64,000 bases of DNA, taken from NCBI GenBank assembly GCA_010405405.1, contig MU004230.1, positions 4,234,282-4,298,281 of the forward strand, given 5' to 3'. The notes beneath the pieces were generated by a model that saw nothing but the letters and a program-made list of their open reading frames with translations, did no database searches and was not told the origin of the DNA. Position 1 is the stretch's first letter, and the number at the start of each line of letters is the position of its first letter. The stretch comes from Microthyrium microscopicum. Its lineage: Eukaryota. Position numbers and translations under genes: made by a program. Below are positions 1 to 64,000 of this stretch, one piece after another.

Positions 1-1030
1 CCCACAATCCAGCACACACGCCACCCCGGCAAACGGAACCGCTTCGTCAACCCATCAATGATAAGTATATCATCCTCATTAACGTCCTCAATATTTGTAG
101 CCGCGCTGATCACGCCGCCATCGCAATCAGACGTGTAGTTGTAACCCCCATAAAACTCATCCATGATGAGCGTCGCGCGGTTCCGGCAGATGTTTTGGAT
201 CTCGGCCAACTCGTCTTCGGTCATAACTTGGCCAGTTGGATTGCGAGGGTTCGATGTGAGGATGACGGAGGAGCCGCGCTGGATTTCCTCTTCGATTTTC
301 TGTGGGTGGATGTGGTAGTTGTCTTCGGAGGAGAGGACGACGGGGATGGTGGCGAAGCCTTTGAAGAGCGTGAGCATCTCGTTGTAGGCGGTGTAGTCGG
401 GGATGAAGAAACTGAGGAAACAGGTTCCTATGACGGCGGCGATGCGGATTAGGCCGGCTCGGCCGCCTGGGACGATGGCTGGGTGGTGTTAGCTGGGGAA
501 GATACGAATGATGGGATGGTTCGAAGGAACTTGCCGACGTTTTCCCAGGTGTATTGGCTGTCTTTGCCCTTGCGGTGATGCTCGTTGTAGAGTCTGGCGA
601 CGGCTGCTCGTAGACTCTTAATGCCGGCAGTTGGGCCATACTCGCGACCTTCCATTGTGATTGGGATAGATGTTGGGCGCTTGAAGCAGCCTGGAATATC
701 GTCTTCGGCTTCTGGAGCTCCTTGTCCCAGATTGGCCCATGAACTCGGGTCGTCCATATATCCTCGCTCAAAAGCTCGCTCGGAACACCAGACGACTCCA
801 GTGGAGCCTCTGGTAGGGTCCTGAAGAGCCATTAGTTCAGTCTCCTGTGGTAGAGGATTAGGACTGGTTTGAGCTCACCAGGCCGGCATGTGGCTTGTGT
901 CCTTCATGACATTCTCGAAACTGCATATGAATAGCAGAGTTCTGCTCTGTAGGTTACAGTCAGATCAGCTTGGATATAGCACGTTCAGAATCATCCTACC
1001 ATTCACGGAAAAGCGGCGTGGAACAGACAT
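1..1030 (-). CDS. PLP-dependent class I/II aminotransferase (aspartate aminotransferase-like), 3' end outside window
   Basis: ATG at 1030; introns 999-947, 878-821 and 534-479 (GC-AG). Spliced product MSVPRRFSVNEQNSAIHMQFRECHEGHKPHAGLDPTRGSTGVVWCSERA..NLGQGAPE..YGPTAGIKSLRAAVA..SNPRNPTG..IMDEFY..DGLTKRFRLPGWRVCW carries the NP, DExY and PLP-lysine motifs. Confidence 0.9.
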
Positions 1031-3150
1031 CTTGAACCACTGAGTACTAAGATGTACTGCTTACGAGGCACTTGTTAGATGTGAAGAGGAGGGGCTGCGA
1101 TGTAAATCACAGCGACAGGACAAAGGCAGGAAGAAAAACCAGGAAGCAGGGCGGGTTATTAAATAAGGGTCTCGGGGTCGATCGATTTAGATCTGGTTTC
1201 AAGGCTTTCCCCAGTGACTGCTGCTTGCTCCTCAAGCTCCAACTTCGGATAGGCCCCCCAGAGCATAAAAGGGTCGAGCTACTTGCAAGTCTGCATCATC
1301 GCGCGGGCAAGCTGCAGCAACACACTTGCAACATGAAAGCTTGATTGGCTTGGATGGGAATAGTCTTCGTAAGAGGTAGGGAATGTCACTGAAATGCTTT
1401 TTTCTCTGCGTGGGCCTTTTGGCTGCCAGTGGACACCTTCATGTTGCTTATCACGGAAGCTGGTTTTGCAGCTCTCATCCGACCATCCAGGCGTCGCAAT
1501 GAGGGGTTGAATTCAAGGCCCAGGGTGATGGGACTATGACGTGGGGGCGATGTTTAAGGGTCTCGGGGAAGCGATGAAGATTGTTGGCAGTAAGATGCTC
1601 ATCTGAGATGGCATAGAGTATTGGATGGAAGTGACAGTTTGAGGTCGTAGAGCTGGAGATTGGGCACTATCTGTACGACTCTTTCAATACTCAGTAGTAG
1701 CTATCTTTAGTCCAAGCAAACAAACTACCAAGCTGAGCAAAGCTCGTCTTGGCTGTAGTCTTGCTACACATGGAGAGATATGCGGCCAAGGATTATCTCA
1801 GTTTCTCTAGAGTCATTATTTTACTGCAAGGCAGGCGGGGATAAATCAACACCCAAGACTACGGAGTCCTTGAAACGGGTCTGGACCCTTGTGGATGATC
1901 GCAAGCAACTTGCGCAATAGTCCCAAGGCGGAATAGCTTCTGATGCTTTTCTCAATGGAGATGGAAGGCTGGCTGACGCTGGGAGGCTGTTATGTGGCGC
2001 GCTATTGTATGACGGCCCGTCTGACAGCGGGGACAAAGACGTTGATGATTGTGATTCTTAACGCTGTAGATGAGAAAGAAAGTAATCGAGTAGTATAGTA
2101 AATTGATGGAGAGAAATACCTTGGACTAGGTAACTAGGTACGTATATAAGTTCTTCAGTTATTAATGGCAGGCGTGTAAGGAAAACAGCCTGACAGCTTT
2201 GGTATATGATACGAGATTGTTCAATATAACGTTGTAGGCTTCCCGTGGATAAGCAAAAACTGTATGGTATAACAGTGAAATCCTGAGCATTACTCAATCT
2301 TGATGTCACTTTCTTAATTGATACAGTACAATGAAAAGCTCAAGAACATTCAAGCAGCGCATGGCGCTATTGAAAAAGAATAAGAGACAGTGATTCGCAG
2401 AGTTGAGGGCGGATATGTGTGATAAGTCAACCAATACAATGGCTGGGAAGCCCAGCAAGGAAGGAGCAACCAGCGAAAATGCAGCATGTCAAGCAGCCCA
2501 AGCATGATGATGATCAAATGAAGTTTTTCAGGCTTTTTTACCACTATTTTAGCTTGCATTTATTTCAATGCTATGTGATATTGCCCATGAATGAATAAAG
2601 ACTACTCTGAGAGTAGAGTATCTTGTACTCTATGAGCGCTACCTACCTCAAATTCTCAACTAGCGGTATCAGTACAAGATCAAGCTTTCCAGAAAATCCT
2701 TTGTGATAATAAAACAAGCCACGATTGTTCTATACCTTATGCACCCGCCATCTGGAGACTGGCTGGCGACTTCCATTTGTGGAGTCCCCGCCGTAACTCT
2801 TGCCTGGTCAGTGGTGCTGGCGCTGGCGTCTGCACTCGTTCTTGCCCACTCAAAGCCCTCGCTCTGCACCGCCCTTGCCTTGCTCGGCAAGAACAAGCCA
2901 GTGGCCTGCGCAGTTTTCCAACAACAACTTCTCAACTCCACCACTACCTATCATACCATCCATTACTCTCATATTCTCACCAAAACAACATCACATCGCC
3001 AATATCCTTACTACTCCTCATTCCCCGCTGTATACTAACCCTCCGTCCTAACCGCCATGGTCTACATCTCCTCCAAGCCCTTCCTTTAACGCGTCGCCTC
3101 ATCTCCAGCCACTACACCCACCTCAGCTGCGAGCTGCATCCCATCTTGCC

Positions 3151-5375
3151 ATGGCCGATCGCCATGGAATAACTGCTGCTCAGACTCGGCCTCAAACCTA
3201 TGGCCAACCAGTCTTTGGCGCTCCCTTTCCTCCTCATCAACCCCCTCCGCAGGATCAAGATGCCGCTCGAATCCCGCCTATTTGGACAAACCAAAATCCA
3301 CCTCTTCCCCGCGGTCGAGCACCAAAAGATCCAAATGCCCGAACTGCAAAGTATAATTGCAATTCAATCCAAGAACTCGAGACAAGTCTGCGCGCCTATC
3401 TGGATAATCCCCCAGCGACGCCTGAACATTCCACTTGCGAGATAACACTTTGGCAAAATGCGTCATTGATAGTCCCCGAATCCGATCTTCCCCAACCGAC
3501 CCAAACAAATCAGCATAGTAATGGACCAGTATGGAATCCCCCCACAGTATTAGACGCTTTGCAGCCGACTCCAGATCCAAAAGATATTGTGAAAAAACAG
3601 CGCGCCGTCTCCAAACTTTGCGTGTCAGCCATACAGCGCGTAGATGGGTTTAAATATTCCTTCCACAATAATTGGAAGAGCGGAGAGGAGAATGCGTTTA
3701 GATTCTCATATTATTGCAACGACTCCTTGTTAAACAAAGATCGTGTTGCGAACGGAAAAGCTGGAACGGCTGGTAAGTTATCTGATAACAATGTCATGCT
3801 GGTTGACTTACGATGAATAGGGAGGAGAGCTACAAAACCGGTATACGACTGTAAAGGCGTCCTTAGCATCAAGTTTTCAGCAACCCGTTCATGCATTGAT
3901 GTGATATATAAGCACATACCTTGTCATGACACTTACGAAAGGAGAGCACCACCGCCACGGCGTGACTCCAAACGAAGAGCGCAGTGGGAGAAGGAGCAGC
4001 CCGAGAAGTTTGTAATCTCCCCTACATCCACTGTCTATACTGATAAAGTTAGTCCTGGCGACGCCTCAATGCCTGAGGTCATGCAGAAGAAGGAAGCGGA
4101 GGAAGATTCATGGAAGTCCAAAAAGCGTCAAAAGAAATCCCATCCTGCCCCAACTCCACCAAATCCGACTCCAAACCCAACACCAAACACCAATTCTTCT
4201 CGAGCAAGCGTGTCCGCCGAGAGTGAACTTCGTCAGCAGAGCATGGTTTCCCTGCTTGAGCTGATTAGGACCAACGACAGCAGCGACTCCGCTGCTAAAA
4301 CTCAAGAGAAGCAAGTGATGAATATGCGAGCCGCTTCTGTCAACGGTAATGGCATTCTTCCTTTGGGCCCAATGTCTACCATGAATAGACCCCATCCGCC
4401 ACCAAATTTTGCTCCGAGACCTGTCCAACCGCCTAAGCAGCCGATGCCTCAACAACCTCTTCCACCACCTGAGCCAATATCTGCGAATCCTTGTGAAACT
4501 TGCGCGCATTTCGGATCAAGAGTAAGTTTGTCGCGGGCGTTGTGGAATCGTCTAACATCTGTAGTGTGATCGAAAAATGCCACATTGTGATAACTGCAAA
4601 TCAAGGCATTGGCCGTGCTGGTACAAGCCCCCAGAGAAGCGTCAAAATAAAAATCTCGCAGCGGCCCAAGAAAGAGAGATATTCACTCTTCGACAACAAC
4701 TGGATACCTCATCCAAGGAACGAGAGCAACTCACCCGCGCAAGGGACCAGGCCCAGCAAGAGCGTGATAAAGTTCAACAATCATATAACGGAACTCAGAA
4801 ACACTTGGAGCAAGTTCAACAAAACCTCAAAAATTCACAAGACGAACATGAAAAAACTCAGAAGCGCCTCAAGGACACGATCAAGGATTCACAAGATCGC
4901 TGGAAAGAATCTGAAACTCGTATCAAGTCTCTGGAAACTCAACTTCAAGAGAAAACACTGGCAGCTAGTCAAGCGCAGGCACAGGCGGCCCAGGTAGCAA
5001 CCCACAATACGGCTCATATCCACAGGCAACCACTCCCTCCCACATATGCGCCTCATCAGATTACGCCGGTTACCAGACAAAACACGCTTCCTTCGTATAG
5101 CTCCCATGCCGCCAGTAATGCTGACAGAACGTTGAACCAAAATTACTTCTCAGGCTACCCTCCACCGAACCGTAAGTACCCGATGGCTTTGACCACCCAA
5201 TCTCAATGCTAATTCGTCGATAGCAGCGCATAATAACAGAGGTCATATGTTCCCTCCCGCGCAATCCATGGTTCAGCCTCGCTGGGGTCAGCAGCCTATT
5301 TTGCAGCAGTACTCGCAAAGCCACGAGAATCCTAACATCTGGGACAATTCCCATATGCCTTCACAGATGCGATAG
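3151..5375 (+). CDS. Putative transcription factor: WRKY/GCM1-like Zn domain, Zn(II)2Cys6 cluster and coiled coil
   Basis: ORFs 3151, 3901 and 4577 join via introns 3773-3820, 4522-4564 and 5172-5223; a possible in-frame intron lies at 4008-4052. Splicing creates CETCAHFGSRCDRKMPHCDNCKSRHWPC (C-x2-C-x6-C-x6-C-x2-C-x6-C). The start may instead be ATG 3057 via a weak intron. Confidence 0.8.
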
Positions 5376-6602
5376 ATTCTGTCTCGCGAGGAAGATTGGG
5401 AATGTGAGCCACAAGTTCACCAAAGTGGACTCACAAACTTGCCAAACTGTCACACTACATCCACACTCAACCCGAAATTTATTGCGACAAACATGCTATT
5501 GAGCTTGCGATTTGCGTTCATTCAGAAGTAAACGTACTCGAGGTGAATAATGCTAAGAGAGGGTTTACATTTTATAGTCGACGTTTACTTTTCTTCTTTG
5601 AGGTTTTCATGAATTGCTTTCTGCGATATACCATTTTGAGCATTGCGTTGATCATTTTTTGTTTTAGGAAGAATAGCAAGCATAGCACGGTCAGGCATCG
5701 GAAAGGAAAGTCATGTCATGGTCGAGGGCCGTACTTGATGCGTACGTCTAATAACCAGAGTTTGTGCGTATGATGATATAACGAAGAACAAAATGATTAG
5801 GTTTTATTTTATATTTCATGACTATTCTCTATTCTATTTTTAGAAACACTGTTAGATTGAGTACCAATATTTCAGTCGACTAAATACTTTCTAGGTCGTT
5901 TCCGGCACGCTTTTGTCGGGTGAACCAGACTATGAACGCTTTCTGACCACTGGTGTTCTAAAAATAGATTCGACCTTCTCAACACCATTTGATACCAATC
6001 TTTCTGTGGGCAGAAATATCTAGACTCAGAGACTCTTTCATCGATTCGAACAAAACAAACTGGTAGCAGATCAACAACCAGATACTTCATCACTTGTAGA
6101 CCCCAAATCGAACAAGATGAAATCAAACAATCTGCACGGCGCACGTTTAGACACTCAGTTTTGAAGTAAGATGAGCTTAGACTGTCAGTGATGCACCCTT
6201 CAGGCTTCGGTCTTTGACATTTCGGTACTTAGGATGACTCTGAGAAATGTTCTAATGGGTAGCAACAAAGCCATCCTGTAGTGACTGGACTCGACTGTTA
6301 GCAGTAGACCAACAGCGCCTAGTAATAGCACCATAGTTGGACAGTTTCTACCATACGTGTGTCAGTACCGAAAACATCGTCTTGCCACCAGGCCTAGTGG
6401 TCAATACCGCACCCGCTGCCTCCAATTTTCAAACTCTTCAACTTTATATTTTCTAAAGCCCAGAACATGTAAATCGGAAACTACAACGACCACTCCATGA
6501 ACTCCTGAGTGTCTTGTTCCTGAGAAAACTTTGCATCATACATCCTGCCACACGGCAATCTCAAGTTTTCATTTGTCTGACATCCTCAAAAGTGTCTGCA
6601 CG

Positions 6603-9149
6603 ATGAAGTTGCCAGCAGACCTGCCAAAGGCAGCGCTCGACAGCATCACGACTCTTCCATTCATTACTTCGGCATTTTCGGTTCCTAAAAGCACTGTTGT
6701 ATCTGCTTCAACTCTTTCAACTGCTATTCTACCTAGGCAGGCAGCAGCATGGACGTCTACTTCTTCACCCATGATCTCCAAAAAGTCTGACAACAACCTT
6801 ATCCGCAGACAAGTTCCACCTCCAACTCCAATATACTCGACTTATCCAGCCTATGATGGGTATAAATCACAGGCAAATCCAGTAGCGAATGAATATATAC
6901 CCTGGAGTGGAGCTCCGAGTGAATATCAAGCTACTCCAACTCCTGGAAGACCCAGTGATCAGTATGGAGGAGGGCCACAGCCGACATTTGCAGCTAGAGA
7001 CGCGCAAGAAAGACCGTACATTGTCACGATAACAGTTCCCCAGAACAACACCGCAGTACCGACCCCGTCCCAAGCGCAGTACAAGCCGTCATATGTACCC
7101 CAGCAATACAAGCCACCGCCACCCAACCCGCCTCCCAGTATGGTCACACTTGCCCCAAGATGTTATCCCCCACAGATCATGACCGTCACTGCGATTGTTA
7201 CCAGAACTTCAACAGTCTACAAAGACTATCAAGAGTACGATGTTGTCGCGAGGCCAGTAGTGGTGACTAAGTACCAAACTGTCACTGTGGATTGCAATGC
7301 TTGCACGCAAGCTGCGGCTAATGGTATGCATACAATGATTGATGGAGAGTACTACCAGGGAGGCTCTTGCACAAATCCTACGAAAAATGCTTGGCACAGC
7401 AACGATAACTGGAATTATCCCCCAGCTCAACCTCCGCAACCTCCGCAGCGACCTCCACAAGCTTGCTGGCAAGGGAACCAGACGGACTGCCATCCTCCTT
7501 ACAGTTCCCCGAAGCCTCCGCACCCGCATAACCAGCCTGGGCCTCGATGGAAGCCCTCAGGTTCACAGCGGCCACACAATAACACTGGAAGACCTCCAGT
7601 ATATCATCCTCAGAATTATAGGTGCAATGAATACAATGGAGAATGTGGAGGAAGTTCACCAAATCCAAATCAGAATGATAGACCGCGTTACAAATCCCCA
7701 GGTCAATCACCAGAAGACCAGATTTGGTATCCAGGATATGAAGAGTCGGAAAGGCCAAGGCCAGCACCCGAGCGACCATGGGATGGAAACCACGGTCGCC
7801 CACACCCACATCATCGACCAAAAGATGCGTGGCTTTACGATGAAGGCCCAGCGAATCTACCTCCACTGACACAGCTACCTCCCGGACATGTTCCGAACCA
7901 TGGACAAGATTGGGTACCTCCTCGGACCAAGCAGACTGGACCTCCAACTCCCATAGAACGCAATCATGATGGCTGGTACGATAGACCTCCACCTCCAGGG
8001 TCTCCACTACTTGCTCCAGGACCCATGTACTTGCAAGTAGAAGGAACTGGACCCGGTCGAGCAGCCCTTGACTATCCTCAACCTACTGGCTGCCGAAGTA
8101 ATAACGCTGTCGAGCCATATAGCCAACAGTGGTCTGTCGCAGCTGCACAACAACCTGACGATCCAGAGCACGAGTGCCACACATTCATCCGTAGTCCTCA
8201 GTCCGCGGATCATCAGGAAGTCTGGCCACCTGGACGTCCCCATTCCCCATATCAGCCACCTCCACGACCTGAACCTCAAGGACCGCCATACCAACTACCA
8301 AATGGCTTCGTCCAGACCGGTAAACCAGTGTACGTAAATCATAATGGTGCACGGTATGTCGAAGTTGAAGGATGGTACTTGGATAACAACGGAAATCAGC
8401 CTCCATCAAATGGCAATCCTCCACAACCTCACCGTTTTCCGCAGCCTGGACATCAGCCTGAGCACCATCATCCACCGTGCCATGGTCCTGAGTGTCAACC
8501 ACAGCATTTCCCGCCAGGACCTCCGTACTCACCAGGGAGACCCCCCTTTCCTCCTTACCCTCGCCCTGAACTACCTCCACCACCGCCTCCATATCATCCT
8601 CAGCCTCATCCAGAACCATACTCCAACCCACCTGACTACCACTGCCCATCCTGCAACTCCCATGACAGCCCTCCCCACCATCCTCCCACAGGCCCAGACT
8701 ACAAATGTACAAACTGCCACTCCCCACCACCACCGCGTCCCTACAAACCTCCCTACCCACCACCAAGATACCCCGGTCCCCCTGGCCACGGTCCCCTCCC
8801 ACCTCCCTACCCACCGCGCCCCTCCAACTACCGATCCCCATCTCCACCACCACGCCAATCATGTGCCCTAGCACACGGGCGACGCATCCGTGGCTTCCTC
8901 GTACAGTGTGATGAAGATGAAGTTCCGTATAGTGGCGCTGGCGCAGGGACGTTGGTGGTAGTGACGAATGTTGAGCGCTTCGATGGGTGCTTGGATGAGT
9001 GTGTACGGACGAGAGGTTGTGTGGGTGTGGCTTGGACACCGGATTCGATGGGGGCGAGAAGGAGGGGCGATTGTGAGTTAAAGAGTAGGGGGCGGACGAG
9101 GAAGGAGTATCGGCCTGGTGTTTGGAGTGGACGCATGGTTGGTGTTTAG
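6603..9149 (+). CDS. Proline-rich protein with C-terminal PAN/Apple-like domain
   Basis: Long single ORF, first ATG 6603; extensin-like Pro/His/Tyr repeats; C-terminal FLVQCDED..RFDGCLDECVRTRGCVGVAW..CELKS matches the fungal PAN/Apple cysteine pattern. Confidence 0.7.
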   Translation: MKLPADLPKAALDSITTLPFITSAFSVPKSTVVSASTLSTAILPRQAAAWTSTSSPMISKKSDNNLIRRQVPPPTPIYSTYPAYDGYKSQANPVANEYIPWSGAPSEYQATPTPGRPSDQYGGGPQPTFAARDAQERPYIVTITVPQNNTAVPTPSQAQYKPSYVPQQYKPPPPNPPPSMVTLAPRCYPPQIMTVTAIVTRTSTVYKDYQEYDVVARPVVVTKYQTVTVDCNACTQAAANGMHTMIDGEYYQGGSCTNPTKNAWHSNDNWNYPPAQPPQPPQRPPQACWQGNQTDCHPPYSSPKPPHPHNQPGPRWKPSGSQRPHNNTGRPPVYHPQNYRCNEYNGECGGSSPNPNQNDRPRYKSPGQSPEDQIWYPGYEESERPRPAPERPWDGNHGRPHPHHRPKDAWLYDEGPANLPPLTQLPPGHVPNHGQDWVPPRTKQTGPPTPIERNHDGWYDRPPPPGSPLLAPGPMYLQVEGTGPGRAALDYPQPTGCRSNNAVEPYSQQWSVAAAQQPDDPEHECHTFIRSPQSADHQEVWPPGRPHSPYQPPPRPEPQGPPYQLPNGFVQTGKPVYVNHNGARYVEVEGWYLDNNGNQPPSNGNPPQPHRFPQPGHQPEHHHPPCHGPECQPQHFPPGPPYSPGRPPFPPYPRPELPPPPPPYHPQPHPEPYSNPPDYHCPSCNSHDSPPHHPPTGPDYKCTNCHSPPPPRPYKPPYPPPRYPGPPGHGPLPPPYPPRPSNYRSPSPPPRQSCALAHGRRIRGFLVQCDEDEVPYSGAGAGTLVVVTNVERFDGCLDECVRTRGCVGVAWTPDSMGARRRGDCELKSRGRTRKEYRPGVWSGRMVGV

Positions 9150-9762
9150 TTGTTTGGTGATAGGAAGGAGTGGATTGTATTATGTGGCTCGGTATGTGTT
9201 TTGTATTTCTGCTTATGTTATTGGACTCAAGGCTGGGTTGAAGCATGGTGTTTGGTTGTACTGGGTGGTTGATGATTTGGATTATTGCTGGTATGATTTT
9301 GTGTACTGTGTATATTTAGGGTCGAGCCCATTTTAATAGAAAATATGATTCAGGCTAGTCGTCTTGAAATCTTACTGTTGGATTGGAACTAATCAAGATC
9401 AAAATTCACGATAAATGCTCCAATATCTCTCATGTATAACTTGTATATGATGATATTGTGATCCTCGAACTTTGATTGGTTAGTAGCACGCGAGGCTGAA
9501 CTTGCCACTAATTGGTCGGCGCTTGCCCTTGATAAGTTAACGCTGATAACTAAGCGACCCCAAGGTAGGATGCGCCTTCCATAGCTTGCCTTTGCCTTCC
9601 CGACTTCAATCCACGACCTGGATATTGGGACCTTTCAATTACCGCTGCCTAATCGCACTTTATATCTGTCACCATCCCACAGCACCCACTCTTGATCTCA
9701 ATTCTCCTCTATACACCATCAACTATATGTCAAGAGCCAACGTCCACATCAAACTATCAGCC

Positions 9763-10404
9763 ATGGGCTTTCCCGTCGTCAGAATCGCCAAGTTTGTAGG
9801 CACCATATCACTAGGCCTACTAACCGTACGTCCTCTCCCAGAGTCTTGCTCAAAACACCTGCCATATCAATCAAAGATGTCACGATAACTAACTCCACTG
9901 TAGGGCATCTCATATTCTCTCTCAACCATCACCTTCCCCGCCCTCCTCCATCTCCCCACGGCCCCCCTCGCCGCCCAAACAAACACCTACGTGCGCACCG
10001 CCGCCCGCACTCTCCAACGCCAACTATCCACCATCTGCACCGGCGCCTTCATCTTCGCGCTCCTATGTTCCCCGCGTCGCCTACGCCATCCATATCTGCT
10101 GTATACAGCACTCGTCTGCCAGCTCGGCGCTTCCACGCGCGTCGTCGATAATGCTGCGCGGAAACTGTATCCCGCTGCATTCAGCACGACGGACACGAAG
10201 AGTCGCGCGGAGGAGTTGGCGGAGAGCGCGGTGTTGGTGGGGCAGGGGAGCTCGAGTAGTGAGAATGAGGAGGAGGAGGATGTTAATGGCGAGGTGGTGA
10301 GACGGGAGGTGGAGAAGGCGCAGGCACAGGAGAAGATTCGATTTGGTGTATGGGGTTTTGGATTTGTGGTTGGTGTTATTGGGATTTGGGGAGATATGCT
10401 ATGA
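9763..10404 (+). CDS. ATG33: Mitophagy protein Atg33/Scm4 family
   Basis: MGFPVVRIAKFVGTISLGLLT, intron 9826-9903, then GISYSLSTITFP..RHPYLLYTAL..DVNGEVVR..GFVVGVIGIWGD, all typical of the family. Confidence 0.8.
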
Positions 10405-10640
10405 CAGAGATAACGCGTGAGGCTGTCTTTGCTTATAGGGTTTATTAGGGGGGGGACCATGATGATATGAGAAGAAGAGGGGGAAATGATTTTTGAAAGA
10501 GTGTTTTGACAATGTTCCACTCAGTATAACTATATTCGCCTGAGCAGCTAATTGCTCAGACACATCCCTACTTATAACCAGCATATCTACAGTAGTAGAT
10601 GTTGCAATGAGAAGTCCCCACTAATTTTCTATACCTTCTT

Positions 10641-11854
10641 TTACCAGATCTTCGGTATCAACATTGGCGTATTCTTCTTCCATTCCTGATAGTCCTTGCG
10701 CTTGCCATACTTGCCATCATATTTCTTCTCACTCAACGGTATCCCACTAACCTTCGTCAACAAAAATGTCGTAAACGCCGGACTCGCCCCCGCCAACAAA
10801 CACGCGCCCAGCCGTCCACCCACCCCCGTCCATCCCAACGCCGCCTGTCCCACTCCACTCGCCAACACTGACGCTGCAGCAATCGCTACTCCGCTCCACA
10901 GCGCAATCTCACCTGCGTAGTTGGGATGTCTGCTCTTGCCCCATAGTCCGCGCGTCAAGAAATCTTCGCTGTGTTTCTTCGCTTTCTTCTCGGCGACCCA
11001 CTTACTCTTTTGCGCATCTGCTGCGACTTCGAGCGCAAATCCACTGATCCAGAGCGCAACGCCGAGAACGCTAAAGGGCGTGAGGAGGGGGAGTTTGGCG
11101 AATGTGTTGGGCGGGAGAGCGTTGAGGGCGATGATGGGGAGGAGGTTGAGAGAGACCCATGTTGCTTGCGCGAAGAAGGCGACTAGAAAGGAGGGTGGAG
11201 AGGTGCGGATTTTGTCGAAGCGGGAATCTGTGCCGTTGTCCGAAGTTATGCGGCTGAAAAGATGGGTGCCCACTGTCAAAGCGTTAGAAACGAGGATATG
11301 GGATAGGGAAGATGTGCGTACGGCGGGTGGCCCAGACAGATACGGCGGCGCTGAGGGCGAGTTGGCGCCAGTCCCACCAGCCTCCTTGCGCGAGAGGTTT
11401 GCCGAGAAGAGAGGCGGTGATTGATGGCCAGGGGAGGGTTGATGCTGTTGCGGCGCGGGCGCGGAGGACGGGGAGAGCGAGGCTTAGTGCTGTGCAGGAG
11501 AGATAGGTTAGGGAGCCGGAGAGATCGTAGAATCGTTCGGATCTGGTTGGTGTTAGAGTTTCATGTATCAATGTAAAGATCAAAGGTTCGAATGGGTGCA
11601 TGACATGAGTAGAGTATGGGTAGTACTGAAGGAGAAAAATTGTCCAAGTCAAAGAATATATAAGCTCGACAGTTTCTATTCTTCCAGACTGCTTGTGCTA
11701 ATATGAGGGAAATGTTTGATTTGAATACTTACTGAGCAATGATACTGGGAATCGCGAATGCACCCTGGATAGCAAACGCAGCCCCTACTGTTGGGACCAA
11801 AGTCCTCAGCAGCGGGGACTGGAAATTCGTCGCACGAAGAAGAGCACTTAACAT
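10641..11854 (-). CDS. DUF1295 / steroid 5-alpha-reductase-like membrane protein
   Basis: Introns 11732-11543 and 11321-11273; motifs SERFYDLSGSLTY, DSRFDKIR, EVAADAQKSKW, GLWGKSRHPNYAGEI, SGIPLSEKK. Confidence 0.9.
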
Positions 11855-12102
11855 CTTGTTGCCTGTGTAAGTTCTTTGTTCATTGAAACTTTCCGCAATA
11901 GGAGTTGGTAAAATCGCAGTGTGTTAGTTATGTTTCGATGGTGACAAGAGGAAGTTGGAAAATGAATGACGCTGATATGAACCCTGTCGAGCCTTCAGCC
12001 TCAGCCTTATGCCACTCATTTCATTTGCTAGACAATATTCCAGAAACAAATGTTAAACAGAAGAAAAGCTATTACAGCAATAATTACATTAAGTTGTACT
12101 AA

Positions 12103-13603
12103 CTAGCTATTACTATTCTTCGGTGCACCAACCTCTTCAATTTTATCCTCTGAATGATCATTTCCTGGTCCACTTGCATGAGCAACGCCAGGAGCACTTC
12201 CTAATGCTACACCTTCACCAGTAGAACTCCCAGGTCTCTCAGCTCTCGTGGGCAACGGTGGCGTTGCGCTGTCATGCTCATGTGAATGAATTGCCTGTTG
12301 CAACTGCGCCTCTTCAAACTCGATCCTCTCCAACTCCAGCAATCTCGTCCGTCTCTGCTGCAACTTCTCTTGCTGCTTACGCATCTCATTCAAGTCGCCC
12401 TTTTCAAATGCCGGAGCCCAGCTCAGAGCACGCATTTGCCCGCTCGCCAGGCCACGCGACGGCCCATGACTAAAGTTCGGCGTCGCCCGTGGTTGTTGTG
12501 GCCCATAAAACTCTTTCATGTGAGCTGGTGAGACAGGCGTTATGGACACTGGCTGCGAATTGATGGGTTGCATGCCAGCTTTCTCGCTATCACTGGTTCC
12601 AGGCGGCTGATTGGGTAGCGGCTTTTCAAGAAAGGCGTCGACGGTGCTGGGTGGCTGCTCATCTGATTCTTCTTGTCTGCGCTTACGGCGGCTACGGGAG
12701 ATGCAGAAGAAGACGAGGAGACCGAGAAGAGAAAGAGTGAGGGGAACACCGAGACCGATGGCCAGTTTTGTGCTAAGAGGGAGGCCGCCATCGTCTGATG
12801 AAAAATCTCCGGAGGACGATGAAGCTGCGGACCCAGCTACCACGCTAGTGTAGCCCGAAGGTGTGACGCCAGGAGATAGGGGGTCAGTTGCGAGAAGGGA
12901 GAGATCAGAGGATGCCCAGCGTATTTGTATTGCGTAAGCCAAAGCAGTCGTCGTGTAATAGTCGTTGTATGTGTCGGTATAAGTTGCCGTATAGTAAGAA
13001 GTCACGCCGGGAGTGTAGTTGTATGTGTAAGTCTTGGTGCTCACGCTGGCGGTGGTCGTGGGCACGACGATAGAGGAGCAGTAGTCATAATTATAAGCAT
13101 AATTAGTCCCTACACCAGGGCTATAGCTATACCTATAAACTTGTTAAGAAAGCGTTCCGAATCTTGAGGTGTAGATTGGTCTTGAACTTACCCCGATGGA
13201 CAACATACGGTCGCGGTTTCTGTTTGCTCAATCGTTGGGCCAAATCCTAGTCCGGGTTGGCCAGCTGGAGTCCAGTTGGACGGACAGATGGCAGGCGAAT
13301 AATACCCAGCATAGTAGCGGTACGTGGAGAAATTAGGCGGCATGCATTGTGTATAAGTATACGGCTGATAGCTTGCGTTATTGCAGAGTGTATTAGAGGG
13401 AACGAATGGCGTGGTCAGCGGGCCTGCTGGATATGTGCCTGTTTGAGATCGTTAGAACAGGCTTTGATCGATGTACGGTTATAAAGCCACGACTTTTGCA
13501 TGATGAGATTTTAGAGCCAAAATCTCATAGGAGTCATAGAGGATGTTCAAAGCACAATAGAATGCTTACCATCATGAGCATAAGAGTAACTTGAGGTTAC
13601 CAT
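12103..13603 (-). CDS. Single-pass membrane protein with Cys-rich N-domain and Ser/Thr stalk
   Basis: ATG 13603; introns 13569-13439 and 13191 to ~13133 give MVTSSYSYAHDGTYPAGPLTTPFVPS..CMPP..YYSPAICPS..ETATVCCPSGYSY..AYAIQIRWASSDL. TM segment IGLGVPLTLSLLGLLVFFCI is followed by basic RSRRKRR. Confidence 0.75.
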
Positions 13604-14469
13604 GTGGTCCCCAGCTGCGTGTCAGCTATAACTGACGCGCAAAGAATAAAATGAGTGACTGTTGATCTGAACCTCGAAAGGAAAAGATTCGAGACGAGGA
13701 TCGAACTGAGGCACAACGTCAAGTCATCAGGGACACGATAGATATTTGAATTCGCTTAACAACCACAAAAAGCCTTTGCATTTCCAACGGCCCGTAAACA
13801 GCTACAAAAGTTAATCTTTAAATAGGATTGTGGACTCTGGTTGGTCAGGATTAGCCTGAGAGGCAAGAGAAGGATCGGATCTACAAGCCATTGCCTGCAT
13901 CGAGCAGTAAATGGGCGTAAATACTTCGAGATGATTGGGTAGGCGCCAATAACTGTAATTATCGGGAGCTTCCAAGACTTGCTAATTTCTAGGCAAAATC
14001 CTACTTAAGGGGAGAAGGACGGCTGGAAAATTAGAACCGCAACGTTCTGACTCTTCCTTCAGGCATCAGCTGCTTTGGCTATCCCCTTTTCGGCAACCGG
14101 TCACTTCACAGGTCACGATACATCTAATTCTGATGAGAGTGTACGAGTATTGCCTGAAAATGGGAGCTCGATTTCTAAGAACTTCATGGTCTCCTTACAT
14201 ACCGCAATTCAGGGGCATTTCACTCTCGTAAACAACATCAATATCTGCTGCGATAGCCAGCTCGGCACAATCACACCATACCTCCGGGATTCCAATTTGT
14301 GAACGTGCTCAAGAAAACAATGATATTGCGTTTTGAATGTACTTCGATGATACGTGCAATTGGAAATGGTAACAATCACATCCATTACCCTGGGAACTTC
14401 GCCTCAGCGCTATATCTTCACAACAAAGTCTCAGCACTTCACTGTATATTGATACCAGACCCGGAAATC

Positions 14470-16402
14470 TCAGCGCGATCGACGCACTTTGCGCTCCTTG
14501 GCCTCAATGGTGCGCTTGCTCATGCTGCTGTAGCCGTTGAGCATATCTCTACGCTCGAGCGCTGGGATACCAAATGGGCTGCTACCACTGCGCTTCTCTT
14601 TCTGGGCCTTATTATTCCAGAAAGCCTCAAGAGCTGCCTCAACCTTCTTAACATCAGCATAAGCGTTCTTGGCAGTGAAAAAGAACACTTTATCCTGAAT
14701 TGCCTGTTGGCTAAACGGTCCGGCACGAGCATTCAAGTCGCCCTGATTGAAAGGTACCGCACGATACTGTGGTTCCAGAGGATTGATGAACAGCTCAGTC
14801 TCATTGAGTCCAAGACCAGCGACTTGCGTGACGTTGAACTCCGCTAACATGTCATGATCTTCGTGGATAAGATTGTGACAATGGAACATGTACTGACCGG
14901 GCCAGGGAGCAAAGCGAGCCATGACCGTCACAGTCTCACCAGGGCCGAGCCAAACGACGTCTTGAAGAGCCACAGCCTCATACGGCAACACTGCGCGGTT
15001 GGAGTTGATACGCTGTATGACTTGGAAATCGATCAGATGGATGTGGATTGGATGACTCCATCCACCGCCGCCGTTTTTGAGCGTCCACTTCTCAATGGAG
15101 CCTCGTTGTGGTCGGCCAAGGACTCGCTCTGCTACGTCGGACCAGGTGACGCCGTTGATTTGCCATTCGCCGTTGCCACGAGCAAACTCAAAGGTACGAG
15201 TCGCCACAGAGTCAGGTGGTGGGAATGGAACGTCGCGAAGCTTAGCGGGGATGTTGTTGTTAGCGGTGCTGGTGACGATATTGCCAACGACGAAGCGCAT
15301 TACTCTGTCGGTGGCTTCAAAGTCAGAGTCTGCGCCGACACCTCGCTCGTTCATCATGGTGATGTTTTGTCCTGAAAAGCCAGCAAAGTCAATGACAACC
15401 TCCCATCGTTCAGCGATGGACATTGTGACCGTATCAATAGAAATTGGCTTGGCAAGAAGACCAGCATCTGCACCAATAACGGTAAAGTTGACTCTCTTGT
15501 TGTTCTGTTGGTTGGCCAGAAGATAAAGCTTGTAGGTGCGACTGACTCCCAGGTCAAGTAGCCGGAAGCGGTATTTGCGAGGCTCAACCTTCATGAACGG
15601 CCATGGTTGGCCGTTGACTTCAATTACGTCTCCGTAGACTGAAGTGACTTCCTTGTTGATTACTGGATCCCAGAGAGAGCCATCTTTGTTGTATCGGTGA
15701 GCACTGATGCCGAGCGGGATATCATAGTCTCCCTGAGGGATACCTGTGGCAAGCTCCTGGGCATCGTGCATGATGTAGAAGCCAGCTTGGCCAAAGTAAA
15801 CATTTTCGGCTGTAGCATGAACTGCATGATCCTATATAATAAGTCAGCATGTGTGTTCGGTGAATGATCTTGGAGTGTAACTCACATGGTACCACAATGT
15901 TCTAGCATTCTGTGAGTTTGGATAGTAGTAGTCTTTATACTCGCCAACGTTGATAGTGTCATCAGCATATCCGTCAAATGGAGAGCGAGAGTATGATCCG
16001 TGAAGATGGATCGATGTTGGTCGATCAGCATGATTGATATATCTGACAATGGATTCTCGGCCTTGAGTAATCTTGAATGTAGGACCTATGGAGGTTAGCT
16101 AAGAACAAGATAGTACTTGATGCAAGATACTTGCCGGGAAAGAGTCCATCGTACCCAACTAGACGAGTAGCGGGAAATTGAGGGTAGAACTTCTGGGTGA
16201 AAGGTTTGATATCAACTTCAAAGTAGTCGACCGGAAGCCCAGTCTGTGGGGAAGTGAATGTGAAGAGCGGCGTCTTCACAGGGGGGATAGGCAGTGCAAC
16301 AGAAAAGAATGCATTGGCAGGGTATTCAGGCGACTGCCATCCTCCTGCAGAAACGAGTGATAAAAATGCTGGTACAGCACATAAGGCTGAACGAATAGCC
16401 AT
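14470..16402 (-). CDS. Bilirubin oxidase-type multicopper oxidase (AA1), secreted
   Basis: Signal peptide; introns 16134-16086 (GC-AG) and 15885-15832; all four Cu motifs present: IHLHG, WYHDH, HPIHIHL, HCHNLIHEDHDM (axial Met). Confidence 0.93.
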
Positions 16403-18459
16403 GACTGTAAAAGATGATTTTGAAAAGAATGTGTGATATAGGTACCGGATTGATATCAGGAAAGAAAGACCATAATAATGAATGTTGTAAGTTGATGAAT
16501 GAGCTAGATGCTGAACATATGATCAATATGGTCCAGGTATAGAGCAGATCTTTATACAAGAAGACTTCGAAGAAACGGAAGGATCTAGATCTCGTGAACT
16601 ATGCCACTCGGAATAATGAGAAGCTATCATTCTCTGGCCTCCACCAGAAATTGGTCCATCGTTTTATGGCTGACAAGGCGACACCTGATGCCAATGGACA
16701 AACCGAGTCCTATTTGAAATAGTAGCAACCATGACCGCGTATAGGTACTTTGTTCACAAGAACGGTAGCATAGTCCAACATCTCCATCAACATTGTCATG
16801 ATCATTCGTATTTATATTCTTATGAAAGCACACTAGTTCTTGAACTGTTCCACGTAGGATAATATCATGATGCTTAGCTATGCCCAGAAAGCTTAACAGA
16901 CTTTGGCACTTCTGACCAACGACATCGAACGATTGTGTGAGGGTGATACTTGTAAGACAGGGTCAAAATCTACATAGTTGACTTTGAACTGATATCCACA
17001 CTCCTGAATCGAGAGAACATCTCCAGACGAGGCGCCATGTCATGGCTGGCTGATAGGTTGAGCAGTGTGTAGAGTGAGACGAGGAGGCTCAAATATACGG
17101 AGCCGAGCGATTTGGTAACGAACCGCTAGAAAATGCATAGAGCAGGAGTTCGTTTGTTCGTTAAAGATTTAAGGAACGTTCTATTTCTATTCGATCGTCC
17201 ATTCCAAGGTTCAATACCTGACTAGTCTGTTGTTCATGTTCCATATTTACTCTCATATCGAAAATCCGACAAAGTAAAATATGTTAGGCGCATGGCGAGA
17301 ATCAGTATGAACACGACCTCGCCCATGAATTCAGTCTACGCAAGAAGATTCAAAAAATCTCTGATATGTTGTCGAAGACACGATTTGAGCAGAGGGCGGG
17401 GCAGCAAAGACATTACAGTCAAATAGCCAATCAAAAGAATCAAGCGTCATGTTGTTATCAATCATAACCGGGACGACATGGTGCGTTAAGCTTAGAAGTG
17501 GGCATTTTCGAGAAAGCGATGCTCAAATACGGGCTCCTGAATGGAAATCCAACATCGGGACCTCGAAGATGCAAATATTAAGGAGATGAACGCCAAAGAG
17601 ATATCGCGATATATCTTTCAGACGATTTGAATGACAAAATCGGAACGCCTCATAGGCTCAGTGAAACCTCAGAGCTCTCGGCAAGGCTGGGCAAGGCTGG
17701 GCGAACATAGTTTCCGGACGGACAAGATCGAGTAAAGCTTATCAACCAATATTTTCCCAGGTTTTTGACATGCATAACACGGGTCCTCAAACCGAGCCGC
17801 ATCTTGAAGCCAAAGTCTAGATCCAAAGACTTTCAGATGCTCCATGTTTCCTCTCTCGCCTTTCCCCTTAATTTGCTAAGGTATGACAGGCTGTTTTTTT
17901 TGACCAAACAAACAGGGGACATTGCTCTTGCTGTCCATTGAATTCCGGTTTCGGTTTATTTGAAGATGAATTCGCTTGGAGTTGGTTTGTAGCAGTATGG
18001 CAGGGTATTCTTGCTTGTTTGTATGGATATGCCCATTATCAGCCTGATACCTTGCAACATCACTGAGATTTATTCAGCCTTTCGCGCCGTTTTCCTACCC
18101 TCACTCCCAGCGATTGCAATCTAAACAACTGTATTGAGATATATACGGCGTCTATTCCATAAAATCTGTTTTCAATTTTCTTTCAAGCTAGTCGCTCTCA
18201 GTCGTCAGGCCTATTCGAATGCTTTCTCCTGAGACCCAGGCCGCCCAGCCAATCTTTCAAAATATACCCTCCTGAAATGACCGCTTTGTCACGATAATAA
18301 TCACGCAAGAATAGATGGTTTGTTATTCTGCCTCATCATGACTTGCATTGAGCTAATATTGAGGTCCAGTGGAATAAAAGGTGAGGAATAAAACGATCCA
18401 TGGACTGGAGTACACTGCTGTAGCATCCAACAATGTACTTAGCACGCTAGGTATACACT

Positions 18460-19150
18460 CTAGGATCCATGTCCCCTCCAATTCGTTCCCTTGAAGTCTA
18501 TCTCCCCGGGTTCTCTTTGATGGAAGATACGGTCTGCCCTAGCAACGTCGAATATACCAGACTCGTTCGTGAACTTTTCCTTGCGACCCAGGTAGACTGG
18601 GTACATCATCTCTTCGTCCAGATAGAGGAGATGGAGCTGCACCTTCTCGGAGAGTTTGGTGTCAAATCGATATTCATACCACTCGTGCAGCTCTTTCGGG
18701 AGACTGCCGAATGATTCGTATTCGACTGGTACCAAATTAGCGCTATTCTCCGGTGGCCAGTACTGCGCTAATAGAATCCCATCTTTAGCACTACGTTCGT
18801 TGGCGATGAAAATCAAGTCTCTATCGACATAGTTGAGCTTCTTGCTCTAAGCTTCCAAAGCCCAATCGCGGCATTCTTGAACCGACGCCCCAAAGAGCTC
18901 AGTGATCATATCATCGTTGTCGTCCAGTGTGTCTCGCAATTTGCCTTTGTCGTTGTCTTCGGAGTCTGGCACTTTGTAAGAGTTGACAAATAGGCAGTTT
19001 GCAAAGCCGTTTTCGCGTCTGTTCGGGTATGGACCAGTGAGCATTTTTCGAGTAAGCTAGACCAGTGTTAGATTCCAAGACGTTACTCAATGATTCGAAC
19101 CATACCTGTTTAGCCTCCTCGCTGATACAGAACAATAAGACCCCAGTCAT
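18460..19150 (-). pseudogene. Hypothetical fungal protein gene with one in-frame TAG
   Basis: ATG 19150, canonical intron 19105-19057, then one continuous frame to 18460 interrupted only by TAG at 18849-18847 (..CRDWALEA*SKKLNYVDRDLIFIANERSAKDG..). Confidence 0.6.
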
Positions 19151-20216
19151 GATAAAAATACAAATCGTATTATTGGGACTCAATATTCCACCTGTCCAAG
19201 CTGGTTACAGAACTCGCGTTCATGAAATTTACTTTGATCTCAGACGTATGCGGCGGTAGAGTCTGAGATTGGAGCCATGTTGTAGATGTGACATCACTTT
19301 AAGCAGAGTTCCCTTCGCTTCAGGTTGAGCCTAACTTAAGGCACATTTAATGAATCCTGCAGGATTTTGGTAGCACTAGGAAGCATAGATTTCTTTGCAT
19401 GCATTTCTCATCATGTCCAGGAATTATCCATTTCTACTAGAATGAACTACAATGCAAGCTGATAGCAACATCAGCTTGAGAAGTGCTTTCACGAATATAG
19501 GTTGTCAAACTTAGGGAACTGGAAAACCGTCGTATCGTCAGAATGTCAAACAAAAGACTGATTCTTTTCTAAAGGTTTCTGTATATATAACTTTGTCATT
19601 GACAGCGACTGTCTTACTCTGTTCAGCCGATAGACAAAATAATTGGCGTGCCCACCGAGTTCGATGGCGCCCACACATCGCTCAGGCATCGAGTGCTATA
19701 TTTACCATTATAGGACGTTATGGCCCGGATACTGTATCGGATGCATGGAAAATATAAGACCTCTTCGTTCAAAGCGATCGTGGGAGGCCAGTGAAGGTGA
19801 TGGGAGAACGCCAGTTATTTTGTGATGTGGTTGTCTATTGTCTCGATACGCTAGACCCAAAGTAGGATGGCTCCACTACACAACTACCTCCTAAGTAATC
19901 AGCTGCTCAGGCCTCGGTCTTGATACTTCGTTGCCACTGTCAGGATGGTTGACTTCTTTCACTCGTTACTCTGTGACAGCTTGTCTTTGGTAGATCTACC
20001 GTTTGGTCAGCACTCTTACGCGATTCTCCAGATCCTGTGACGCGTTCAACTTCGTTGTAGTTGATCTCCAAGAAGCAGCAGCAGTTGGCCTAGTATTGAA
20101 TACCCGAGCGACTTCCGAGATCAAAACATATTACCTTCACAGCTTCCCAAACTGGCTGTATCTCCTTCTTACGTTTAGTTGTATTGCTCTCCGTAATCAA
20201 CTAGCTCCTTCGTATC

Positions 20217-21427
20217 ATGCCGGTCCCAAAATCAGACTACGTCAGTAACGTCTGGCGAGATGGCTTGTTTGGTATGATATAACATTTGATGTCTCTTTCT
20301 GTCTGATACTAATAACAATGTAGCCAACAAAGTAGTCTTTTGTACTGGTGGTGCGGGTACTATATGTAGTGCCCAAGTACGAGCTCTAGTACATCTCGGG
20401 GCTAATGCCTGCATTATTGGTCGCAATGTCGAAAAGACAGAATCCGTCGCAAAAGATATGGCCTCATGTCGACCAGGAGCAAAAGTTATTGGCATTGGTG
20501 CAGTTGACGTTAGATCTGTCAAAAGTCTAGAAGATGCAGTTGAAAGATGCGTAAAAGAGCTCGGTTCCATCGACTTTGTCATGTGAGACAACACTCGTTC
20601 GATCAACTTGGTATCCTGTACTAATTAGGAAATTAGCTGTGGAGCTGCAGGAAACTTCCTTGCACCCATCAGTCAACTCTCAGCGAATGCTTTCAAGGCA
20701 GTCATTGACATTGACTTGATTGGATCTTTCAATACGGTCAAGGCAACTCTCCCTTACGTTCGAGAATCCGCCCTGAAATACCAATCAGACGGCAAAACAT
20801 GTGAGTATTCGGCAACTAATCCCACAATGCTTGGAAGTGAACTAAGTAATTCAAGCAAACTCTGCTGGGACAGGCGGTAGATACATATTTGTCTCTGCCA
20901 CCTTGCATTATGCTGGTGTCCCATTACAAATACACGCCATGGCAGCGAAAGCTGGCGTAGACGCCATATCTTCAGGCATCTGCATAGAAGAAGGCCCCCG
21001 CGGTATCACATCCAACGTGATAGCCCCCGGCGGCATTGCAGACACCGAGGGCCTGGCAAGGCTATCAATGTCCGGAGGCTCTGGACGGCGAACTTCAGGC
21101 TCGCCCATCCCAGCGGGACGACCAGGCTATGTTAAGGAAATATCGGATGCGACAGTATACATATTTTCAGACGCCGGGAACTATGTCAATGGTTCGACAG
21201 TGGTTGGTAAGTGTTCAATCTCCTCGGCAAGCACTGCCTATCGTACCCGCCCACCTTTGCTTTCTAGTGTTACTGTTGTACAACGCTAACGGTTGTCATT
21301 TGCTATAGTTGATGGTGGGGCCTGGCGCACAATGGTTCAGCCGGGAGGTGATTTCAAATATCCCGACTTTCTGTTATCAGGTGATGAAGTCTCTGGCGTT
21401 AAAGGTGGGAAAAAGGCCAAGTTGTAA
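20217..21427 (+). CDS. SPS19: Peroxisomal 2,4-dienoyl-CoA reductase (SDR)
   Basis: Four introns; MPVPKSDYVSNVWRDGLFANKVVFCTGGAGTICSAQVRALV..GAAGNFLAPISQLSANAFKAVIDID..VVDGGAWR; C-terminal PTS1 -AKL. Confidence 0.92.
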
Positions 21428-24400
21428 CAACATCCTCAAGATGGAATGCGTATAGCCGGAATGTTGAGAGTTATTACATGACGTAGCAAAGACATGCTCA
21501 AACTGTACCACCACCTTTCGGGCAGTTCCAGCGGTTTGGGAACAAGAATCCTTTGATGAAGACTGATTGTTATGTTTCAGCTTTTCTCAGCTTTGTCGTG
21601 CAGTGACATTCCACAAATCAATGGCCTTGTATCTAGACCGCTACTTTAATTAGAAAGAATAGGGCGGCTGAAAGATATGAGCCTTTTGACATTGTTCAGC
21701 CAATGATATAAAAGAAATAAAGGTTTGGTGCGAGTTTTATAGATCTGATGTCACCTGGCTGGCCGCAGTACCTTTATAGGCAGTTACATTCACTGATATC
21801 CCACTAGTAGACGGAGTCGATATTAACGTTGCGACTGTATGACCAAACTACGTGCCATCGTTGTAACGTAAGACTTGATAGCTAGCGTTCAAGTCGTACT
21901 TTTTCCGAGCCTCTCTTATTAGACTTCTAGTACCTTCATACTAACCGCGCTGTGTGTATACAACGTACATCTCGATTCTTGTTCGGCCCTCGTATATCCC
22001 ACACTCATCTGTTTATCAAGGGTTCGGTGGAGCCTCAGAGTAGAAGCCGGTCGATCCCACAGCGACTTTCCGGAATGCCAATAACGTTACTTCAGATTCC
22101 CATGTCTCCGCATTCAAGCCGCAGGTCCATATAACCCCAACCAAAACCTATAAGAAGAGGGCATGGACCCTGATGCTTGTTTAGAAACCCATGTTCCCGC
22201 GTGCTCGAATACGCCAAAACTTGTTTCTAGCCTAGAGAACATGACGCACAGTCGTTGTTATTGGCCCTGTTCAGTCGGAAATTTCGCGATATCAAGCATT
22301 ATTGCGACTGGCTGAAGCCTGTCCAAAGAGTCTTGAGTCAAGTGACATGTATATTTACTGGGTATGTATCAATCGAGAAATTGAAGGAAAGTTGGCAGTC
22401 CAGAATTGGTAATCGTTGTTATTCTGATAATGTCGCTGGGGTCTACGTTTGGTTAGACTGCCTAGGCTGTGTATGTAAATCGTTATTCTGAGCAGAGACC
22501 ATCAAAGGCCACCTGGAGGAAAACTTTGATGGATCGACAGGAGACGGGTAATGAAATTAAAGATCGATGATCTCGCCCTACAATCGATTCTTTTCTTGAG
22601 CCCTACGAAAGAACAAAGGGTCCGAATTCCTATAAGAAGCATAATTCAAGTAGTCAAGCAAGCACGAAGGATCTCGCAAAGCTGACAGAAGGCGCGTGGT
22701 TTTGCCTGCTGTATCGGTATCGTTTGAAGGATGAACTTTGATGCCCAGGTAGCGTGATATAAGGACGGACATGGTTAAAGCCACTTCGACGTCATGCTAA
22801 TTTGACGAACTAAGGGGCTTTGGCATGGTCTCTCCCGCAGACGCAGAAGGCGCATTGGCGTCCACTCACACACTCCCCACGTCGTAAACAATCGATATGC
22901 AGGGGTGCCAAAGCGCCACAACTAGCGAATGTGGACTCTTTTCAACGGAGACTGACAGGTGGGGCCTGGGCGTTCACTTTGGCGTAACCTCATGGCCGCC
23001 AACCGCTCAGCCTGCCGAGACAGGTCTTTAGAGATCCAGATGGGATTCTACGGAAGCTGAACAACGCGAAAATAATGCGCGGAAGTGGTGGATTTGGTGT
23101 GTAGAGAACCAATGGCATGAAACACTTACAACACTATTTGAACTATTGCGTTTGAATGACAGTAGCGCTTGGATCAGCCACATCCGCATGGGTATTGCCA
23201 TCTTTCTATCGCGGGGCGAGATGGATTATGCCGACTGAAGTGGCAATTTGACAAGTCTTGACAAGGCTTGACTTTGTGAGCTGTTTTCCATGGAAGCTAG
23301 GGAGTTTCCAGAATGTTGGAATTGGATATTCGATTTGGTTTAAACCAAGATAAGGGGACGTCAGGCGCTCGGAATTTGACCACTTTGGTCAAGATATGTT
23401 TGGATTGTGCAAGGGAATTGTTAGACATTTTGGAAGGAGAGTTGTAAGGCCCAAGAATAGTTCTAGATATGGGATATTGTGAAACCAGCATGTTAAATGG
23501 AAAAGCAACACTAGCAAAACTATTCGTACAGAAGTCAAAAATGCATGCATTGCGGCGGCAACTTGCAGATATACATATGCGCTACACTGGTGCATTCTGC
23601 AAGGTGTGGCCCACCAGTTGGATAAGACTAACGGCATTGGATTTTTCGACTATGCTGAAGAATAAGGTCTCTGAAATGTGAAAAGCAAGATATTCTATGA
23701 AACTTGAAAGCAGCATGTTTCGGTTCTTCCATCTGGAATACAACGGATGAGAGATATGATGCTGTTCTTAAGGTGATATGGATCTGGGTAAATATTACAA
23801 CGGCCAAGCGGCTTAAAGATGCAAATCCTTGTTCACCTACTCCTCTTTTGGCACAAAGGATAATAGACCCCCTGTCCTGGCATTGTCACACTCAACATAA
23901 ACGCGAAAGTAGAGAACAGAGGCTTTGAACTGTTTGGTTTGTTTCGAAAAGGTAGATCGGCGGAGCACCTGTATCCATAGTATCCGAGGATCCCAGCGCC
24001 AAACGGGATGAGGTCGAAGCTCTTGCTTTTGCCTTGCTCGCACAGAGGAGGACCATCTAAGTCCCCTCTCTAATTGCACGACTGGGATGTACGGAAGGAG
24101 TAACAAAAGAGCCTTGCATCCAGATGGTTTGTCTTGCATTTCACTTTTTACCTTTGAGCCGCCGTGAGTTGTTACTACATCTTCCCACTTCTTCTCCTTC
24201 TTCTTCTTCTTTGTTTCCCTAATTCTATATTCACTTTCGCTTTAACCCTCAAGACCTGACTGGAAGTTAATCCTGGGATCGCCCTAACATTGAAAGTTAC
24301 GCTTCACTCGTTTCGTGGCACTCAGTCTTTTGGCGGACGGACGAGAAAGTGTCCGCGTTTCAGGCTCAATCGATACTTTGTAGCTCAAGCTTTCCAAAGC

Positions 24401-25180
24401 AGGAATAACCGCCCAAGCAAAGGTACAAAGCTGCGGAATAAATAAGGCAATTGTCTGCTCCCAGGGCTTTGGTGATTATTCTGTTGCAAAGGCGTAGAAT
24501 CAGCCCAGTCAGTGCCAGCGGGATAAGATTGCTCTCAGCATTCCTGCAATTTTCACCTGACAACCTGTACGCAACAAGGCGATCATCTGCTCCAGGCATT
24601 ATTGCAGTAATTTCAGCCAGCATCCATCCTTAATACAACGGGTACTGGTACTTTGAATCGATACTCCACTTGTTCAGCTGCTGTGGTTTCGGCTCATCGT
24701 CGTCGTCGTCGTCGTCAACTCAGGATCAGGATCCATCTCATCATCAAACCACCACCGCTTTCCCCCGCAGTGCAGGACTGAGGACGCCAACAGCTGCAGG
24801 TACCACCAACCTTTCCTATACCATTGGCCGCTCTTGCTGTATCCTGCATCACTCCTTCCTTCTTACATTGGATGCTCCTGGTGAGATAATTCATACATCT
24901 ATAACCGCCCATATAGGCAGGTGCCAGCCTTTCAAACTGCAGTCACAATCCACCACCCACCGGTAGCTGCTTCCTAATTCACTGGTCGCGCCTTCATTCT
25001 CTGGTGCCCGCACTTTTGTCATCATCAATCTCTTCAATCCTCACTTTTGTAGAGTGCCCATTCTACACTACACCAACATAGCCAACACTCCCTTCCCATA
25101 TCCTTTTCCCACCGCACCTCAACACGCCTTCGCCCTGGCCTCTCAACTGGACATACCGCATCGGCGGTCAAATTAGAAAC

Positions 25181-26806
25181 ATGTCGTCATTTATCTCTCT
25201 GGTCAACATGACGTTTACGAGCCGTCTCTCGCTGGTTCTCATCTTGTTCAGCTTGGTATCTCTATCGCTTCAAGATGGCCTCACGCAAGTCTTTTGCTCC
25301 AGCCAGAATACAGGAACAAGCAATCATGCAGGTATGTTATGCTTTGCACGCTTTTAGCTATCCGCTTGAAATCCAGCCGCCGCTAACATTTCCTGCTTCT
25401 TCAAGATCAAACCATATACGAGAGTCTTGGCAACTGTATGACCAAATGCAAAGATAAATTTGCCTACGGCGTAGTGCTAGGCGAGGATTGCTGGTGTTCC
25501 AATTATGCTCCAGCCGATCAGCAATCTGTCAGCCTCTGCTCCGACAAGTGCCTAGGATATCCTTTCGAAGATTGCGGTAACGCTGGCTCCAAGCTCTATG
25601 GCTATATTGCTTTGGGCATTACGCCTTCTGGCACCCAAGGCTCTCCCTCATCCGTAAGTTTTGCTACCTACTCCCCGACGTACACCAAGCCATCAGGTCA
25701 AAGATATTACATTTGTGCCCAACTTTCATGTCCAAGTTGGCAGTGAAAGGGCCCGGGTGTAAAATTATCAGCGACCAGAGTCGTGCTACCACTACCCGTC
25801 TATCCTTGACGATTTGTGTCCCCCATACCCTGATAGTATTTTCCCCTGTAGACATCTTTTTTTGAATTGGCAACAATGGAGGCACCTCCACCTTTACCTC
25901 CGCCTCCAGTGGTGGTGGCAGCGCCAAATACTCCTACAAAGTCTTCAGACTCTCCGAAGATGGGTTTAACTTTGCCTGGACAGACGTCCAATAGTCCAGC
26001 TGTGTCGAGTACGAAAGTACCTAAGACCACGTCTGAAGTTATAGACGTAACAGTGACGCGAGAAGAGGATCCGGTATCCCACCCAAGACAGTCTACACAT
26101 ACTCTGCCCATACCCCTTTCTATCATCCACTTTATCTTATTGAGAATGATGCTAACCATTCCGTCCTCTAGCCTCAAACTACGCCCACACTCGCCTCGTC
26201 CATAACAACACCCGTTACTACACAACAAACTAAAACGATTAGCGGTAGCACCGTTCTCTGGACGGTCACTCTCACACCTACCTCATCACCAAGTGCTTCA
26301 TCCTCCCCCGGAGTACAGCCCGCTAAGAAAATGTCTTCTGGAACTGTTGTTGCCATCGCCGTAGCAGTCGTAGTCGTCTGCATCGTCCTCTTTGCCGCAC
26401 TTATCATCGGGTTCTGTTGCTGGCGACGAAAACGAACCCCATCTCCGCGCGACCTCGATAGTGATGGTATCCCGCAGCGAAATCCAAGTATTCTCAGTAG
26501 AGCAGGTCTTTTGGGAGCTGCAGGGGGATATGGCTCGTCGTCGTCTGGTGGTGGTCAATTAGGAAACACTGGGAGTCAAATGGAACGAAGGAATAGCACT
26601 CCTCTCATTATTGACCAACGGCTCAATCCAACCGCATTTATGCAGCACGATGACACGAGTAGGACTAGCTTTGTCAGCGTCCAAGATAATCGCGACTATA
26701 CTCGGACATTGAATGTAAGTCTTGTTGGAGCCAACCATGTCAACTTGTACTGACTGATTAGGTTCGCAATCCTGATCCAATCGAACGCCGGCCTGTGCCG
26801 GACTAA
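25181..26806 (+). CDS. WSC-domain cell wall integrity sensor (Wsc1/WscA family)
   Basis: Signal peptide, Cys-rich WSC domain (..CWCSNYAP..CLGYPFEDCG..), S/T stalk, TM, and tail DNRDYTRTLNVRNPD. Introns 25332-25405, 25654-25851, 26074-26171 and 26715-26761. Confidence 0.9.
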
Positions 26807-27717
26807 TGGGAATCAATAAAATCTGCTTCTTTGTGCATACAACTTACTTGCATTGGGTTTATCGGCATAGATTTTATATTGCATGGCGTTGAGGACGGCT
26901 TATGATATCCACTGTCCGGATGACAGGCACTCTTTTTTCTTGTATCGTTGTACGGGTTCATTACACAACAATAGACGGTGGGAGAAACAACGACATACAA
27001 ACGAATGAAAGGCTTTTCACATAGACGAGCCCAACGAGATTATAAACCCTCCCAACATGGCGTGGAATAAAATCATTCGAATCCCACGAAGACGGGGCCA
27101 ACGAATGATGAACGCTTATTAGAGCGATGCGATTTCCATGACTTACATGTTGATTGTATATAAACAATGTACCTTTCCTCTTGTATTCTTTTCATGCATG
27201 TAGCCATGCGCACTCTACTCTATTTGGGGTGGTAGAGGAAGAAAAAGATGTATTGAGTTGCTTGGAACTAGCTTGAATTGATACCTGGACATTGTGGTAG
27301 CACTGAAATCAAAAATTGACAATTTGAATCCATTATCCTAAATCTTAAAGAATTCCTAAATATAGACAAAGTGCTTAGGACATACTTTTCTTGTAAACAT
27401 TGATATTCCATGAAGTCTTGGCATTTTGACCTATTGCATCCTCAACTTGAAGTCAACGTCACTCCATTCCATTGCAGGTTCTCTACTACTCGCACCAACA
27501 TTACCTCCCGCCTTTTGCGCTCAAACGACACAATATCTTTGGATATTACGACGCAATTGTATTCAAAGGCTACTCAGCTACCCGTCGAACCCTATCTGCC
27601 ACCTGTCCTATCAACACCATCGATTCCTCAACCACCTTGGGTACAACGCTGCCATTCCATAGAGAACACCGCACAATAAAAAGGTCACCAGTGCATGGTA
27701 ATTGATAACCCAAAAAG

Positions 27718-29223
27718 ATGAGCGGCAAAAATTGGGAGGTGGATCCGGAGACCAAGCAAAAGGTAAAGCTTTCATACCCAACCTACGACCGTACACAACC
27801 CAGACTAACAAACCGCTTCACACAGCTCCAAGGACTCCAAAAACTCCCCGGCAACACCACCTGCGTCGACTGCTCCTCTCCCGGCCCACAATGGGTATGC
27901 GCCCCTCCCCCCATCGCCATTATCCCCTACTGACAATATTCCCCCTAGGCGTCCCCAAAATTCGGCATATTCATGTGTCTCTCCTGCTCCGGCATCCACC
28001 GCGGTCTCGGCGTGCACGTCTCCTTCGTCCGCTCCATCACCATGGACGCCTTCAAACCCGCCGAACTAGCACGCATGACGGCCGGCGGAAACAACGCCTG
28101 GAAAACCTTCTGGGAGAACCACGACGCTGTCAAACTCGAAGATTTGAACTGGGACGATTGTACGATCCGTGAACGCTATGAGGGCGATGTGGGCGAGGAG
28201 TATAAGGCAAGGTTGACGGCGAAGGTTGAGGGGAGGGAGTATGTGGCTGGCGAAGAGAAGGTTAATTTGCCGCCGAAGAAGGTTGTGGAGCCGCAGAGTT
28301 TGGGTGGAAGTAGGAGTGGTACGCCGCTGGGGAGGAGAGGTGGGGCTGGTGGATTGGGAGGTGGGGTGGGTAGTGCGGGTGGACGGACGCCGAGGAGTGC
28401 GAGTCCGGCGTTGGGGACGGTTAGTATGGGGAAGAAGGCGCAGAATGAAGCGTTCTTTGCGAGGATGGGGAGTGAGAATGCGGGTAGACCTGATGATTTG
28501 CCGCCGAGTCAGGGGGGGAAGTTTACGGGTTTTGGTAGTGATCCGTTTCCTACGGCGCAACGATCAGAGGGTGGTGGTATTCCGGGCGCGGATGAGTTCC
28601 AGAAGGATCCTTTAGGGGCTTTGACGAAGGGATTTGGCTGGTTTGGGGGAATGGTGCAAAAGGGTGTTGGTGAGGGTATGCAGCGGGTAAGTTATCATGT
28701 TTCCTGACCAGTACTGGGTGGGCTAATGCTGGTGTGCTAGATTGCGGCGGCAGATTTGCAAAGTCATGCTAAGGCGCTGGGAACGACAGTCACATCAACG
28801 GTTAGCTCAACGCTGCAAACTGGCGGCAAAGTGGCAACGGATACGTTGTCGCGCTTCGTCGAGGGCGACGCAGTGCATCATTCACAGCGAACTCCTAATG
28901 CAGGTGGACCAGAACCTGAGCATCAAGATTTCTGGGATGACTTTGCGGCTACGGGCGAACAGCGGATGGCAGAAAAGAAGGGGCCGGCGGCGGACAAGCT
29001 TGACTTCTGGGATGATTTTGCTGCCGCTGGTGAAGCTCGAATGGCGGCGAAGAAGAGTGTAGAGCCAGAACGGAAAGACTTTTGGGACGAATTTTCGAAT
29101 TCTGGCGGAGCGGCAAAGGAGGCGAAGCAAGTGCCGGCCAAAACGAAGCCGAGTAGTATAGGGACGGCAGCTATGAGTAAACGACGGCCGGCTGGTAAAG
29201 ACGATGAGTGGAATGAGTGGTAG
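27718..29223 (+). CDS. GCS1: ADP-ribosylation factor GTPase-activating protein (Gcs1/ArfGAP1)
   Basis: Introns 27763-27825, 27895-27948 and 28687-28740; ArfGAP zinc finger CVDC..[49 protein letters not shown]; Trp-acidic C-terminus. Confidence 0.93.
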
Positions 29224-29301
29224 ACAGTAGAATTGCAATGTTATGATTATATGATTGATCTTGAATTTGCTATTGGTATATAAAACAATTGCTGCAATAT
29301 C

Positions 29302-31066
29302 TCAAGATGTAAAATACACGACTAAAAAGCCCAACCAGCTGCCTACTACCCCTATCGCACAATACGTGCTGGTAAACATCAGGGGTATAAACTCAAACTT
29401 GTCTCGAAACACCAGCTGATGGACGACGCTGGTATAAATCAACAGTGGAATCGCTATGGTGGTATACAAGACCGAGAACCGATCCAGTAGAAATACGCGC
29501 GGTCGATTCGATCTGTGACGGTTAGTTTGCACAACCTCCACCAAATTCGAGAGTACTTACGCAGGCGCTATCTGATCAAATCCATATAACACCGCAATGA
29601 GCCAGAATAGCGTATACACAATCTTTCCTAACCACTCTTGCGGCGTAAACAGCAGTGGAAACAAGCTCACATGGCCGGCCACCGCTAACGGTAGATATGC
29701 AGCAAAATGCCGCCGATCGCGCAGGCAAATGAGCGTGAATGGTATGAGGACTAGCAAAATTGCCTTTTCATGCACATGCCAGCCGAATAGAAAAGATGAG
29801 TAAGCGGTCAGCGTCACAGCAGGTAGGAAGTTAGCGTCGGATGGATACAAGAAAAGATATGCCAACGGCGGGAGCTGTGTGGCAATGCTGAGCAGGAAGG
29901 TCATGCGCGGAGTGATTTCTGGAAGGACAGCAAAGGCAGTGTCGCCGACAAGTCCACGAGTTACACTGTGGACGGCAGAGGCGTCGACAGGCAGCTTTAG
30001 GTATGGCGCGGCTGGTTCAATGTTAGTTTGGGCGTATTGGAGAATACACGAAGATGCATACCGTAGAGGAGAACGCGGTCGGCGAAGGAGTACATTGCCC
30101 AGACATTTGGTGCCCAGTATGCATGACAGAGACCACGAGAGAATGGGAAGAGGCGACTTAGAACCTGTGGCATTTGGCCCCAGAGGGCGAAAGGACCAAA
30201 GGCGGCGGCGAAGATGGCGACTATGCCACTGCCGAGTTTGATGCAATTGCCCCATCGAATGCTGAAGAGAGATCGGGGTTTGAGACAGTAGGCGCGAAGA
30301 AGAAAGATGAAGTATGCTGGAGCGAGGTAGAGATAGATGTGTTTGAAGCAAAGTAGTGCGGCAAAGATGAGACCGGACGCAAGCAGTGATTGAGTTCGTT
30401 GAGCGTAGGCGAAGGATAGTATGAGGATGCCATACATGAAGCCATTGTACTGAAAGTGGATGTGGTCAATTATAAAGAGACCTGGAGAAAGAAAGATTGC
30501 TATAGCTGCGGCATGAGCGGTTGATTTGACTGGGGAAGTCTGAATGAACCTTTTTGTCGATTAGCTTGTTTGTTCCTTGCTAACCAAGACAGATCCATAC
30601 TTGTTTAGGGCGAACAGTAGAAATAACTCGCTCAACAGGACAGTTGTTCGTTGGAAGTAGATGGTTTGCCAGCTTGAATAGTTGAGGTTTTGGACCTGTA
30701 CCATCAAAGGATCTGCTACATTGGCAAACTGAGAGAGGATCCATTCAGAGTAGGCAAAAAATGGCGGATAATCCAAAGTCCATTCTGAAGTTTTCTGACC
30801 GGGAGTCAATTGATGATTTTGATATTGGGACAAATAGGGGTATTTTGTACCTCATAGTACCATTCCTTGACCGGTAACGAGTTGGTTATGGCAAGCCAGT
30901 TACGATGAACCTCAAAATCAGTCGATTTACTGCAAAGCGATTAGTTTGAAAGCCTCTCTATGTTTGCGATCAGGACATACTAAGCTGGGAATAGAAGGAC
31001 CTTGAGAGCGGTCGCAACCACGGCCACCTGCAGTATCGACGGATATGGCCCTGATTCTGTTGCCAT
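29302..31066 (-). CDS. ALG8: Dolichyl-PP-Glc1Man9GlcNAc2 alpha-1,3-glucosyltransferase
   Basis: Multi-exon; [76 protein letters not shown]. Confidence 0.95.
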
Positions 31067-31507
31067 TCTCAATTGCCTACACCAAGTAGCCGTCAAAAGA
31101 TGAGAAATTCATGAAATCATATGAATATCAAAAAGTTGAAGTTAGATCAGACTACAAGAGTTAGAGGGCGTACCTGAGTGCCAAGACCTTGAAATGAGGC
31201 CGCCCATCCTCTCTTTCGCCGCGGATCAACCTCACTCCAAACGTCCCTCCATCACTCTCTCCACATTCCTCACTTCACTCACTTCACGTCTCGTCTACCC
31301 CATCCATAGAGGCGCCACCATCCCGCTTCTTCTTTGGGTCATGGCATCTTCTCCTCCTTCTCAACTTCATTCGCGGTGAACTTTCGCACCCATCTAGAAC
31401 CTCATAAACCCCAAATCCATCACCAAGAACCGCAACCTGCGACGCACACCCTCTATAGCTTCATTAACAGCTTGACTCATCTCCGAACATCCCTAACACC
31501 GCCCAAA

Positions 31508-32764
31508 ATGGAACAAACCCTCGTCCGCGCCGTATCCCGCGCCTTCTGCGGTCCCGAACCCACAATAGTCCTCGACGCCATAATAAACCACACCGCCCTC
31601 AACCTCGAACAACTGCGCACAATCTTCACCTCCACCGGGCGTGTACCGCGCGACCTCCAAAAATCCGTCGGCACCCTCCGCGACGCCGGTCTCGTCTCCA
31701 TGATCTCACGCCAAGAAACGAAAGCGAATGCGCAAAAAGCTACAACTATAGAGTACTTTTACGTAGACTACCGCCTCGCCATCGATGCCACAAAGTACCG
31801 TCTCCATTTTCTGGAAAGCGCACTACATGCTAAAGGAAGACCGACGACTGCGAGGACGGACTTTCATTGTCCGAGATGTAAGAGTGCGTATACGCAGTTG
31901 GAGGTTATGGATGATATTGATCCGCAGGGCCGCGGAAGTGGGTTTGTGTGTAAAAAGTGTGGGACTGTGCTGGTGTATACGCCGCAGGTGGATAAAGTTG
32001 CTGATGCGTTGAATGATGCGAGTAGTCCGATTGGCGTGTTTAATACGCAGTTTGGCTGGCTGGTGGAGATGTTGAAGAAGATTGATGCTATGCCGGTGCC
32101 GGTGACGAATGGGGAGATGGCATTGGAGGGCATGGTGCCGCCGCCGAAGGATGAGAGTGCGCTGCCGGGCCTTCTTGATGTTAATAGTGGACAGTCGACT
32201 GTTAAACCAAGTGCTGTGCTAGGTCAACAGGCCAAGGCGGAGAAGGTCGAGGTACATCTCACCACAGATCGTGAGACTTCTGCGGCGGAAGTCGCTGCTG
32301 AAGCTGCGCGTAAAGCCAAGATAGCTGCACAGAACGCGTTGCCGGAATGGCATACGAATAGCACAGTAGTCAACGGCTCGTCGACGCCCAAGAACGAAGT
32401 CAAGGGCGCGGAGACTCCCACTGAGAAGAAAGAGGCCGAAGGCAAGACGCCAGAAGGCGGCGCAGTAGAGGACGACTTGGCCGACTTCTTTACACAGATG
32501 CAAGCGCAGAAAGACGCAAAGCAGGCTCAAGCGGACGAAGAAGACGATGAAGAGGACGATGATGAAGATGATTTTGAGGATGTGGATGTGATTGCTCCAC
32601 CAGAGGCGAAACGTCCTCGAACAGACGATGGGAGTGCAAAAGCGAGTGATTCAAACGCAAATACGCCAGCCGGAATGAGTACGCCGGCCATGGCGAATGG
32701 GAGTGGCACGCCAGTGGTCGCGGAAGAGAGTGACGAAGATGAAGAATTTGAGACTGTGGTGTAA
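31508..32764 (+). CDS. TFA1: Transcription initiation factor IIE alpha subunit
   Basis: ATG 31508; winged-helix YFYVDYRLAIDATKYRL; zinc ribbon CPRC..CKKC; QNALPEWHTNSTV; acidic C-terminus. Confidence 0.9.
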   Translation: MEQTLVRAVSRAFCGPEPTIVLDAIINHTALNLEQLRTIFTSTGRVPRDLQKSVGTLRDAGLVSMISRQETKANAQKATTIEYFYVDYRLAIDATKYRLHFLESALHAKGRPTTARTDFHCPRCKSAYTQLEVMDDIDPQGRGSGFVCKKCGTVLVYTPQVDKVADALNDASSPIGVFNTQFGWLVEMLKKIDAMPVPVTNGEMALEGMVPPPKDESALPGLLDVNSGQSTVKPSAVLGQQAKAEKVEVHLTTDRETSAAEVAAEAARKAKIAAQNALPEWHTNSTVVNGSSTPKNEVKGAETPTEKKEAEGKTPEGGAVEDDLADFFTQMQAQKDAKQAQADEEDDEEDDDEDDFEDVDVIAPPEAKRPRTDDGSAKASDSNANTPAGMSTPAMANGSGTPVVAEESDEDEEFETVV

Positions 32765-33405
32765 GATTATTATTACTATTAAAGGATTGGGCACTGGGGC
32801 TTTGGTCGCATTGGATCAAACAGATATCACGAAGCTAGATGGCAAAATGTCAAGAACTTATTATGCACACGGTATTCATTGCTTGTTTCCATAACCACAT
32901 TGATAACATACAGTTCCCCATCGCCAACACAGCCCGCCAGACAGGTAATGCAAGGATTGATGAACAGAAAGCTAAGCAACAAGAACGCTCATAACAGGCA
33001 AAACATAAAATCAATTTGAGCTGGTTGCATAATAACAACACAGGGAACAAGAGAACCCCTAGAAAACAAAACAGATGCACAGTAACCAATATCAGCTTTT
33101 TGAAGACGCATTACCGGTAGTCAATAATGTCCTTAGAGAAGACTGCGAAACCTTCACCGCAAAGAGATAAAGCATATTCTTTGCACCTAGCCAATATCGT
33201 AACACTCCCAGTCCCTTGTTTTTTCATAGCAATAACAAAGAGTCATGTAACTTAGTGGGTAGAAAAAGAGGAATCCTTCCAGCCGCTGGCGTAGAATATC
33301 GTACCATCGTATACACGGTCGAGGAGTTGACAAAGGCTCCTGTCGGAGATTACAATCCTTCCCAGACACAACTGTGCGTCAGCAATTCAGTAGGTGTCAA
33401 AACGA

Positions 33406-35056
33406 TTACTGCGCATGCAGAGGCTCGGCAGAAGCACCATTGGATGCAACATTTGGGAAGTCTGACTCGGAAACCTTGGGCTCCGAGGTCTTTGGCTCAG
33501 TCTTTGGGGCAGTTGGGAAGTCGTTTGGCTGCATGCTGGATCCGTTGACACGGCCACGGGCTTGACCAATCATCTCCTGAGCCTTCTGGGAGTATTCACC
33601 AGCGTAGCTCTTGACAGTCTCGGTGGCCTGCGACGTGTGTTGGGAAGCAAGATCACGAAGCTGGGAAGTCTGCTCGGTGATCAAGTTGGAGGCATGGTTG
33701 AGATGTCCGTCAATTAGTTCCTTGTTGCTGACGTAGACGAGAGGAGCGAGGAAAGTGACAATGGTGGAGAGGAGAGTAAGTCCCCAGAGAGGGAGCCACT
33801 TGATCAACCAGTAAGAAGCAAAGCTGGACAAGAATGCCTGATGGATATTAGTATAAAAACTTAATGATAAGCGGGTTACTTACGGCAGCGGTTGCCCAAA
33901 CGTTCTCAACGAAAATTATGCGCTGGAACTCAATGACGACAAAGTTGATCATCTGCTCAACATCATCCAAGAACCGCTCGAGACTCTCCTTGCGAATTGT
34001 GTAGTACTTTTTCGGACGCATTTGAGTAGCGAAGCCATTACCAAGTAGCTGTTTGCTGACAACCTCCACGGCGGCAGCACCTCCTAGCACAGTATACAAG
34101 GCTCGGAACGTATATCGCATAATGTCAACATATCGAGAGACGAAGATGAGGGAGACAATGGTAGCAAAGGTGATACCGGTTGCACGAGGATTCTTCCACT
34201 GAGACAAAGTTAGTCAGGGTATTAGATCATGGGATTAACAACACATACGCTCAAGAGGCGGTAGATTAGGGAGTGGTAGTCTATGAAGGATTAGCAAGAT
34301 CTTTGAATGTGTCATTAGGCAGCTGCATACGGGTCAAAGGTTGCCCGGTGGCAGCTGGCTGGGATGGAGTTTTCCGTGAATCGGCCAGATCTTGGAATTC
34401 TGCAGAAGTCTTTGCCTTTTCGCTAGAAACAGCTTGGCCAACAGGTCCTATTATGTGTGAGTTCATGGGTTCAATTATGGTTGCGTGATTGATCTGCAGG
34501 ATTTTGTTAGTATGAGGAAACTGGAATAGGCACGTAGATTGAATGATGAGAAGATGATGACAGAGCACAGATTGGATGTTTCCAGATCTGGACAAAGTCA
34601 TCAAAGATCTGATTGTGCTTTGACAAAACAGTAGATAGGACAACGGGAGATTGGGAGTTTTGGTGTACGTACCTCACCATTGACGACAGCGTCAGTGGCC
34701 TGTTGAGTAACAGGATGATTTGCGACGGTATCCATTGCAGATGAAGCAGCTATTGTAGGGACGAATGTTAGATGAAAAGTTGTAGGAGAATCGGGGGAGA
34801 TAAGGTTGAGGAGGAGTGGTAGACTGCGCACGGTCATTAGCGGAGGACTTTTTTTGGAGGAAGCGAGCCAACGGGGGCTTGCAGCAGATGGGATTAAGCT
34901 TACCTTACTGCTCACGATGGTGTCTTTTGCAGATTGCAGATTAGCAGATACGTTTGATGGAACCTGTGGAGCTTGTGGAGAGGAATGTTCTTGATGAGAA
35001 TCGACTACATGCTCGATGTGGGCAGGATCTTGGAGGGCGGCGTTATCGAAAGACAT
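33406..35056 (-). CDS. RTN1: Reticulon-like protein (Rtn1/RtnA/Cwl1)
   Basis: Exons 35056-34909, 34749-34678, 34447-34331, 34280-34249, 34198-33883 and 33838-33406 give ..GQPLTHYHSLIYRLLSWKNPRAT.. and a reticulon homology domain with two long hydrophobic hairpins. Confidence 0.92.
34448..34677 (-). other. [D5,6] stwintron 2 (nested spliceosomal intron)
   Basis: GTGAG|GTACGT..ACTAAC..CAG|A..ACTCAC..TAG. Removing the internal intron 34672-34494 (179 nt) creates donor GTGAGA of a 51-nt external intron. Confidence 0.75.
34750..34908 (-). other. [D5,6] stwintron 1 (nested spliceosomal intron)
   Basis: GTAAG|GTAAGC..GCTAAT..CAG|T..TCTAAC..TAG. Removing the internal intron 34903-34824 (80 nt) creates donor GTAAGT of a 79-nt external intron. 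Confidence 0.88.
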
Positions 35057-36110
35057 TTTGGAAGATGGTTCAGGAGATGCAGAGGATGCAGAAGATGCAG
35101 AGTGATGCAATGGGCTTTTAAGGCGACGTTCGATTTGGGTGAGGGGAATTGGGTGGATCTTGAAGTGTGCTATGTTTTTCTTGATTCCTGTCGATTGATA
35201 GCAGATTGCAGATTGCAGCTTGATGCAGCTTGATGATGCAGATGGATGTTTGTTTGCAGGAGTTTAAGGCGGGAGGGTGTTTGCTTAGGGGAAAGAAGAG
35301 TTTGCAAAGGTTAAGTAGTTGGGAGAGAGATCTTGAGGGAGTAATGGGGATACTTGTTCTCTTTAGAGGGAAGGAGCAGGTTAAGGTGGAACAAAAAGTC
35401 AAGAAAGAGCAAGAGCAACCAAGTCAACAACAAGATGACGCTATGCCAGCCAGCACGACCAAGCAGAGCCCATACGACCAGTTTCCAGAAGGAGCGAGCG
35501 GCCCAGAGCTCACACCAAAACCCAGCAATGACGGGGGCAGTGACGTCCGTGAACTCCTCTGTTCTTGCCTATCCCAGCAACTTTTGAAAGCTGCTCTTTC
35601 TATAATTAATGTACCCATAGCAACTGCAATACAGCGGTAAATATTTACTATTTCGCTTGTGAATTAGCGGAGCATTTGACTCTACAACATATTTGTAAGG
35701 AAGTTATAGTATCGAATTCCTGATGACAGGCTTTCAGTGTCTGGAGCATTCAATTGTTTTCTTGCGAGCTTGATATCCGTAAATAATCACGCTAGTTTCG
35801 CCTGCATGCTAAGTTCCAACTTTTCCCATGTGAAATTTAGCCTTTCAGCCACCAAAAACACAATTTCTCTCTCTCTCTCTTCAACAGAGAACACGTTTCA
35901 TATCTTAGTTTCACTTCACCAAATCTTGCTTTTGAACAACAAGAGAGAACAGGCACCAGCAAAATAGAAAAGTGACAATTCGTTGCATATTTCTAATTCG
36001 TCACACAATGCCAACCGCTAAAGCACTTCTAGCCAAAACATCACAACACCCACAGTACATGCTACTCGCTCATGCTTTTAACGCTTCATCCAAAACTGCA
36101 GTCTCGTAGC

Positions 36111-37772
36111 TTAGTATTCCAAGTCATCAGGCTCAACATCCAAGCTGTCCGCTGCAACCTCTTCGTAGTCCTTCTCCAATGCCGCAAGATCCTCGCGAGC
36201 TTCAGAGAACTCTCCCTCTTCCATGCCTTCTCCAACGTACCAGTGGACAAAGGCACGCTTTGAGTACATGAGGTCGAACTTGTGGTCTAGACGGCTCCAG
36301 GCTTCGGCGATGGCGGTGGTGTTGCTCAGCATGCTGACGCAACGGTCTACTGGGGCAAGTTCGCCATCTGGTACGTGAACGGGCTTTTGGTAGCTAAGGG
36401 GCTGAATTAGTATCTGCGTCGGCAATGAAGAGATGCAAACTCACTTGATTCCTAGCTTGAAACCAGTTGGGCACCATTCCACAAGATTGAAGGAAGCCTT
36501 TGCCTTGAGTGCTCCAACTGCAGCAGTGCATTCTTGAGGAACTACATCACCACGGTATAGAAGAGCCACTGCCATGTATTTGCCGTTGCGAGGATCACAC
36601 ACCACCATCTGGTTGTTGGGCTCAAAGCACTGGAAGGTCAAGTCATGAACCTTGAAACTCTCATGGGAGCTCTTCTTGTTGGAGATGACCGGTGCGTAGC
36701 TAATCAGTGGGTAGTGGATACGGGGGTATGGGACCAAGTTGGTCTGGAACTCGTTCAAGTCGACATTGAGAGCACCGTCAAAGCGTAGACTGGACGTGAT
36801 AGAGCTGACGACCTGGGCAATCAAGCGGTTAAGGTGCTCAAAGTCTGGACGAGGAATGTCCAAGTTGCGGCGGCAGATATCGTAGACAGCTTCGTTGTCA
36901 ACTAGGAAGGTACAGTCGGAGTTCTCAATGGTGCTGTGGGTTGATAGGACGGCATTGTAAGGCTCGACGACCGATGTAGACACGCGTGGTGATGGGTAAA
37001 CAGCGAATTCGAGCTTGCACTTTTTGCCGTAGTCAGTAGCGAGACGCTCGAGGAGAAGGGCTCCAAAGCCGGATCCAGTGCCACCACCAAAGGAATGGAA
37101 GATCAAGAAGCCTTGAAGAGAACTACAATTGTCTTGGAGGTAATCAGTAGTGTTTCGGAGCTTCAAAAAAGTCATTCTTACCTGCGACTCGTCGGATGCG
37201 ATCAATAACACTATCCACGAGCTCTTTACCAATAGTATAGTGACCACGAGCATCTGTATACTATTAGCCTTTGCTTCCTCCTATATTTCTTTAAAACCCA
37301 CAGTTGTTGGCAGCATCCTCCTTGCCGCTGATCAGGTATTCGGGATGGAAGAGTTGGCGGTATGGTCCAGTTCGAATCTCGTCAATCGGCTGTTCTCAAT
37401 CAGTATAACATATCTTTTCGATGGAAGTGTGTACCAACGGAAGGGTCAAGATCGACAAAGATCGAACGCGGAACATATTTGCCCTGTCCAGTCTCGGTGA
37501 AGAAGGTCTCGAATGAGCCACCTTCTACGACTTTGGTGTCTGGATCGGGACGACCGTCCATCTTCAAGCCATGCTCAAGGAGATATCTTTGTAAAGATTA
37601 GCTGAGCTCCCCCGCTGAGTATTGATTTGAGCATACAGTTCCCATGCCGAATTTCCAAGCTGTGTACCAGCTTGACCGATGTGTAAGTGGCAGATCTAAT
37701 ATAGAGGGGCTTATTAGTCTTGTGTTGATTGTGACGTTATTCACGGTATGGATAACGAACCTCGCCGCGCAT
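36111..37772 (-). CDS. tubB: Alpha-tubulin (tubB/alpha-2 type, MRGE start)
   Basis: [73 protein letters not shown]; six introns. Confidence 0.97.
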
Positions 37773-39397
37773 GATGCCGTTTTCAAGGAGGAGTTACGCT
37801 CAGCAAACGAAGCAACGAGTAGAATGACAAAGGAGAAGAAGAGTGCCAAAATGATACCAGGGATATCACTTGTCTGGCGGTGTGGAAGGCATGCAGCAAG
37901 GGTTGCAGACAGCAGGTTGTCAACAATTTGAATGGTCGCGCTACCCCGCGAGAGACGCCACTAGGCTCGTTAAAACACGCTAGCTTTAGCTTGCCCCTCC
38001 CCTTTAATTCTACGACCCCGCGTGTTGTTCAACTTCATGTCCGCTTGGAAGGTTGAGCCTCATCGTATTTATTCAATCTAAGAGCTCTCTAAGCTTCCTG
38101 TTAGAAAGGTAAAGCTGGATAGTAGATATGGGCCATCTTTCAGTATGCATTTATTGCCATGACTTCTTCAACTTCCTTTGAACTCGCGAGTAACTGCTCT
38201 GGAACCCTCTAGTCATCGCAAGTGATATTACAATCGACCTCTCGAGCTTTTGAAAAGAAACCTAAACTAGTGGCACATATTCGATTCTCGAAACAAGGAT
38301 AGAGGCAAATGGCAAGAGCTTGGAACAATGGCAATATCAAGTATAGTACACCCGGCATTGCTTCGAGGAACACCCTACAGTAGGTGCCATGGGAACACTG
38401 GACGATTGCTCAGCAATTATGGACAGCTACATCTTATGAGATCATACACTTGATTGGAAATCATCTTTTCTAGAGTCTGAGCAGTTGTGGTCATCCATAT
38501 GCAGAGCACCCTTCAAATCATCCACCCTCTCACGTACACGCCATGGGAAATACCAGCCACTCCGAAGCTGAGCCTCGTGTGTTTCATACGGAATTCGACA
38601 AGCTACATGTGTTTGTTCTCTCATATAAGACATATTACTTCCTTTAGGCTCTTCTAGAAGACTCGCTATGTGGTGCGAGCGAGAATTCGTGGACGAGGCA
38701 ACCAGCCAACCTCCCATGTCCAGTTCAGTCCCAAGGTGGAATAGGTCCCAACTGGTATTCCTCGGAGCTTGTAGTGACAAGAGCAGTAACAGCATATCCA
38801 TGCGTAGGCAAGCACCCTGAAAGGGTCTTTCTGGCAGAACCTCTATATCAGATCTGTCACCAGAAACGATGGCGCGACGACATCCCAATTTGGTGATAGT
38901 CTTGCCATGGGATCTCTTGTTGAAAGGCAGGCACTATATACATTTCCTATCTAAACACCTCCTGGCTTTGCTCGATTGGACGATTTATCGTCGGTTTTGC
39001 GTTGAAAGCACCTCGACCTAGGCAGCATTTCAGAAGGTGGCTCCTCGGGTGACCACGCTCCTGCTTCTATTGTTTATGGTCAACCTCAAATATAGCTAAG
39101 TTTAAGCAACCTCGGATTTCACTGCTACTGTTGACAGTCACTCAATGTTGATTCCTCGTCCCCTCGATTCCCTTAAAACCCAACGTCCGAGTCTTGTTGT
39201 TGTTCCTCTTCCTCCTCTTTCCACCAGACCCGTTCCCAGAACCATCGAATTTCCAAGCCTTGTCAGCTCTCTCATAATAAGTTCCTCTGCTATCACAACT
39301 CTCTTGTCTAGTCAGAACACTCCATTCATCAAATCATTCAATCACGTTCCACTTCCCTTTCAATCAATCTCCAACCTCACCCCACTTCCCATTCACG

Positions 39398-41551
39398 ATG
39401 TCCTCCTCTTTCGATTTCAGTACTCAGGGCGCCTCTGCCCGTGTTTACTCTTTTGGCTCCAGCGTTCAACGCGAGTCCACTCCAACCTTCGCCTTCGGCT
39501 CCAGCAGCCCACAACGTAAGTCCTTCCCAATAGAGTCCTTATCACCAACAGCCAGCTCACACAATACAGCAACCACTCCTTCCGTCTTCGCTTTCGGATC
39601 CGGCAGCCAAGCTGCGGTCCAGATGCCCTCACCACCTGCTCGAACAATTTTGACTCCCCGCAAAGTCTCTCGCGGCTTCCCTGAAGCCTCTGCCAATTCT
39701 CCCAAAACACCTCAACATTCGCCAAAGGCAGCTACTCGTCCTGGTGTCTACCGCCACCCAATTGCCCTATACCAACACGATGGAGCTACCTCACCAATCA
39801 AGGAGGCCGCTCCCCAGGTGCGCATTGTCTCCAAAAGCACCGATACGTCAACCGATTCTCGAGTCCCAAGTGGCTCGTCCTATCGCACTGCGACTTCCAA
39901 TGGAAGCCGTTCAACACCGGAGGCCCCAGAGCCTGCCGTACCAAAGAAAATAAGTCGCCAAGAAGAGCGAGCTGCGGCGCGCCTCGAACGAAAACAGAAA
40001 GGCATTACAATATCTAAAAAGGAAATCGCACAGCTTCGACGTGCGGCCGAGGCTGAGCTTGCCAAAGTGCCAAAGCTGGCACAACCAACTTCAAAATCCA
40101 AACGCCAGAAAGCCAAGGTTGAGAAGGAGAAGGTTGAACCTGAGCACGGCGCGGACAAGACAGCAGTTGCTGTGGCAACTCCCCTTCCTGCAACCGCCAT
40201 CGAACAGTCCCCCTCCCCACTACTTGAGGAGAAACTGGGCCTTCAACAATTAGACCTCATTGAAGAAGAGCTCAGCGATGTGGTCGCAGATGCGGTTCAG
40301 GAAAAGTTGCCTACTGATCAAGCCAAGGAAGATGTCCTTCTCGAACAGCCAGGCTCGAAAGAAGAGCAGCTACAGTTGGATGTAGCTACTGAAGACATTG
40401 AAGCAGTAGCTGAAGAGCCGCACACCATTGAACAAGCTCAGGCTACTGAAGATTCTCAAGTCGCTGAAGAAGCACCAAATGACCAGAAAGTGGCCAAGTC
40501 GTTGAACCAAATTCACTGTGGCCCAGAACTAGAAGCTCTCATTAGACAGCGCATCAAGCAAGCTTCGTGGGATCCAGCAGTACTTGAGAAGGAACGCCTT
40601 GAGCGAGTTCAGGCCGAGAAACAAGCAGTGGTCGATGCATGGAAGCTCAAGCGAGCAGCTCGCATTGCAAAAGAGGCTGCCCTGGTCGCTGACAACACCA
40701 AGTCAACGACCGAAGTCGATGTGGTCTCTGATGATGTCAATCGGTCGATCGAAATTGAAGAGCCAGTCCTCGAAACGGAACAGCTCTATGTTGTCGCGGC
40801 TGGGCCAGCCGCTGAAGGCCAAGAGCCAGCCGTCAACATCATTGAGCCTAGATATGAGGAAACTACTGCTTCAACTGAAGAACCACCAAGTAGCACAGAT
40901 GAGACAGCAGCTGAGGTTCAACACTCAGCCACCGAAGCTAATAGGACTGAGGTTGAAGTCGATCGACCAATGAGCCCTATGCATTGGGCATTTTGTCCTG
41001 GATGCGAAAAATGCTGCGGCGATACGCAATCCACCATTAGCACCGCGGACGATGTCGGCGATCTTGAAGATTGTACACGAGTGCCCAAGCACTCGGAGAC
41101 ACCACCCGCTGAAGAGAATACGCAGGAAGCGGACGAGTCGTCCTCTGCAGGTCCAGAAGTGGAAGAGCTTGCAGAGGTCATTGCAGACATTCCTATAGTC
41201 CGAGGACGTGAGAAGGTCAAGAAGATTTTTAAGAAGGCTTTCGGGAAGATCTCAAGAACCCGAATCATTGATGAATCGGCCGGTGCCGCTCCAGATGCTC
41301 TCGGCGTGCGACGACGCGACAAAGTTAAGAAGGTCTTCACAAAGGCATTCAAGGCAGCGTCTGGCGTCCTAAAACAACGCGATCCCGTCGACGTCTGCTA
41401 CGCTTCAGCAGACTCCCAGGTCAAGAGTCTCTGGGCGTCGACAAACCACAAAGACTCTCGCCATAAGCAAAAGTCGCCACGCGACTCAATCGATGTCCCC
41501 GGCCCAGATCTTGACTTTGCGAGTCTATATTGGAGCATAGGCATTATTTGA
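39398..41551 (+). CDS. Hypothetical low-complexity protein (Ser-rich N-terminus with FxFG motifs, basic and acidic tracts)
   Basis: 717-aa intronless ORF with coding-like composition; no family recognised. Confidence 0.65.
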   Translation: MSSSFDFSTQGASARVYSFGSSVQRESTPTFAFGSSSPQRKSFPIESLSPTASSHNTATTPSVFAFGSGSQAAVQMPSPPARTILTPRKVSRGFPEASANSPKTPQHSPKAATRPGVYRHPIALYQHDGATSPIKEAAPQVRIVSKSTDTSTDSRVPSGSSYRTATSNGSRSTPEAPEPAVPKKISRQEERAAARLERKQKGITISKKEIAQLRRAAEAELAKVPKLAQPTSKSKRQKAKVEKEKVEPEHGADKTAVAVATPLPATAIEQSPSPLLEEKLGLQQLDLIEEELSDVVADAVQEKLPTDQAKEDVLLEQPGSKEEQLQLDVATEDIEAVAEEPHTIEQAQATEDSQVAEEAPNDQKVAKSLNQIHCGPELEALIRQRIKQASWDPAVLEKERLERVQAEKQAVVDAWKLKRAARIAKEAALVADNTKSTTEVDVVSDDVNRSIEIEEPVLETEQLYVVAAGPAAEGQEPAVNIIEPRYEETTASTEEPPSSTDETAAEVQHSATEANRTEVEVDRPMSPMHWAFCPGCEKCCGDTQSTISTADDVGDLEDCTRVPKHSETPPAEENTQEADESSSAGPEVEELAEVIADIPIVRGREKVKKIFKKAFGKISRTRIIDESAGAAPDALGVRRRDKVKKVFTKAFKAASGVLKQRDPVDVCYASADSQVKSLWASTNHKDSRHKQKSPRDSIDVPGPDLDFASLYWSIGII

Positions 41552-41805
41552 GCTAATTCCAGCCTCACGGAGAGTCAGAGCTTGGGAAATAAGAAAATTG
41601 AAAAGGCCAAGAAAACACCCCAGAGCCTTATAATGGCATGAAAACAAACGCAAGCACCGAACTTCATTGCCCTCCCACGACATTTCAGCTCTTGGTTATG
41701 CATTTACCCAGGGATTGCCTGGAGGTGTGCAAGTTATCGGAGAGCTTACGGCATAGACAGAAACATCACAGTGCCTGGACAGGAAAGAACCCAAAAGGAA
41801 ATGTC

Positions 41806-42011
41806 TCGACAGAGCCGATTACGTAGAGCTTCGATACTATTCTGGTATATACCTTGGCTTGCCTAGCGGAATACAGAATGGGTTGGAAGACAAGGCGTGG
41901 AGGTACAAACTCGACTGAGCCGATTATACCGAGCTTCGATACTATTCTGGTATATACCCTGGCTTGTCTGGCGGAATACAGAATGGGTTGGAAGATAAGG
42001 CGTGGAGGCAC
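41806..42011. repeat. Imperfect tandem duplication, 2 units with 105-bp period
   Basis: The unit tcgacNgagccgatta..gagcttcgatactattctggtatatacc..gcggaatacagaatgggttggaaga..aaggcgtggagg starts at 41806 and again at 41911. Confidence 0.95.
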
Positions 42012-42171
42012 GGTTGTTGACGTCGACTTGAGGGTTTCGGAGAAGTCATAAACAGATGGGGATCAAGTCAGGTAGTATAGATTTATTGAATATGATATAA
42101 TATCATGGATATACGTATAGATGACTCCAAAGTGAGACGCTGCCTTTATGAAAAGCTCATATCTACAGTTG

Positions 42172-43431
42172 TTACTTTATTATTATTTCCTTCATGACTT
42201 CTTGTAATCTTCTGATGGCTTCATCAGAGATCTGATAGTGAATCACGAATCTCCCACCAGAAACACGAATACTGTGCTTCTCCGCAGTTGAGATCAGCGT
42301 CTGCGTAGGTATTTCCATGCTTTCAATATCGATCCAGACCATATTAGTTTCCACGGCTTCTTTCAACTTGCCGCCTAAGCCCTCCCAATATTCGCCTAGC
42401 TTTTGAGCTTTCTCATGTCCAGCCTTGAGCTGGCCTCCCAGGAAAGTCTCTTCCACAGCGACCCTAGCAGCAGAAGAAACGACACCAGCTTGACGAAGAC
42501 CGCCTCCAAACATCTTCCTTACCCACCGAGCCCTTTTAATAAATGCTCGATTTCCAACAAGGACGCTGCCAATTGGCGCACCTAGTCCTTTACTGAAGCA
42601 TAACGACATGCTATTGAAGCACGCAGCATAGTCCAATAGAGACCCTGCTCCTGCCGCCACAGCTTCCCACAGTCGAGCACCATCAAGGTGCACGATGATT
42701 TCATGCTCTCGTGCCCACTTGCTGATGCGCCGACATTCGTCTAGTGGAATGACAGTGCCGTTGATCGTGTTCTCCAGGCTGATGACTTTCGTTGGACATC
42801 CATGGACATCGTCATCTAATACAGCGTTGGCCTGTATATCTTCCAGCGTTAAGTGATGCCCATTCTTAGGCACGAGTGTCTTGATGTATGCACCGCAAAG
42901 ACTGGCCGCGCCACCAGCTTCGTATAATGCCACGTGAGCTCTATGATCACATATAATGCTGTGAGGAGGTGCGCCTAAATGAGTTCGCATAGCGACTTGA
43001 TTTCCCATGGTTCCAGATAGGACGAAGAGCGACGCTTCATGATTGGTGATTTTGGCGATGAAGGCTTCCAGTTCTTGTGTTGTTGTATCTTCTTGGTAAA
43101 CATCATCCAGTAGCGTGGTCTGTTGAATTGCTTGGAGCATGCTTAGAGTCGGTGTGGTGACTACATCGGATCGAAAGTCGAATTCTGCAGCGCCGGGTTT
43201 GCCCCATGCACCGTGGACTTCACCCATTGCTTTGATCGTTGTAGGAAATTTGCGCTTCTGAATATGTTGTTTAGAGTTTACTTCATTCCATGGGTGACCT
43301 GTTCCTAATATTGTTGAAAGCTTCCTAAACTTCTCTGTTCTTGGCGGTGCTTTGATCTGAGACGAGCGGAGATAACGAGCACTATGGCAGCGAGCCAATC
43401 CTCTCAATGGAACTGCACTGGTTAGACTCAT
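42172..43431 (-). CDS. GLY1: Low-specificity L-threonine aldolase
   Basis: FDFRSDVVTTP, SGTMGNQ, ISLENT, HLDGARLW, LCFSKGLGAPIGS (PLP lysine), GGGLRQAG. First ATG 43431; second ATG 43227. Confidence 0.93.
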   Translation of the reverse strand: MSLTSAVPLRGLARCHSARYLRSSQIKAPPRTEKFRKLSTILGTGHPWNEVNSKQHIQKRKFPTTIKAMGEVHGAWGKPGAAEFDFRSDVVTTPTLSMLQAIQQTTLLDDVYQEDTTTQELEAFIAKITNHEASLFVLSGTMGNQVAMRTHLGAPPHSIICDHRAHVALYEAGGAASLCGAYIKTLVPKNGHHLTLEDIQANAVLDDDVHGCPTKVISLENTINGTVIPLDECRRISKWAREHEIIVHLDGARLWEAVAAGAGSLLDYAACFNSMSLCFSKGLGAPIGSVLVGNRAFIKRARWVRKMFGGGLRQAGVVSSAARVAVEETFLGGQLKAGHEKAQKLGEYWEGLGGKLKEAVETNMVWIDIESMEIPTQTLISTAEKHSIRVSGGRFVIHYQISDEAIRRLQEVMKEIIIK

Positions 43432-44534
43432 TAGACGCTGCAAAATGATACACGATTGACTATAACTTCTGATTGCTCGCGGGGCGATATATCCACTATT
43501 GCGATGTCGGTTTGGTAGCGTGGTTCTGATTCGTGCATGGGCAAACTTGGGGAGTGTCTCAGCCTTGCATTCAGCCTCATAGTATCCTACTACACTCCAA
43601 GATTTGCCAGCTCACAGAGCTGTATGAGAAAACACCTTAAACTGCGGTTCTCGGGAGAATCGACGTTTCTTACTACGGCCGCAATCCAACTCATCACTTT
43701 TGGGCTTGGTGACCTCATTATCCAATGGTTTCGAGCCTTATTTGGCCTGCGACTGCCTTCAGGAAGATGCTGTACATGTTAAGCTCAAGTTTTACGTTTA
43801 ATTATTACAAGAAAAAGCTTCGCTCCACAGATAGCGTATCGATTTTTGAGAATCGGCGTGTTTTATAGTGTTGGCGAGTGCTTTGCTGGAGCCTCGGATA
43901 TGCATTTGCTCCGCATACTGGTATGGAAACCAGTATATTTGTTCCTGCTAAGTAGGTATTTTTGGCTAAATGTGCCCGCCAAGTTCATATTATACTTCTA
44001 CTTTTAAATTGAGTTGAGTTCCATAAAAATCATGATATCCTCAACTTGATTCAATTGGTCAGACAAAGGATGCAGCCGAGTGCGGAAGCGGTACCGATAG
44101 CCGAGCACGTGCTTGCATTTATACGCTGGGGTCTGTCGCTTTCAGGATCATTTGCAAATTTACCTGCTTAGCAAGCGCCTGTTTGTAATGCTAGGCTCCC
44201 AGACTTCTTATTTAAGATTAGCGCGTGCTAAATAATCAAACGTACAAGTTTAGCTTTTCAACCATGGTTGGGCTTTAAACAACTCCTCTGTCCTTCCTAC
44301 ATCCTTCTTTCTTACTTCAAAGGAATATTCCATCAACTTAACATCCAATCCCACTGTGTGACTGTCTCACCTGTCACCTTTTTGCCTACAAACACACTTC
44401 TCTGGCAAATTAAAAGCATCTACACCGTCTGACCATCCACAACACAACCGCCATTACCCGTACAAACACTTCCATTACAACACCACCACCTAGACAACGA
44501 CCCAAGAAGCTCAGTCTCCAAGGACTCATTGTAT

Positions 44535-44642
44535 ATGTATTCGCGCCACGGACACGCTTCCCGACACGACCTGCCGCCAGAGCTGCATCCATTTCGCATA
44601 GTGCGGAGACCTTTGCCTGATCACTCTCACCAAAACGGTTAA
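44535..44642 (+). promoter_or_regulatory. eIF5 leader uORF1 (35 codons, poor AUG context)
   Basis: TAT-ATG-T with -3 T and +4 T; MYSRHGH..QNG, ending TAA at 44642. Confidence 0.6.
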
Positions 44643-44743
44643 TACCACTACATACAAGCCAAACGCAAAACTGGAGTCCCACACTCTCCCCATAATCTCA
44701 ACGACCACTCTTTCAGGGTCCCTTCGTCAAGACTGCATACTGC

Positions 44744-44806
44744 ATGTCTTGTAAAAATTCCTCGCCGAATCTCCTCTCTTCCACCGCTCTCCCGCGCCAC
44801 TCCTAG
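44744..44806 (+). promoter_or_regulatory. eIF5 leader uORF2 (20 codons, poor AUG context)
   Basis: TGC-ATG-T with -3 T and +4 T; MSCKNSS..PRHS, ending TAG at 44806, 47 nt before the main ATG. Confidence 0.7.
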
Positions 44807-44853
44807 ATCTAGCCCAACTAGCCTACTCAAAAGCAAAATAATATCTCGCAATC

Positions 44854-46162
44854 ATGGCTACTGTCAATATTCGTCGGGATGTCGCCGATCCCTTCTATCG
44901 CTACAAGATGGAACGCCTTGTCTCCAAGATTGAAGGCAAGGGTAACGGTATCAAAACCGTCATTGCCAATCTGAGCAGCGTGGCCCAGTCTTTGGCCCGC
45001 CCTCCTGCCTGTAAGTTATTTCACTTTTCGCACATACTTCCCATTGCTAACTTTCATAGACGTCATCAAGTACTTTGGCTTTGAGCTTGGTGCTCAGACC
45101 AATACCAATCCTGCGGATGATCGCTGGATCATCAACGGTGCCCACGAGGCCAGCAAGCTCCAAGACTATCTCGACGGATTCATCTCCAAGTTCGTTCTCT
45201 GCAAGAAATGCAAGAACCCCGAGACCGATGTTCATGTTAAGGATGGTCTGATCTATCTCGATTGCAAAGCCTGTGGTCAACGCTCTGATGTTGACCTTCG
45301 CCTCAAGCTTTCCTCCTTTATTCTCAAGAATCAGCCCAAGAAAGGCAAGAAGGACAAGGCGACCAAAAAGGCCGACCGCAAGGCACGCAAGGAGGCCGAA
45401 GCTCAGAACCACGAGAACGGTAGCAACAACGGCAGCCCACTGGACAGCAATTCCGATCACGGCGATGAAAACGATGACGGCGAGCTTGGCGCCGGTAGCG
45501 ACGACGAACTGACTCGACGAATCAATGAGCAGGCCAAGGACATTGCTGCTGAGCCAAAAGAAATTGAGTGGTCCGTTGACACTTCCGAGGCCGCTGTCAA
45601 GGCTCGCGCCAAAGATCTCCCAGATGATCTCAAGCGTGCCCTCGTGATCAACGGCGACGAAGAAGATGATGAAGGCGACAATGTCTACGATCAGTTCGGC
45701 AGCTGGATCATTTCATCCGCTGAAGAGAAGGGAGACGTCAATAAGGTTGACAATGTCGACATTTACCTCAAGGCCAAAGAATTGGGTATTGAGAGCAAGC
45801 ATCGTACTTTGACCGTCTTGGCTCAAACTCTCTTCACCGAGAACATCGTCAAGGAAATTGACGCTCGTGCTGCTATGCTCAAGCGCATGACTACTTCCGA
45901 ACGTCACGAAAAGGCCCTGTTGGGCGGAACCGAGCGCTTCGTTGGAAAAGAAAAGCCAAAGCTGATTCCTCAAGTCTCCGCCATCCTCATCCAGTACTAC
46001 AACAACGATCTGGTTTCTGAAGAGGTCGCCCAGGGATGGGGAACCAAGGCCAGCAAGAAGTACGTTGACCTATCCACCAGCAAGAAGGTCCGCAAGAGCG
46101 CCGAGCAGTTTCTCAAGTGGCTTGAGGAGGCCGAAGAGGAGGATGACTCTGATGATGAGTAG
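44854..46162 (+). CDS. TIF5: Eukaryotic translation initiation factor 5
   Basis: DPFYRYKMERLVSKIEGKGNGIKT, intron 45011-45059, FVLCKKCKNPET..CKACG zinc finger, and W2 domain ending FLKWLEEAEEEDD. Confidence 0.97.
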
Positions 46163-46475
46163 AATCTTGGTAACCTAGGATTTTCTCACTTTGCATCAAG
46201 CCACATACGAAAAAATCGAAATTGTTCTATGGTATTATGGCCTGACTTTCATTCGACCATTCGGGTTGTTTGGATTGGACGGTAGAAGAAGGATAATACG
46301 GTCGTTTTGTTAGAATATGCCGTTCAAGTTTGTATCTCATCCTATGCGTTAATCTCCCCTTTGCTCTCCCCATGTTCCGAACATGCTCACTCCCCCTAGT
46401 AGTTGCTATGCTTCAATGAACTCATCTCTTCCCAATATTTTCTCCATTAGTATCCCCGTGAACAAACTGTCGACT

Positions 46476-48327
46476 CTATTGACCGAATGATGACGGGGCC
46501 TCGAGTTGTGATGGTGGTGCTGATAATTCCGACGACGATGGAGGATTCGCCATGACGACTTCGGACTTGACTCGAACACTCCCTGGCCGAGGTGATGATG
46601 ATATTATGATGACTTCTGGCTCGAGACGTTCTCTTTTCGGCCGCTTTTCTGCTGAGCTGGATATGACTATTACCTCTGGTTCGGCTTTCTGCCGTTTTGG
46701 TTGCTCTAAAGGGCTGGATACCACTATGGTCTCTTGATGGGTTATCTCGCTATCTGAATGCATCCATAAGCATACTGGACATATCCATAAATAGTAAGCC
46801 TAACCTTGCAACAACTCCAAGTATACAATGACACGCTCCTGGCTTCTAAGCAGCTCGTCTCTCGCATTATCGTCAAGTCTCTTGCTCTCTCCCTTGACTC
46901 CCTTTTTGGCGTAGAAACTCAGTTGTGTGAGCCGTGCATGCATGCCCTTTTTCGTCATCTCCATTAAGTTGTATGAATAGGTTAATCGCTTGTCATCAAT
47001 CATATCTACAATCAGATATTCAACGAGCAAGTTCATCTTCACTTGGTCCATCACGTTGGCAGTATTGGCTGCATAAGCCAGGAAGTGCTTGCGGATCGTA
47101 GCCTCGTCGATGTTGAGAATATCAATCTTCTTCGGTATTGACGGCAAAAATGGAAGGAGCGTGTTTGCGAACAGTGCTATGCGGATGTCGATTGGCACTT
47201 TGAGTCCTCGTAATATCTGCCGAAAGTCATCTAGTGGGAGCGCCCTGATGCATTCTGTGAGCACATCGAGCAGCTCTTCCAGCTCCGCTAGGGGGTTATC
47301 GGGAATGGTAGAGAAGTGAAGCAGAGTTGACACGAACCGTACACGAAGAGGGGGAGCGTCCATATCGCAGGGATTGTTGCTAGTAACGGGAGCGGCATCT
47401 TCCATAACCACGTCTTCTTCGTTATCGTCATAATCGGCCCAACGATTCTCCTCGATGTTCACGACTTCCTTCTTCAGCGCGATGGACTGTTTCTGCTTGG
47501 GTTTCGTTTCGTTCTTGAAAACTTCGGGGAATTCGGCCATGGCTTTTGAACTTCCGTCTGCCATGATGGCTCTCAGAATGCGCCGCCGAGCGTGCCGGCT
47601 GCCTTCGTCGCAGCGAAGCAATGTCCATGCTGGGCCGTGCGTGGACTGTGGCTCCCCAGACTCGCACAACTTGATCTGTCTGTCAACATCTTCGTCGAGA
47701 AGATCTAGCCAGAAACTTAGAAGCAGATGCCATCGCTCCCAGCGATCTGGAAAGTTTCTCGCTGTATTGAATGCCCAGCCAACCAACTGCCAGAAGCTGT
47801 CCACTTGAGCGAATAAAGATCTTTCTTTTGCATAACTGGACACTATCTCATTCTCGCTGTCAGCACTTTCGTCTGAGTGCTTGCTCTGATAACGATTCCG
47901 CGGCTTTGTCTTTGCAAATTTGAATGCTCCAGCGAATCCAGCTGGCCCCACTGTTTGTAGAGTATACTGGAGGACCCGGAAAGCTTCATCCGCGACATCT
48001 CGTGCATCTCTGCTCTCTGCTCGACTGGTCCATCTTGGATGTATGGCAGCTGTCGCTGCAAGGTTTAGATGTGCTGGCGTTGGACAGAAAGCTGGGTTAT
48101 TTGAAGGTTCACCTGTCCCTATGGACGCTCCAGTTGCGATAATGTTTTGTAACAGTTCGAAGCCACCAAAATCTTAATGTTTTAGCATCCGACAAGAATG
48201 AGTATTATGGAACTGACAACTCACATTCGCCATATTCAAAGTTCAGTCCCACATCTTGTAGCGTGTCCTCACTCAGTGGTTTTGGTGAGCGAAAATCACA
48301 AATGTGACCACCCACTACGCTTGTCAT
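46476..48327 (-). CDS. Hypothetical helical protein with SIM-like C-terminal tail
   Basis: ATG 48327; intron 48224-48173 joins ORF 47951-46800 in frame; a probable intron 46804-46754 joins ORF 46763-46476 in frame. Confidence 0.7.
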
Positions 48328-48582
48328 GACAGCTACACACCAGGTTTCATGGATCAGACCCTGTTTGATTCTCTCCTCCAAATCAGTGCTCGAATCAAGA
48401 AGTAGAAGTCAGGCTGGGACGCGATGGAGGTTTAAGAGATCCAAACACGAAATCGCGCTCTCACGTGACTAATTACCTATCTCCAGCTTACATAATCCTC
48501 AGACTCAACCTCACTTGTATCTCCAGCTTCAAGCTCACAATACAACATACGCCAATTGCCCCCTCATATGCGGTAGATCACC

Positions 48583-49260
48583 ATGTCTATAGCTCGACGG
48601 CCAGCACTGAGCCTGGCACGGCGACTTGCCCGCCCCCAACAACGCCGATATGCCAGCCACGACTCTCATGGCCCCGGCCATGCGGAACCCGTCAACGAAT
48701 CGCTCGGCGTATGTTCAATCGGGCCTTAAACATATGCAGCAAAGACGCCATAGCTAACATGACGTTTGTAGGGTTATTTCCTAGGCACCGCTCTCTTGAT
48801 ACCCGCAGTCTATGGGCTATGGGCCCTCTCACAAACATCTGGCGACGACGAGAAACCAATCCTTACTCGGTGGATGCAAAAGTTCGATGATTGGCAGGAG
48901 GAGTACAACAGGCGTGATCAGCTGCACGCTACGTTGACACAACAGGCTGCAGATGACTATATATTGTTTGCCAATACGGGTCAGACATCGCAGCGGAGGA
49001 AGGTGCCGGTTAACAATATTGAGTACGTCACTCCGGGTAGAAAGGATTCAGGGGGTCATGACTAACAAGATTGTAATAGGAGCCTTAGCGTTTACTCGCC
49101 ACGAAATCAACAAGCTGGTTGGACCTCGATAGATTTGTCAAAGTTGATTGCCCATGTTGAGGAGGAGAGCAAGGAGCAGATTGAGAAGGATAAGGCGAGA
49201 TATCAAAAGCGAGTTGCTGATGGATTTTACAGCAATGAGTGGTATGAGCCAAAGCAATAA
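48583..49260 (+). CDS. NADH:ubiquinone oxidoreductase 17.8 kDa accessory subunit (fungal)
   Basis: Mitochondrial presequence MSIARRPALSLARRLARPQQRRYA, His-rich HDSHGPGHAEPVNESLG, TM, PILTRWM..HATLTQQAADDYILF, SPRNQQAG; introns 48709-48771 and 49023-49079. Confidence 0.8.
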
Positions 49261-49563
49261 ATTCAAGTGCCAAATTACTTCCGTCATTGATGTCTATTGA
49301 AAGCAAATGCATATTATATCCTACTGCCGACGTGCTCATGTTGACTCTCAAATTTCAAAATGAACTGAAGACTGTTATCAATAGACACAGAACAGGCTGC
49401 TTTCAGCCTTACATTATCAATTGCTACATACTCTTGTCCTTCCCATTCCTACCATATTTCACAATTTATATTACAATAAACGACCAGAACCACCATGCTA
49501 ATCCCATGAAGGACAGACAGAGAGACGTACTTTTCAAATCATGACCAAAAATCATATACCATT

Positions 49564-51491
49564 TTACCCTCGGCGTGCAGCAGGCGCAGCAGATGTTCTG
49601 CGTTCCAACTTCCTTGGCTTCTTCTTTGCCGGTGTTGGTGGAGGTGATGGCTCGGAGGGCTCAACTCTCTGGGTCTCCTTTCGTGGTACTGACATCTGCG
49701 AGCTCGACCCACGAGACACACTACCTCTAGTAAGTTTCGGCGGTGGTGGCCGATTGCTACTAGGTTGTCTGGCCACCGCCGGTCTGGATGGTCTTGACGC
49801 AGCACTAGACTGCCTAGCCGTCGCCGGTGGTCTTGATGAAGAAGCACTCGGCTGCCGCACAGGAACCGGTTTCCCAGCATTACTCGCCGATGAACTCTGC
49901 CTAGCCGGCGCAGGCTTCTTCTTCTCTTCACCTGTCCTCAATCTCGCCTTCTCAATGATACGCTGCGCATCCGCAGTCCGCGCATCGGCAATCTTCTTGT
50001 CCTCCTCAGATGGGCTCTCAACCACAAAGTGCGCCACCATTGGCTTTCCACCGTTGATTTCAAGGACGTCTTGTGGGCAAGCGCTCATGACCACCACGAC
50101 ATCTCGTTCCGCGCGGAAACGCACATAGTCGCCTCGCTTGCCGCGCGGTGGCTCGAAGCTCAGTCCGCCCTCCTCCGTCCACGGGATGTTCATGAACAGG
50201 TTCAGCGGAGCAGGCACGGCATTGACGGTGACGTCTGCGCCAATTGCTTTGCGGCCCTTCAGACCGACGCGTGCATTGAGCTCGGAGAGAGCAAGGACGA
50301 GATTTTCAGCACAGGAACCGTGCTCTTCCCACTTCTTGACGCCGAGTTCGCGGTAGCGCAGCGGATCGCAGGCTGCGATTAGAGTATCGTGGGCGCCGGG
50401 ACTGGTGTCTTCGATGAGAGAAAGGATGGGAGCGCGCAGGTTGGACACGAGAAGGTCACCGACTTGGGGCGACAGATGTTGGGTGGAGGCACGGGTATGG
50501 GGCATAGAGAGGAATTCCATGCCTGGTTGGCCGGCGGAGTCGCCGGCTGTCTTGGTGTAGGCGGAGTAGGCGGCGTAGATTGAGGAAGCGTAGCCGGAGC
50601 CGCTAGCGACTGCGATGGGTTAGTTGAGTTATGGATGGGGATGTATAGGATGAAAGTACCGCTGATTCCAGCTGCTCCTACTGGTGTTTTGCTAAAATCG
50701 TACATTTGCTCGGCGACGCTTTTTGTGGGATCTCGTTGGTGGAGCGCCGCGAAAGAGGATATACTACCACTGTTGGGTAGGTAAGAGTTGAAGCCTTGAC
50801 CGGCAGATAGGTATGATGACCAGCTCTTTTGCTCTTTAGGCTTGCCATCATCCGGTTTCTTCGTACCTCGAACAGATGGGACGGATGGGATATAAGAACT
50901 CCACCCTTTGCTGGCACTGGCGGGTGCTTTCTCCGGTGTAGCCTCTTTTGGTTTTCCGTCTTCTGGTTGCTTTCGAATGGATGGAACGTATGAAGCCCAG
51001 CTTCGTCGTGTTTGCTCAGCAGGACTTTGCTCGCCTTCGTTCTTTTCTGTTCCTTCTGCACCCTCATCTTTATTTTCAGCATCTTCTTTGACCGGCGTCT
51101 TCGGCTCTTCGGCTTTTTCTTCGGCTCCTTCTTTCGAGTCTTCAGCATTCTCAGATTTATTTTCTTCCTCTTTTGGTGGAGTTGGAGTTTGTGCCTCGAC
51201 TAGAACTTGGCTACTGTCGCCCGACTGTTCCTTGTTCTCTTCGGCTGTTTCGTCCTCTTCCTTGATCTCGTTTCCATCTTGATTGTCTTCATCCCACTCT
51301 TCCTGTGTAGGAGGGGCATGTAAAGCGAAAGCCCAGGTATCAACAACCTGTCTTCCATATGTGTTTATGATTTTGAGAGTGTGTCCTTTGGGGACAAATG
51401 TAGCAGTGCCATGGCGAGCTTGAATGGTCTGCTTCGTGCCGGTAGCAGCAGGCGGTATTTCGGGCTCTTTTGATTTGAGAAAGTTCGACAT
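49564..51491 (-). CDS. DUF1989 (urea carboxylase-associated) domain protein
   Basis: LKIINTYGRQVVDTWAF..EFLSMPHTRAS..HDTLIAACD..HGSCAENL..PLNLFMNIP..VVMSACPQD; intron ~50659-50610. Confidence 0.88.
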
Positions 51492-51904
51492 AATCACAAC
51501 CTCACAAGTATACTGGATATAATGTCTCACGAGCAAAGTTTGGAAGCTGGTGACAGATACCAGGACACAGGGACAAGATCTGGCAAGGGTATATACGTTG
51601 ACTGGTTGTTTATTCACGTCATACTAAAATTATCCATACAAGTACTCTACTGGGTACGTACAATGCAATGTGTAACAGGCAAGATCAAGTTTACTTCGTG
51701 CTTGGGCGGTGACGTAATAAGGCTGAAAAAGAGCGAGGCTGTTAAAGTGCAGCCAGCTATCCTGCAGGTGGTTTTCCATTCGGAATGTGAGAGCTTCCTG
51801 GGCCATTTTCCATGCACCACAATCTCCTTTTACACAAATTTAATACCTTCCCAAACCACCATGGCTCTCCCCAGCTCCAGCTTATCCCTTCAATCGCCTC
51901 GATA

Positions 51905-52632
51905 ATGAGTGTCCATGCCCCCGAGCCAGCCCACCTTCGCTCGCGCTCCTCCTCTCGTCCCGCCCCGCGCGATTCTTCCACCCACCCATCCAATGCCAGC
52001 GCGATCCTCGCGTCGACCGATGACCGCACCGCCCTCGAACTCCCCGAAATCGCGCCCGCAGACTCCAAAGACGCGCCCTGCTTACAACCGACCTCCACGT
52101 CCTCAACCTCACGCGTGCCAACTGGTTTCTGGGCGAAGCTCTGGCGCCAATGGGAGCGCCATGTACATCTCAAAGTCCCCGCCGAGCAACGTCGCGACCA
52201 CCTTGGTACCTCTCCACCACCAACCTGCATTTTGTATATACACTGATAGCAGGTGATGGTAGCATTGGAACGCACGTATCTCGCCTACTTACGGACATCA
52301 CTTGCACTTGCGAACACTGCTGTTGTAGCCGCCCAGCTGCTCAAATTAAATTCGACGAGTGGCGAGGCAGGAAGCATGTTCGGTGGAGAGTCGCTGGCAG
52401 CGGGGTTCGTCGCGGGTGCGATTGTGGTGGTTCTGGTTGGATATCTTCGCTTTTGGCGGCAGCAGAAAGCCATGTCGCTAGGGAAGGTCTGGGCGGGTGG
52501 ATGGGAGCTTTGGATTGTGGGAGGCAGTTTTGTTGCGGTAGGTTGTTATTTGTGACTACAGGAGGGCGGTGCTAACTGGTGTTGTAGCTTACCATAGCGA
52601 TGATTGTGATTTTTATATTGCAGCCAAGCTGA
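51905..52632 (+). CDS. DUF202 membrane protein (YidH-like)
   Basis: RDHL, intron 52206-52262, ALERTYLAYLRTSLA; three TM segments; last intron 52538-52587. Confidence 0.85.
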
Positions 52633-53310
52633 GACGGGATGAGGCCAGAAGAGCGATGCTGATGAGAGCTTGGGCTGTGGTCCAACTTATGATTACGAGA
52701 TTATGATTTTGAGATACCCTTAGACTATTTCATGATATTGATAGAGTTGTATACGGCAACTGAAATAGGGGAAACCATAACTTGCTTGGTTATTGCTTTA
52801 TCTTTCGATGCCAACTTGCCATACGAAACCCACTGAAAACGCTATACCATGGCCTAGATTACTAAATCACGAAGAGGCTAGAACACTAAGTCAAGTACAA
52901 CTAACTATCAAACTGCAGCTCAGTGAGAGAAAGTTTTGGTATAGCGTGGCTGATTTTGTGATCTTGACTTCAAGTGTCAATGGTCTAATCCGTTGTCATC
53001 ATCTGGTTTGACAAATACAAATCTAGATGCCCCCAGACTTCTATAAGCACCAAGTCATCACCATAAATAGCACTAAGGGACGCGGAAAAGAAGGATTTGG
53101 AATCAGATATTACTGCTCTGGAAGCCTAGGGCCAGGCGATTGGGGCGAGGGGTAGCTTTCTGCTGTCGTCAGTGTCAGAAGTATTGACGTAAAATAGCAG
53201 TATGCCGCACCCGCCTTTGACCTTTCAAATGCACATCCTTTTCTTGATCGGGTCGGAGAATTAGAACTTGTCATATCGAAGACTGACTGCCTAATCCAAA
53301 ACCTTACAAC

Positions 53311-54186
53311 ATGGCGCTCGCCCCAAAATATGCTGCGCTGAAGCTATCAGCGGGCTCTGCAACCCAAACAGTCCATACGTTGGAGCTCTGTATGTTTGTC
53401 TTGAAGGACTATGTAGAATAGTGCTAACTTTGAGTCATAGTCCTGGATTATGTGTGTCCATGTGAGAAATTCTTGAGGAAGCAAGCCACATTTATCAGGA
53501 CGGCTAACTTGGAACAGACTCCAAGAAGATGTTCAATACTGTCTATACTTCAGTCAATCCGCTCATCAAAGCCAGCTATCAGGACAAACTAGCAGTCATC
53601 TTCCGCCCTCAGATCCAGCCATGGTAGGAACCACAAATCATGTGGTAGAGCACAAACTTACTTGCGCAAGGCACCCTTCAAGCACCCTTACGCACGAAGC
53701 AGCTATTGCAGTCCTCAACTTGAGTCCTGACAAGTTTTGGGAATTCTCCAAGAAGCTCTTTGATCATCAAATTGACTACTTTGATGTCAATGTTGTCAAC
53801 GAGACTCGCAATCAGACTTACAAGCGCCTGGCAGATCTCGCGGCCGAAGCGGGTGTGGACAGCGCAGCTGTGTACAAGCTACTGGAGATTCCAGACAAGC
53901 CAAAAGGGGATTCGTACAACGTTGGCAACGGGTAAGTTTGGTTCGCTTGTATCATCAGATCAACCACTAATCGTGCCACTAGCGTCACGAATGATCTGAA
54001 GAAGCTCGTCAAGGTTTGTGCCTGAAGATACGAATGTAGTCATATGCTAATTCACTCTAGCAAAATCGTCTGGTTGGAATCCATGTGACACCTACTGTTA
54101 TATTCGATGGACTTGTGGAACCAAGTATCGAGAGCAGTTTCAGTGTGCAGCAGTGGGACGAATGGCTCAAGAAGAACATCGTATAG
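53311..54186 (+). CDS. Thioredoxin-fold DsbA-like protein (CxxS)
   Basis: Five introns; MALAPKYA..VHTLELFLDYVCPYSKK..RPQIQPWHPSSTLTHEAAIAV..NRLVGIHVTPTVIFDG. Confidence 0.85.
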
Positions 54187-54417
54187 ATCCGTACGGATAG
54201 CGCGAATCAAGACGCTGCATTTTCGGGCAACAAGTCAAAGAGACGGTTCAAAATGTAGATCGTATATGTATACAATGAGTTCTTCATTATTGATGACATG
54301 AGGGGCTCTTGGTTTCGCAATAGCCGTAAATTAAGTAGGCCGTACTCGGTGGATCGATCCAATAAATCGTGAAGGCGCTTCGCGAGTATTATATTGACAG
54401 TCTTGCTGACTTCTTCT

Positions 54418-54774
54418 TTAATTTCTGGGTATAATGTTTCCTTGCTCGCCCAAGTAGCCCTTCACCTTAGTATCCTTCATCAACTCGAGGAACCTTTCTG
54501 CATTTGAAATTAGCATTGATTGACCTCCATCTTTAAGCTTCCACCTACGTCTCAAAGGTCCGCACTTTTCCAAGTGATTCACGCCCTCTCTCCAGTAGCA
54601 TCTGCCCATTTCCTCTCGTACTAATCGGGCCATCATGCTTTTAACCCATTGTTCGCGGATGATGGAGTCGCGGGCAGCTTGTAGCGCTTCGTGGTCGTCA
54701 TAGTCTACTCCGTCAAAGGTTGGCGGTACTTTTGGTTTCTTGGCCAGGAAGGCAGCGGATTCGGGGGTCGGCAT
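54418..54774 (-). CDS. NADH:ubiquinone oxidoreductase 12 kDa subunit (NDUFB10 family)
   Basis: MPTPESAAFLAKKPKVPPTFDGVDYDD..IIREQWVKSMMARLVREEMGRCYWREGVNHLEKC; intron 54548-54498. Confidence 0.92.
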   Translation of the reverse strand: MPTPESAAFLAKKPKVPPTFDGVDYDDHEALQAARDSIIREQWVKSMMARLVREEMGRCYWREGVNHLEKCGPLRRRWKLKDGGQSMLISNAERFLELMKDTKVKGYLGEQGNIIPRN

Positions 54775-55157
54775 CGTGCAGCAATTGGGCTGTTGAGTCG
54801 TGCTTTGGAGCCTCAATTGAGCAATCAAGAGCTGGTGAAGTTGGAGGTCATTGTCGTTCGGGGGAGTTGGTGGTTCGCTGAGCCGTGGCTTGGCGGACTT
54901 CGGCATGCCGACGGAGCGATGATTTCAGCCTCATACTTTTAAGCGCGCTCAAACTGGCTGGCCTCGAATCTTTCCCAGTTGGCAACACAAGGACCGAATT
55001 GCTGTTTGTCCCATATTCTTGACACGACTGTGACCGCTTCGTTTATTGAAGCCTGGTAGGCTAGGGTGTGTGCGACAACACGCTTGGGGCATACCCCTTC
55101 TCAACGATATGATCGACGCATCTCTCATCCGGCTGCTTCTTGCAACTAGTCCTGACG

Positions 55158-56430
55158 ATGAGCTTGAAAGAGACCCCTAGCGCTCAAGCCGAGACGAGTT
55201 CTGGGGAGAAACCATATGTAAGTCGACGCATATTGTGTGGCTCAAGTAAAGACCGCTAACTTGGAATAGAGAATACCAGAAGACACCTCCACTCCCGATT
55301 ACGAACTCAAATGTCCTTTCCAGAATGGGTTCGCTGCACCATCAGCTACTAACTCTGCAACAAGTCAAGAGAATGGCTCTGTAACTGGTATCGCTCCACA
55401 TACGACCGGTGACGGTGCGCAGGACAGCTCCCTTGACACATTCGCTGAGCTGCCATCGGCTCTCATTGATACCCTGCCTACTATTATTCATAAAAAAAGC
55501 AGAGACAGCAAACGAGGGCTGGTCTTTCACGAAGTCCTCAGGCTAGACAATGGACTTTGCTTCGCACAATTTCTTGAGCAAGAATTGGACCTGAAGAAGC
55601 TGAACCAGATTCATGATTCTCTCTGGATGTGCGGACGGCCGATGAACGCCCGACCCCTTCACCACCAAATCCTCATAGGCCGTACGATAGTGATAACGAA
55701 GAGAATCGACTTGCACCTGCTCTACTACTCGAACCTGATTATGCTGAAACCGCTTCCAGCATATCTGCTCCACAAGCAAATTTGGGACACATATCTTTGC
55801 CATGAGGGCGCCAAGGAGCTACATCAAAGCGCCTGTGGACTCCTTCTGTCGTACGTTTGGCTCGTCAGGTCTGAGCACGACTTCAACCTGGCACAGAAAG
55901 ATCATCAGAATCTACTCCCAGTTGGTCTTACATATCCACAGTGGAGACGAATTGCTCTCGAATTTCTTCACTATATCGACCCCGATACTTTACACCAAGT
56001 AAACAAGCGCTACAACTTTGGCGAGTTGCGTCTTAGTCGGATCAACAAAATCTACCGCATGAACCCGCGCTTCATTCGTAAGTACTTTGTGCGTGGCTAT
56101 CTTTATGGATACAATCGATATGCGCCATTCCTACAGCGCAATGTCTCTTGGATACTCGCTGTCTCGGTTTTATTCAGTCTAGCTTTATCTGGCATGCAGG
56201 TGGGCACCGCAGTGGACCCTTTGAAAGACAATCAAATCTTCAATAGGGCGAGCTATGGATTCGTGGTGTTTACCATGGCTCTTGTCGCTGCTATCTTGGT
56301 TTTTGTGGGGGTCACGTTCTCAATCATCTATTTTTTCAACATGCACACTGCGATCAAGCAAGCCAAATCAGAACAAAGGCGTCGACAGCAATTGACAGTG
56401 AAGAGGAATCTTCGCAACGGCGAGCCCTAA
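55158..56430 (+). CDS. DUF6601-like fungal membrane protein
   Basis: ATG 55158 and intron 55218-55269 are in frame with ORF 55585; motifs RPLHHQIL..LHLL..LKPLPAYLL..GLLLSYVWLVRSEHDF..NKRYNFGELRLSRIN..LSGMQVG; two C-terminal TM segments. Confidence 0.8.
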
Positions 56431-56452
56431 TGGTCTACGACTTCAAGTGGTT

Positions 56453-56647
56453 GACAAAATAAATGGCGCCCTCCCAGCGAGTGCGATGGCTCCCATGCAA
56501 GACGATCTGGTATCGAGTGCTTTATTTACCATCGAGCGCGTTCAGACTTGGGCATTTTATTGAATGCGATGGGAAACATAGCACCTTTTAATCAACAGCG
56601 TTCGTGGGAGCCATCGACGCCGATGGGCGAACGCCACTTATTTTGTC
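56453..56647. repeat. Long imperfect inverted repeat / hairpin (~90-nt arms)
   Basis: The left arm gacaaaataaatggcg..cgatggctccca..gtgct..ccatcg..ttca matches the reverse complement of the right arm ending ttattttgtc. Confidence 0.9.
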
Positions 56648-56955
56648 CATCGGTTGGGCTTCATGCTCATGAAAGTCCTTCATAAGTTTCTTCCAAAGAC
56701 AAGAGTGTGGTGCCGTCATATAAGGCTTTTCACACCGTGCTGGAACTTGAATATCAGTTCTTGTATTATGACCTAATGTATATATTTAGTAATACATAAT
56801 TTTGGATCTATATCGGTCCAGCTATTGCTGCAGGTGTTACAGCTGCCTCCGTCGCATCCACCGTTACCGTGTAATATTTAGTTTGTGGTGAACATCTCGA
56901 CTTGCAATCGCGACTCGCGGCTTGTGTGCAAAGGGCTCTCTTCAGCAACGTCAGT

Positions 56956-58934
56956 TCATTCTATCTCCGACAGAGTTTTATCAGCATCACTTACCAGATT
57001 CTCGGCCGCCGGACATTGCACTGCACCGCATTGGCACGCTGCGGGCTCTATGAAAACACTCATCGTCAACACCATCTGCTCTTTCGGTGGAGCTACAGAG
57101 ATAGCCGCCTTTGATACTGGTGCCAATGGCAAATTTGATGGTCTCGTAGGTGCCGGTGCTAGCTGCATACCAGATGTCGTCGGTGGCGAGGGTTTGGGGG
57201 CTGGCGCGAGATGAAGACCGGAGGCTGAAGGTTCTTTGGTTGGGCTTGGTGGCTGTGCTACGAGTATGGATGTGGTAGTCTTCTGCTCCTGTTGCACGGA
57301 TGGTCGTGGTGCGAGATTGAGTGAAAAGGGCCTTGTACTTGAGGAAGGTTTTGGTGCTGGAGCGAGATTAAGAGGTGCGTATGAGCTCGTTGCTTTGGGT
57401 AGTGCTGGTGCCAGTGATAGACCTGGTTTAGTCATTCCTGTAAATGACGGGCTCACTTTGGGACCAGCTGGTATTGTCAAATGTGAAGTTGATAGCTTGG
57501 GACCAGGGGATGCAACTATAACTGGGACGAATGGGTTGGAAGATGATGGGTTTGCTAGACTGATTGATGATGTTATCTGAGGAGGCATAGTGGCTAGACT
57601 AATGCTAACATAAGGCATTGTCCCTACATTGTGTAAGTTAAATTTCTCATCTTTAAAATTGGTGGGACTCACAGAGACGTGGGGACGAGCAGGTCAGGCA
57701 TGTCGCGGGCTTTGGTGCCGGGTCATCGTTTTCTGTTGTTGTTGTCTTGGTTGTGACTGGTATTGATGAAGTGAATGGAGGACTGTGATATTCTTTTTCG
57801 AGATATGGTACTGGACCGCAGCTTGGGACTTGAAGCCTGCCTGTTGGTGATAGTCAATCGCTTGTTCAAAAACGCGTTGATCAGATCTTACGTGGTCTTC
57901 CAACGTGTGCAGCGTTTATATAGCATCCTTCATTTGTTTTGAACCAGTCGACATGTTGAGGGTCCTGACGAGAGCTGGAAGGAGCATCATTTTGCCTGAA
58001 TTTGTAAGACAAGATGTGAAAGCGGCATCAGACGATCTTACCAATTGGACTCATCCGTGGCATCCGGAGAAACCACTACTTTATGACAGTATGTCAAACA
58101 TTGGTCTGCTAAAGTTGACGCGTAGCACGTCACTGATGCCATTGATCCCCAAAAAGAAGCTGAGGTATACTCGCGAACTGTCTGGCACTTCTCATGTGGG
58201 CATATCTTGCAACTCATTGCTTTTCGTAATGGTATATTCTGCTCGGATACTTGCGGTCTAACGAGAGCGCAAGGCTCTATATCATCGGTGTCTATGCCAT
58301 AGCATTAGCCTTCATTTATGCCACCAACTGAACATGAACATCTTACAATTGCGCCAGTAAGGTATTGTATCAAAGGCGCTGACGAAGCATCCGTACTCGC
58401 TTTTCAACCATAAGCTGTACGGTATTCATTAGCATGTGTATATCGAAGTCCGAAGGACACCAACTCTGTGCTGTTCACTTTCGATCCCTTTGACCAGCAT
58501 TTTGCTCTGAACTGATATGAAGATTGAAACCAGTCCTGGTTTGGACATCCTGCGAATGGACATGTTTTACATTCGGTATCTAAGAAGTTAGTTTGGAACA
58601 ATCCGAGACGTACGATACGAGCCAACACTGCCTGGTAGGCTTGGTGAAATGCTACTTGATGGCTTTAATCCCATAGAAATTTCAGCAACCCATGAGGCGC
58701 GTTCCCGTGGTATCGACGATTGAAACCCAGGAAACCCTTACTGATGTTCCGCCTCACTCGGGCCAAGATAGAATCGTATTTGCCAGTGGTGAGTGATGCG
58801 CCATGCTTCTCTGGCCTTGGTGCTGTATCGGAATCGACTGCAACATTGTTTGGCGATGGCGGTGGGGTTTCCGACGTGACGTGCCCATATGTGGCCACCA
58901 GCACAAGTAGTGAGGCCCAGTATGTATAGACCAT
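56956..58934 (-). CDS. Secreted protein with two Cys-rich fungal SH3b-like repeats and a Pro/Ser/Thr-rich tail (7 exons, ~511 aa)
   Basis: Exons 58934-58742, 58579-58465, 58414-58347, 58291-58042, 57995-57892, 57840-57673 and 57593-56956 sum to 1536 nt in one open frame with GT-AG introns. Signal peptide MVYTYWASLLVLVATYG. The exon1/exon2 junction is the least certain. Confidence 0.75.
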
Positions 58935-59700
58935 GGCCGCAGAACTGCTTCCTATATTTTCATGTTGACACGCACACTTCGACCAGATCCTCAAGACAAG
59001 TTCGAGGAGAAGAAGTTGCACAAAAGCCTCGACGATTTATAAAATTTGGATACACTACTGCGCACCCTGGTAGCATCCGTGGACATATAATATAGCCTAC
59101 TTAGTTAAATTCAGAGTGTACATTGGCCAGGTGAGCCTAGGAGATTTACATCGGGGTCAGTGCCTTGGCTCTAGAAGCTATTACCCCATACCCGAATGCT
59201 TAAGTGCCTGAAGAGACGATACCGTGCAATAAAAGAACATTGCATTGTTCCAGGGGAAGCTGGCTCGCAATAAATGAACCGCAATGACCTCTTAATCTTT
59301 CAGCGCTGTCTGAGATCCAGCACTATCGTCTAATAGGACAGAAAGCAGCTGCTTTGCCAGTCCAGAGCCCAGAACCAGGAGTCGTCCTGAAGAATCGCAT
59401 TGCGGGAGATGGCCTCTGATGAGCTGGTTGAAGTTGGATCTCATGACAGAGAGCACAGACCCCTTGGTGTTTTTGGTTGAAAGAGTGGCTGGAAATGGCA
59501 CTAGTCCTGTTTGGGATCGCGACCTCGACGACCCTTGTTCACTGTTCAGCGCCATGAGACTTCATCCACTACACCCAAAAAATCATCAACGTTCAACGCG
59601 TGAGTGTCAAATGATAGAAAGGTGACATGAGTGGTAGCTGGGCTGAAGTAATCTGATACACGATCTATCCCATAGGCTCATACCTCAACTTTGAAAAGAG

Positions 59701-60337
59701 ATGGCTTCCAAAGATTCAAGGAGCTCAAAGAAGCGAAAGCACAACAAGCTGCCACCGCTGCCTTCAGGTCAGTACTGTTTACATTGTGATCAGAAGTCAT
59801 TTCTAACTTGAACAAGGTGCAAAAGTGCAAAAGCGACCGCTCTTTCGAGCTGCAATTCCGTCGCCATACGCTGGAGCATCAAATCCAAAAGTCGTATATA
59901 TTCGGCAATCTACGCCTTTCATGTCTGCTGTCAATCGAGTAAGAAAGCTCTTGAAACAAGTAGACAATCGTGCTATGCAAAGTGCTTCCAATAAGGGCCG
60001 ACAAGGACCAAGAAATCGACAACTTGCTACAGCTGGAGCAGGTCTCGACGCAGCCAAGAAAGAAATCGTTACTGTCATTGGAAGCGGCCGATGTATTGAA
60101 CAAGTTGTCAACCTCGCATCATGGTTTATTCAGCATCAATCCGCAGAAGGGGTCAATGTCAAGATGAAGACTCTAAGCTTGACCGCAATTGACGACATCG
60201 AATATGAAGAAATGAACGAGCAAAGTCCGGACCAAGATGTTGATGGCGATAGTCAGGAAGCGGACGACTCTACAGAACTTCCGTCCACACGGCTGAGGAA
60301 ATTGAGTGCTCTAGAAGTTCAGATCTCTCTTCGTTGA
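59701..60337 (+). CDS. POP7: RNase P/MRP subunit Pop7/Rpp20 (Alba-like)
   Basis: Intron 59768-59817; KVQKRPL..SPYAGASNPKVVYIRQSTPFMSAVNRVRKLL..VTVIGSGRCIEQ..TAIDDI..TRLRKLSALEVQISLR. Confidence 0.85.
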
Positions 60338-60549
60338 ATGAAAAGGCACTCCCATTGCGTTTCTTTTCTTTATGTAGTCCCTTTGTCAGTGGTTCTGCAA
60401 GGCCTTTGAATTCCAATTCTAACAAAGCGAGGTACAGGCCACGACGAAAGTATGTCTTCGACACTTCCATTAGACTCTCAACGACATTCCCTACGCATTT
60501 TTTAAACTGCCCTGTAAACACAACTGAGGAAGATTATAGGCGAATTTCT

Positions 60550-61983
60550 ATGGCAAACCGAAGACTTCCACTAGGATTTCCTAGGAACTATGGGGGTCAG
60601 GACTACTACCCTCATGACCTTGACTGGGAAGCAAATGGAGAACTGCTCACTACACCAGAACGAAAACTTGAAATGGAAAACGCAGCGAAGTATGCAAAAG
60701 GTGGTTATGCCTTAGAGTTTTTCCCACGCTCTTGGCACAGAGAACGTTACTTGACGGAGTACCATAATGCACCCTCCTCTAACGAAATCGGTCTTGAGAA
60801 CGAGATCCACCCACTCTTCGACAACGATACATTCTGGCTTGACTTGGACCGCGATTTGTACAAAAAGGCTTTTGAGCACGGGTTCCAGCTTGCAAGTGCC
60901 TGGATGGAGACGCCCCTCGTGGTCGATTTGTATGCAAAGGTCATGTTTGGCAAGTACCTATGGAACAACTCCACCGAGGATCCAATTCATTGGGTGGAGG
61001 ATTTTGACTCTAATACTGACATGACTTGGATGCGTGACTTGCTCACGCGACGATTGCGCAGCACAGAATTTCACAAACTAGTCGTCCTTTCCAAGGTGAG
61101 GCACGGCCGGTCGCAGCAAATTAGATGCCACTGTCCAGAAAACATCAACGAACCAGGAAAACTGGGTATCTGCTACATTGCATGGGGAATAACCACAAGC
61201 AGAGAGAGGCGCAGTCCGCGTTGGAAAGAGATAGTCGAGGGCCATGGACTTCCTAAAAACACAATGCCTCCAATTGCCTTATTCCTCAATCAGGATTTCG
61301 ATGACTTTGCTCACGGCAGAGTGCAAGGAGATCCAGCATTTGATCTACGGATGAATTTTCTCTTTGCAGTCACTCTAATCCATGAAGTTACGCATGTTAT
61401 TGAGTATTATCGTGCAAACTTTGATCACCTAGAGTTTCAAGATGAGGTGGACGCCAGAGCGGCCAGAGGAATTTCCTCCAGGTACGAGAGGGTGGTCAGA
61501 TTCCAAAAAGACGACCCCCATTCACTCGAGTTCGGGTGGGAAGTCGAGCGAGCCTTGCTACGCTTTCGCTTCTTCTCAGATATGAGTATTAGAAAGCTCA
61601 TACCACGATTCGGAGTTCTTGCCCATGACGATTTGCTCAACGCACACCTTCCAAGAGGCCCAAGTCCTACCGCATCCCCTGTTCTTGTCCCAATGGATAT
61701 TTTGCGATGGTTCTTCACCAAGAGCTCTGTCGAGGCTGTTGGACAATGCGGCTCAGCAGCCATTCCAACCTTTCCAGAGTTAATAAAGTATGACCCAGCG
61801 ACGAATGGTTGGAAGAGATATGTTAATCCAGTAGCAATGGAACAGTTCAGGACGGGTAACTTCGACAACCTGCCTTACCCAAGAGCTGTACCAGAGGACT
61901 ATGTTGACGAGTTTGATGACGTTGATCTCGATTTATCTCAGCCCAGCAAAGATATCATTGATATGCCACGTGATGCCTTGTAG
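60550..61983 (+). CDS. Hypothetical protein with HExxH (zincin-like) motif
   Basis: Intronless ORF, likely start ATG 60550; FAVTLIHEVTH followed by LEFGWEVE. Confidence 0.7.
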   Translation: MANRRLPLGFPRNYGGQDYYPHDLDWEANGELLTTPERKLEMENAAKYAKGGYALEFFPRSWHRERYLTEYHNAPSSNEIGLENEIHPLFDNDTFWLDLDRDLYKKAFEHGFQLASAWMETPLVVDLYAKVMFGKYLWNNSTEDPIHWVEDFDSNTDMTWMRDLLTRRLRSTEFHKLVVLSKVRHGRSQQIRCHCPENINEPGKLGICYIAWGITTSRERRSPRWKEIVEGHGLPKNTMPPIALFLNQDFDDFAHGRVQGDPAFDLRMNFLFAVTLIHEVTHVIEYYRANFDHLEFQDEVDARAARGISSRYERVVRFQKDDPHSLEFGWEVERALLRFRFFSDMSIRKLIPRFGVLAHDDLLNAHLPRGPSPTASPVLVPMDILRWFFTKSSVEAVGQCGSAAIPTFPELIKYDPATNGWKRYVNPVAMEQFRTGNFDNLPYPRAVPEDYVDEFDDVDLDLSQPSKDIIDMPRDAL

Positions 61984-62132
61984 CGATTTTCGTCTTGCGC
62001 TGCCCTCGCAGTGTGTAATCACCAGGACCGCCCCCTATTATATAAGATAGGCAGTTGCATGTTAGATGTAGAGATATAGAGATGTGGATATACTAATAGT
62101 TTTATATAGAGCTCTTATCGTTTGCTTAACTA

Positions 62133-62567
62133 TAGTATTATTAGGGTTCTGCTTATCCCCTCCCTAAAAACCTAGAGGAATAATTCATTACTTAATTAGA
62201 AGGCGCCTAAAGCAAAGCATAGATAACTTTCAAAGCCTACTCTTTCTATTCTCTTTCTTCTTACTATAAAATATTCTATCTTAAGATTATTATTATATTA
62301 GAAAAATCTAAGAACATAGACTTAAAAGAAACTTTATAGCAATTCTAAATTATTACTTTTTACTCTCTTATCTTATATTATAGTTACGATATTAATAAGT
62401 AAAAAAAGTAATTTCTAGGAAGGATAGTTTAAAGAGGCTAATTTTTATACTTTATAGGGTGCTTTTTAAAAAGCTACTAAGCAAAAGCTTTATTTTCTAA
62501 CTAATAAACATTATAGAATTCTAGTTTATAATTTTAGGGGGGGATAAGCAGAACCCCAATAATACTA
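62133..62567. mobile_element. RIP-degenerated Tc1/mariner-type MITE (non-autonomous DNA transposon)
   Basis: ~37-bp TIRs: TAGTATTATTAGGGTTCTGCTTATCCCCTCCCTAAAA on the left and its near-complement TTTTAGGGGGGGATAAGCAGAACCCCAATAATACTA on the right. Flanked by TA at 62131-62132 and 62568-62569; interior very AT- and TpA-rich. Confidence 0.88.
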
Positions 62568-62776
62568 TATCCATAGCACATTCCTTAAGGATTATAATAT
62601 GTGATCCTTATGTGATGAAATAGAAACAATACTCACGGCAATTATCGTGCAGAACACAGACAGTCAGGCAAGCCTGAATTAGATAGTATCTGAAATTGGG
62701 CAAGAATCAATCAGGAACCTACTACACATACAATCATCACTCGAATGCTCCTATGCAAACCGTTCAAGTGCTGAAC

Positions 62777-64000
62777 CTACCTCTCCACTACCACCTGATC
62801 CCTATCAGCCCTTCTCATCCTCAAACCAACCACACCAATACACGCCGCGCTAACAACAAACATAACAGCACTCACAAAAAGCGGCAGTCCAACCAGGATA
62901 TCAACATGTGTATCCAGTCCCAAAGCAAGCATCTTCGGAAACAAGATACTAGCCGTCAATTTCCCAAAGATACTCGCTATGCTAAGCGTCGCCATTACTC
63001 TAGCCACCTTGGACTTGTCCACCAAACTCACGATATATGCTTGTGTAGCTGTTGGGAGTCCTTCGCCGAAAAGGTATATTACTACACCTGTGATGAAAAG
63101 CGTCGTTGTGTTGCTTAGACCAATTATCAAAGCGCCAACTGTAAGGAGTAGAGCACTACAGGCCATGATAACGAATTGACCAGCTTTAATGCCGAGCCAG
63201 GTAGCTAAGATGCGGTTGATGGCTGGTAGCATGATTGAAAAGTATATGAGCATGAGAAAACCTTGCATTGAAACGACGCTTGAGGCTTGTGGGAATGTCC
63301 AGTCAAGTTTTATGACGGGGTATTGGACGATGGCATACCAGTCGATTGCTTTGATTCCGGTGGCGGCGAAACATATTGATAGTGAGAGTAGGAGGATATT
63401 TATGACACCAACGCCGTTTACTGTGTCTTTGAAGCCTTGCATCAATCGTTCTAGGCGGGAAGACTTCTTCAAGTTTGGGATTTGGTCTGATCCGTTCTGT
63501 TCCTCGATTTGACTAGCAGTGCCGGATACAGGCCTCTTCTCACGGCTTTCATGAACAGTCTCTGGAAACAAGAATATCGATATCAGAGCGGTGAATATCG
63601 CGAGGTAGAGACTGACCATCAAGTTGACTTGTGGAGTTCCACTGTTGCCATCAAGATTCATTAGCCAAGCGCCGATTGGTGGACAAAACGTTTGAGCAAA
63701 GTACTGCATTGAAGTCGTAAGAAAGAATAACGAAGCTCGTTCCGTGGCTGAGGGCATGACATCCGTATAAGAGGCGAATAGCATTGCAAGTCCGATGTCG
63801 TAGTTCCCGCCAATTAGTCCAGGCAGTCCACTGAGATAGAGCGTCCATATCGGAACCTTTGGAAATGCCGTATCTATTCCAGTTTAGTAGATATCTCATA
63901 CCGACTTGAGAACACATACAGAGTACTACCCAGGTCGCGCAATTGATACAAACATTGACCTTGTGAAGCACAATCACAGTCTTGCGTCCATAACGATCAG
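62777..64000 (-). CDS. MFS transporter (5' end outside window)
   Basis: Multiple TM segments; motif-A-like xDRYGRKTVIV at the window edge; intron 63919-63874; LIGGNYDIG..TDVMPSATERASLF. Confidence 0.85.

Follow-up and report, generated by a model that had tools for sequence, protein, structure and literature searches.

Does a gene on the minus strand of the 64-kb stretch of Microthyrium microscopicum DNA analysed here (the window, to which all coordinates refer) carry two introns that are each interrupted, within the donor, by a further complete intron, and, if so, are the two removed independently or do they cooperate in skipping the exon that lies between them? The first two intervening sequences of this gene (IVS1 and IVS2) both open with a five-nucleotide donor immediately followed by a second donor. 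The original prediction was that both are donor-disrupted [D5,6] stwintrons, that they would be excised in a four-step cascade and that exon 2 could be skipped in frame.

There is a clear precedent for the first part of this proposal. A [D5,6] stwintron in the reticulon-like gene rtnA has been described across Pezizomycotina (Kavalecz et al. 2019, Sci Rep 9:9940; PMC6616335, the main text of which is the source for the statements below). In that work, the two-step intermediate was shown experimentally in A. nidulans, the stwintron was confirmed in A. niger, B. cinerea, T. reesei and N. crassa, and EST evidence was given for Tuber melanosporum. A second [D5,6] stwintron was predicted at rtnA intron position 2 in many Dothideomycetes, Xylonomycetes and Lecanoromycetes (PMC6616335), and both stwintrons were demonstrated in Helminthosporium solani (PMC6616335). 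The belief, held when the locus was first noticed, that such a double arrangement was undescribed was therefore mistaken.

The gene and its exon map

By similarity, the gene is the reticulon-like rtnA orthologue of M. microscopicum, a member of the class Dothideomycetes, order Microthyriales. The initial assignment to the reticulons was upheld by the Reticulon domain of Pfam (PF02453), which was found on two exons with 61.1 and 35.2 bits (gathering cut-off, 31.8), and the last exon shows 100% identity to a deposited M. microscopicum protein of 317 residues (P0001). The complete coding sequence assembled from six exons comprises 371 codons plus the stop. Intron phases and the presence of five intervening sequences agree with the rtnA gene model of PMC6616335, the comparison being made with the model as described there. 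The exons and the three canonical introns, in the direction of transcription and with support from the transcript run X1 (see below) where indicated, are as follows.

34909..35056, minus strand: exon 1, coding part (ATG at 35056; 148 nt, phase 1; an X1 contig joins 34909 to 34749)
34678..34749, minus strand: exon 2 (72 nt, phase 1/1; present in the spliced contig)
34331..34447, minus strand: exon 3 (X1 contigs and frame reading)
34281..34330, minus strand: intron 3, canonical, 50 nt (X1 joint and sequence)
34249..34280, minus strand: exon 4, 32 nt (X1 contigs and frame reading)
34199..34248, minus strand: intron 4, canonical, 50 nt (X1 joint and sequence)
33884..34198, minus strand: exon 5, first part of the reticulon domain (PF02453, E = 1.5e-16)
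33838..33883, minus strand: intron 5, canonical, 46 nt (X1 joint, cut +1; GTAAGT..CAG)
33406..33837, minus strand: exon 6, coding part including the stop codon (PF02453, E = 1.4e-08; end of the reticulon domain and C-terminal tail)

The deposited model P0001 starts at an ATG inside exon 2, so that exon 1 is absent from it; its junction ..VVNG/PVGQ.. coincides with the outer junction of IVS2. Other homologues (P0003, P0004, P0005 and further mRNA-like sequences) reach further upstream, and their stretch ..SAKDTIV.TASSAM.. matches exons 1 and 2 joined. Exon 2 itself encodes the peptide TASSAMDTVANHPVTQQATDAVVN, which is well conserved in an alignment of 14 homologues.

Anatomy of the two intervening sequences

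The two remaining intervening sequences, which flank exon 2, can each be decomposed into an inner and an outer unit.

34750..34908, minus strand: IVS1, probable [D5,6] stwintron, 159 nt, opening GTAAG/GTAAGC (X1 joint)
34824..34903, minus strand: IVS1 inner intron, predicted, 80 nt, GTAAGC..GCTAAT..CAG (sequence and motif)
34750..34823, minus strand: 3' part of the IVS1 outer intron, forming with 34904-34908 a 79-nt GTAAG/T..TCTAAC..TAG unit
34448..34677, minus strand: IVS2, second probable [D5,6] stwintron, 230 nt, opening GTGAG/GTACGT (X1 joint; P0001 joint)
34494..34672, minus strand: IVS2 inner intron, 179 nt, GTACGT..ACTAAC..CAG (one X1 contig)
34448..34493, minus strand: 3' part of the IVS2 outer intron, forming with 34673-34677 a 51-nt GTGAG/A..ACTCAC..TAG unit

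In the inner unit of IVS1, GCTAAT lies 9 nt ahead of CAG/T, and excision rebuilds GTAAGT as the outer donor. The outer unit has TCTAAC followed, after 14 nt, by TAG, which is the acceptor used in the mRNA (34909 joined to 34749). IVS1 thus presents the sequence characteristics of a [D5,6] stwintron, namely a doubled donor, an inner branch element and acceptor at allowed distances and H at the rebuilt position +6. Frame computation indicates that removal of inner intron 1 alone produces a frameshift and a stop inside exon 2.

The inner unit of IVS2 has ACTAAC 9 nt ahead of CAG/A; its excision rebuilds GTGAGA, again with H at +6. An RNA that has lost only this inner intron retains 51 nt which, by the same computation, are in frame and free of stops, and would add 17 residues to the protein. 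An alternative inner acceptor in IVS2, giving an 85-nt inner unit with TTTGAT as branch element, was tried and rejected, there being no matching joint in X1. The anatomy first proposed for IVS1, exon 2 and IVS2 is borne out base for base by the sequence; the accompanying frame claims (the stop after removal of inner intron 1 alone, an exon 2 skip that stays in frame, and the 51-nt GTAAGA..TAG unit created by joining 34904 to 34493) likewise proved correct on recalculation.

The motif used in PMC6616335 to search for [D5,6] stwintrons is GTRWGGTRWGH(25,120)DYTRAY(4,24)HAGH(25,120)DYTRAY(4,24)HAG. On both strands of the 64-kb window this strict motif has a single match, at exactly 34908-34750, i.e. 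IVS1, whereas a mean of 0.075 matches was obtained over 200 dinucleotide-preserving shuffles of the window. IVS2 departs from the strict motif at three points: (i) the inner donor GTACGT has C in place of W, (ii) the distance from inner donor to inner branch element, at ~155 nt, exceeds the permitted 120, and (iii) the outer branch element, ACTCAC, does not conform to DYTRAY. The motif is a search aid and not a definition of the class, and GTACGT is used despite the C at the W position, as the X1 joint shows. A relaxed form of the motif also matched at 14281-14057 (minus strand), where no convincing coding context was found in three frames; this candidate was discarded. On its own, the doubled-donor word shows no enrichment across the window (2 occurrences versus 1.03 expected in its strict form; 5 versus 3.54 in its relaxed form). 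The case for the two stwintrons therefore rests on the position of the words at RNA-defined intron starts, on the RNA itself and on conservation in relatives.

Transcript contigs across the locus

Seven contigs from run X1, all at least 99% alike, were placed on 33300-35400. The library type of X1 is unrecorded; the run is probably cDNA-derived, since all five intervening sequences are missing from its contigs, with GT..AG at their borders. Rare variants are lost from such contigs and depth is a single figure per contig, so the absence of a joint weighs little. The joints were as follows.

34750-34908 skipped (IVS1): 159 nt, depth 556.4
34448-34677 skipped (IVS2): 230 nt, depth 3110.7
34281-34330 skipped: 50 nt, depth 3126.1
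34199-34248 skipped: 50 nt, depth 3126.1
33838-33883 skipped: 46 nt, depth 3126.1
34494-34672 alone skipped (inner intron 2): 179 nt, depth 17.6

The outer junctions expected for the two intervening sequences (34908/34750 and 34677/34448) and the inclusion of exon 2 are directly seen in these contigs, as is an RNA that lacks inner intron 2 only. The latter, which had been named beforehand as an intermediate to look for, is represented by one contig (depth 17.6) in which 34493 is joined to 34673, with GT..AG ends and 28 letters on the shorter side of the joint. It is the exact product predicted after the first step of [D5,6] splicing, and with the anatomy it bears out the proposal that intron 2 is a [D5,6] stwintron as well. 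We infer that this RNA is an intermediate on the splicing pathway; a minor mRNA isoform is another possible reading in this species, as contigs show which forms are present and not the order of reactions, nor whether the RNA without the 179 nt matures or dead-ends.

Among the remaining contigs, one is unspliced over 34466-34702 (depth 12.5) and short ones that share the flanks of IVS2 have depths of 24.3 and 41. No X1 contig lacks 34824-34903 (inner intron 1) only, in a set from which rare forms are dropped. No exon-2-skip joint was found among the X1 contigs either, 34903-34494, 34903-34750 and 34908-34448 all being absent. The interior of IVS1 (34750-34908) is not covered by any X1 contig, and nothing is read into this. 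Run X2, which is from another organism, gave a single 208-nt contig at 33424-33631 (depth 2.1) and is uninformative on introns.

Conservation in metagenomic relatives

Metagenome contigs were scanned with the alignment of 14 homologues. This gave 292 pattern matches; 125 relatives were confirmed, and 80 loci from among them were retained. For each locus the start of exon 3 was located and a [D5,6] decomposition was then tried on the sequence ending at that acceptor. Ten of the 80 rows, representing 8 distinct loci, passed this decomposition for IVS2 (L035, L045=L046, L047, L048, L058, L074=L076, L077 and L080). In 19 rows (15 distinct) an acceptor stands directly ahead of exon 3 and no [D5,6] decomposition was obtained; 12 of these 15 distinct loci have a canonical intron 2, and two loci, L031 and L053, have a doubled donor at position 2 with G as the rebuilt +6 base; the last of the 15 is L014, described below. 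Another 5 rows had no anchor, and 46 were mRNA-like or had no intron at position 2.

Inspection of 26 sequences (the window and 25 of the 80 loci) revealed a doubled donor at IVS1 in all 8 distinct loci whose IVS2 passes as [D5,6]. The double arrangement looked for in orthologues is thus present in 8 distinct metagenomic relatives. In their IVS2, the inner units measure 51-65 nt, compared with 179 nt in M. microscopicum, and the outer units 47-55 nt. Two pairs of sequences, L043/L080 and L006/L031, are spliced and genomic counterparts, and they confirm the outer junctions in relatives.

When the window is added, the length of the IVS2 outer unit still ranges over 47-55 nt (9 cases) and is divisible by three in just 2 of the 9; stops occur in the unit in L014, L045, L074 and L077. 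To judge from these sequences, the IVS2 outer intron is not conserved as coding sequence, which argues that the M. microscopicum RNA without the 179 nt represents an intermediate rather than a conserved isoform.

Two mRNA-like sequences from the scan deserve mention. In L014, IVS1 is gone and a 48-nt GTGAGA..CAG unit is all that is retained at position 2. What L024 retains is a single 55-nt GTAAGT..CAG unit at position 1, whose last ~45 nt give a good alignment with the 3' end of IVS1 (249 nt) in L039. Both look like splicing intermediates, although either could instead come from a species that has lost the inner intron.

Probable removal by two independent two-step excisions

We consider it probable that IVS1 and IVS2 are both donor-disrupted [D5,6] stwintrons, in each of which the inner intron is excised first and the outer intron second, and that they are processed independently of each other. 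Each would consist of a complete small U2 intron lodged in the donor of a second U2 intron, where it separates nucleotides 5 and 6. In the first step the inner intron would be removed (34903-34824 in IVS1, 34672-34494 in IVS2), and this would turn two poor donors with G at +6, GTAAGG and GTGAGG, into the usable GTAAGT and GTGAGA. In the second step the outer intron (79 nt in IVS1, 51 nt in IVS2) would be removed by way of its own branch site and acceptor. In terms of the GURWGH donor consensus of PMC6616335, both outer donors lie outside it before excision, owing to the G at +6, and both fit it afterwards. For IVS2, pairing by intron definition favours removal of the inner intron first, because the inner CAG is the first AG after the strong ACTAAC. 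For IVS1, the reaction order and the two-step route are what its anatomy and the experiments on orthologues would lead one to expect. With the two stwintrons handled independently, four reactions would serve to remove two intervening sequences and exon 2 would normally be kept. The predicted 'four-step cascade' is thus probably best read as no more than a pair of two-step excisions that proceed independently, as in H. solani.

The strongest competing explanation is that each intervening sequence is mainly removed in one step and that the inner sites are used only occasionally, in which case the RNA lacking 34494-34672 would be a minor mRNA encoding a 17-residue insert in the disordered N-terminal region. 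Since one-step removal of a whole intervening sequence gives the identical mature junction, it may also run as a parallel route. The mature IVS2 joint is ~180 times deeper than the inner-only joint (3110.7 versus 17.6), as this explanation would have it; a low steady-state level is, however, what is expected of an intermediate, and the unspliced precursor is equally rare (depth 12.5). The open frame of the retained 51 nt also suits a minor mRNA, but the outer unit has not been kept coding in relatives, as seen above from its lengths and stops. The lack of an IVS1 intermediate among the X1 contigs and the departures of IVS2 from the strict published motif can be counted on the same side. They have to be set against the G at +6 that both outer donors carry until the inner intron is excised, against the perfect ACTAAC 9 nt ahead of an inner CAG that is the first AG downstream, and against the experimental demonstration of the two-step route for orthologous stwintrons (PMC6616335). 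On balance, we regard predominant one-step removal as unlikely.

A different possibility is that exon 2 is skipped in a regulated manner through cooperation between the two stwintrons. For this, inner donor 1 (34903) would be paired with inner acceptor 2 (34494), which would build GTAAGA, or, in the manner seen in Neurospora, with outer acceptor 1 (34750), which would build GTAAGC; the rebuilt donor would be spliced to the outer acceptor of IVS2, joining exon 1 to exon 3. As both introns are in phase 1, skipping of exon 2 would leave the frame intact, and the 51-nt length of the GTAAGA..TAG unit fits such a scheme, as does the documented skipping of exon II by way of the rtnA stwintron in A. 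niger and N. crassa (PMC6616335). The lack of a skip joint among the X1 contigs is only weak evidence to the contrary, since contigs drop rare variants. Also speaking against skipping are the good conservation of the exon 2 peptide and the presence of an exon 2 equivalent ahead of GP(V/A) in every mRNA-like relative with N-terminal context that was inspected. Moreover, pairing over 410 nt, past three nearer acceptors, violates the intron-definition rule given in the Methods of PMC6616335, and the Results and Discussion of that paper hold no description of a skipping route via the inner acceptor of a second stwintron. Regulated skipping through cooperation of the two stwintrons therefore seems to us very improbable.

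A combination of these possibilities may be formulated, in which the stwintrons are not independent and occasional cross-pairing (through GTAAGA or GTAAGC) leads to a conditional, in-frame skip of the 24-codon exon 2, while the RNA that has lost only inner intron 2 serves as a minor mRNA with a 17-residue insert. If true, the stwintron pair would constitute a three-way switch that acts on the disordered N-terminal region of a reticulon. We would give this scheme very little chance of being correct; the cross-stwintron route to exon skipping is arithmetically possible, yet unsupported, and is put forward as speculation.

Finally, the view that the doubled donors arose by chance and play no part in splicing would agree with the lack of enrichment of the bare word in the window, but this is scarcely credible given that both words lie exactly at RNA-defined intron starts of one gene, that the IVS2 inner intron is really excised (inner-only joint in X1) and that the arrangement recurs in 8 distinct relatives and is reported across Pezizomycotina (PMC6616335).

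Comparison with known rtnA stwintrons

Independent two-step removal of both intervening sequences, which we favour, leaves the general knowledge of stwintrons unchanged, since the 2019 paper already covered the arrangement along with its mechanism and its distribution among taxa (PMC6616335). What is added is one further order, Microthyriales, in the known range of the second rtnA stwintron, together with support at the transcript level for this stwintron in a second Dothideomycete; in addition, the protein model deposited for M. microscopicum is shown to be missing its first exon. The string 'Microthyri' does not occur in the main text of PMC6616335, the supplementary species table of which may list the species, and a literature search returned no paper naming both stwintron and Microthyrium.

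The closest known counterpart is the pair found in H. solani and, by prediction, in other Dothideomycetes (Pleosporales, Hysteriales and Botryosphaeriales), Xylonomycetes and Lecanoromycetes (PMC6616335). It is located in the same gene, at the same two phase-1 positions, in DNA for a disordered N-terminus; each intervening sequence has its donor split between nucleotides 5 and 6 by the nested intron, and an exon separates the two, as appears to be the case here. The evidence differs in kind, being one assembled contig for M. microscopicum and RT-PCR for H. solani (PMC6616335).

Intron 1 of rtnA in A. nidulans (AN5404) resembles IVS1 in its unit sizes (75 + 76 nt, versus 80 + 79 nt here), and IVS1 fits the search motif used for it (PMC6616335). 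At position 2, in contrast, A. nidulans has a canonical intron, and its exon II measures 24 nt (PMC6616335), whereas M. microscopicum has a probable stwintron at this position and an exon 2 of 72 nt.

In A. niger and N. crassa, skipping of exon II proceeds via a 3'-extended secondary stwintron, in which the inner intron of stwintron 1 is spliced at alternative 3' sites and the canonical intron 2 also takes part (PMC6616335). The phase-1 introns of M. microscopicum would likewise allow an in-frame skip; unlike in those two species, neither a skipped product nor a secondary intermediate was found among the X1 contigs. The 'dual intervening sequence' of Onygenales, which has a second-order intron, similarly involves four consecutive U2 reactions at the 5' end of rtnA (PMC6616335). 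There, however, a fourth intron encloses both the stwintron and intron 2, with loss of exon II, whereas in M. microscopicum two separate stwintrons would be excised and exon 2 is kept.

Intermediate-like contigs in relatives

Two metagenome loci retain short intron-like units at the positions of the rtnA stwintrons. At intron position 1, L024 keeps a 55-nt GTAAGT..CAG unit (L024:98–152) that aligns with the 3' end of IVS1 in two further relatives (L039 and L040), in which this intervening sequence is a [D5,6] stwintron of 249 nt (L039:2756–3004), i.e. one with an inner intron between nucleotides 5 and 6 of the outer donor. As aligned to L039/L040 IVS1, the L024 unit is devoid of the inner intron and looks like a stwintron-1 intermediate. 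At intron position 2, a 48-nt GTGAGA..CAG unit is retained in L014 (L014:277–324), an mRNA-like contig from which all other introns have been removed; judging by its appearance, this unit is a stwintron-2 intermediate from a related species, unless that species simply has a plain intron at this position.

Exon 1 and the 5' end of the transcript

The deposited protein (P0001) starts at an ATG within exon 2. A spliced contig and homologues support an upstream exon 1 (34909–35056, minus strand), inclusion of which adds 54 residues (371 aa in total versus 317 aa for P0001). The 1019-nt contig containing exons 1 and 2 follows the genomic sequence without a break over a minimum of 344 nt 5' of the ATG (35057–35400, minus strand) and extends for about 454 more letters past 35400. 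Two readings of this upstream extent are a long 5' leader and an overlapping neighbouring transcript.

In X2, a sequencing run labelled as an organism other than that of run X1, one 208-nt contig (33424–33631; depth 2.1) nevertheless matches the last exon at 99% or better; it could be due to sample-to-sample carry-over or to a very close relative.

Reading frame and intron size

The segments considered are as follows:
34750–34908, minus strand, whole IVS1 (159 nt)
34673–34677 with 34448–34493, minus strand, IVS2 outer unit (51 nt)
34494–34672, minus strand, IVS2 inner intron
14057–14281, minus strand, a further doubled-donor word (GTATG then GTGTGA) matching the relaxed motif

Inspection of the three frames of the last of these revealed no convincing coding context. 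Whole IVS1 and the IVS2 outer unit are both in frame and contain zero stops, so that a transcript keeping one of them would encode a longer protein, not a truncated one. The IVS2 inner intron is 179 nt long in Microthyrium microscopicum, whereas it measures 51–65 nt in eight double-stwintron relatives, a roughly 3-fold difference.
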